Shown here: piece after piece, positions 1 through 64,000 of the stretch
Numbering within the stretch: the first letter of the stretch is position 1
Layout of the letters: every line of letters begins with the position of its first letter
DNA from: the human T2T-CHM13v2.0 reference genome, Homo sapiens
DNA length: 64,000 nucleotides
Assembly: GCF_009914755.1 (NCBI RefSeq)
Contig: NC_060930.1
Strand: one strand, 5' to 3'
Notes under the pieces: generated by a model
What the model saw: only the letters and a program-made list of their open reading frames with translations
What the model was told of the DNA's origin: nothing
Databases searched by the model: none
Made by a program: the position numbers and the translations under genes

Positions 1-3462
<3,462 letters not shown>

Positions 3463-4107
3463 TAAAAATAAATCCCGGTAGCTTCTCCAGTATGTCATTT
3501 GACACTTCACCTTGCCTTTGGATGTCTTTTGACTTCCTGGCTCTGCCCTCCTGTCCGGTGCCATTGACATTGTTAATCACTTCATCCTATCTGAAACCCT
3601 TTCTGGTCCGCTTACTACCACCAGTATTGTTTTTTCCCCAGGCTTTTGTGGAGAATGCTTTTCCTCTGTTCTTTTCTCAGATGTTGCTGCTGTAGATTTC
3701 TGTCTTTGCCTGTTCCTCCCTCTCTCTCTGGAGGATCTCATTTATTCTCATAGTCTTAGTTTACTTTTATTCTTTGTGCTGATGTAAGGGAAGACTTCCT
3801 AGAGGAGAGCAACACTGGGGTATTGCACAGGAATTTGGAGTTTGCCAGGTAGAGTAGGATGGGGTGGGTTCCAGGCAATGGGAACATGTCAGCAGCATTG
3901 TGTGCAAAGACAGGGAAGCTTCAGATTGTCTCCTATCCCTGGTAGAAAGCATGTGCTTTCCTACTCAATTTTTCCAGCCCTAATAAAAAGAAACAAATAA
4001 ATAAAGCTACATTGGTCTTAATCTCTTTGCTTACTAATTTTTATAAAGATAAAGTTAATATTGACTTAGAATTCTTATTTGTGCCAGTTATTGAGCCACA
4101 TACATAT

Positions 4108-4135
4108 GCACACACACACACACACACAAACACAC
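4108..4135. repeat. (CA)n microsatellite
   Basis: Direct read of cacacaca run. Confidence 0.9.
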
Positions 4136-4599
4136 TTTAAACACATTTTATTTCATTTTCAAAACAAAAACTAAGAAATGCTTCATAATATACATTCTAT
4201 AGAACAGTAAGCTAAGATCAGAAATGTACCATGGATTATCTAACGTCATGCAGGCCGAGAGTGACAGCCTGGATTCAATCTGAGGTTTAGACCTCAGAAC
4301 CCAGACTCTGTGTTTGTTTCCCTGCACCAGGTAGCCTGCACATTAACACAAGTCCAGCTGAGGGGAAGCAATAATTTTTCAGGAAAAGAATATCAAAATA
4401 AGATTCCGAGGCAATTTGAAGAAGTTAATGTGACCCTGAATTACCGTTAGTGACTCTTTTCTGGTGCTTTCTCTACTTTACATAATAGTAAGTGGCAAGT
4501 TTGGCTCAAAAGGGCAAAATTTGGGGTTCTTATCTCCATTTTCTGTGACCTAGGGGTATGTCAGTTCTAAATACTAGACCTGATGTTATAGAATATCTA

Positions 4600-4800
4600 A
4601 TATCTGCCTTGAGCTTACACATAAATTATCTGATATAATTTCTGTCACTATGCTCTAAAGTTAGCAGAGTGGGCATTAATTTTGCTATTATCACCAGTTT
4701 ACATATAGGGAACCTGGAGCCCAGAGATACTATGTGTTTTGCTCAAGTCACACAGTGCAGTCAACACATGGAAATGCCAGAACAGAACCCAGAGCAGGCT
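4600..4800. mobile_element. MIR SINE remnant (a second probable one at ~4060-4310)
   Basis: Degenerate core: ttattatcaccagtttacatatagggaacctggagcccagaga...ttgctcaagtcacacagt. Confidence 0.55.
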
Positions 4801-4945
4801 ACCACCTGTCATAAAACAGGACAAATTAATGTCATTACTAAGAAGTCAAAATTTAGGCTTCCAATTTGCTGGCAGGGCAGGGTAATTGTGAAAAAGGGAA
4901 AAAAGCATAGCAGCCGCTCTCTAGATCCTGAACATTCATAGTTGG

Positions 4946-5317
4946 TAATATGGTTTTGCTATGTCCCCACCAAAATCTCATCTGGAATTGTAGCTCCCAC
5001 AATCCCCATGAGTCATAGGAAGGACCTAGTGGGAGGTAATTGAACCATGGAGGCAGATTTTGTTTTTCCATGCTGTTCTCATGAGAGTGAATAAGTGTCA
5101 CAAGATCTGATGTCTTTGTAAAAGCACAGTTCCCCTGCACAGGCTCTCTTGCCTTCCACCATGAAAGATGTGACTGCTCTTCCTTTGCCTTCCTTCATGA
5201 TTGTGAGGCCTCCCCAGCCACATGGAACTGTGAGTCCATTAAACATCTTTTTTTAAAATAATGTACCCAGTCTTGGGTATGTCTTTATTAGCAGCAGCGT
5301 GAGAACAGACTAATACG
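4946..5317 (+). mobile_element. THE1 (THE1C-like) MaLR solo LTR
   Basis: Starts taatatggtttt...tgtccccacc and ends gactaatacg, with ATTAAA near 5238. 5-bp TSD GTTGG at 4941-4945 and 5318-5322. Confidence 0.92.
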
Positions 5318-6008
5318 GTTGGAGAGAACCTCAGTCCACATCACATGGAGTCAGCTTCTGTGACAACCAGACAACTGTGGGCATAGAGGCCAGGGTGAGA
5401 TACACAACCTGTAACACCTCTTCAGGCACATGGGAGCCCACAGGCCTGTTGAGGGTACTGGCCCAGAACTGATGAGGATGAAACTTATAGTGTGTTTAAG
5501 AAAACTCTCTCCCACTAGGCTAGAGAATTGCACATGGATGTAAATCACTGTTTTAGGCTGGATGTGAGATGGGCTGGACATGCATATGTAACACCACTCT
5601 TACTTCCTCTCCCAGAGGAAACAAACAACTCAGATTTGTCTCTAAACATAAGAACTCCTTTCTCTGACTTCCAGTTACCTTTAGTCAGAAGATGACAAGA
5701 ATTATTTGTAATTTAAAAAGAGACTTTAGATATAAGGGCAGACATCAAGATTGCCTGTATTTTGTCTATATCCATGAATATAGAGAGTCAAATAGAAGTT
5801 TGTCAGAGATTCACAGAAAACCTTAAGTAGGAAATAAAATCCACCCCCGGGAACCAGAATCATATTTGTGTGTGTGGGCATGGATGAATGTGTGAGAAAC
5901 ATGGAGTATTCTGACAGAATATATTTTTTAGTATAGATTGTCCATTGTTGCTTTGTTTATGGGTATGGGGCCCCTATGATATATCACTTTTTTTAATTAA
6001 ACTTTTTA

Positions 6009-7244
<1,236 letters not shown>

Positions 7245-8517
7245 CTATAGCATAATAGTATAACCAGGATATTGCCTTTGAAACAGTCAAGATATAGAAT
7301 GTTTCCATCAACACAATGATCCCTCATGTTGCCCTTTTGTAACCATATCTACTTCCCTCCCATCCTCATCCCCCTCTTAACCCTCAGCAACCACTAATCC
7401 GTTTTCCATCTCTAAAATTTTATCATTTTAAGAAGGTTATATAAATGGAATTATATAGTAAGTAACCGTTTATAATTGGCTTTTCCCACTCAGCATAACT
7501 CTCTGAAATTCATCCAAGTTGTTGCATGGATCAACATTGATTGCTAAATAGTATTCCATGGGATGGATGTACCAAAGTTTGTTTAACCATCTTGTTGAAG
7601 CATATCTGGGTTGTTTCTGGTGTTTGTCTATTACAAACAAACATTCATATACAGATAAGTGTTCATTTCTCTCAGAAAAATGCCAATAAGGACAATGTCA
7701 GGTCACATGGTAGTTGCATATTTAGTTTTTTAAGAAACAGCCAATATGTTTTCCAGAGTACCCGTACCACTTTACATTTCCACCAGCAATGTATAAGACA
7801 TCCAGTTCCTCCATGTTCTCACCAACATTTGGTATTATCACTACTTCTTATTTTAGCAAAGCTGACAGGTGTATAGTCATATCATATACTCATTAACATT
7901 TTCTCAATACCTATGGTTGTTGAATACCTTATTATGTGCTTATTTGCCATCTATATATACTCCCGGGAAATATACCTTCATGACTTTTGCCCATTTTCTA
8001 AATGAAATGCTTGCTTTTTTGCTGTTGAATCCTGAGAGCTCCTTATCTAGTCTAGATACTAGTCCTTTGTCAGATAATTTCAAAACATGTTCTCCTACAC
8101 TGTAACTTGTCTTTTCATCCTCTTCACAATCTTTCACAGCACAAAAGTCTAATTTTTATAAAGGCCAGTTTGTCGACTTTTCCTTTTTTAAGCCATGTCA
8201 AATCTAAGAACTCTTTGGCCAGTCTTAGATCCTGCATATTTATTTTTTTCAACGTTGTATAGTTTTACATTTTACATTGAAGTCCATGATTCATTTTGAG
8301 TTATTTATTGTATAAGTAACTTAATTCATGTGACTTCTTTTTTCTTTGGCTTATGGATGTTGAATTGCTTCAGTACTCCAGTACCATTTATTGAAAAGAC
8401 TATCTTTTCTTCATGAAATTGCTTTAGCATCTTTGTCAGAAATCATTTGCATAATCATAATAATAGTAGTAGTAAAATGTCAGTTGAGCATATTTGTGTG
8501 GGTTTATTTCTAAGTTC

Positions 8518-8592
8518 TCTATTCTGTTCTATTCTATTCTATTCTATTCTATTCTATTCTATTCTATTCTATTCTATTCTATTCTATTCTAT
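8518..8592. repeat. (ATTCT)n pentanucleotide microsatellite, about 14 units
   Basis: Direct read, embedded in L1MC ORF2 at a ctattctgttc seed. Confidence 0.95.
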
Positions 8593-9089
8593 TTTCTATG
8601 TCTCTATCTTTCCACAAATACCACACAGTCATGACTATAGTAGCTATAGAAAAAGTTGAAAATCAGGTAGACTTATTCTTCCTACTTTAATCTTTTGTTT
8701 TATAACTGTTATGAATTACTATTCTTTGTATTTTCATATAAATTATATAATAATATTGTCAATATTTACCAAAAAACTTGCTGGGATATAGATAGGAATT
8801 GTGTTAAATCTGTATATAAATTTGGGGTAAATTGACGTATTTTGAGTTATCCAATCAATGATCAAGGTAAAAATCTCCATTTATTTAAATCCTTTGTTAT
8901 TTCTTTCATCAACATTGAGTAGTTTTCAGAATCAATCATAAATTACAAGGTTAAACTATGTTTAACATAGCCAACCACCTTCCCTGAAAAGATACACCTA
9001 TGAGGTCTGGTACCCCAAGACCCTAGAGTTTACTTCCCAGTGGTCCCAGGAAAGGCCAGACCTTTCTTTGGCTAAAGTTAGTTGTTTCC

Positions 9090-11650
9090 TAGACAGACAC
9101 CAACGCTAAGATGGCAGAGATGTTAGAATTAACTGACAAAAATTTTAGCGCAATCATCATAAAAATAGTTAAATGAACCATTATGGACATGCTTAAAACA
9201 AATAAAGAAAATAGAAAATTTCAGCAAAGAAATAGAAGAAATTAAGAAGAATCATATGGAAATTTTAAAACCAAAGATTATAGTAACTGCAATAAAAAGC
9301 CAATGGATGAGTTAAACCGTAGAATGAAGGGGACAGAAAAAAGAATCCATAAACTGGAAATTAGAACAACAGAAATTACTCAAACTGAATATCACAGAGA
9401 AAATAGGCCAAAAAAGAAATAAACAGACTTTCAGGGACCTGTGGGGTTATAACAAAATATTTAACACTGTGTCATCAGAGTCATAGGAAGCAGAGAGAAA
9501 GAGGGCAGGCTGAAAAACACAGTCATAGTCAAATTCTGAAAACTAAACACACACAAAAATTCTGAAAGTAGTGAAAGATAAATGATGTCTTTCCTATAGT
9601 AAAAAAGATAAATGACAACTTTCCTATAGTAAAAAAAAATCCAAATCTTTCCTGTAGAAAAAAAATCCAAATAACAGCAGATTTTTTCCAGAAATCATGA
9701 AGAACCAATAAATTTTGTGTGCTTAAAGACAAAAAAAAACTTTATTTCTAATCCTAGCCCCATGAAAATACCCTTCAGGAATGAAGGAGAAACTGAGACC
9801 TCCTCAGAAGATTTTCATAAGTAGAGCTACCAGAAAAGAATGGTTACTGAGAATTCTCTAAACAGAGAAAAAAAATTAGAAGAAAGAACCTTGAAACATG
9901 AGGATAGGAAAATGAACACAGTAAGTAAAAATAAGGATAAATAATACAATAGACTTTTTTTCTCCTCTTGAGATGTCCAAATTATGTTTGATTATTGAAA
10001 CAAAAAATATAACATTGATGTGGTTTTAAATGTATGTTGAGGAAATACTATAAATGGGGGAGAACAAAGGAATATGAAGGGTGGTAAGGTTTCTACAATT
10101 TATTTTACCTGATTAAAATGAGTTAAGTAGACTGTCATAAGTTATGTATATATTATGTAATATCTATAGCAACTACTTTAAAAAGCTACATAAAGAAAAC
10201 ACAATAGAGAAATTCAAGTGGAATTCTAAAAATGTTCAAGAATACCACAGAAGGCAAATAAAATGAAACTAATAAACAGAATAGAGAACTCAGAAGATAG
10301 ACTCACACCAATATGCCCAAATGATTAAGTGATTTTTGACAAAGGTACAAAAGCAGTTCAGTGGAGAAAAGACAGCCTTTTCAACAAATAGTGCTGGCAA
10401 TTGGACATCCAAGAACAACGAAAAAAAGAATCTGAACTGTATACAAAAATTAATACAAATAGATCATGGAGACTAAAATGGAAACATAAAAGCATACAAC
10501 TTTTATCTAAAAACATAGGAGAAAATTTTAAAGATGTAGGGCTAGGCAAAGAGCTTTTAAACATCAAAAGCATGATCCATTAAAGAAAATGATGGATAAA
10601 TAGGACTTTAGTGAAATTAAGCATCTTTGCTCACTAATGAAATGTTAAAAGGTTAAAAAGACAAGTTAGAATATGAGCAAAAATATTTGCAAAACATAAT
10701 CTGACAAAAGACTAGTACCTAGAATATACAAAGAGTTTTCAAACATCAATGGTAAAACAAACAAAAAACAAAAAAATCCAATTAGAAAATGGGCAAAAGA
10801 CATAAAGAGACATTTTACTGAAGAAGATACACACAAGTATACAAAAAATATAATTAGAGACAAACTAATTCACAATCAGAATCACTACAAATCTGTCAAA
10901 AATGCTAACAACTTTTTAAAGTGACAACACAGATAGATAACACACATCTTGTTGGTGGGAATGTAAAATGGTACCACCACTCTATAAAACAGTTTGATAG
11001 TTCCTTAAAAGTTAAACATGTAATGAACATATCACCTAGCTTTGCCCTTCTGCACATTCATCCTAAAGAAACGAAGACTTATGGCTCATACAAAAGCCTG
11101 TACATGATCATTATAGCAGCTTTACTTGTAATACTCCCAAACTGGAAAGAAACCAGATGTCTTTTAACAAGTGAATGGTTAAACAAACCATGGTACTCCA
11201 TATAATGGAGTACCCCTCAGGAATAAACAGGGTTAAACAGCTGATACACACATCAACCTGGAGACATAATCTCCTGAGACACATACTGAATGAAAAAGCC
11301 AATCCCCAAGACCAAAATGTTGTGTACTGTGTACATAATATTTGTGAAATGACAAAATTTAGAAATGAAGAACAGATTAGTACCCCGCATGGGCATGGAT
11401 GGTGGTGGGGGATGAGAGGGAAGTGGGTATGACTATAAAGTAGCAGTATGAGGGATTCTTGCTTTAATAGAAATGTTCTGTGTCTCATCAGTTTCAACAT
11501 CAACACCCTGGTTGTAATAATTGTACTATACTCTTGTGAGATGCTGTGATTAAGGGAAAATGAGTAAAGAATACACAAGATCTCTCTGTAGTTTTTTTCT
11601 TACAACTGCATATGAATCTATAATATTCTGAAAATTAAAAGGTTAATTTT
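9090..11650 (+). mobile_element. Old L1MC-type element (ORF1 remnant, deleted ORF2, 3' end)
   Basis: ORF1-like A-rich region 9100-9900, ORF2 3' remnant 10270-11230, terminus acaactgcatatgaatctata...aaaaggtt. Confidence 0.75.
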
Positions 11651-12588
11651 AAAAATGTAATTGACTCATGAAAATGTAAAATTTTTGATAGACTAGATAT
11701 TGCAGAATAAAAGGCAGAATTGGTTTACTTGGCAAAATTAGTATTTATGAGATCTTCACTTATAACTGAGCTTAGAGTCCTTTTTTGATAGGCCAGAAAC
11801 TCATATGACCATAAGTGAGATTTCAGTGAAACAAAACTTACAATAAGCTTTAAAAATTACATTTTAAATTTCTCAAAGTAGATTGGCAATGCTGCTCCCA
11901 ACCAAAATCAATAGCTTCACCAAGAAAAGGTTTGTAACAGCTAAACTGCATTCACTTCTATGAACTTTGAAGTGTCGTGCCACCATCTCAAATTGAAAAC
12001 AAAATGAAATAATTGAATCAATGGCGACATTACACAAGTACTTATACAACCTCACTTAGTAACAAATTATGCCAAGTACTTCTAAATATAGTATTTTATT
12101 CATAGTCAGCAGAATAATGCATTCTAAGAATGAAAATAAATGTTTAAACTTTGTTGACCACTTCAAGTGTTACTGGAAATATTAATACTGTTATTTTAAA
12201 GGTGTATTGGATAAAATAATAGTTATATTTATATTATTCACATACAAGTCTCAAGCATAAGAGAAAAGGAAGTGTAATGATAGATACAAAGAAGTTACAT
12301 AGAAATGATGAAATACTAGTACTAAATTAGAAATGTCTCTACAAACTCAAGCTTTTTGGAAAATACCGTATATATTTATTGGGTGAAATACAGCAATGAT
12401 ACCCATGGAACTCAACATGCTATGCACTCATAACACTTTAATTTTGGTTTCTAATACTAGTTTCTGCTAAAAAAAAAAAAAAGTGGGCTCTCTGGATAAT
12501 TCAATGATACTCTGTCTGGAGAATCAGGTTACAAGATGAGTCTGGAATAACTTTTTGTTCCAGAAAGCAAAGGACTTTAAAAAATTAA

Positions 12589-13000
12589 ATGTCCAACAAT
12601 TATAGACTGGATTAAGAAAATGCGGCACATATACACCATGGAGTACTATGCAGCCATAAAAAATGATGAGTTCATGTCCTTCATAGGGACATAGATGAAG
12701 CTGGAAACCATCATTCTCAGCAAACTATCGCAAGGACAAAAAACCAAACACCGCATGTTCTCACTCATAGGTGGGAATTGAACAATGAGAACACATGGAC
12801 AGAGGAAGGGGAACATCACACACCGGGGCCTGTTTTGGGGTGGGGGGAGGGGGGAGGGATAGCATTAGGAGATATACCTAATGTTAAATGAAGAGTTAAT
12901 GGGTGCAGCCCACCAACATGGCACATGTATACATATGTAACAAACCTGCATGTTGTGCACACGTACCCTAAAACTTAAAGTATAATAAAAAATAAAAAAT
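12589..13000 (+). mobile_element. 5'-truncated L1PA5-like 3' end
   Basis: TSD AAAAAATTAA at 12579-12588 and 13001-13010 at a TT/AAAA site. 3'UTR reads ccggggcctg and aatgttaaatg. Confidence 0.92.
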
Positions 13001-13304
13001 AAAAAATTAATGAGGTAATGTCAAAAGGACTCAGAAACAAGCCAAAGTTGTAACAATTTGAGCATCATACTGGGAAGAGTAAAATGCAATTAATTCACTT
13101 TATAACCCATGACTTCATAATGATAATCAAAAGTGAAAAAAGGTACAAATCACCTAAAATGTATTTTTCTCAAAATGTTTAACTTTAACCTTAAAATGTC
13201 TGTAGACTTGACCTCTGACAGGGGAAATGAGAACAACCTAAGTGACATTATTTATAAAGCAATTACAAGAGTCCAAAAGTTGATACTTCATTCAAAAACA
13301 AAAA

Positions 13305-13980
13305 CTAAAATCAGTATCTTGAAGAGAAAACCGCACTCCTATGTTCAAGGTAGCATTACTCACAGCAGCCAAGATACGGAAACAACCTAAGGGTCTGTTG
13401 ACAGATGAATGGGTAAAGAAATGTGATTTATTTTAGATAGAATGTGTGTGTATTCATTTCATTCATATATAAAACAATATAATTCAGCCACAAAAAAAGA
13501 AAGAAATCTTGCCTTTGTGATGACATGGATTAATCTGGAAGGTATTATGGTTAAGTGACAGACGGCAAAAGATGAACACCGTATGATCTCACTTGGAATC
13601 TTAAAGTGTCAAATGCATGTCAACAGAGAGTATAATGGTGTTTGCTAGAGGTTGAGGTGTGAAGGAAATGGAGAGATGTTGGTCAAAGAGTATGAACTTC
13701 CAGTTATAAGATGAATAAGTTCTGGAGATTTAATGTACAATGTGGTGACTATAGTTAATAATACTATACTGTATACTTGAAATTTTCTGAGAGTAGATCT
13801 TAAGTGTCCTCAGCACACACACACACATACACAAAGATAATATGTGAGACAATGGATATGTTAATTAACTTAATTGTATTAATCATTTCACAGTGCGTAG
13901 GTATATATAATAATCACATTGTACAACTTAAATACATACAATTTTATTTGTCAATTACCTCAAGAAAATACTAGAAAAAA
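13305..13980 (+). mobile_element. L1MA (L1MA8/9-like) 3' end
   Basis: cagttataagatgaataagttctggagat...ggtgactatagttaataatact...caattttatttgtcaatta. Confidence 0.8.
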
Positions 13981-16009
13981 GAGATTCTACCAGATAAATG
14001 GCATGAAAAGAGTGAAAGCACAAAACATACTAGTAAACATTGAAAGAAATGTAAGATACGTGAAAACGAGATACAAAGTGCAACACTGGATTGATCTGGA
14101 TTTTAACAAATCAGCTTCGAGAGAAATTAAGAAAGAAAAATTGGAAAAATATGAATATGGAATGAGTATGAGTACTTATAAAAGACATTAATTTTATTCA
14201 ATGTAATGCTGTTATTTTGGCCATGTAAAATGACAATCTTATTTTTTAGAGAAGCACACAAAAATAGTTAGGAATAGAAATTTATACTGTTTGTAATTTG
14301 CTTTTTATTTTAATATTTATTTTTTATTGCATAGGTTTTTGGGGAACAGGTGGTGGTTGGTTACATGAATAAGTTCTTTAGTAGTACTTTCTAAGATTTT
14401 GGTGCACCCATCACCCAAGCAGGGTACACTGTACCCTATGTTTTGTATTTTATCTCTCATCCCCTTCCTACCCTTTCCCCCAAGTCCCCAAAGCCCATTG
14501 TGTCATTCTTATGCCTTTACATCCTCATAGCTTAGCTCCCATTTATGAATGAGAACATACAATGTTTGGTTTTCCATTCCTGAGTTACTTCACTTAGAAT
14601 AATCATCTCCAATTCCATCCAGGTTGCTGCAAATGCCATTATTTCATTCCTTTTTACAGCTGAGTAGTATTCTATGGTATATATTCCACAATTTTTTTAT
14701 CCATTCATTGACTGATTGGCATTTGGGCTGCTTCCATATTTTTGTAATTCCAAATTGTGCTGCTATAAACAGGCTTGTGCAAGAATCTTTTTCACATAAT
14801 GACTTCTTTTCCTCTGGGGAGATCCCCAGTAGTGAAATTGCTGGACCAAACGGTAGATCTACTTTTAATTCTTTAAGGAATCTCCACATTGTTTTCCTTA
14901 GGGGTTGTACTAGTTTACATTCCCGCCAGCAGTATAAAATTGTTCCCCTTTGACCACATTCACTCCAACAGCTCTTATTTTTTTTATTTTTTGATTATGG
15001 CCATTCTTGCAGGAGTAAGGTGGTATCACATTGTGGTTTTCATTTGCATTTTCCTGATAATTGATGTTCAGCATTTTTTCATATGTTTGTTGGCCATTTG
15101 TGTATCTTCTCTAGAGAATTGTCTATTCATGCCCTTAGCCCACTTTTTGATGTGATTTTTTGCTTTTTTCTTGCTGATTTTTTTGAAGAGAAAACTGAGT
15201 TCCTTGTAGATTCTGGATATTAGTCCTTTGTTGGATGCATAGTTTGTGAAGATTTTGTTCCACTCTGTGAGTTCTCTGTTTACTCCGCTGATTTTTTTTT
15301 TTCTGTGCAAAAGCTTTTTAGTTTAATTAAGTCCTATCTATTTATCTTTGTTTTTGTTTCATTTGCTTTTGGATTCTTGGTCATGAAGTCTTTGCCTAAG
15401 CCAATTTCAGAAAGGTTTTTCTAATGTTATCTTCTAGAACTTTTATTGTTTCAGGTCTTAGATTTAAGTCTTTGATCCATCTTGACTTGATTTTCTAAGG
15501 TGAGAAATAAGGATCCAGTTTTATTCTTCTACATGTGGCTTGCTGATTATCACAGTTGAATAGGTTGTCCTTTCCCCACTTTATGTTTTTGTATGCTTTG
15601 TCAAAGATCAGTTGGCTGTAAATATTTGGCTTTATTTCTGGGTTCTCCGTTCTGTTCCATTGGCCTATATTCCATTTTTTATACCACCACCATGCTGTTT
15701 GGTTACTGTGGCCTTATGGTATAGTTTGAAGTCAGGTAATGTGATGCCTCCAGATTTGTTCTTTTTGCTTAGCCTTGCTTTGGCTATGTGGGCCTTTATT
15801 GGTTCCACATGAATTTTAGAGTTCTTTTTCTAGTTCTATGAAGAATGGTGGTGATATTTTGATGGAAATTGCATTGAATTTGTAGATTCCTTTAGGCAGC
15901 ATGGTCATTTTCACAATATTGATTGTATCCATCCATGAGCTTGGGTTGTGTTTCCATTTGTTTGCATGGACTATGATTTCTTTCAGCAGTGTTTTATAGT
16001 TTTCCTTGT

Positions 16010-16339
16010 AGAGGTCTTTCACCTCCTTGCTTATGTATATTCCTAAGTATTTTTTTTTCTGCAGCTATTGTAAAAGAGGTTGAGTATTTATTTGATTCTC
16101 AGCTTGGTCGCTGTTGGTGTATAGCAGTGCTATCGATTTGTGTACATTAATTTTGTATCCTAAAACTTTATTGAAGAGGTCTTTCAACTCTTTGTTAGGT
16201 ATATACCTAAGAATTTTGTTTTCTGCAGCTATTGTAAAAAAGGTTGAGTTCTTGATTTGATTCTCAGCTTGGTCGCTGTTGGTGTATAGCAGTGCTACTG
16301 ATTTGTGTACATTAATTTTGTATCCTGAAACTTTATTGA
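16010..16339. repeat. 165-bp tandem duplication inside L1PB ORF2
   Basis: agaggtctttca...aaactttattga occurs at 16010 and again at 16175. Confidence 0.92.
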
Positions 16340-18374
16340 ATTCATATATCAGTTCTAGGAGCTTTTTTGGATGAGTCTTTAAGGTTTTTTAGGTATGCAA
16401 TCATATCATCAGTAAACAGCAACAGTTTGATTTCCTCTTTACCAATTTGGATGTCCTTTATTTCTCTCTCGCCTGATTGCTCTGTTTAGGACTTCCAGTA
16501 CTATGTTGAATAGAAGTGGTGAAAGTGGGCATTCTTGTCTTGTTCCAGCTCTCATGGGGAATGTTTTCAACTTCCCCCATTCAGTATAATATTAGCTGTG
16601 GGTTTGTCATATACGGCTTTTATTACCATAAAGCATGTCCCTTCTATGCCAGTTTGGCTGAGGGTTTTAATCATAAAGGATGCTAGATTTTGTCAAATAC
16701 TTTTTCTGTGTCTATTGAGATGATCATCTGATTTTTGTTTTTAATTCTGTTAACTTGGTGTATTCGACTTACTGTTAAACTGTCCCTGCATCCCTGGTAT
16801 GAAACCCACTTGATCATGGTGGATTACCTTTTTGATATGTTGTTGGAGTCAGTTAGCTAGTATTTTGTTGAGGATTTTTACATGTATGTTCATCATGGAT
16901 TTTGGTCTATAGTTTTCTTTTTTGTTATGTCCTTTCCTGGTTTAGGTATTAGGGTGATACTGGCTTTATAGAATGATTTAGAAAGGAGTCCCTCTGTCTC
17001 TATCTTTTAGAATAGTGTCAACAGGATTGGTACAAATTCTTCTTCAAATGTCTGATAGAATTAAGCTGTGAATCCACCTGGTCCTGGACTTTTTTCCTGG
17101 CATTTTTTTTACTACCATTTCAATCTTGCTGCTTTTTATTGGTCTGTTCAGAGTTTCTATTTCTTCCTGGTTTAATCTAGGAGGGTTGTATATTTCCAGG
17201 AATTTATGAATCGCCTCTAGGTTTTCTAGTTTGTGTGTGTAAAGGTGTTCATAACCGTCTTGAATAATCTTTGGTGTTTCTGTGGTGTCAGTTGTAATAT
17301 CTTCTGTTTCATTTCCAATTGAACTTATTTGGATCCTCTCTATTCTTTTCTTGGTTAATCTTGCTAATGGTCTATCAATTTTATATATCTTTTCAAAGAA
17401 CCAACTTTTTGTTTCATTTATCATTTGTATTTTTTTGTTTCACTTTCATTTAGTTCTACTCTGATCTTTGTTATTTCTTTTTCTTCTGTGGAGTTTGGGT
17501 TTGGTTTGTTCTTATTTCTCTAGTTCCTTTAGGCATGACCTTAGATTGCCTATTTGTGTTCTTTCCGACCTTTGATGTAGGCATTCAATGCTATGAGCTT
17601 TTCTCTTAGCACCATTTTGCTGTATCCCAGAGATTTTGATAGGTTGCATCATTATTATCATTCAGTTCAAAGAACTTTTTAATTTCCATCTTGATTTCAT
17701 TATTGACCCAATGATCATTCGGGAGCAGCTTATTTAATTTCTATGTATTTGCATGATTTTGTGATTCCTTTTGGAGTTGATTTCCAATTTTATTCCACTG
17801 TGGTCTGAGAGTACTTGATATGATTTCAAATATCTTAAATTTATTGAGCCTTGTTTTGTGGCTTATCATATGGTCTATCATGGAGAATGTTCAATGTGTA
17901 CATACTGCAGTTGTTGGGTAGAATGTTCTGTAAATATATTTTAAGTACATTTTTTCTAGAGTGTAGTTTAAGTCCATTATTTCTTTGTGGACTTTCTGCC
18001 TTGATGACCCGTCTAGTACTGTCAGTGGAGTATTGAAGTCCCCCACTATTATTGTGTTCCTGTCTATCTGATTTCTTAGGTCTATTAGTAATTGTTTTAT
18101 AAATTTGGAAGCTTCAGTGTTAGGTGCCTATATATTTAGGATGGTGATATTTTCCTGTTGGACTAGTTCTTTTATCATTATATCATGTCCCTCTTTGTCT
18201 CTTTTAACTGCTGTTGCTTTAAAGTTTGTTTTGTCTGATAGAAGAATAGCTTCTCCTTCTTGCTTTTGTGTCCTGTTGCATGGAATATCTTTTTCCACCC
18301 CTTTACCTTAAGTTTATGTGTGTCCTTATGTGTTAGGTGAGTCTCTTGAAGGTGGCAGGTACTTGGTTGGTGAT

Positions 18375-19206
18375 TAAGAGGTGAAGCCTGCTGGGCTTCC
18401 GGGTCAGGTGGGGACTTGGAGAACGTTTCTGTCTAGCTAAAGGATTGTAAACACACCAATCAGTGCCTTGTGTCTAGCTAAAGGTTTGTAAACACACCAA
18501 TCAGCACTCTGTAAAAATGCACTAATCAGTGCTCTGTGTCTAGCTAAAGGTTTGTAAACGCACCAATCAGCACTCTGTAAAAATGGACCTATCAGCACTT
18601 TGTAAAATGGACCAATCAGGAGGATATGGGTGGGGCCAAATAAGGGAATAAAAGCTGGCCACCCAAGCCAGCAGTGGTAACCCACTTGAGTCCCCTTCCA
18701 AGCTGTGGAAGGTTTGTTCTCTTGCTCTTCACAATAAATCTTGCTGCTGCTCACTCTTTGGGTCCACACTACCTTTATGAGCTGTAACACTCACCGTAAA
18801 GGTCTGCAGCTTCACTCCTGAATTCAGCAAGACCACGAACCCACCAAGAGGAAGAAACAACTCCAGACGTGCCATCTTTAAGAGCTGTAACACTCACTGC
18901 AAAGGTCTGTGGCTTCACTCCTGAAGTCAGCGAGACCACACACCCACCAGGAGGAACAAACAACCCTGGACACGCCACCTTTAAGAGCTGTAACACTCAC
19001 TGAGAAAGCCTGCAGCTTCACTCCTGAAGTCAGCAAGACCACAAACCCACCAGAAGGAAGAAACTCTGGACACATCTGAACATCTGAAGGAACAAACTCT
19101 GGACACTCCATCTTTAAGAACTGTAACACTCACTGTGAGCATCTGCAGCTTCATTCTTGAAGTCAGCAAGACCAAGAACCCACTGGAAGAAACAATTCCG
19201 GACACA
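18375..19206 (+). mobile_element. Solo LTR12 (ERV9 LTR), 832 bp
   Basis: TAAGAGGTGAAGCC...AATTCCGGACACA, CCAAT-rich U3 repeats, AATAAA-type TATA at 18647, poly(A) signal at 18733, four CTGTAACACTCAC U5 repeats. Confidence 0.96.
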
Positions 19207-20134
19207 ATTTCTTATTCTGCCATCCTGTATCTTTTAAGTGCAGCATTCAGGCCATTTACATTCAACATTAGTATTGAGCTGTGAGGTACTATTCTATTCA
19301 TCATGCTATTTGTTGCCTCAATACTTTGGTGGGTTTTTTAAATTGTATCATTGTTTTATAGTTCCCGTGAAATGTATGCTTTAAGGAGGTTCTATTTTTG
19401 TGTATTTTAAGCATTTATTTCAAGACTTAGAGCTCCTTTTATCAGTTCTTGTAGTGCTAGCTTGATAGTGGCAAATTCTCTCAGCATTTGTTTGTCTGAA
19501 AAAGGCTGTATCTTTCCTTCCTTTATGATGCTAGTTTCACTGGATACAAAATTCTTGGCTAATAATGGTTTTGTTTAAGGAGGCTAAAAATAGGATCCCA
19601 ATCCCTTTTAGCTTGTAGGGTTTCTGCTGATAAATCTGCTGTTAATCTGCTAGGTTTTCTTTTATAGGTTGCCTGATGCTTTTTCCTCACAGCTCTTAAG
19701 ATTCTTTCATTTATCTTGATTTTAGATAATCTGATGAATATGTGCCTAGGCAAAGATGTTTTTTGCAATGAATTTCCCAGGTGTTCTTTGAGCTTCTTGT
19801 ATTTGAATGTCTAGATCTCTAGCAAGGCCAGGGAAGTTTTTCTCAATTATTCCCTCAAATATGTTTTCCAAACTTTCAGATTTCTCTTATTCCTCCAGAA
19901 TACCAATTATTCTTAGGTTTTTTTTTTTTATTATACTTTTAGTTTTAGGGTACATGTGCACATAGTGCTGGTTAGTTACCTATGTATACATGTGCCATAC
20001 TGGTGCGCTGCACCCACTAACTCGTCATCTAGCATTAGGTATATCTCCCGATGCTATCCCTCTCCCATCCCCCCACGCCACAACAGTCCCCAGAGTGTGA
20101 TATTCCCGTTCCTGTGTCCATGTGATCTCATTGT

Positions 20135-23976
<3,842 letters not shown>

Positions 23977-24024
23977 TTATTTTGCTCATTAGTTGATGCA
24001 GTTTCTTACTAGTCTCAATGGTCT

Positions 24025-25041
24025 TTACATTTTGGCATGATTTTGCAGCGGCTGGTACCGGTTGTTCCTTTCCATGTTTAGTACTTCCTTCAGGAGCTCT
24101 TGTAAGGCAGGCCTGGTGGTGACAAAATCTCTCAGCATTTGCTTGTCTGTAAAGGATTTTATTTCTTCTTCACTTATGAAGCTTAGTTTGGCTGGATATG
24201 AAATTCTGGGTTGAAAATTCTTTTCTTTAAGAATGTTGAATATTGGCCCCCACTCTCTTCTGGCTTATAGGGTTTCTGCCAAGAGATCAGCTGTTAGTCT
24301 GATGGGCTTCCCTTTGAGGGTAACCCGACCTTTCTCTCTGGCTGCCCTTAATATTTTTTCCTTCATTTCAACTTTGGTGAATCTGTCAATTATGTGTCTT
24401 GGAGTTGCTCTTCTCGAGGAGTATCTTTGTGGCGTTCTCTGTATTTCCTGAATCTGAATGTTGGCCTGCCTTGCTAGATTGGGGAAGTTCTCCTGGATAA
24501 TATCCTGCAGAGTGTTTTCCAACTTGGTTCCATTCTCCCCATCACTTTCAGGTACACCAATCAGACGTAGATTTGGTCTTTTCACATAGTCCCATATCTC
24601 TTGGAGGCTTTGCTCATTTCTTTTTATTCTTTTTTCTCTAAACTTCCCTTCTCGCTTCATTTCATTCATTTCATCTTCCATTGCTGACACCCTTTCTTCC
24701 AGTTGATTGCATCAGCTCCTGAGGCTTCTGCATTCTTCACGTAGTTCTCGAGGCTTGGTTTTCAGCTCCATCAGCTCCTTTAAGCACTTCTCTGTATTGG
24801 TTATTCTAGTTATACGTTCTCCTAAATTTTTTTCAAAGTTTTCAACTTCTTTGCCTTTGGTTTGAATGTCCTCCCATAGCTCAGAGTAATTTGATCATCT
24901 GAAGCCTTCTTCTCTCAGCTCGTCAAAGTCATTCTCCATCCAGCTTTGTTCCGTTGCTGGTGAGGAACTGTGTTCCTTTGGAGGAGGAGAGGTGCTCTGC
25001 TTTTTAGAGTTTCCAGTTTTTCTGTTTTGGTTTTTCCCCAT
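24025..25041 (-). pseudogene. L1 ORF1, disrupted
   Basis: ATG at 25041; only fragment 24265..24690 is open (YVKRPNLRLIGVPE). Confidence 0.92.
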
Positions 25042-26407
25042 CTTTGTGGTTTTATCTACTTTTGGTCTTTGATGATCGTGATGTACAGATGGGTTTTTGG
25101 TGTGGATGTCCTTTGTGTTTGTTAGTTTTCCTTCTAACAGAGAGGACCCTCAGCTGCAGGTCTGTTGGAGTACCCTGCCATGTGAGGTGTCAGTGTGCCC
25201 CTTCTGGTGGATGTCTCCCAGTTAGGCTGCTTAGGGGTCAGGGGTCAGAGACCCACTTGAGGAGGCAGTCTGCCCATTCTCAGATCTCCAGCTGCATGCT
25301 GGGAGAACCACTGCTCTCTTCAAGGCTGTCAGACAGCGACATTTAAGTCTGCAGAGGTTACTGCTGTCTTTTTGTTTGTCTGTGCCCTGCCCCCAGAGGT
25401 GGAGCCTACAGAGGCAGGCAGGCCTTCTTGAGCTGTGGTGGTCTCCACCCAGTTCGAGCATCCAGGCTGCCTTGTTTACCTAATCAAGCCTGGGCAATGG
25501 TGGGCGCCCCTCCCCCAGCCTCGCTGCCGCCTTGCAGTTTGATCTCAGACTGCTGTGCTAGCAATCAGCGAGACTCCGTGGGCATAGGACCCTCGGAGCC
25601 AGGTGCGGGATATAATCTCGTGGTGCACCGTTTTTAAAGCCCGTCGGAAAAGTGCAGTATTCGGGTGGGAGTGACCCGATTTTCCAGGTGCCGTCCGTCA
25701 CCCCTTTCTTTGACTCAGAAAGGGAACTCCCTGACCCCTTGCACTTCCCAAGTGAGGCAATGCCTTGCCCTGCTTCGGCTCGCACATGGTGCGTGCACCC
25801 ACTGACCTGCGCCCACTGTCTGGCACTCCCTAGTGAGATGAACCCAGTACCTCCGATGGAAATGCAGAAATCACCTGTCTTCTGCGTCGCTCATGCTGTG
25901 AGCTGTAGACTGGAGCTGTTCCTATTCGGCCACTTGGCTCCTCCCCCTATTCTTAGGTCTTGTTGTTTAACATAATCCCAAACTTTTTTGAGGCTTTGCT
26001 CATTTTTTAAAAATTTTTTAATTGTTTCTCTTTGTCAGATAGCATTAATGCAAAAGCTTGTCTTCTAGCTCTGAAGTTCTTTCTTCTACTTGTTTGATTC
26101 TATTTCTAAGACTTTCCATTGTATTTTGCATTTCTCTAAGTGTGTCCTTCATTTTTAGAAGTTGTGATTGTTTTTTATTTATGCTATCTATTTCTCTGGA
26201 GATTTTTCCATCTATATCCTGTATCTTCTTTTTTTTTAATTTCTTTAAGTTGTTATTTGTCTTTCTCTGGTGCCTCCTTGAGTAGCTTAATAATCAACCT
26301 TTTGCATTCTTTTTCTGGCAATTCAGAGAATTCTTCTTGGTTTGGATCTATTACTGGTGAGCTACTGTGATTTTGGGGGAGTGGTAAAGAGTCATGTTTT
26401 GTCATAT

Positions 26408-27240
26408 TGTGTCTGGAATTGGTTCTTTCTGGTGGGTTCTTTGTCTCACCGACTTCAAGAATGAAGCCACAGACCCTTGCAGTGAGTGTTACAGTTCTTA
26501 AAGATGGTGTATCCAGAGTTTATTCCTTCAGATGTTCAGATTTGTCCAGAGTTTCTTTCTTCTCGTGGGTTCATGGTCTTGCTGACTTCAGGAGTGAAGC
26601 TGCAGACCTTTGCAGTGAGTGTTACAGCTCTTAAAGATGGCACATCCAGAGTTGTTTGTTCCTCCTGGTGGGTGCATGGTCTCACTGACTTCAGGAGTGG
26701 AGCTGCAGACCTTCGCAGTGAGTGTTACAGCTCTTAAAGTTGGCGCATCTGGAGTTGTTTGTTCCTCTTGGTGGGTTCGTGGTCTTGCTGACTTCAGGAG
26801 TGAAGCTGCAGACCTTTGCAGTGTGTGTTACAGCTCATAAAGGTAGTGTGGACCCAAAGAGTGAGCAGCAGCAAGATTTATTGCAAAGAGCAAGAGAACA
26901 AACCTTCCACAGCTTGGAAGGGGACCCAAGTGGGTTGCCGCTGCTGGCTTGGGTGGCCAGCTTTTATTCCCTTATTTGGCCCCGCCCACATCCTGCTGAT
27001 TGGTCCATTTTACAAAGTGCTGATTCGTCCGTTTTTACAGAGTGCTAATTGGTGCGTTTACAAACCTTTAGCTAGACACAGAGTGCTGATTGGTGCGTTT
27101 TTACAGCATGCTGATTGGTGCGTTTACAAACATTTAGCTAGACACAGAGCACTGATTGGTGTGTATACAATCCTTTAGCTAGACAGAAACGTTCTCCAAG
27201 TCCCCACCTCACCCAGAAGCCCAGCCAGCTTCATCTCTTA
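26408..27240 (-). mobile_element. ERV9 3' LTR (LTR12), 833 bp
   Basis: Preceded on the minus strand by PPT AGAGGGGAGAT (27241-27251); four U5 repeat units. Confidence 0.95.
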
Positions 27241-27407
27241 ATCTCCCCTCTAAACAGGACACCCCAAATGCTGTTGGGAATTGGGTGATGACCACTCTAG
27301 CTACTTCCTGCTGGATAGAGGCAAAGAAAGGGCCTTGCAGTTGTAGTGTCCTCAAGAGGGGAACACTTTAGGCCAGTGAAAGGGCCAGCTGGTTAGTCCA
27401 GAGGTCC

Positions 27408-29113
27408 TCAGTAGAAGTTGTTAGTTGAGCTCATTTGGGTTTCCATTTGTAAGACCATCTGTAGCTTGATGGCCTTGATCCTAGAGGAAACAAATTTGAC
27501 AAGGAGGTTAAAAATGGCCTGAAGGCGAGTAATAACAAAATGGCTGCCACAGGACCTAGAAAGGGAAGAAGCCATGTTGCCCAACTCTAGAGGTTGGTAT
27601 AAGAGTTTGAAAGTCATTGTCTGATTTCAGAAGCCTTTTCCTGTAAACACCAGGCAGCATCTCGTACTATCCCTGACTGGTTAGTGTAAAAACAACACTT
27701 TCCCCTAAGAAGGTGCAGAGTCCTCCTTTCTCAGCAGTGAGGAGGTCTAGGCCTCAGTGGTTTTGGAGAGTCGCTGCTGCCAAAGAGTCTATTTGGGATT
27801 GTAGAGTAAGGATAGCTTTCGTTATTTCTTGCAAACTGTCTGAGAAATACTTTGAGTGTGTGTGGTAGTAGGATAATGAAGTAGATAAACTGGCTATTCC
27901 AGTTCCTGTAGCAGTAGCCATTCTTAACCCTATAAGTAGGGGTATTCGTTGTATGGCTCTGCACTGACAGACTTGGGCTTTGAGGGGTACTGATAGGGTC
28001 TGATTTCCTGGGGGAAATGTTAATGTTGGGACTTAGAAAGACTAAGGTGCAGGTGCCTTTCCAGTTAGTGGGGAGGCAGATATACATCGATGATCCACAT
28101 AAGAAGAATATACTTCTCTGGGTAGACAGAACTGGTTATTTTTGTTAAAAAGATGTGTGAGTTTGTTGTTTTCATTTTCCCATACTCCTAGAGTATTTGC
28201 AAAGGTAGCTCCAGTGAATGGCTGGAAAGGGGTGTTGGGAGCAAACTGAGTGGCTACCTATATTCTATTTTCCTATTGGAGAAAAAACCATTTCATACCT
28301 ACTAGGAACCATTCGAGAGTGTGATTGAAAGAGGGGATGAGAAGGCATTCACTAGTGGTGGGGGCACTTCTGTAGGATGTCCAGGGGTGAATGGTCATAC
28401 AGGGAGTATGTTTGCCATTACAAAACCTGGACTGTTTGTTAAGCAGGGAGGAGTTGATGATTTTGGGGGGCCCTGAGAATCAGACAAGCCATCTGAATGG
28501 AATTGTTTGGGTGACTCGGAAGTTCCTATGATCAGTTGGGACTTGAAGTTGTAGGGTGATATTACACTGATGGGGTAGTAGGTGCCCCAGGGGCAGGCCT
28601 GATAATAGGTTGTGTTGGATGCATAAAGGGGCTTGGAAAATTAGGATGGTACTCATAGTTATAGGGCCATGTATGGGCTTTTCATTGCTTGTGTAATAGG
28701 TGAGGTTGGAAATGTAAGAACGTAAAAGTTGGAATGCACGTCCTGTTAGGGTACTCTTGGTCCTATCAGAGATGGGGAAGTCAGCTAATGATTGCATATT
28801 TAGAAGTCAGAAAGGGTCTTTTCCTTCATAATGAGGGTGGTAGGTTAAGTTGGTAAAAACCCAATTTTTTTGCGGGAATGGGAGTGGCAACATAAGCAGA
28901 AGTTGATAGAGAGATACAAAGCCAACAGTAATTTGCCAGGGAAGGATTGGACTGGTTTAACAGAGAGTGGGTTAAGTTGAGAGTCTTGTAGAGGTAATTA
29001 GGAGCTAGTGGAAGGGGAGGGGTGATTGTATGAGATATCCAAGGAAGCAGCAGGGATAGATAGGCAAAGAGTAAATAGGAAGGTAAAGAGGGTGCTCTGG
29101 AAGATGAGATCAT
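27408..29113 (-). pseudogene. env: ERV9 env, frameshifted
   Basis: Signal-peptide-like N-terminus with CWLC (28826..29113). ISD-like LQNH*GLDLLTAEKGGLC at ~27715-27770. Tail KFVSSRIKAIKLQM. Confidence 0.9.
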
Positions 29114-29352
29114 CTTATCCAGTCTGAGTTAAAGGTAGAAGTAAATCGCTGTCAGAAGGAAGGAATATAGAAAGAAGGTTGATGTGATTTGGATTTTCAT
29201 CCCAGCAGGAGCTACTTACTGTATATAGTCCTATTGCAAAGGGTATGGTTAGTATACTACTTAACAATATGATGAAATAGTAAAAGAATTCCATTAAAGG
29301 GGCAAGGAGAGGTGTTAAAGATAAAGATTATATAGGTTTTCACTTATCTTTT

Positions 29353-32300
29353 TTAAGGAGGAAGGAGTTTTTCTTCAGGATCAGTGGTAGGAGCCTTTTT
29401 AGTCTGGGATGTTTCCTTCTGAAATAGGAGATGCAAGTCCTCCAACAGTTCACAGGTGTATCGAGGCTGGTCTGGCTGATCTTGGGACTCCTGAGCTGAC
29501 AGTCCCACAGGTTCCTCAGGGGGTGTCCAAAATTTATATTGGATGTGGTAAATCCAAGATTCCACTCCTGCCACCTTAACTGCAGTGGGAGTAGAGAGGA
29601 TTACCGAGTATGGTCCTTCCCACAAAGAGTCCATAGATGGGGAGGTAGAAGGGAGAGATTTGACCAACACTAGATCTCCTGGTTGAAACAACTCTGTTCC
29701 CTTTTCTCTATGACATCCTTCAGGTAGGTTTTTAAGGTTTTCTTGATATTTTGCCAAAGAAGTTATATCTTTGACCAAGTTGGCCATTTCATGATCAAGT
29801 AGGAGGTCATTTGTGAGAAAAGGTCATTCGTACAGCATTTCATATGGACTGGGCCCTATTTTGTGAGGAGAATTTCAGATTCTTAATAAGGCCACAGGCA
29901 AGAGAGTAGGCCATGGGAGATGAGTTTCTTGTGTTAATTTCCTTAGGTGCCTCTTGAGTGTTTCATTTGCCTTCTTGACATTCCCTGAGGATTGTGGCCT
30001 CCAGGCGCAGTGAAGATGATATTGTATCCCTAATGCCCTGGAAATTCCCTGAGTTATTGTGGCTTTAAAAGCTGGACCATTGTCACTCTATAAGCTTTGG
30101 GGAAGCCCAAATCTAGGAATTATTTCATGAATTAGGACTTAGTCAGTTCCTGAGCCTTCTCTGTCTTGCAGGGGAAAGCTTCTATCCAATTTGCAAAGGT
30201 ACAAACAAAGACCAACAAGTATTGAAATCCCTTTGACTTAGGCATAGGTCCTCTCCAGGATAGTGACCTATTCTTTGTTCCCCCAAAGGGGCCTTATGAT
30301 GGACCAAGCGATTATTCCTTTGGCACACCTCACAGGCTTTGACTACCTGTCAGATGATCTGGAGGACATTTGGCCCTGTAAATAGGGATTTGGCCATATG
30401 ATGAGTGTTTTCAATACCCATATGAAAAGTTTGGTAGAGGGTTTTAAGTATTTTCCACTGGCTGGTTTTGGGTATAAGTACCTTTCCTTCTTCTGTCCTT
30501 AACCACCCCAAGGGGAGAAAACTATGCCCCTGTGAAACTCCCTATTCTGTTTCAGTCAGGGAATACTGGGGCTTAATCTCTTGGAGGGGGTTGTTCCATA
30601 CCAACAGTCCTTCTGCAGGTATTTCTAATGGGAGATTCTGCCTGGCAGCAATTTCGGCCTCAGCATCTGCCTGACAGATTCCTTCTGCATTTTCTCCTTC
30701 ACCTTTCTGATGGCTTTGTCAGGGTAAGACTGCCACCTCCTTGGGTTTTTGCACTGTGTGCAATAACTCCATAATTTCCTGTGGTATCTAATGGGGGTTA
30801 CCCCAGAGGTTAGGAACTCCCTTTCTTTCCATATTGCAGCATGGCATGTAGGATTAGATAAGCCTACTTGCTATCTGTATACACATTTATTCTTTTTCCC
30901 TTTCCCATTTAATCTTTTTCTCTTTCACTGTTCTAAGGCTTGGGTAAGTGCCCCTAGTTCTGCTAACTGGGCACTGGTCCCTGGGGGAAGAGGCTTACTT
31001 TCACGTACGGTTACATCACTAACTATGGCATAACCTGCCCTTCATATCCAATTCTCCACAAATGAACTTCCATCAGTATATAAGTTAAGGTCTGGATTAG
31101 CTAAGGGGACTTCTAAAAGATCATCTCAGGAAGTATAAGTCTGGACTATAATTTGTTGGCAGTCATGCTCGATTGATTCCCCATCCTCTGAAAGAAAAGT
31201 GGCAGGGTGGATGGCCATGCATGTATGTATTTAAGCAACAGTCTCTCAAGGAGTAGTGCCTGGTATCTAAGTAGGTGGTTGTCTGATAGCCATAAACTTC
31301 CTTTGGCACCTAATATGCCATTTACATCATGAGTAGTCCAGACAGTGAGATCCTTTCCTTGTATTATTTTGATAGCCTCTGACACTAAGAAGGCCACAAC
31401 CAAAACTACCCTTAAACAGTGAGGCCAGCCTTTTGCTACTACATCATTTTCCTTATTTAGGTATGCCACTGGTTGTGGGGTTGTCCCACGAGTCTGGGTA
31501 AGTACTCCAAGAGCTATCCCTGCTCTCTCTGTAATGTATAAAGAGAAGTTTTGTCCTGTTGGGAGGCTTAAAGCTGGAGCCTGTACTAGGGCCTGCTTTA
31601 AGGTTTTGAAGGCTGTTCCCACCCCTGGTTCCCATTCTACTAGATGAGTATTTGCCCTCTGGGTCTCCTTGATTAGAGTATAGAGGGGCCTGCCTATCGC
31701 ACTGTATCCAGGGATCCATAGTCGGCAAAAGCCAGTGATTCCAAGGAATGCCCGCAACTGTTTTAATGTCTTAGGGTGAGGATAAGCCAGGATAGGCTGT
31801 ATTCATTCCTTGCTGAGGGCCCTGGTCCCTCTGGCTAAGATTAGGCCTAGATATTTGACCTGCTGTAGGCAAAGCTGGGCCTTCAACTTAGACACCTTGT
31901 ACTCTTGATTAGCTATAAAGTTCAAGAGATCCAGAGTAGTCTGCTGGCATGAGGCTTCCAAACTGGTAGCCAAAAGTAAATCATCCACATACTGAAGGAC
32001 CAGAGTACCTGGACTTGAGAAGTGGCCTAGATCTTGGGCCAGTGCCTGACCAAACAGATGAGGGCTATCCCTAAACCCTTGGGGCAAGACCATCCATGTA
32101 AGTTGGGACATGTGGTCTGTGGGATCCTCAAAGGCAAAGAGAAACTGGGAGTCAGAGTGCAGGGGAATATAGAAGAAGGCATCCTTGAGGCCCAGAACAG
32201 TGAACCATTCTGCTTCCTCTGGTATTTGAGAGAGCAGGGTATAGGGGTTGGGTACAACTAGATATAGAGGAATTACTGCCTCATTGATGAGTCTAAGATC

Positions 32301-32925
32301 TTGCACTAGTCTCCACTGACCGCTCAGTTTTGGACTCCTAGAATTGGGGTGTTGCAGGGACTGCTGCATTTCCTTACTAAGCTTTGAGCTTTTAAATGTT
32401 TAACAATATCTTGTAATCCTTTATGAGCTTCAGGCCTTAAGGGATATTGCCTTTGATAAGGAAAAGTGGTGGGATCTTTTAGCATGATTTGGACTGGCTG
32501 GGCAGTTTTTTCCCTTCCAAATTGTCCTTCCAATGCCCAGACTTCAGTGTTGATTCCCTCCTCAAGTAGGGGACAACAAATGGGTAACTTGTTCCCCATA
32601 TTCGTGTAAATAATAGCTCCACCTTTGGCTAATATATCCCTCCCTAATAAGGGTGTGGGACTTTCAGGCATAATAAGAAAGGCATGTGAAAAGAGCAAAG
32701 TCTCCCAATTACAACTGAGGAGGTGGGAGAAATACCTGGTTACAGGCTGTCCCAGCATTCCTCGGATGGTAACAGACCTTGATGACAGTCGTCCAGGACA
32801 GGAGATTAACACTGAGAAGGCTGCACCAGTGTCCAGGAGGAAGTCAATTTCCTGGCCCTCAATGGTTAAGCATAGCCAGGGCTCAGTGAGGGTGATGACA
32901 TGAGCTGGCGCTTGCCCTGGACACC
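29353..32925 (-). pseudogene. pol: ERV9 pro-pol, fragmented
   Basis: Protease FLLDTGA near 32820-32845, RT LPQGF and YVDD (31803..32369), RNase H YTDGS near 31070, IN C-terminal WEGPY (29353..29787). Confidence 0.93.
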
Positions 32926-32929
32926 CTCA

Positions 32930-34388
32930 GTCCTGTTGTTGGATCATCTCATTGGGGGTTTCCAGCCGAGAGAACCATTGAACTCTGGGGCAGTGTGCCT
33001 TCCAGTGATTGCCTCGGTATAGCAGACATGGACAAGTGGGCAGCTTGTTTCTCATTGGACAATCTTTTTTAAAGTGTCCTTGTAAATCTCACTGATAACA
33101 AGCCCTACCAGGTGATTGGCCTGCTCCATTTTCTGTCCTCTCTGAGCTACCCAGGTTTGTTTGTCTGAGGGCCATGACTAGGGCTGCAGCCTTTCTCTGA
33201 TCTTGCTTTTCATTTTGGGCCTGTTCCTCTTGGTCCCTATTATAGAATACTGAAGTTGCCAGGTTTAATAATGCCTCTAGATTTTGTTCAGGGCCCAGGG
33301 CTCACTTTTGGGGCTTTCTCCTGATATCTGTGGCTGATTGGGTAATAAACTTATCTTTTAGGATCAACTGGCCCTCTAGTGAGTCAGGTGACAGGAGAGT
33401 ATATTTTCTTAAGGCCTCCCGTAGCGGCTTGAGGAAGGCAGAAGTATTTTCTTCCTTTCCCTGAGTTATGGTGGACATCATTGAATAATTCATGGGCTTT
33501 TCCTAATTCTCCTTAGTCCTTCTAGAACACAGGTCAACAGATGTTCATGACTCTAGTCCCCATGATCTGAGTCAAGGTCCCAGTGGGGATCCATACTGGG
33601 GATGGCTTGCTGATAGTTAGGGAATTTGTCCCTTTCTTCAGCTGTCATTCTATCATTTACTTGACTAAGATACCAGGTATCTCCAAACTCTCAGGCTGCA
33701 GCTAAAGCCACATTCTTCTCATTAAAGGTCAGGGTTTGATCTAACAATAGCATGACATCTCTCCAAGTGAGATTGAAGGTTTCCCCTAGACCCTGTAGAA
33801 CATCTATGTACCTATCAGGATCATCTGAAAACTTCCCCAGGTCTGCCTTGATCTGCTTTAAATCAGAGAGGGAGAAGGGGACATGTACCCGGGTTGGGCC
33901 AAATTCCCCTCCCCCTACAGCTTGAAGGGGACATAAAAGATAGCCTGTGGGTTTTTGTGGTCCTTTGGAGATTTCTTTTCTTGTTTCCTTCTGGGCAGGG
34001 GAGATTAGAGGAGGCTTATCATTAATAGGAAGGAGAGCTATAGGGAGGCTAGGATATGGGGGTAAGCTGAGAGGTCCTCCTGTGGGATGTAAATTGTAAG
34101 CTTTGCATAGTTGTGGATTCTCCCTCAATGAAAAGAAAGCTTGGACTTAAGGTATTTCATTCCATTTGCCTTCCCCCTTACAGAAAAGGTGAAGCTGCAA
34201 GATAGTATTGTAATTTATACTTCTCTCAGGTGGCCATTTTTCCCCATCAGAGAGAGAATATTGGGCCAAGCCATAGTGCAGAAAAAAATGAACTGCCTCT
34301 TTTTCAACGTTTGCAGGTCAAATTGGTTGCAGTGGCTTAGGATGCATTTCAAGGGTGAGTCTGTTGATGCCTGAGTGTTTCCTATCTG
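32930..34388 (-). pseudogene. gag: ERV9 gag, fragmented; probable start codon mutated to ATA
   Basis: GNTQASTDSPLKCIL, VHVPFSLSDLKQIK and MHR-like ITQGKEENTSAF. Confidence 0.9.
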
Positions 34389-35512
34389 AAAGATAAAACT
34401 GCCAACAGTTTTGGTTTGTTTTTTTCTCCCCCTGCCCAAGAACCTGTAATGGTCCCTGGACCCTGCTGATCAGAATAGTTGTGCTCACTGATGCAGCAGC
34501 AGAAACACCTCTTGCCCAAGAACCCACAACAGTCCCTGGGCCCTACTGATCAGAATAGTTGCACTCATCGATGCAGCAGCAGAAAAACTAATTTTGCTCC
34601 TAGACCACAAGGAGGACCGAGGAATGTCAGATTAGTAGCCCTTATTGGTGCATTCTCAAATACCTGTTAGAGTCCTAAGCATTGTCCTGTTAGCACTGGG
34701 ACTTTACCACTGTCCTATAAAGATGTTATGCCCCAAAAATGAAGTGGAGGGCCATACTCTGAGGGAGGGAAGGGATCTCCAGAGTTGGAAGAGTGATGCC
34801 TTTTGTCCTCACTTATGTGGAGGATATCATTTCTGAGGCTCTCCATATCCTAGTTTCAGGAATAGCTTTTGTTAGGCCTGCTTGTCTGAGGAGGGATCCT
34901 AAAATTCCAGATAGTCCCCCACCCCAATGGGGCTTTGGGCAAAAATTATGTCTTTCTGATTGGTGAGCCCAGGTGCCTAAAGAAGGTAACAGAGTCCTGA
35001 AGTTTATACTAGAAATCATTCTTACAGGAGAAACTAGAAAAGCACCAGAGACAGGGAGTGGTTTTTAGAAGCAGGACTAGCCTCGGAGAAGAGAGGCGAG
35101 AGGAAGTTTGTCTGACAGGCATTAGAACCCAGGAGGCAAGGGTCAGGATAGATAGGATAGATGGGCAAGTCTCGCTTGGGCAACCTGTTTTTGAGAGTTC
35201 CATTCATGGCTGCAGGATCAACCAACTTGTTGTCGGGACCCCAGAGCTGAATGGCTTTCCTCTCTGTCAATGCTTGGTTCAGCCCAGAAGTACAGGAAAA
35301 CTGGAAGCTGGTTCCAGGCAAACCAACACTCCTAACTCTGTAAAGTCGGGGATTGTTAGAGAGCCCTTTCCCAGGAAGCCTGACACCCAACGGCCGCACT
35401 AGTCACTTTACACTGGCCAACAGCTTCCTGGTATTTAGCCCCCGAATTCTAAGGAAAAATAGGACAGAATAGCAAGCAAAAGGGGTCTGATGGTACTCAC
35501 CACTTGGTGATT

Positions 35513-35530
35513 GTCCCATCTGGGTTGCCA
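35513..35530 (-). promoter_or_regulatory. Primer binding site, tRNA-Arg type
   Basis: TGGCAACCCAGATGGGAC lies 3 nt after the 5' LTR and is a 17/18 match to the recalled tRNA-Arg(CCG) 3' end. Splice donor GGTGAGT follows at ~35495-35501. Confidence 0.85.
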
Positions 35531-35533
35531 AAA

Positions 35534-36260
35534 TGTGTCCTGAATTGGTTCCTTCTGGTGGGTTCTTGGTCTTGCTGACTTCAAGAATGAAGCCTCAGAC
35601 CCTCACAGTGAGTATTACAGTTCTTAAAGATGGTGTGTCCGGAGTTCCTTCCTTCAAATGTTCAGATGTCTCCAGAGTTTCTTGCTCCTAGTGGGTTCAT
35701 GGTCTCACTGACTTCTGGAGTGAGGCCGCAGACCTTTGCAGTGAGTGTTACAGCTCTTAAAGGTAGCACATCCAGAGTTTTTCATTCCTCCCAATGGGTT
35801 TGTGATCTCACTGACTTCAGGAGTGAAGCTGCAGACCTTCACAGTGAGTGTTACAGCTCATAAAGGTAGTGAGGACCTAAAGAGTGAGCAGCAGCAAGAT
35901 TTATTGTGAAGAGCAAAAGAACAAAGCTTCCACAGCATGGAAGGGGACCCGAGAGAGTTGCTGCTGCTGGCTCAGGTGGCCAGCTTTTATTTCCTTATTA
36001 GGCCCCACCCACATCCTGCTGATTGGTCCATTTTACAGAGCACTGATTGGTCCATTTTACAGAGTGCTGATTGGTGCATTTACAAATCTTTAGCTAGACA
36101 CAGAGTGCTGATTGGTGCATTTTTACAGAGTGCTGATTGGTGTGTTTACAAACTTTTAGCTAGACACAGAGTGCCAACTGGTGTGTTTACAATCCTTTAG
36201 CTAGACAGAAAAGTTCTCCAAGTCTCCACCCAACCCAGAAGCCCAGCTGGCTTCATCTCT
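35534..36260 (-). mobile_element. ERV9 5' LTR (LTR12), ~727 bp
   Basis: Adjacent to the PBS; only three U5 repeat units. Confidence 0.95.
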
Positions 36261-36946
36261 ATATTACCAGAATTGTTTTTCTGGTTTCTTCTCATTTGGG
36301 TAGACTATGTCAGAGGGAAGATTTGGGGCTCAAGGGCTGTTGTTCAGATTCTTTTATCCCATAGGGTGCTCCTTTGATGTAGTGCTCTTCACCTTCCCCT
36401 AGGTATGGGGCTTCCTGAGAGACAGACTGCAGTGATTGATATTTCTGTTCTGGGTCTAGCCACCCAGTGGAGTTACCAGGCTCCAGGATGGTACTGGGGA
36501 GTGTCTTCAGAGAGTCCTGTGATATGATCCATCTTCAGGTCTCTCAGCCATGAATACCAGCACCTGCTCTGATGGAGGTAGCAGGGGAGTGGACTCTGTG
36601 AGGGTCTTTGGTTGTAGTTTTGTTTAGTGCACTGGTTTTTTGTTGGTTGGCCTCTAGCCAGTAGGTGGCACTTTCAAAAGAACATCAGCTGTGGTATTAT
36701 AGGGAGGATACAAGCTTATCCTAGGGTTGCCTGGATAAGTATTTGGGTTTCTCAAGGAGTGAGCAGGAATGTAGAACTCCCAAGAGATATGTCCTTTGTC
36801 TTTAGCTACCAAGGTGGGTAGAGAAAGACTATTGGGTGAGGCAGGGTTAAGCATGTCTGAGCTCAGATTCTCCCTGGGTGAGGCTTGCTGCAGCTGCTGT
36901 GGGAGATGGGGGTGTGATTCTCAGGCTGATGGAGTTATGTTCTTTG

Positions 36947-37018
36947 TTTCTGTTCTTTATAAATTATCCAGTCTGTGTTATTTTGTTATCACGGCACAAA
37001 TGAACTGAGATCAGAGGC
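36947..37018 (+). repeat. 72-bp copy of 39816-39887 (MaLR LTR end plus flank) inside the L1PB 5'UTR
   Basis: 65/72 identical and ungapped by manual alignment. Confidence 0.88.
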
Positions 37019-37914
37019 ATCATACCGGTCACCAGGGAAGTGGGGGAAAGCCAGCAGTGACAGGTCTCACCCAGCTCCCAGTTAGCCTGAAAGGCCAGTC
37101 TCACTCCCACCATGTCCCCGCAACAGCACCAAGTTTATTTCCAGGCAGTAGATGAGCAGGGCTGAGAACTTGCCCCAGAGCCTCACCACTGAGAAAGCAA
37201 GCAGGGCTTTCAGAGTTTGTGCCTCCCCACCTGCTGTGGTTTCTGTGCCAATATCTGCACTCTCTGTTCACTCCTCCCCCAGATTCTGTCCAGGATACTT
37301 AGCATGTGGTGGAAATTGTTACCAAGTTCAGCTGTAAGTTCCATTCTCCCTGTGGTCTTTCCCTGGTTCCACTGGCAGCCTTCCCCACAGACCCCTGCAA
37401 AACAAAGTTAGGAATGGCTTTCCTGAGGACAGAAGAGTGCTCACAGGGCTCTTCCTGCCGCTTCCTCTATCTCTATATTTTGGTCAGCTCTCTAAAGTTG
37501 TCTCAGCTCCACATAAGCTCAGATTCTTCTCCCATGATCTGGGCTTTCAGTTTCCCCAGTGAGGATGTGTGTTTGGAGGCAAAGGTTTCCCCTCTCACAC
37601 TTTAGGCACTCAGTTTTTTGGCTGTCTCACTGAAAAGCAAGCTGCTTCCCTTCAAAGGGTCTCTGTGTTCTTTTGGCTTTCCTGGTATGTTCTTCCATAG
37701 TTCTTGGAGCAAAAGTTCATGATGTGGGCCTCCACATACTCCTCTGTGTGTCTGAGTGGAAGCTGCAAGTTAGCTCTGCCTCCTATCCACCAATTTTTTT
37801 GTAATTTGCTTTTAAATATTCAGTTTAGACAATGTGATTTATGTGTTTATCAGTTGGTTTTAACTTGCATCATAGAGGTGTTTAGTTGCCCCAGTTAGAC
37901 ATATTCTCTGAGAA

Positions 37915-38494
37915 TGTTATTGACAAATCTATTCACCCAAAAGATGGGTTCTTTTCTGTTCTTTGCCACAACGCTGATAAGCAAAACTGAAAGTGAGTGT
38001 CAAGCAGTACAGGCTTTTATTTGATGACCATAGAATTGAGAAGTGGGAGTGTGGCTCACAAATCAACCATTCAACTTGTAAGAGCTTGGAAGCCACAGAT
38101 ATAGGGCATATTTAAGAAAAGAATTGGGCATTGAGAGCAAGGGGAGGAATATTCATATCTTTTCTTGGAATGAATGGAGAACTTCTCAGAACTGGTGTGT
38201 CACCTTCCTTTTTGTCCCTTTATGGTTTCTTCCAATCATTGTCATGGTGATTGTTAACTGTCATGGCACTGCTGAGAGTGTCATTTAACATGGAAATTAG
38301 ATTATAATTAATTTTGAAGTTCTTCAAAGGTCAAATGAGCTGCCATCTTGGATTCCCCCATGAGCTTCAGCTGGTTTAATTATGAGGGGTATCTTCTGAT
38401 GGCAGGCCTCCTGTTTCTTAAAGATAAGCAGAGAAGCAGAGTTAAGGCAGGGCAGAAATTCAGCTAAGTCATGAAGGCATTACACTGGGTAACA
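37915..38494. mobile_element. Probable ERV1-class solo LTR (family uncertain)
   Basis: TGTTA...TAACA termini ~580 bp apart, gtcatgg...aactgtcatggcactg motif, ttttattt poly(A)-like site. No TSD seen. Confidence 0.5.
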
Positions 38495-39530
38495 AAGGGA
38501 GGTCAGCTAACATATATTGAAAAGGCCACATACCAGAGGCAGCTACTTCAAGTATTTTATCTAATTTTTAAAACTCTGATTAAAAATGTTTTGTCAATTA
38601 GTACAATAGATGTTAGACATTTTTTATTATATTGATGAAATTAGTGCTGTTAAGATCTGTTGCTTGACTAAAATTATTGTAAAGAAATGTCCTGCCTTTA
38701 TATGAATATGATATGAATAGCAAGTTCAATAATCTGAATCCTAGGGCCTTATGCTTGGCCCCAAAATAATAGTGGACTAGAAAGTTAATTGTTCTAATTT
38801 AATGTTCCATTAATTCATGCTTGATGGACAATGCTTCTCTGAAACTCAGATTCAACACGTTACAATCTTACATTGATCCAGAATTATCCCCAATCAATTT
38901 TCATTTCTTAACTACAGATACAGTTCATGTCTCTTGAAATAAAATTGATGTTTTAAAATTTGTCATCTGTTATGCTAACGTTTGTTTCAAATAATAGAGA
39001 TTTTCATCATATGAAGCAAAATATTTTATGGGAAGTGAATAACTGGGTGATTAATTATTTTGTAATCATTTCTTTTCTTTAGATCTGCGTTCCTTTGTTC
39101 TGTACGTCTCAGCTGATTTGAATTCATCTGCTTAGAAATTATTTTGTGAAATGTAATATTTTTGCAAAGAAAATTCTTTCATTAAGTTACTTTTATTTCT
39201 CACTATTCAAAAACAAATATTATAAACTCACATGAAATGACCGTTTCTATTTGATGGCTTTCTTTATACAGACTTTCAGTGAAATGAAAAATTAACTTAA
39301 TAATGGCTTAACACTTATTAATGATAATATAATTATATCAGACTTATCATGACAATTGTTTTCTTCTATGCCTAGATGGGAAGATGATTCAATTAGGCAT
39401 AAAACTGCTGCCTCCTAATTGGAATTATTTGTGTCTAAAGATTTAAAAATTAATGGGAACATCAAGTCGATGCAATTCAATCCAGGGAATTAGTTTCTAT
39501 CATACCTTTAATAAACTTTGATATGCAGGG

Positions 39531-39880
39531 TGCTATGGTTTGAATATTTGTGTCTTTTTCAAAATTTATGTTGAAACTTAATCTCTAATGTAAAAGTATT
39601 AAGAGGTGGGGCCTTCAGAAGATGATTAGGCCATAAGGGCTCCACCCTCATGGATGGGATTAGTGCCTCATGAAAGGGCTGGAGGGAACTAACTAGGCTC
39701 TTTTTATCCTTCCACTGTCTACCATGAGAGGATGCAGCAAGAAGGCTCTCACCAGACACAGAATGCCAGTGCCTTGACCTTGAACTTGTCAGCCTTTAGA
39801 ACTGTGAGAAATAAATTTCTGTTTTTTATAAATTACCCAGTCTGTGTTATGTTGTTATTATAGCACAAATGAACTGAGAT
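39531..39880 (+). mobile_element. MaLR solo LTR (MLT1A/MSTD-like)
   Basis: tgctatggtttgaat...aataaatttctg...aaattacccagtct...gaactgagat, with degenerate TSD CAGGG/CAGTG. Confidence 0.88.
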
Positions 39881-39927
39881 CAGTGGCTTTAAGCCTTTTG
39901 AAGTCTGCAGGTCCCTTTGATAAATTA

Positions 39928-40455
39928 CAGTAGTCCCACTTATCGATGGTCTCATTTCACTTACCCGTTGTGAACCATGGTCCAAAAATATTTTATAGAA
40001 AATTCCAGACATAAACAATTTATAAGTTTTAAATTGCATGCTATTCTGAATAGCATGATAAAATCTTGTGCTGTTCTGACTCATTCTGCCTAGGACATGA
40101 ATTATCTTTTTGTCTAGCATGTCCACTCTGCACATGCTACCCACCCATTAGTCACTTTACAGCCATCTCAGTTATCAGATCGACTATTGTGATATCACAG
40201 TGCTTGTGTTCAAGTCACTCTTATTTTACTTAATAATGGCTCCAAAGCACAAGGGTAATGATGCTGGCATATTGTTATAATTGTCTTATTTTATTAGTTG
40301 CTAATCTCTTACTATGCTTAATGTGTAAATTAAACTTTATCATAAGTATGTATGTCTAGGAAAAAATATGGTATATATAGGGTTCAGTACTATCTGTGGT
40401 TTTAGGCATCCACTGGGGGTCTAGAAACATATCCCCTGTGGATAAGGGGGATAAA
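39928..40455 (+). mobile_element. MER44-type (Tigger7-derived) DNA transposon
   Basis: TA-cagtagtccc...ttatc start and ...ggataagggg end; gaaaattccag...ataaacaat interior. Confidence 0.85.
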
Positions 40456-40734
40456 ACTACCAGCATTCTTCAGAGAAAACATACATACATACACTCAAAA
40501 CTTAGCAGCCAAAATAAAGAGACTCTCAGACTGTCTAAAGCTTATCCACATAACTGGGGAAAAGAAGTCATACAGCAGAAGCATATAGAAAAACAAAATT
40601 TAAAGACACAATGCAACTGCTCCTTTTGTCCAAGACTATATCAATGCCAATAATAATAATACCCTAGAAATACAAGCATGTGCATTTCCTTTTTTCTTCC
40701 TTCTGTTGATGAGTTTAATGGAGATTAATAGAAT

Positions 40735-40870
40735 CTTACTGGTATAAATACCTGATAAGACCATCTGCCTTCATCTCTTTATTTTACAAGTGAGGAAAAT
40801 GAGACCTAGAAGATAAGTGATTTCTCCAAGATGGCATCATTAGCTAAATGGCAAAGATAGATCTCAAGAT
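40735..40870. mobile_element. MIR remnant (another at ~41960-42090)
   Basis: attttacaagtgaggaaaatgagacctagaagataagtgattt core. Confidence 0.65.
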
Positions 40871-42819
40871 TCATAGGCCAGAGCTCATAGGCCATGCTTT
40901 CTGCTCATGAAAAAGACCAGATTCTCAGCCACCTGAGTCTTGCAATGGCTCCTCTCCAATGTTAGCGCTTGTGAGTCTAGGATCACAAAGTTGTAAGGGT
41001 TAGAAACATTTGATGTTTCTCTTTTGATAATTACTCTTTTACATCCTTCTTGGGAATATCTTACTCGAGAGTTACACATTTGGGGGCTAAGATTAGTAGC
41101 ATCAAAATGTAGCTGGCCAGTATATAAATTAGCACCAAAATAGAACAGCTGGATCCTCTAGCAATGCAGAGAAGGTAACTGCTTGCTGGACCAGGCTGGC
41201 AAGCTGGTTCTGAGAGACTGCATTTGTTGGTATATGTAAACTTGATGAATTTACTATGATTCAGGCATAGTGCATGGAGCTTTAGGTTAATAGGTTTGTA
41301 AGGGGAATCTGTCAGCATTCCTAATGTAATACTGTCCCTCAGGGGCTGCCACACATTAACCAAGTTCTCTGAGATCAAAGCATAGAACCAGAAAGCCAAT
41401 TTGTTAAATTACAATGAGAAATATGCTGTCACAGAGTCTGCCCTCAGGGCAGATCTACAGAGACCAAATCCTCATCAGAAAGTTGCTTCTGAACCTGGAG
41501 ACCAAATAAAGTGTGTTATCTGAACTTAAGGCAGCAGACTAATGCAGTCCAAATTATCCGCCTCACCATAGGGATGATGTTTCCTATGGAAACCAGAATA
41601 CTTAAATTTCATTCTCTCTCTAGGGGCTTTATAATTTAAGGCTAAAGTTTTTATTCTCTTGCTTTAGGTGAATTCCAAGCAAGTCCGGGGACTTCTCTTT
41701 GACCTTAAAATTGAGCAAGAAGGTTTTGGGCATAATATGCCCAAAGTAAGCCCTGTCTGTGTACAGCCTTGTCTGTGGAGGGAAGGAATCTCCTGAACCC
41801 AGTACCTGGAGTGCTTATTCCACAGGTTCTCATGACAACCTTGCCCTCACTTTCACCCAGCCCAGGGGTGAGGGGCTGAAGATCAAAACTAACTAATTCA
41901 AATGAGACTCAATTTGATTACTACATACCAAGAAGGTTGAGATTTTTCAATTTACTATATGACTGATCATTGAGTCAATCACTTTACCTTACAGATGATG
42001 AAATGGAGACCCAGAGATATTAAATGACTTATCCAAAGGCATACAGCTTGTCAGGAGTGAAGTAGGACTAAAACCTAGGATCTGTTCTACCCATAGATGT
42101 AGGCAAATACCTCAGGTGGTCCCCACTCTTTGGAGCGCCTTCTTCAAAATGTTTGAAGTCTCCTCTAGTGCCTGGGACTGATCAATTATGCCCCCCAGAA
42201 ATGGTATATAACCCTGGACTGGCAACCACCTGGGCTCCATCATTCTTTCTCTTTTCCAAGACTCTAACCTATACATGGGGTTAGGCAGAAGCCCTGAGGA
42301 GCTCTGGGACTTGAGACTGTGGTGTTGTACTGGGCCCACATTAGGTTTCAGTGGGGAAGTCTGTTAAGAGATTGCTCTCATTGGCCAGCATGCTTCTTCT
42401 TTTGTAGGATAATGGGAAAGCAAGCAGATAGAATGATACTGGCATAAGGATTTGTGTAACTTTCACTCATACTGGACACAGAATGAGTTCAGGTCTTTGG
42501 TCCATAAAAATTCCACTACCAACCCTGAGATTGAGCCATGTGTGTGGACCCATGTGTTGGCTATTGCTTATTCATGTTCCAACAGCAGTGCTACCTCTTG
42601 TCTACAGTACTTGAGGGTGGCAAGAGGCAGCAGGCATTCTTTATACTCTGTACCTCCTGCCACCTGAGACAATCACCCCATTCCCTCTATAGACTTGAGG
42701 TAGGGGTCAGTCAATTCTTGGGAGCAACTCCTCCTATCTTCCCTGAGGGCTTAAACACCATTGCTCTGCAAATCCTACCGACCTTTCTGATTGATGTCAG
42801 CTCCCCTGTCAGAGCCATA

Positions 42820-43670
42820 CAATAAAACAACTAAAAGAGGTTTAATTAAGATCTAGACTCTTAAAACATAATTCCCCAACAGTACAGGTTTCAATAAAAA
42901 AAACTCAGCCGTCATATCAGAACAAAGAAGACTTCAAATTAAATTTAAAAAGACAACCAATAGATGCCAACATTGTGATAAAGAGATGTTACAATTATCT
43001 GACAAAGACTTTACAGTAGCCATGATAAAAGTGCTTCAAGGAGCAATTATAAACACAATTGAAACAATGTTTTTAAAAATAGCTTACACAAGGATACAGA
43101 AAGTCTTAGTAAAGAAAGACGACACCAAGAAGAGTCAAATGGAAATCTTAGCATTTAAAGTAATAACTAAAATTTATAATGCAGTGAATGCAGCAGATGG
43201 GCTAAATGGCAGATGCCCTTTGAAGAGTTCAGAGAAGAATATTAATGAATTAGAAATTAGAACAACAGAATTACTCAATTCGAACTACAGAGAAAAAATA
43301 GACTGAAAAAAGGAACATAGCGTTAGGCATCTAAGATGGCCTTAGGCATATAACAAAAGATATAATATTTGTGATTCTAGAGACCCATAACAAGAGAAGA
43401 AAGAGGAGGGAACTACAAAAATATTGGAAAAAATAATTGCTAAATTTTTGAAAATTTGACAACAAATACAGACCTACAAATTCAAGAAGCTGAGGAAATA
43501 TCAATGGGTTAAACTCAAATAAATCACTTTCAAAAACTATCATAATTAAACTGCTGAAAACTGAAGACAAAAAAATATTGAAAGTAACCAGAGGAAAACA
43601 ACACCTTAACTATACAAAAAGGGCAATTTGAACGTCAAATAGATTTCTTACCAAAAACTATGAAAGCTAC
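42820..43670 (+). mobile_element. Old L1M 5' region and ORF1 remnant
   Basis: ORF 42986..43306 (MLQLSDKDFT...INELEIRTTE) resembles 9110-9400. Confidence 0.7.
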
Positions 43671-43870
43671 AGGACAGTCCTCAGATGGCCTTGGCTAACC
43701 CAGCCTTCCTTTTCTTGCCCATGGTTCTCAGAATAACTGTAGAATGCACTGAGAATGCAGCATTTTGAGATAGGAAATGAATGCCTGAAATATTCTGGGC
43801 CTTGCTTCCTCCCCCCACCACCCCAGAGCAGGATGCTCTATAACACTTTAACCCAGTGATTCCCATAACA
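43665..43870 (+). mobile_element. LTR fragment, LTR47-like
   Basis: gaataactgtagaatgcactgagaatgcagcattttgagatagg...caggatg motif, from recall. Confidence 0.45.
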
Positions 43871-44069
43871 GAAACATACCTGTTTATTTTCTTTCTTAGT
43901 TTTTCGGAGCAAATGTTAACGATATTGTATTTTCAATATCAGTGCCTAGATTTTCATTGCTAGTATATACAAATGCTATTAATATTTGCATATTGATCTC
44001 TATCCTACAGCCTTGCTGAACCTATCTATTAATTCTAGGAGGTTTCGTCTAGATTCCTTGAGATTTTCT

Positions 44070-50227
<6,158 letters not shown>

Positions 50228-50289
50228 GAGATTTTCTATAGAAAAAAAATTTCATCTATAGGTAGAGATACTTTTATTTATTTATTTAT

Positions 50290-50572
50290 TTAGTAAAAGT
50301 AACAAAATTAGAGAAATGGAGAACAAATTTCTGGTTGCCAGCATTAAGGAGGGAAGCAGATGTGGCTATAAAAAGGTGATATCAAGAATCTGATTGTTAT
50401 GGAACTATGTTACATCTTTAATGTATCAATGTCAATATCCAGGTGGAGATATGGTGCTATGTTTTTGTAAGATGCTACCATTGAGGAAAATTTAGTATGC
50501 AGCATATCTCTTTACTATTTCTTTCAACCACATGTGGATCTATAATTATCTCAAAATAAAAATTTTAATTAA
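50290..50572 (+). mobile_element. L1MC-type 3' end
   Basis: tcaatgtcaatatccagg...gatctataattatctcaaaataaaa. Confidence 0.75.
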
Positions 50573-51488
50573 AAATGTCAATGAAATTTGTTCATTTAAT
50601 TGAATCCAATCTAATAAAAGAAATACTATTTAGCCATTTTCCTAAGGCCACAACACATGACACTTGCACATTTATGCCAATATCATGAAATGTATGTTAC
50701 ACCGCATTTCTGATCAATTTATATCACCTGAGGAAAATCATTGTATCTCATATAGGCATATATGTTTAAAACTCTAACTTCATATACCCAGAGCCTAGGA
50801 GTTATAAATACGTTACATAATGGCTTAAAAATAAATTGATTAGACTCTATGTCTTCTTTCTATTTATGTTCCTGATTTTTACCTTTATATCTTTGGAAAC
50901 TCTGAGTATGTTTGCTGTAAGCAGAGACTTCTGATATATGCTCAACTTGACAAAATGCATAATAGTAGAAGATGGAATGCCTAGGAAAATAAATAACATG
51001 GGAATTTATTCCCATGTTCCAACTCTAGAAAAGTTGTACTGACAACAATAAAGAATAATATTGCTTTCAGTAAATCGATGATATTCAGAAATTTTATTAA
51101 TAATATAAAGTTTTAACCTAGAAATATTGAAATTAAAGTTCTCATCCCTGGTCCTCATAATTTAAACCCACTCATGATTTTTTTAAACCCACAAAATAAG
51201 AAATAAAATGTTTAGGGTAGGGTGGCTAGTTTTCATTATACATCCAAATCTAAACACTCTTCCTTTTATACTTTGTCTTTTAAAACTATAAAGTACAAAG
51301 TACTAATTTAACTTTGAGACAGAGTATAAATCTGAGATGAGAAAACAAATTAAAAAATCTTCAACAGTATTTCATTAATTCATTCAATATTTAATGGGCA
51401 TTAACTATGTTATAATAGGTAATTAAGATATATTCGTAAACAGGACAGACTGTTTTCATGGAATTTATATTCCAGTGGTAATCAATCT

Positions 51489-51822
51489 AGATCATGTCCT
51501 TTGCAAGAACACGGACAGAGCTGGAGGCCACTATCCTTAGCAAACTAACACAGGAACAGAAAACCAAATACCGCATGTTCTCACTCATAAGTGGGAGCAA
51601 AATAATGGGAATACATGGACACATAGAAGAGAAGAACATACCCTGAGGCCTTTCAGAGCATGGAGGGTGGGAGAAGGAAGACCATCAGGAAAAATAACTA
51701 AGGGATGCTAGGCTTAATACCTGGGTGACAAAACAATCTGTACAACAAACCCCCATGACACAAGCTTACCTATGTAACAAACCTGAACATGTACCCCTGA
51801 ACTTAAAAGTTAAATTTAAGAA
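51489..51822 (+). mobile_element. L1PA15/16-like 3' end
   Basis: atcaggaaaaataactaa...aggcttaatacctgggtga...acaacaaacccccatgacacaag. Confidence 0.85.
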
Positions 51823-51949
51823 ATAATTCTAGAGTAATTACTTCTATTATATATATGTACCCATTTTATATTATTAATATTTCTATTAGCATAGGAAGGT
51901 TGGGTTACTGTTGCTTTGAAAGCCATAATTTCTCTAAATCTTTTCTATC

Positions 51950-54700
51950 TATCGTTCACAATTGCTCAAAACTTTTCATCAACAGGTGAATGAATAAACA
52001 AATTGTGATATGTTTATATTATGGACAATTATCCCACAACAAAAAGAAAATGAACTGTTGATATAGGCAACATGGATGACTCTCAAAAACATTATGCTGC
52101 GCAAAAGATGCCAGACACAAAAGAATACAAACTATATAACTCCATTATATGAAACTCTAGAAAAGATAAATCTACTCTGTGGTGACAAAAACTAGATCAG
52201 TGATTGTTTGGGGCTAAGGCCAAGGGAAATTGACAGGGAAGATAAGTTTGGAAAATGTTCTACATTTGTATCTTAATTGTTTTGTGGATTATACAAGTGT
52301 ACAAATTTTGCATAATTTATTAAAATGTACATTTAAAATGAGTGCATTTTATCATGTGTAAATTATTCTTCAATAAAGTAAGTATTTAAAAATCAACATA
52401 ATTTATGTTATAGGCTCAAAGAGAAATTAATAAAAATTATTAGAATTAACAGAATAAAAGAGAAAATCATATAATCATCAAATTAGATGCAGAAAAAGCA
52501 TTTGACAAAAACTCACTCATTTAAAAAAAAAACTATTAGCCAAGAGAAATAGGAGCCTAAAAAATAAACAAACCAAAGCCAACAAAATCCCCTTCAATAA
52601 ATGTTAAAATGTTGAAAGCTCATCTCCTGAGATTTAGTATGAGATAATGTCTATTATCACCACTTCTTTTCAGTATTGTACTGGAAGTCCTAGCCAGTGC
52701 AATGAGGTCAGAAAAAAATGAAATAATAAGGATTATAAAAGAAGAAATAAAACTGTTATTACTCACACATGACATTATGCTTATAGTGAAAATTCAAAGG
52801 AATCTATGGATAAACAAAATTTAGCAATATCTTTAGATAAATATATAAAAATCAATTGCATGCCTGAATGTTTAGAATGAATGTTTGGAAATGAGATTTT
52901 TTAAAATATATTTTTTACAAGTATCAAAAAAGTAAATACCTAGGTTTAAATCTAATTAAGAATGTGTAAGATATCTACATAGGAAACTAAAAATATATTA
53001 CTAAACAAAATTAAACACCTAAATAAAAGGAGTGATATATCATGTTCATGAACTGGAAGATTCACGGTTGTAAAAAATTAATTCCTCCAAATGGATCTAT
53101 AGTAATAGTAAAATGTAAATCAGAATCCAAGCAGATTTTGTGGGGGTTTTTTGTTTTAGAAATTTGACAAGTTGATTCTAAAATAAGATACAATTCCAAA
53201 GGACCAAGAATAACCAAAGTATCTTGAGATATGTTGGAAGACTTATACTATCAGATATCAATATTTATAACAAAATGACAGCAATTACAGCCAAGTGACA
53301 TTTGTGTATGAATAGATAAGTAAAGAAATATTACAAAACAGACTCAAGAAACAAATCTATGCATATATGGTCACTTGGTAACAACATTGCCAGTGCATTG
53401 CAATGGTTAAGAAGGAAGACTTTTCCAATAAGTAGCACTGGATCAATTGATTTACCATATGAAAAATATGGTTATGCAGTACTTCCTCATACTATACACA
53501 AAAAAATTAATTACAGATGGATTATATACTTAAATGTTAAAGCAATAAATTTCTAGATGTTAATATAAGATATTGGGTTGATATCCTATATTATGGACCT
53601 ATATGACCTATCTGACTTGGGTTGGTAAAGATTTCTTAAACACAAGAATCACTGAGTTTAAACAAAAAGATTAATTCATTGATTGCATTAATATCAAGAA
53701 ATTATGTTTGTGTCATTGGCAGCATCATTAAAACACATTATTAGTGGAATAAAAAGCAAATTACAGCATAAGAGAAGATATTTCCAATTCTTATATTTAA
53801 AAATCATTACATATTTTAGAAACTCCTATAAATCAGTAAAAATAAAAACAAACAATTCAGTAAATATAAAAACAGTAAAAATAAAAATAATACACCCCTC
53901 ACAGAAAACATTATCCAAAAGTAATAAATGCATATGAAAGTGCTAGTGTTCATTAGTCATCAGAAAAATATAAATCAAAATACTGGTACTAATCAGGTAC
54001 CAGTACCCAAGCTTCACATGCTAAAGTGAAAATATTTGGTAGTACCAAGAGCTGACAAAACATGAAACTATCATATATTACTGGTGGAGGTATAAATTGA
54101 TGTAACTTATTTGGGGAAATGGTACTAAAGCTGAACTTATGTTCATCCTAGAATTCAGTAATTCCAAATGTATGTATATACCCAACAGAAATGAGTATAT
54201 ATGTATACCAAAAGAACAAACAAAAATATCAATAACAGAATTATTCTTTGTAGGCAGAACCTGGGGAGGAAAGGATGACATTTTAAACTTATGGAATGTG
54301 CCTAAAGAACTATACATAGGTTTAAATTCTTATATTACAAAGAAGAGAGGTTGAAAATTTTAAGTCTTCAACTCAAAAAAAAAAGACAAAAATCAAAACA
54401 CAACAAAGGTAATTCTAAGAAGGAGAAAGAAATACAAATGAGAAAATAATATAATAAAAACAATAATATAATAGAAAAGATTAATAAAGTCAAAAGTGGT
54501 TCTTTGAAAAGCATTTAAATGGAAAAAGCTCTGGCAAGACTGGTTAAGAAAGAAAAGACATGGTACAAAGAAACTCTGTTTGGAATCTTTTTAAAAATAG
54601 TAAATATAAATGACATGATAAAAATCCTATGAACAACTCCATACTAATACATTTGGAAACAAATACAAAGTGAACAATTGTTAGATAAATTATCAAAACT
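51950..54700 (+). mobile_element. Cluster of old L1ME/L1M fragments (3' end 51950-52390; ORF2 remnants 52450-54700)
   Basis: ttagatgcagaaaaagcatttgacaaaa and gtactggaagtcctagccagtgcaat ORF2 hallmarks. Confidence 0.75.
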
Positions 54701-55429
54701 GTCTTTTAATGGCAGTATTATACTTAAAGGCCCAGGAGTTATTAACAGGATGACTGTATACCTCCTGGTTGACACCTGTTTTCCCAGCATAATTGTCGCA
54801 TCTTCTTTCACTCTTAATTGCTCCCGTTTGCCAATAATTTATGTGGTTGCCTATAAATAAGGGAATATTGGGGATTTAGTGGGAGTTCATGTAGAAGGAG
54901 GCCCTGACTATCATCCCTACATAGGCTGCTGTCCACAATTATAAATAAGTTGAATGTGATGAGATACATGTTGGAAAAAAAATGAGTACGTGTTTGCCTC
55001 TGTCTTGGCACACTGATAGCATCACCTGGCTTCATACCCATAAGGAGCTTTATAAAGAACGGTGGTGCTGACAGAGAAGGGATTCTCAAGTTCCTAAGAG
55101 CTTCTTGGTCCTCAATCATTTGCTCCAATTCTCTAAAGCTGCTCTGCCTATACAATTTTATCAGCTTGCAGGAGAGTCAGACTAAGATAAGGTTTGCTCC
55201 AACTACTGAATATTTCTTCTAGAAACTCACCATACCCTATGCACCCCCATCCTTAAGGCTAATTTTAACCATTTGCTTGTTTACAGTTATGGTGGATCCT
55301 TGACCATTTGAGTGGAACTGATTGACAGAATTGCCACTGTAACAAGAAATTTTAAAATACACTGTTTGCCTGTGATCATCTTTATATTTATGCTACTTTC
55401 ATATTTTGCACTAAAATTTAATGTTAGCC

Positions 55430-55690
55430 CTTTTATAAGGATAGGCTGGAATATACTTTGGTAATAAACAACACCCAAAATATCAGTGTTTAACAAAGGT
55501 ACATTTCTTTTTCATACTACATGTCTACAGTAGGTCAGAAGTGTACTGTTCATCTTTAGCACTCGAAAACCCAGGCTGACAGAGTAGCCATCATCTCAGA
55601 CCTACTGGTTGCTCATTATAGAATTGACATAGGTCATTGTCAGTCAGAACTCACTGGCCAGAAATAGTTAAAAGGGTCCACCCCAAAATG
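55430..55690. mobile_element. Old MLT1 (J/K-like) LTR remnant
   Basis: aacaacacccaaaatatcagtg...cccaggctgacagagtagccatcatc...cactggccagaa. Confidence 0.5.
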
Positions 55691-55796
55691 ACACCACGCT
55701 CACCCACACCGCTCTGTCTTCAATTTTTATGGTCTTTGGAGCCTATAAGGACTTTGTAGAAAGTATCATTCTCCTTTAAAATTGTTTTTTGAAAAT

Positions 55797-58700
55797 GTTT
55801 TTTAATTTTATTTTAAGTTACATTGTATATGTGCAGAATGGGCAGGTTTGTTGCATAGTTAAACTTGTGCCATGGTGGTTTCCTGCATCTATCAACCCAT
55901 CACCTAAGTATTAAGCCCAGCATGTATTCGTTATTTTTCCTGGTGCTCTCCCTCTCCCAGCCTCCCCAACAGGCTCTAGCATGTGCTGTTTTTCTCCCTG
56001 TGTTCATATGTTCTCATTGTTCATCTCCCGTTTATAAGTGAGAACATGCAGTGTTTTGTTTTCTGTTCCTGTGTTAGTTTGTTGAGGACAATGACTTCCT
56101 GCTCCAACCATGTTGCTGCAAAGGATATGATCTCGTTCCTTTTTATGGCTGCATAGTATTCCATGGTGTTTATGTACCACATTTTCTTTATACAGTCTAT
56201 CATTGATGGGCATTTGGGTTGATTCCATGTCTTTGCTATTGTGAATCGTGCTGCAGTGAACATATGCTTGCATGTATCTTCGTAATAAAATGATTTATAT
56301 ATTTTTAAGATATGCCCAGTAATGAAATTGCTGGATCAAATGGTATTTCTGCCTCTAGGTATTTGAGGAATTGCCACACTGTCTTCCACAATGGGTGAGC
56401 TAATTTACATTCCTCCCAAGAGTGTAAAAGTGTTCCTATTTCTTCATAGCCTTGCAGCATCTGTTGTTTCTCGACTTTTTAATAATTGCCATTCTGACTG
56501 GCATGAGATGGTATTTCATTGTGGTTTTCATTTGTATTTTTCGAGTGATCAGTGATGTTGAGCTTTCTTTCATATGTTTGTTGCCACATAAATGGCTTCT
56601 TTTGAGAAGTGTCTATTCATGTCCTTTACTCATTTTAATGTGATTGTTTGGTTTTTTTCTTGTAACTTTGTTTAATTTCCTTGTAAACACTGGATATTAG
56701 ACATTTGTCAGATGGATAGATTGCAAAAATTTTCTCCCTTTCTCTAGGTTGTCTGTTCTCTCTGATGATAGTTTCTTTTGCCATGCAGAAACTCTTTAGT
56801 TTAATTAGGTCACATTTGTCAATTTTCGCTTTTGTTACAATTGTTTTTAACATTTTCATCATGAAATTTTTGTCCATGCCTATGTCCTGAATGGTACTGC
56901 TTAGATTTTCTTCTAGGGTTTTTATTGTTTGGGGCTTTACATTGAAGTCTTTAATCCATCTTGAATTAACTTTTCTATAAGCTATAAGGAAGGGGCCCAG
57001 GTTCAATTTTCTGCATATGGCTAGCCAGTTCTCCCAGCACCATTTATTACACAGCAAATCCTTTCCCCATTGCTTGTTTTTGTCAGGTTTGTCAAAATCA
57101 GATGGTTGTAGTATATGGTCTTATTTCTGAGTTCTCTATTCTGTTCCATTGGTTTATGTGTCTGTTTTTGTACCAGGACCATGCTGTTTTTCTTACTGTA
57201 TACAGTATCGTTTGAAGTTGGGTAGCATGATGACTTCGGCTTTATTCTTTTTGCTTAGGATTGTCATGGCTATATGAGCTCTTTTTTGATTTCATATGAA
57301 TTTTTAAATTGTTTCATGTAATTCTGTGAAGAATGTCAATGGTAGTTTAGCGGGAATAGCATTGGTTCTATAAATTACTTTGGGAAGTATGGTCATTTTC
57401 ACAATATTGATTCTTTTTATCAGTGAGCATGGAATGTTTTTCTATTTGTTTGTGTCTTCTCTGGTTCTTTTGAGTGGTGGTTCGTAGTTCTCCTTGAAGA
57501 GGTCTTTCACTTTCCTTGTTAGCTGTATTCTTAGATATTTTATTCTCTTTGTAGCTATTGTGAATGGGATTTCATTCAAGATTTGGCTCTCTGCTTGTCT
57601 GTTGTTGGTGAGTAGGGATGCTTGGAATTTTTGCATGTTGATTTTGTATTCTGAGACTTTGCTGAAGTTGTTTATCAGCTTAAGAAGCTTTTGGGCTGAG
57701 ACGATGGTGTTTTCTAGATATAGGATCATGTCATCTGCAAACAAAGACAATTTGACTTCCTCTCTTCCTATTTGAATACTTTTTATTTCTTTCTCTTTTC
57801 TGATTGCCGTAGCCAGAACTTCCAGTACTATGTTGAATAAGAATGAAGAGAGAGGTCATCCTGGTGCCTGTATTCAAGAGGAATGCTTCCAGCTTTTGCC
57901 CACTCAGTATGATGTTGGCTGTGGGTTTGTCATATAAGACTCTTATTTTTTTTGAGATATATTCCTTTAATACCTAAAACTGTTTATCGACAGTTTTTAA
58001 CATCAAGGGATGTTGAATTTTATTGAAGGCCTTTTCTTCATCTATTGAGATAATCATGTGGTTTTTGTCTTTAGTTCTGATTATGTGATGAATTACATTT
58101 ATTGATTTGTGTATGTTGAACCAGACTTGCATCCCAGGGCTGAAGCCAACTTGATCATGGTGGATAAGTTTTTTGATGTGCTGCTGGAATCAGTTTGCCA
58201 GTATTTTATTGAGGATTTTTGCATCAGTGTTCATCAGGGATATTGGCCTGAAGTTTTTTGTTGTTGTTGTTGTATCTCTACCAGGTTTTGGTAAGAGGAT
58301 GACACTGGCCTCATCAAATTAATTAGGGAGAAGTCCCTCCTTTCCAACTGTTTGGAATAGTTTCAGTGAAATGGCACCAGCTCCACTTTGTACCTCTGGC
58401 AGAATTCAGCTGTAAACCCATCTGGTCTTGGGCTTTTTTTTGTTTGGTAGGCTATTCCTGTGTCCAGGAACTTATCCATTTCTTCTAGATTTTCTGTTTA
58501 TTTGCATAGAAGTGTTCATAATATTCTCTGATGGTTATTTGTATTTTTGTGGGGCCAGTGATGTTATCCCCTTTATAATTTTTTATTGTGTCTATTTTAT
58601 TTTTCTCTCTTCTTTGTCAGTCTAGCTAGAGGTCTATTTATTAATTTTTTCAAAAAAAAACAGCTTCTGGATTCATTGATTTTTTTTGCAGGGCTTTTCA

Positions 58701-61700
58701 TGTCTCTATCTTCTTCAGTTCCACTCTGATCTTGGTTATTTCTTGCCTACTGCTAGCTTTGGGGTTTGTTTGCTCTTGGCCATCTAAGTTCTTTTAGTTG
58801 TGATGTTAGGATGTTGATTTGAGATCTTTCTTGCTTTTTGATGTAGGCATTTTAGTGCTATAAATTTCCCGCTTAACACTGCTTTAGTTGCATCCCAGAG
58901 ATTCTGGTACATCATTTGTTCTCATTAGTTTCAAAAACACTTCTTGTTTTCTGCCTTAATTTCATTACTTATCCAGGAGTCATTCAGGAGCAGGTTGTTC
59001 AATTGCCATGTAGTTGTGTGATTTTGAGTGAGTTTCTTAATCTTGAGTTCTAATTGGATTACACTGTAGTCTGAGACACTGTTATGATTTCAGTTCTTTT
59101 TGCATTTGCTCAGGATTGTTTTACTTTCAACCGTGTGATTGATTTTGGAGTAAGTCCCATGTGGCACCAAGAAGAATGTATATTCTGTTGTTTTTGGGTG
59201 GAGAGTTCTGTAGATACCTATCAGGTTCATCTGATCCAGAGCTGAGTTCAGGTCCTCAATATCTTTGGTAATTTTATGTCTTGATGATCGGTCTAATATT
59301 GACAGTGGGGTGTTAAAGTCTCTCACTTTTATTGTGTGGGAGGCTAGCCTCTTTGTAGATCTCTAAGAACTTGCTTTATGAATCTGGGTGCTCCTGTATT
59401 AGGTGCATGTATATTTAAGATAGTTAGCTCTTCTTGTTGAATTGAACACTTTACCATTATGTAATTCCCTTCTTTGTCTTTTTTGATCTTTGTTGGTTTA
59501 AAATCTGTTTTGTCAGAAACTAGGATTGCTAACCCCTGTGTTTTCTGCTTTCCATTTGCTTGGTAAATTTTCCTCCATCCCTTTGTGTCTTTGCATGTGA
59601 GATGGATCTCTTGAATACAGCACACCATTGGGTCTTGACTCTATCCAGCTTGCCATTCTGTGTCTTTTAATTGGGGCATTTATCCCTTTTACAATTAAGG
59701 TTAATATTGTTAAGTGTAAATTTGATCCCATCATCATAATACTAGCTTGTTATTTTGTAGACACGTTACTGTAGTTGCTTCATAGTGTCAGTGGTCTTTG
59801 TACTTCAGTATGTTTTTGTAGTGGCCGGTAATAGTTTTTCCTTTCTGTATTTAATACTTCCTTCAGGAGCTCTTGCAAGACAGACCTGTTGGTAGTGAAT
59901 TCCCTCAGCATTTGCTTGTCTGAAAAGGATTTTATTTCTCTTTCACTTATGAAGCTTAGTTTGGCCAGATACAAAATTCTCGGTTATAAATTCTTTTCTT
60001 TAAGATTGCTGAATATTGGTCCCCATTCTCTTCTGGCTTGTAGGGTTACCACTGAGGGGTCCACTGTTAGTCTGATGGGCTTCCCTTTGTATTGAGTCAG
60101 TGCAAAATAACTGCAGTTTTTGCTATTTAAAAGTAATGTCATTACTTTAAAATGGCAAATTTTAAAATGTCACTACTTTTAAATGGGAAAATATGCAGTT
60201 TCTTTTGCACCAACCTAATAGATGACCTGGCCTTTCTCTCTGGCTGCACTTAACATTTTTTATTCCATTTTTACCTTGGAGAATCTGATGATTATGTGTC
60301 TTGGGTTGATCTTCTCATGGAGTATCTTACTGAGTTTCTCTGGATTTCCTGAATTTGAATGTTGGCCTGTCTTGCTAGGTTGGGAAAGTCCTCCTGGAAG
60401 ATATCCTGAAGTATGTTTTCCAACCTGGTTTCATTCTCCCCATCTCTTTCAGGTACCTCAATCAGTCATAGGTTTGGTCTTTTTACATGATCCCATAGCT
60501 TTTGGAGTTTTTTTCTTTCTTTTTCATTCTTTTTTCTCTAATCTTGTCTGCCTGTCTTATTTCAGCAAGATAGTCTTCAAGCTCTGAAATTCTTTTCTCC
60601 ACTTAGTATATTGATACTTGTGATGGCATTTTGAAGTTCTCATGTTGTGTTTTTCAGCTCCACCAGGTCATTTATGTTCCTCTCTAAACTGGTTATTCTG
60701 GTTAACACCTTCTGTAATGTTTTGTCATGGTTATTAGCTTCTTTGTATTGCGTTAGAACATACCCCTTTAGATCAGCCAAGTTCATTATTACCCACCTTC
60801 TGAAGCCTTCTTCTGTGATCAATTCATCCATCTCAGCCTCAACCCAGTTCTGTGCCCTTGCTGCAGATATGTTGCTATCATTTGGAGGAGAAGAGGCAGT
60901 CTGGCTGATTGAGTTTTCAGTGTTTTTGCATTGAATCTTTCTCATCTTTGTGGATTTATCTACCTTTGATCTTTGACACTGCTGACCTTTGGATGCAGTT
61001 TTTGTAGGCTCTTTTTTGTTGATGTTGTTGTTGTTGCTTTCTGTTTGTTTCTTTTTCTGTTAACAGTCAGGCCCCTCTTCTGTAGGGCTGCTGCAGTTTT
61101 CTGGGGTCCACTCCAGACCCTATTCCCCTGGGTCCCACCCCCCCAACCTGTAGGTGTCACCAGTGGAGTCTGAAGAACAGCAAAAATAGCTGCCTGCTCT
61201 TTCCTCTGGGAGCTCCATCCCAGAGGGGCACTGACCTGATTCCCACCAAAATGCTCCTGTATATGGTGTCTGGCATACCCTGTTGTGAGGTCTTACCCAG
61301 TGAGGAGGCACAGGATCAGTGATCCACTTAAAAAATCAGTCTGGCTGCCCCCTGGTGGAGTAGGTGCGCTGCACTGTGGGGAATACCCCTCATCTTGGCT
61401 GCCCGGACTCTTCAAAGCCAGCAGGCAGGAAAGACTAAGTCCATTGAACTGCGGAGACTGCAGCCACCCCTCTTCCCAGGAGCTCCATCCCAGGGAGATC
61501 AGAATTCTGTCCCTAAACCCCTGGCTGGAGTGCTGAAATTCCTATACGGAGGTCCCACGTGGTGAGGAGGGATGGATCCAGGTCCCACCTAAAGAAGCAG
61601 TCTGGCCACAATCTGCACAGCTGCTGTGCTGTGCTGTGGGGAATTCCTACTGATCCAAATCACCCAGTCTCCGGGGGCAGGGGACAATGGCTGACCGAAG

Positions 61701-61860
61701 CAACAGTGATGGCAGTCCCCATTCCTCTCAGAACTCCATCATCTTGGGCAGTCTCCAGCCTGCTGCTGCTGGTCACAACCAGAGCAGCCACCAAGAGTCT
61801 GCACAGCTCTGTAATTGGGACCCAAGGCCCTGGTGACAGGGACTTATGAGGGGATCTCTT
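55797..61860 (-). mobile_element. Near full-length L1PA10-like element, 5' tip missing, no TSD seen
   Basis: 3'UTR ctatcaacccatcacctaagtattaagcccagcat, ORF2 fragments 56021-59737, ORF1 fragments 59780-60945, 5'UTR to 61860. Confidence 0.9.
60092..60218. mobile_element. MADE1 (Hsmar1-derived MITE), expanded to 127 bp
   Basis: TA TSD at 60090-60091 and 60219-60220. TIRs ttgagtcagtgcaaaa... and ...ttttgcaccaacctaa. Interrupts L1 ORF1 at tttgTA|gatgacc. Confidence 0.9.
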
Positions 61861-62134
61861 GCAGTGTGCTTCTTGGCATTATTTACATTTTGATAAGTCA
61901 AGAAAAAGTTTTGGATCTTAATATTAATTGTGAATATACTTGAACTTATTTTTCACCTGCATTCACCTCTTGCAATAAATACCTCTCAGCCTAGACTCTC
62001 CTTCAAACACCAGTCAAGAGAAAAACCACATTATGATTAGACATGCCTTCATGGGTGCTCTTTCGATCATAAAAATCCAAAATTAAAGGGTAGGTTATTA
62101 ATTGAATTTCTATGTTTTGTTTTTAGCTACAAAA

Positions 62135-62216
62135 TGACAAATGCATAGTTATGAAAATCATGTTTGAAGAAATTCTGACAAATGCATAGTTATGAAAATC
62201 ACATTTGAAGAAATTA
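62135..62216. repeat. 41-bp tandem duplication
   Basis: tgacaaatgcatagttatgaaaatca(tg/ca)tttgaagaaatt twice. Confidence 0.95.
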
Positions 62217-62824
62217 TTTTCATTTTTTCTATTTTAGGACAAGAGTAAAGGTTACTGCTACAGGAACTGTCATCAGTAGTACTTTCTCACATCTCCCTTG
62301 CTCTTTGCTTTGTCAAATGGGATTGAGTGTAGAAAAGGTACTTTGCAACAAATGGGGAGTTGGTTGTTCAGTTGCATTCTTCTTTTCCCTGGTGGCTACT
62401 TACCATCTGGCAGGTACTCCTGTTGGTGTTGGCTAGGCTCATCTTCCTCAGAGTGGCTGGAAATGTACAACCTGTTACTAAGTGACTGCCAGTAAATAAG
62501 GAACTTCTCTCATTTCCCATTCTGCTTTGGTTGCCAAATGAATACATTACTTTAATATCTAAAAGCCTTTACCAGCTGCTGGGTTCTATTATTTCCCATT
62601 GTGATTACCTGAACTTCCCAGCTCCCATATTGTTCTGCCATTTTCACAGTGGGGTCCCCAGAGACGCTGCACAAAAATCTCAGAACTATTGCCTCTGAAG
62701 CTTTATGAAGCCAAAGCAGTCCAATTTTCCATAGTCCACAAACTACAACATCCTGGCAAACTGGCCTCTCATCCAAAGGTTTTTCTTCCCAGTAAGTTTT
62801 GTAACACTCCCTAATGCTCTTCTT

Positions 62825-63550
62825 GTTGATTTTTAATTTGACAAATAACACTGTATGTATTTATCATGTACAACATGATGTTTCAAGGTATATATGCATC
62901 CTGGAATGCTTAACTCTTGCTAATTAACAAATACATTACCTCACACAGTTACCAATTTTGCGGTGAGAACATTCAACATTCACTCTCTTTGTCTTTTTCA
63001 AGAATACAATTTATCATCATTACTTTGGTTACCCTGCTGTACAATAGATCTCTTGAATGTATTCCTCCTATCTACCTGTAATTATGTATACTTGGACTAA
63101 CCCCCCTCCTCACCACCAGCCTCTCATAACCCACTACTGTACTCTCTACTTCTATGAGATTGACTTTTTTAGATTCCACTCATGAATGAGATCAGGCAGT
63201 GTTTATCTTTCTGTGCCTGGCTTATTTCACTTAATATAATGTCATTTAGATACATCCATCTTGTCACAAATGACAGAATTTCATTTTTTAATGGCTGAAT
63301 ATGGTAATCATTGTGTATATGCCACATTTTCTTAATCCATTCATCCACTGATGGACATTTAGGTTGATTTCATATCTTGGCTTTTGTAAACAAAGCTGCA
63401 ATAAACATGGCAGTGCAGATAACTCTTTGACATACTGATTGCACATCTTTTGCATATATACCCATTAGTGGAATTGCTGGATCATATGGTAGTTCTATTT
63501 TTAGTTTTGTGAGGAACCTCGATACTGTTTTCCTTAATGGCTATACTAAT
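62825..63550 (-). mobile_element. L1MA (L1MA6/7-like) truncated 3' end
   Basis: atgtacaacatgatg...ctaattaacaaatacattacctcaca, with degenerate TSD ctaatgctcttctt (62811) and ctaatgcttttgtt (63551). Confidence 0.85.
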
Positions 63551-64000
63551 CTAATGCTTTTGTTTTCTTTACTTCACAATTCAGGTCTTTGGATAAGGAT
63601 ATTCTTCAATTTACACAGCCGATTAGTTACATAAGGTGTGGAAATCAGGTTTTTTAAAATTGACATATATGTTGACTCTACTAGGGACAGTTATTGTGTA
63701 AAAGAACATTGTTAGAATTCTTTGATAAGCCAATTCTTTTGCGTATCAAATGACCACACCTAATTTACATATGTGAAAAACAAAATGCTCATGTATCGCA
63801 TGTGCTTAAATACTGAGTACACCATAAAAGATGTTTACATTACAATGTCTCATTTCACAGCATAGTCACTATTAATTTCTATTGTTTGGAAGTCCTTTTG
63901 CTTATTTTCTTTTTACTTGTTTTTGAAGTAAGACATCAATAAACCACAGGCATAGATTTCTTTTTCCAGAAATATCAGTGATGAACAGCAGTGTTAATAT

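What the first reader, a model, noticed from the sequence alone, without database searches (positions are those of the whole stretch)
18372..27243. Solo LTR12 is an inverted sibling of the ERV9 3' LTR, not of the provirus's own 5' LTR, and has no TSD
Seen: the solo LTR (832 bp, +) and the 3' LTR (833 bp, -) both have four U5 repeat units, while the 5' LTR has three (one ~103-bp unit fewer). They share variants absent from the 5' LTR: GAACGTTTC vs GAACTTTTC, CCAAGCTGTGGAAGGTTTGTTCTCTTG vs CCATGCTGTGGAAGCTTTGTTCTTTTG, CACCCAAGCC vs CACCTGAGCC, and CAGCACTTTG. Both begin TAAGAG instead of TG. The solo has no 4-bp TSD (TGAT/ATTT), and its flanks match the 3' LTR's flanks for 3 nt (GAT) and 2 nt (AT). 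Known: the two LTRs of a provirus are identical at integration. Inference: before the L1PA3 landed, the two arms were only ~1.2 kb apart. The solo is therefore either a repair-templated inverted copy of the 3' LTR, or the arms were homogenised by fold-back gene conversion. LTR-LTR dating of this provirus would be misleading.
Basis: partly seen in the sequence, partly recalled or inferred. Interest (0 to 1): 0.8.

Follow-up and report, generated by a model that had tools for sequence, protein, structure and literature searches.

The report
Neighbouring inverted retroviral LTRs share sequence
A lone retroviral end-repeat and the nearby, oppositely oriented end-repeat of an old ERV9 provirus share rare mutations, most likely because one was partly copied onto the other long ago, a known process that distorts provirus dating.

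Summary
The solo LTR is 18375-19206 (+), the 3' LTR 26408-27240 (-), the 5' LTR 35534-36260 (-).

The solo and the 3' LTR are each other's best match in the whole genome (91%, next 87-89%). They share 7 states that are rare among the other aligned copies, the highest count of 1128 pairs. A 27-base three-state haplotype occurs nowhere else in the genome. They are sisters in the ML tree (98/92).

The provirus's own LTRs share 1 rare state. They nevertheless flank one integration with a true 4-bp duplication, ATAT.

The solo sits cleanly in an old L1 with only 2 surplus bases, so no intact duplication. The special likeness is strongest at 18596-18941 and absent in the last 264 bp.

Best reading: ancient non-allelic gene conversion between two independently inserted LTRs that lay inverted 1,161 bp apart. 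Direction is unknown.

AU tests did not reject the alternative tree. The phenomenon is known, so interest is modest.

The parts
18375..19206 (+). Solo LTR (ERV9/LTR12-type), 832 bp. It begins TAAGAG, ends GGACACA and has four U5 units.
   Evidence: Whole-genome search finds thousands of family candidates. Termini compared with other copies.
18371..18374 (+). Left flank TGAT of the solo. GGTGA is host L1 sequence; the final T is surplus.
   Evidence: 20 L1 paralogs at about 90% identity read GGTGA-ATTC-TTAT without interruption.
19207..19210 (+). Right flank ATTT of the solo. Host L1 paralogs read ATTC, so one T is surplus. There is no intact 4-bp duplication.
18596..18941 (+). Stretch of strongest solo/3' LTR likeness (end of U3, R, first U5 units). 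It corresponds to 26674-27019 in the 3' LTR. The candidate conversion tract may extend 5' to 18376.
   Evidence: Divergence 23/346 (6.6%) against a background of 12.2%. Sisters in 994 of 1000 bootstrap trees. Quartets favour solo+3' LTR with 45 of 45 outgroups. Best genomic hit 94%, next 91%.
18942..19206 (+). Last ~264 bp of the solo (U5 units 3-4), with no special likeness to the 3' LTR.
   Evidence: Divergence 32/264 (12.1%) against a background of 12.6%. Solo+3' LTR is best with only 4 of 45 outgroups. No rare shared state here.
19207..19918 (-). Old L1 (minus strand), the first part of the spacer between the arms.
   Evidence: Collinear with the L1PA copy and with paralogs.
19919..25947 (-). 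Full-length younger L1PA insertion (6,029 bp) with an 11-bp duplication TATTCTTAGGT at 19908-19918 and 25948-25958.
25959..26407 (-). Old L1 (minus strand), the second part of the spacer. It ends at the provirus duplication ATAT (26404-26407).
26408..27240 (-). 3' LTR of the provirus, 833 bp. It begins TAAGAG, has four U5 units, and is preceded by the purine tract GAGGGGAGAT (27250-27241).
27241..35533 (-). Degraded internal region of a gammaretrovirus-like provirus: protease, reverse transcriptase, RNase H and integrase C-terminal fragments in that order. The primer-binding site TGGCAACCCAGATGGGAC lies at 35530-35513.
   Evidence: Pfam hits RVP, RVT_1, RT_RNaseH_2 and MLVIN_C. The longest stop-free stretch is 218 aa. 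Sequence.
35534..36260 (-). 5' LTR, 727 bp. It has three U5 units and lacks its first two bases.
36261..36264 (-). Provirus target-site duplication ATAT, paired with 26404-26407.
   Evidence: 14 of 14 L1 paralogs read GGTAATATGACAAAAC without interruption.

Best explanation
Two elements of the same ERV9/LTR12 family inserted independently into one old L1, 1,161 bp apart and in opposite orientation. One is the provirus. The other was later reduced to a solo LTR. Afterwards one or more non-allelic (intrachromosomal) gene-conversion events between the inverted solo and the adjacent 3' LTR copied sequence from one arm to the other. The transfer covered at least ~18596-18941 and probably reached patchily towards the 5' end, but it did not cover the last ~264 bp.

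Shown:
- The solo and the 3' LTR share rare states that the 5' LTR lacks.
- The 5' and 3' LTRs belong to one integration.
- The solo sits cleanly in the L1.
- The likeness is uneven along the LTR.

Inferred:
- The mechanism, that is heteroduplex or synthesis-dependent repair between inverted repeats.
- That the event is ancient. The pair differ by 6.6% in the tract and 9% overall, so the event long predates the L1PA insertion.
- That the solo's missing duplication is decay of an original 4-bp duplication.

The direction of transfer is not resolved.
For: 1. Reciprocal best matches genome-wide: 91%, against 87-89% for the next copies (40 of 4574 and 40 of 4514 candidates scored). In the central 346 bp the figures are 94% and 91%.
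2. Rare shared states (held by at most 5% of the other rows): solo+3' LTR 7, 3'+5' LTR 1, solo+5' LTR 0. Seven is the maximum of 1128 pairs (median 0, 95th percentile 2). Two genuine provirus LTR pairs score 5 and 6. P(at least 7 of 8 fall to one named pair) = 0.0026.
3. The haplotype CCAAGCTGTGGAAGGTTTGTTCTCTTG has 2 exact matches in the genome, both here. There are 0 matches with one mismatch and 17 with two.
4. In the ML tree of 48 LTRs the solo and 3' LTR are sisters at 98/92. Quartet counts average 14.7 / 7.2 / 5.8 informative sites, and solo+3' LTR is best with 44 of 45 outgroups.
5. The provirus is a single integration. 14 of 14 L1 paralogs show the empty site, so ATAT is a true duplication. 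The 5' and 3' LTRs were therefore identical at integration.
6. Mosaic pattern. Solo-3' LTR divergence is 9.0% / 6.6% / 12.1% in the three parts, against backgrounds of 11.2 / 12.2 / 12.6%. Quartets favour solo+3' LTR with 45 of 45 outgroups centrally but only 4 of 45 in the last 264 bp.
7. The solo's ends coincide with the LTR ends, and the host L1 is collinear across it. This is what integration predicts.
8. At 18381 the 3' LTR keeps a rare state shared with the 5' LTR (1 of 31 others) that the solo lacks, so the arms were not homogenised throughout.
9. Ectopic conversion among human LTRs, solo LTRs included, is documented, with maximum tracts of 14-450 bp (PMC4921805, passages read).
Against: - The solo has no intact 4-bp duplication, only 2 surplus bases relative to 20 paralogs. 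At least 10 other family copies show perfect 4-bp duplications. Decay therefore needs two ad hoc steps.
- The partitions were chosen after seeing the data, and the contrasts are modest (Fisher p 0.038 and 0.049).
- Outside the central stretch the pair is still sister in 864 of 1000 bootstrap trees. They also have no indel difference in the 5' part, which only 11 of 190 pairs match. A whole-LTR relationship is therefore not excluded.
- AU tests do not reject a tree joining the 3' and 5' LTRs (p 0.27, 0.34, 0.17, 0.34). These tests were noisy in this star-like tree.
- By K2P the pair is only just the closest of 1128 pairs (0.0972 against 0.0976).
- Both arms share TA at LTR position 2, yet they differ at position 7. 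This needs a patchy tract, a reversal or a parallel change.
- No orthologue from another primate could be examined.
Confidence: 0.68

Rival explanations
1. The solo never integrated. It is a repair-templated, or otherwise integrase-independent, inverted copy of the neighbouring 3' LTR, placed at a break in the old L1 with 1-2 nt of microhomology at each junction.
For: - There is no intact duplication. The observed junctions GGTGA-T[LTR]AT-TTC can be derived from the host GGTGA|ATTC plus the donor GAT[LTR]ATAT with one extra T.
- TA at LTR position 2 is shared.
- The count of 7 rare shared states resembles a genuine LTR pair that was once identical.
- The pair is still sister in 864 of 1000 trees outside the central stretch.
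- Only 1 indel event separates them over about 815 bp.
Against: - The copy would have to begin and end within 1-2 nt of the LTR termini. No known break-repair process predicts that.
- At most 1 base of donor flank is present. The rest of the matching flank bases are host L1 sequence.
- The last 264 bp are at family-background divergence with no shared rare state.
- The rare state at 18381, shared by the 3' and 5' LTRs, is absent from the solo.
Confidence: 0.1
2. The solo and the provirus are sibling insertions from one source lineage that carried the rare states. The 5' LTR is the altered one, overwritten by ectopic conversion from another genomic copy and shortened by one U5 unit.
For: - The 5' LTR has the longest terminal branch of the three (0.12 against 0.074 and 0.088).
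- It lacks a U5 unit and its first two bases.
- Inter-chromosomal conversion of LTRs is documented (PMC4921805, passages).
Against: - There is no site where all three window LTRs share a state held by at most 15% of other copies. No sibling-lineage signal remains anywhere.
- The 5' LTR's rare sharing with other copies (4 with L020, 3 with L038, 3 with L004) is scattered, not clustered, and points to no single donor.
- This model predicts uniform solo-3' LTR divergence, which is not seen.
- A donor on another chromosome is a priori less likely than one 1.2 kb away.
Confidence: 0.08
3. There was no special event. The likeness is chance, from parallel mutation at hot sites within a star-like burst family.
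For: - Pair distances are nearly tied (0.0972 against 0.0976).
- Unrelated pairs can share up to 4 rare states.
- AU tests are not significant.
- TA starts recur in the family: 16 exact pattern matches.
Against: - Seven rare shared states is the maximum of 1128 pairs.
- Three of them lie within 21 bp and form a haplotype found nowhere else in 3.1 Gb.
- None of the six in the three-way alignment is a common CpG-decay state: 0-2 of about 45 others carry each.
- Binomial p = 0.0026.
Confidence: 0.04
4. A recombination-driven rearrangement between LTRs (inversion, or deletion between two proviruses) produced a chimeric solo without a duplication.
For: Loss of the duplication is the classic sign of inter-element recombination (recalled from Hughes and Coffin; not read here). 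The solo's right flank ATTT matches the provirus flank ATAT at 3 of 4 positions.
Against: - The old L1 is collinear and uninterrupted across the solo, in the same orientation, to within 2 bases. It remains collinear on to the provirus site.
- The provirus has its own intact duplication.
- An inversion or deletion would break both features.
Confidence: 0.03

Closest known systems
Non-allelic (ectopic) gene conversion among human LTRs (Trombetta et al. 2016, Sci Rep, PMC4921805; passages read)
   Same: Short-tract, non-reciprocal transfer between paralogous LTRs, solo LTRs included, producing patchwork sequences. The reported maximum tracts of 14-450 bp are of the same order as the roughly 350-570 bp stretch here.
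   Different: That study used polymorphism on the Y chromosome and found recent events with many donors. This case is a single ancient event (6.6-9% subsequent divergence) between two autosomal neighbours in inverted orientation. It is inferred from one genome only.
Discordant 5'/3' LTR phylogenies of HERV proviruses attributed to conversion or recombination (Johnson and Coffin 1999; Hughes and Coffin 2001, 2005; recalled, not read here)
   Same: The two LTRs of one provirus do not group together, and one groups with an LTR from another element. The consequence is the same: LTR-LTR dating becomes unreliable.
   Different: Here the partner is a solo LTR 1.2 kb away in inverted orientation, and the provirus keeps an intact duplication. 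No crossover product is involved.
Arm-to-arm gene conversion in palindromes and inverted repeats (for example Y-chromosome palindromes; recalled)
   Same: Inverted arms with a short spacer exchange sequence without reciprocity.
   Different: Palindrome arms are kept more than 99.9% identical by continuing conversion. These arms are 91% identical, so conversion was rare or stopped. The L1PA insertion widened the spacer to 7.2 kb.
Ordinary solo LTR formed by integration followed by 5'-3' LTR recombination
   Same: The ends coincide with the LTR termini, and the insertion into the host L1 is clean.
   Different: The family's usual 4-bp duplication is not intact here. Only 2 surplus bases remain.

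Membership tests
   4574 first-look candidates, 40 scored at 83-91% identity. Some copies are preceded by a purine tract or followed by a TGG-start primer-binding site.
   The end is ...GGACACA, as in the family. The start is TA rather than TG in both the solo and the 3' LTR. This is a single-base departure, seen in 16 exact pattern matches genome-wide.
Solo LTR from a normal integration | 4-bp target-site duplication | tested here: not met
   The flanks are TGAT and ATTT. Twenty L1 paralogs give the empty site GGTGA|ATTC, so the window has 2 surplus bases, not 4. At least 10 family copies show perfect 4-bp duplications.
Single intact provirus integration (5' and 3' LTR from one event) | Matching duplication, and a collinear host sequence once the element is removed | tested here: met
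   ATAT lies on both sides. 14 of 14 paralogs read GGTAATATGACAAAAC.
Single intact provirus integration (5' and 3' LTR from one event) | Internal retroviral genes between the LTRs, with the primer-binding site after the 5' LTR and the purine tract before the 3' LTR | tested here: met
   RVP, RVT_1, RNase H and MLVIN_C in order on the minus strand. Primer-binding site and purine tract.
Non-allelic gene conversion | Phylogenetic discordance: the acceptor groups with a paralogue rather than with its expected partner | tested here: met
   Solo+3' LTR are sisters at 98/92. The 3'+5' LTRs are sisters in 0 of 1000 bootstrap trees. Quartets favour solo+3' LTR with 44 of 45 outgroups. AU tests were not significant.
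Non-allelic gene conversion | A bounded tract: likeness confined to a stretch flanked by unconverted sequence | tested here: inconclusive
   Divergence is 6.6% centrally against 12.1% in the last 264 bp (p about 0.04, post hoc). Quartet support is 45/45 against 4/45. However, the pair is still sister in 864 of 1000 trees outside the central stretch.
Non-allelic gene conversion | The state before conversion seen in an orthologue or allele, giving direction and date | not testable with these tools
   No other primate genome or human haplotype was available.
Templated inverted duplication (fold-back or microhomology-mediated repair) | The copy carries donor flank beyond the repeat, and its breakpoints are unrelated to element borders | tested here: not met
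   The borders coincide with the LTR ends. At most 1 base is attributable to donor flank, and the rest is host L1.
Templated inverted duplication (fold-back or microhomology-mediated repair) | Uniform divergence between copy and template | tested here: inconclusive
   Divergence is 9.0 / 6.6 / 12.1% across the three parts. The heterogeneity is modest.

The most novel reading that the evidence does not exclude
The solo LTR is not an integration product at all. It would be an LTR-length piece of DNA, either a template-switch copy of the adjacent 3' LTR or a captured reverse-transcription by-product of that provirus, joined into a nearby break without integrase. This would account for the missing target duplication, the surplus T at the left junction and the shared non-canonical TA terminus. 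It would be a natural example of LTR-precise, integrase-independent creation of a solo LTR.
Probability: 0.1. Interest if true: 0.55.

Novelty: new member of a known kind. Interest (0 to 1): 0.27.

Why it matters
Provirus ages are routinely estimated from the divergence between the 5' and 3' LTRs. Solo LTRs are routinely treated as independent insertions in family trees. This locus is a worked example in which a neighbour 1.2 kb away has exchanged sequence with one LTR of a provirus. If the 3' LTR was the acceptor, the provirus's LTR-LTR distance (K2P 0.134, against 0.107 and 0.116 for two other proviruses of the family) cannot be read as age, and a solo LTR mimics a true LTR partner. It also shows that the number of U5 repeat units is not a safe subfamily marker in this family. 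No new principle is involved.

Tried and rejected
1. Two subfamilies. BLAST ranked only three-unit copies next to the 5' LTR, which suggested that the 5' and 3' LTRs belong to different subfamilies. Rejected: once the missing unit is gapped, the 5' LTR's nearest copies include four-unit ones, and the three- and four-unit labels are mixed in the tree with 9-10 changes.

2. Defective TA terminus. I asked whether the TA start marks a lineage with a defective integrase end that inserts aberrantly, keeping the unprocessed AT and making no duplication. L051 on C18 looked similar. Rejected as a general rule: of 14 TA-start copies not in a 3' LTR context, 6 have perfect and 3 have 3-of-4 duplications, and only 2 are preceded by AT.

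3. Inversion or inter-element deletion. Rejected because the L1 is collinear.

4. Daughter element. I asked whether the solo descends from a daughter of this provirus, with U3 from the parent's 3' LTR and U5 from its 5' LTR. Rejected: in the first U5 unit the solo sides with the 3' LTR.

5. Duplicated paralogue on C13. The 3' LTR L043, whose flank begins AAATATGACAG, might have been a duplicate of this locus. Rejected: the flank has no further similarity, and only the internal ERV sequence aligns, at 89%.

6. GENECONV-like fragment test over all 1128 pairs. Uninformative: many unrelated pairs reach the minimum permutation p, and solo-3' LTR scores p = 0.02.

7. AU and topology tests. Not significant and dominated by search noise. 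The solo+5' LTR constraint cost only 4.5 lnL.

8. Earlier findings of this scan were not open to the session.


Full report
**What is there**

The window holds an ERV9-type provirus on the minus strand.
- The 5' LTR is 36260-35534.
- The primer-binding site TGGCAACCCAGATGGGAC is 35530-35513.
- The internal region is 35533-27241.
- The purine tract GAGGGGAGAT is 27250-27241.
- The 3' LTR is 27240-26408.

The internal region carries, in order on the minus strand, Pfam matches to retroviral protease, reverse transcriptase, RNase H and an MLV-type integrase C-terminal domain. It is broken into stop-free stretches of at most 218 aa.

A solo LTR of the same family lies on the plus strand at 18375-19206. 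The lengths of 832 and 833 bp are right. The two arms align without a gap for 825 nt at 91% (I1).

Between them lies a full-length L1PA on the minus strand, 19919-25947 (6,029 bp), with an 11-bp duplication TATTCTTAGGT.

**Is the solo really closest to the 3' LTR?**

Searches of the whole assembly make the two reciprocal best hits: 91%, with the next copies at 87-89%. Only 40 of about 4,500 first-look candidates are scored in each search.

I aligned the three window LTRs with 45 other copies. These were 33 with four U5 units and 12 with three, taken from the top hits.

By plain distance the result is weak:
- K2P for solo-3' LTR is 0.097, solo-5' LTR 0.131 and 3'-5' LTR 0.134.
- The family is a star-like burst. 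The median of all 1128 pairs is 0.137, and unrelated pairs reach 0.098.
- Two genuine provirus LTR pairs in the set differ by 0.107 and 0.116.

Shared rare characters decide the matter:
- Counting states held by at most 5% of the other rows, the solo and 3' LTR share 7 (18425, 18600, 18701, 18712, 18721, 18847, 18941).
- This is the highest count of all 1128 pairs. The median is 0 and the 95th percentile is 2. The two genuine LTR pairs score 5 and 6.
- The 3' and 5' LTRs share 1 (18381). The solo and 5' LTR share 0.
- The chance that at least 7 of 8 such states fall to one pre-named pair of three is 0.0026.
- The 27-base stretch carrying three of the states has exactly two perfect matches in 3.1 Gb, both here. 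No match has one mismatch, and 17 have two. It is not a subfamily consensus.

Tree-based results:
- The ML tree joins the solo and 3' LTR at 98/92, on an internal branch (0.027) as long as those of the genuine LTR pairs (0.028 and 0.034).
- In four-taxon parsimony counts against each of the 45 other copies, solo+3' LTR wins with 44.
- Against this, AU tests did not reject trees that hold the 3' and 5' LTRs together (p 0.27, 0.34, 0.17, and 0.34 in a three-way test). Those tests were dominated by search noise in the unresolved rest of the tree. Even the unsupported solo+5' LTR constraint cost only 4.5 lnL.

Diagnostic:
- GAACGTTTC (0 of 34 others).
- CAGCACTTTG (0 of 45).
- The three states in CCAAGCTGTGGAAGGTTTGTTCTCTTG (2, 1 and 1 of 45).

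Not diagnostic:
- CACCCAAGCC: these states are held by 31 and 18 of 45 copies.
- Four versus three U5 units. The same unit-sized gap is present in all 12 three-unit copies, but three- and four-unit copies are intermingled in the tree and need 9-10 changes. Unit number is labile.

The TAAGAG start is unusual. The copies shown start TGAGAGG, with one other exception. Genome-wide there are 16 exact TA-start pattern matches among 487 matches at up to 1 mismatch. The state of the 5' LTR cannot be known, because it lacks its first two bases.

**Are the 5' and 3' LTRs one integration?**

Yes. Fourteen of 14 paralogues of the host L1 read ...CAATTCTGGTAATATGACAAAAC... without interruption. In the window, ATAT stands on both sides of the provirus. 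The two LTRs were therefore identical at integration, and the present discordance arose afterwards.

**The solo's insertion site**

Twenty L1 paralogues at about 90% identity read GGTTGGTGA-ATTC-TTATCC at the site. The window reads GGTTGGTGAT[LTR]ATTTCTTAT.
- The old L1 is collinear across the solo, which excludes inversion or inter-element deletion.
- Most of the flank identity with the 3' LTR (GA on the left, AT on the right) is host sequence.
- Only two bases are surplus, not the four that a normal duplication leaves. This family does leave 4-bp duplications: at least 10 perfect cases are visible.

Two explanations each need two small steps. The first is an original AATT or ATTT duplication that lost two bases. 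The second is an insertion without duplication plus stray T's. I could not decide between them.

**Is the likeness uniform?**

Solo-3' LTR divergence in three parts:

| Part | Differences | Divergence | Background to other copies |
|---|---|---|---|
| 18375-18595 | 20/221 | 9.0% | 11.2% |
| 18596-18941 | 23/346 | 6.6% | 12.2% |
| 18942-19205 | 32/264 | 12.1% | 12.6% |

- Quartets favour solo+3' LTR with 45 of 45 outgroups in the central part, 24 of 45 in the 5' part and 4 of 45 in the last part.
- No rare shared state lies beyond 18941.
- At 18381 the 3' LTR keeps a rare state shared with the 5' LTR that the solo lacks.

This mosaic is what a conversion tract predicts and what a whole-LTR copy does not.

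The caveats are real:
- The partitions were chosen after the fact, and Fisher p is 0.04-0.05.
- Outside the central part the pair is still sister in 864 of 1000 bootstrap trees. One genuine LTR pair drops to 55 of 1000 there, so power in that partition is low.
- The arms have no indel difference in the 5' part, which only 11 of 190 pairs match.

The related stretch may therefore run from the 5' end to about 18941.

**Mechanism**

The best-supported account has four steps.
1. Two independent insertions landed in one old L1, inverted and 1.16 kb apart.
2. One was reduced to a solo LTR.
3. One or a few ancient non-reciprocal exchanges then occurred between the inverted arms.
4. Both arms have since accumulated about 3-5% change each.

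Direction cannot be told from one genome. The shared rare states may be markers of the solo's lineage imported into the 3' LTR, or 3' LTR mutations exported to the solo. Branch lengths fit either.

If the 3' LTR was the acceptor, the provirus's LTR-LTR distance (0.134) does not measure its age.

Ectopic conversion among human LTRs, solo LTRs included, with maximum tracts of 14-450 bp, is in print (PMC4921805, passages read). Earlier primate-comparative reports by Johnson, Hughes and Coffin are recalled, not read here. Two literature searches listed nothing on this locus or on inverted LTR12 pairs. That is a statement about those two searches only.

**Rivals**

- A templated, integrase-independent copy of the 3' LTR remains possible (about 0.1). 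It would explain the missing duplication and the shared TA terminus. It requires breakpoints that coincide with the LTR ends, and it is at odds with the background-level last 264 bp.
- Alteration of the 5' LTR by an outside donor (about 0.08) finds no support. No site unites all three LTRs, and the 5' LTR's rare sharing is scattered.
- Chance (about 0.04) and rearrangement (about 0.03) are unlikely for the reasons above.

**Verdict**

The case is an instance of a known process rather than something new.

Noticed in passing
window 19919-25947 (duplications at 19908-19918 and 25948-25958): A full-length L1PA (6,029 bp) on the minus strand with a perfect 11-bp duplication TATTCTTAGGT. The RefSeq 'enhancer' feature 25108-25631 lies inside its 5' UTR. 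NCBI's masking is broken here into 19971-21227, 21232-25204 and 25470-25934.
   Followed up: partly
window 36260-36264: The 5' LTR begins AGAGATG directly after the duplication ATAT. Its first two bases (TG or TA) are missing, so whether it once carried the TA start cannot be read.
   Followed up: yes
L051 (G000:C18:40440253-40441038): A three-unit solo LTR that also starts TAAGAGG, is preceded by AT and shows no matching 4-bp duplication (CTAT against GGTA/GTAA). It groups next to the solo+3' LTR pair at 94/82 but shares only one rare state with them (18712).
   Followed up: partly
L055-L071 (17 loci fetched): LTR12-type copies that start TA instead of TG. Three are 3' LTRs of proviruses. Of the other 14, 6 have perfect and 3 have 3-of-4 matching 4-bp duplications. 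The TA start is therefore usually a change after integration, or is compatible with normal integration.
   Followed up: yes
L043/L092 (G000:C13:110418750-110419905): A 3' LTR on C13 is followed by AAATATGACAG, resembling the ATATGACAAAAC that follows the window's 3' LTR. The similarity stops after about 12 bases, so it is a coincidence and not a duplicated locus.
   Followed up: yes
window 19216-19220 region (right flank of the solo): Relative to 20 L1 paralogues (TTATCCATTCTGC), the host L1 here reads TTATTCTGC. This is a 4-5-base deletion nine bases from the solo, so small deletions have occurred at this junction region.
   Followed up: no
L003 (G000:C1:246135566-246139419): Two LTR starts of this family lie 1.67 kb apart on the same strand (C1:246137064 and 246138736). 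This could be a tandem LTR or a heavily deleted provirus.
   Followed up: no
window 17136-17427 with 22602-22893, and 19418-19532 with 24069-24183: Direct repeats at 71-73% (D4 and D6). They are simply the old host L1 matching the younger L1PA inserted into it in the same orientation.
   Followed up: yes
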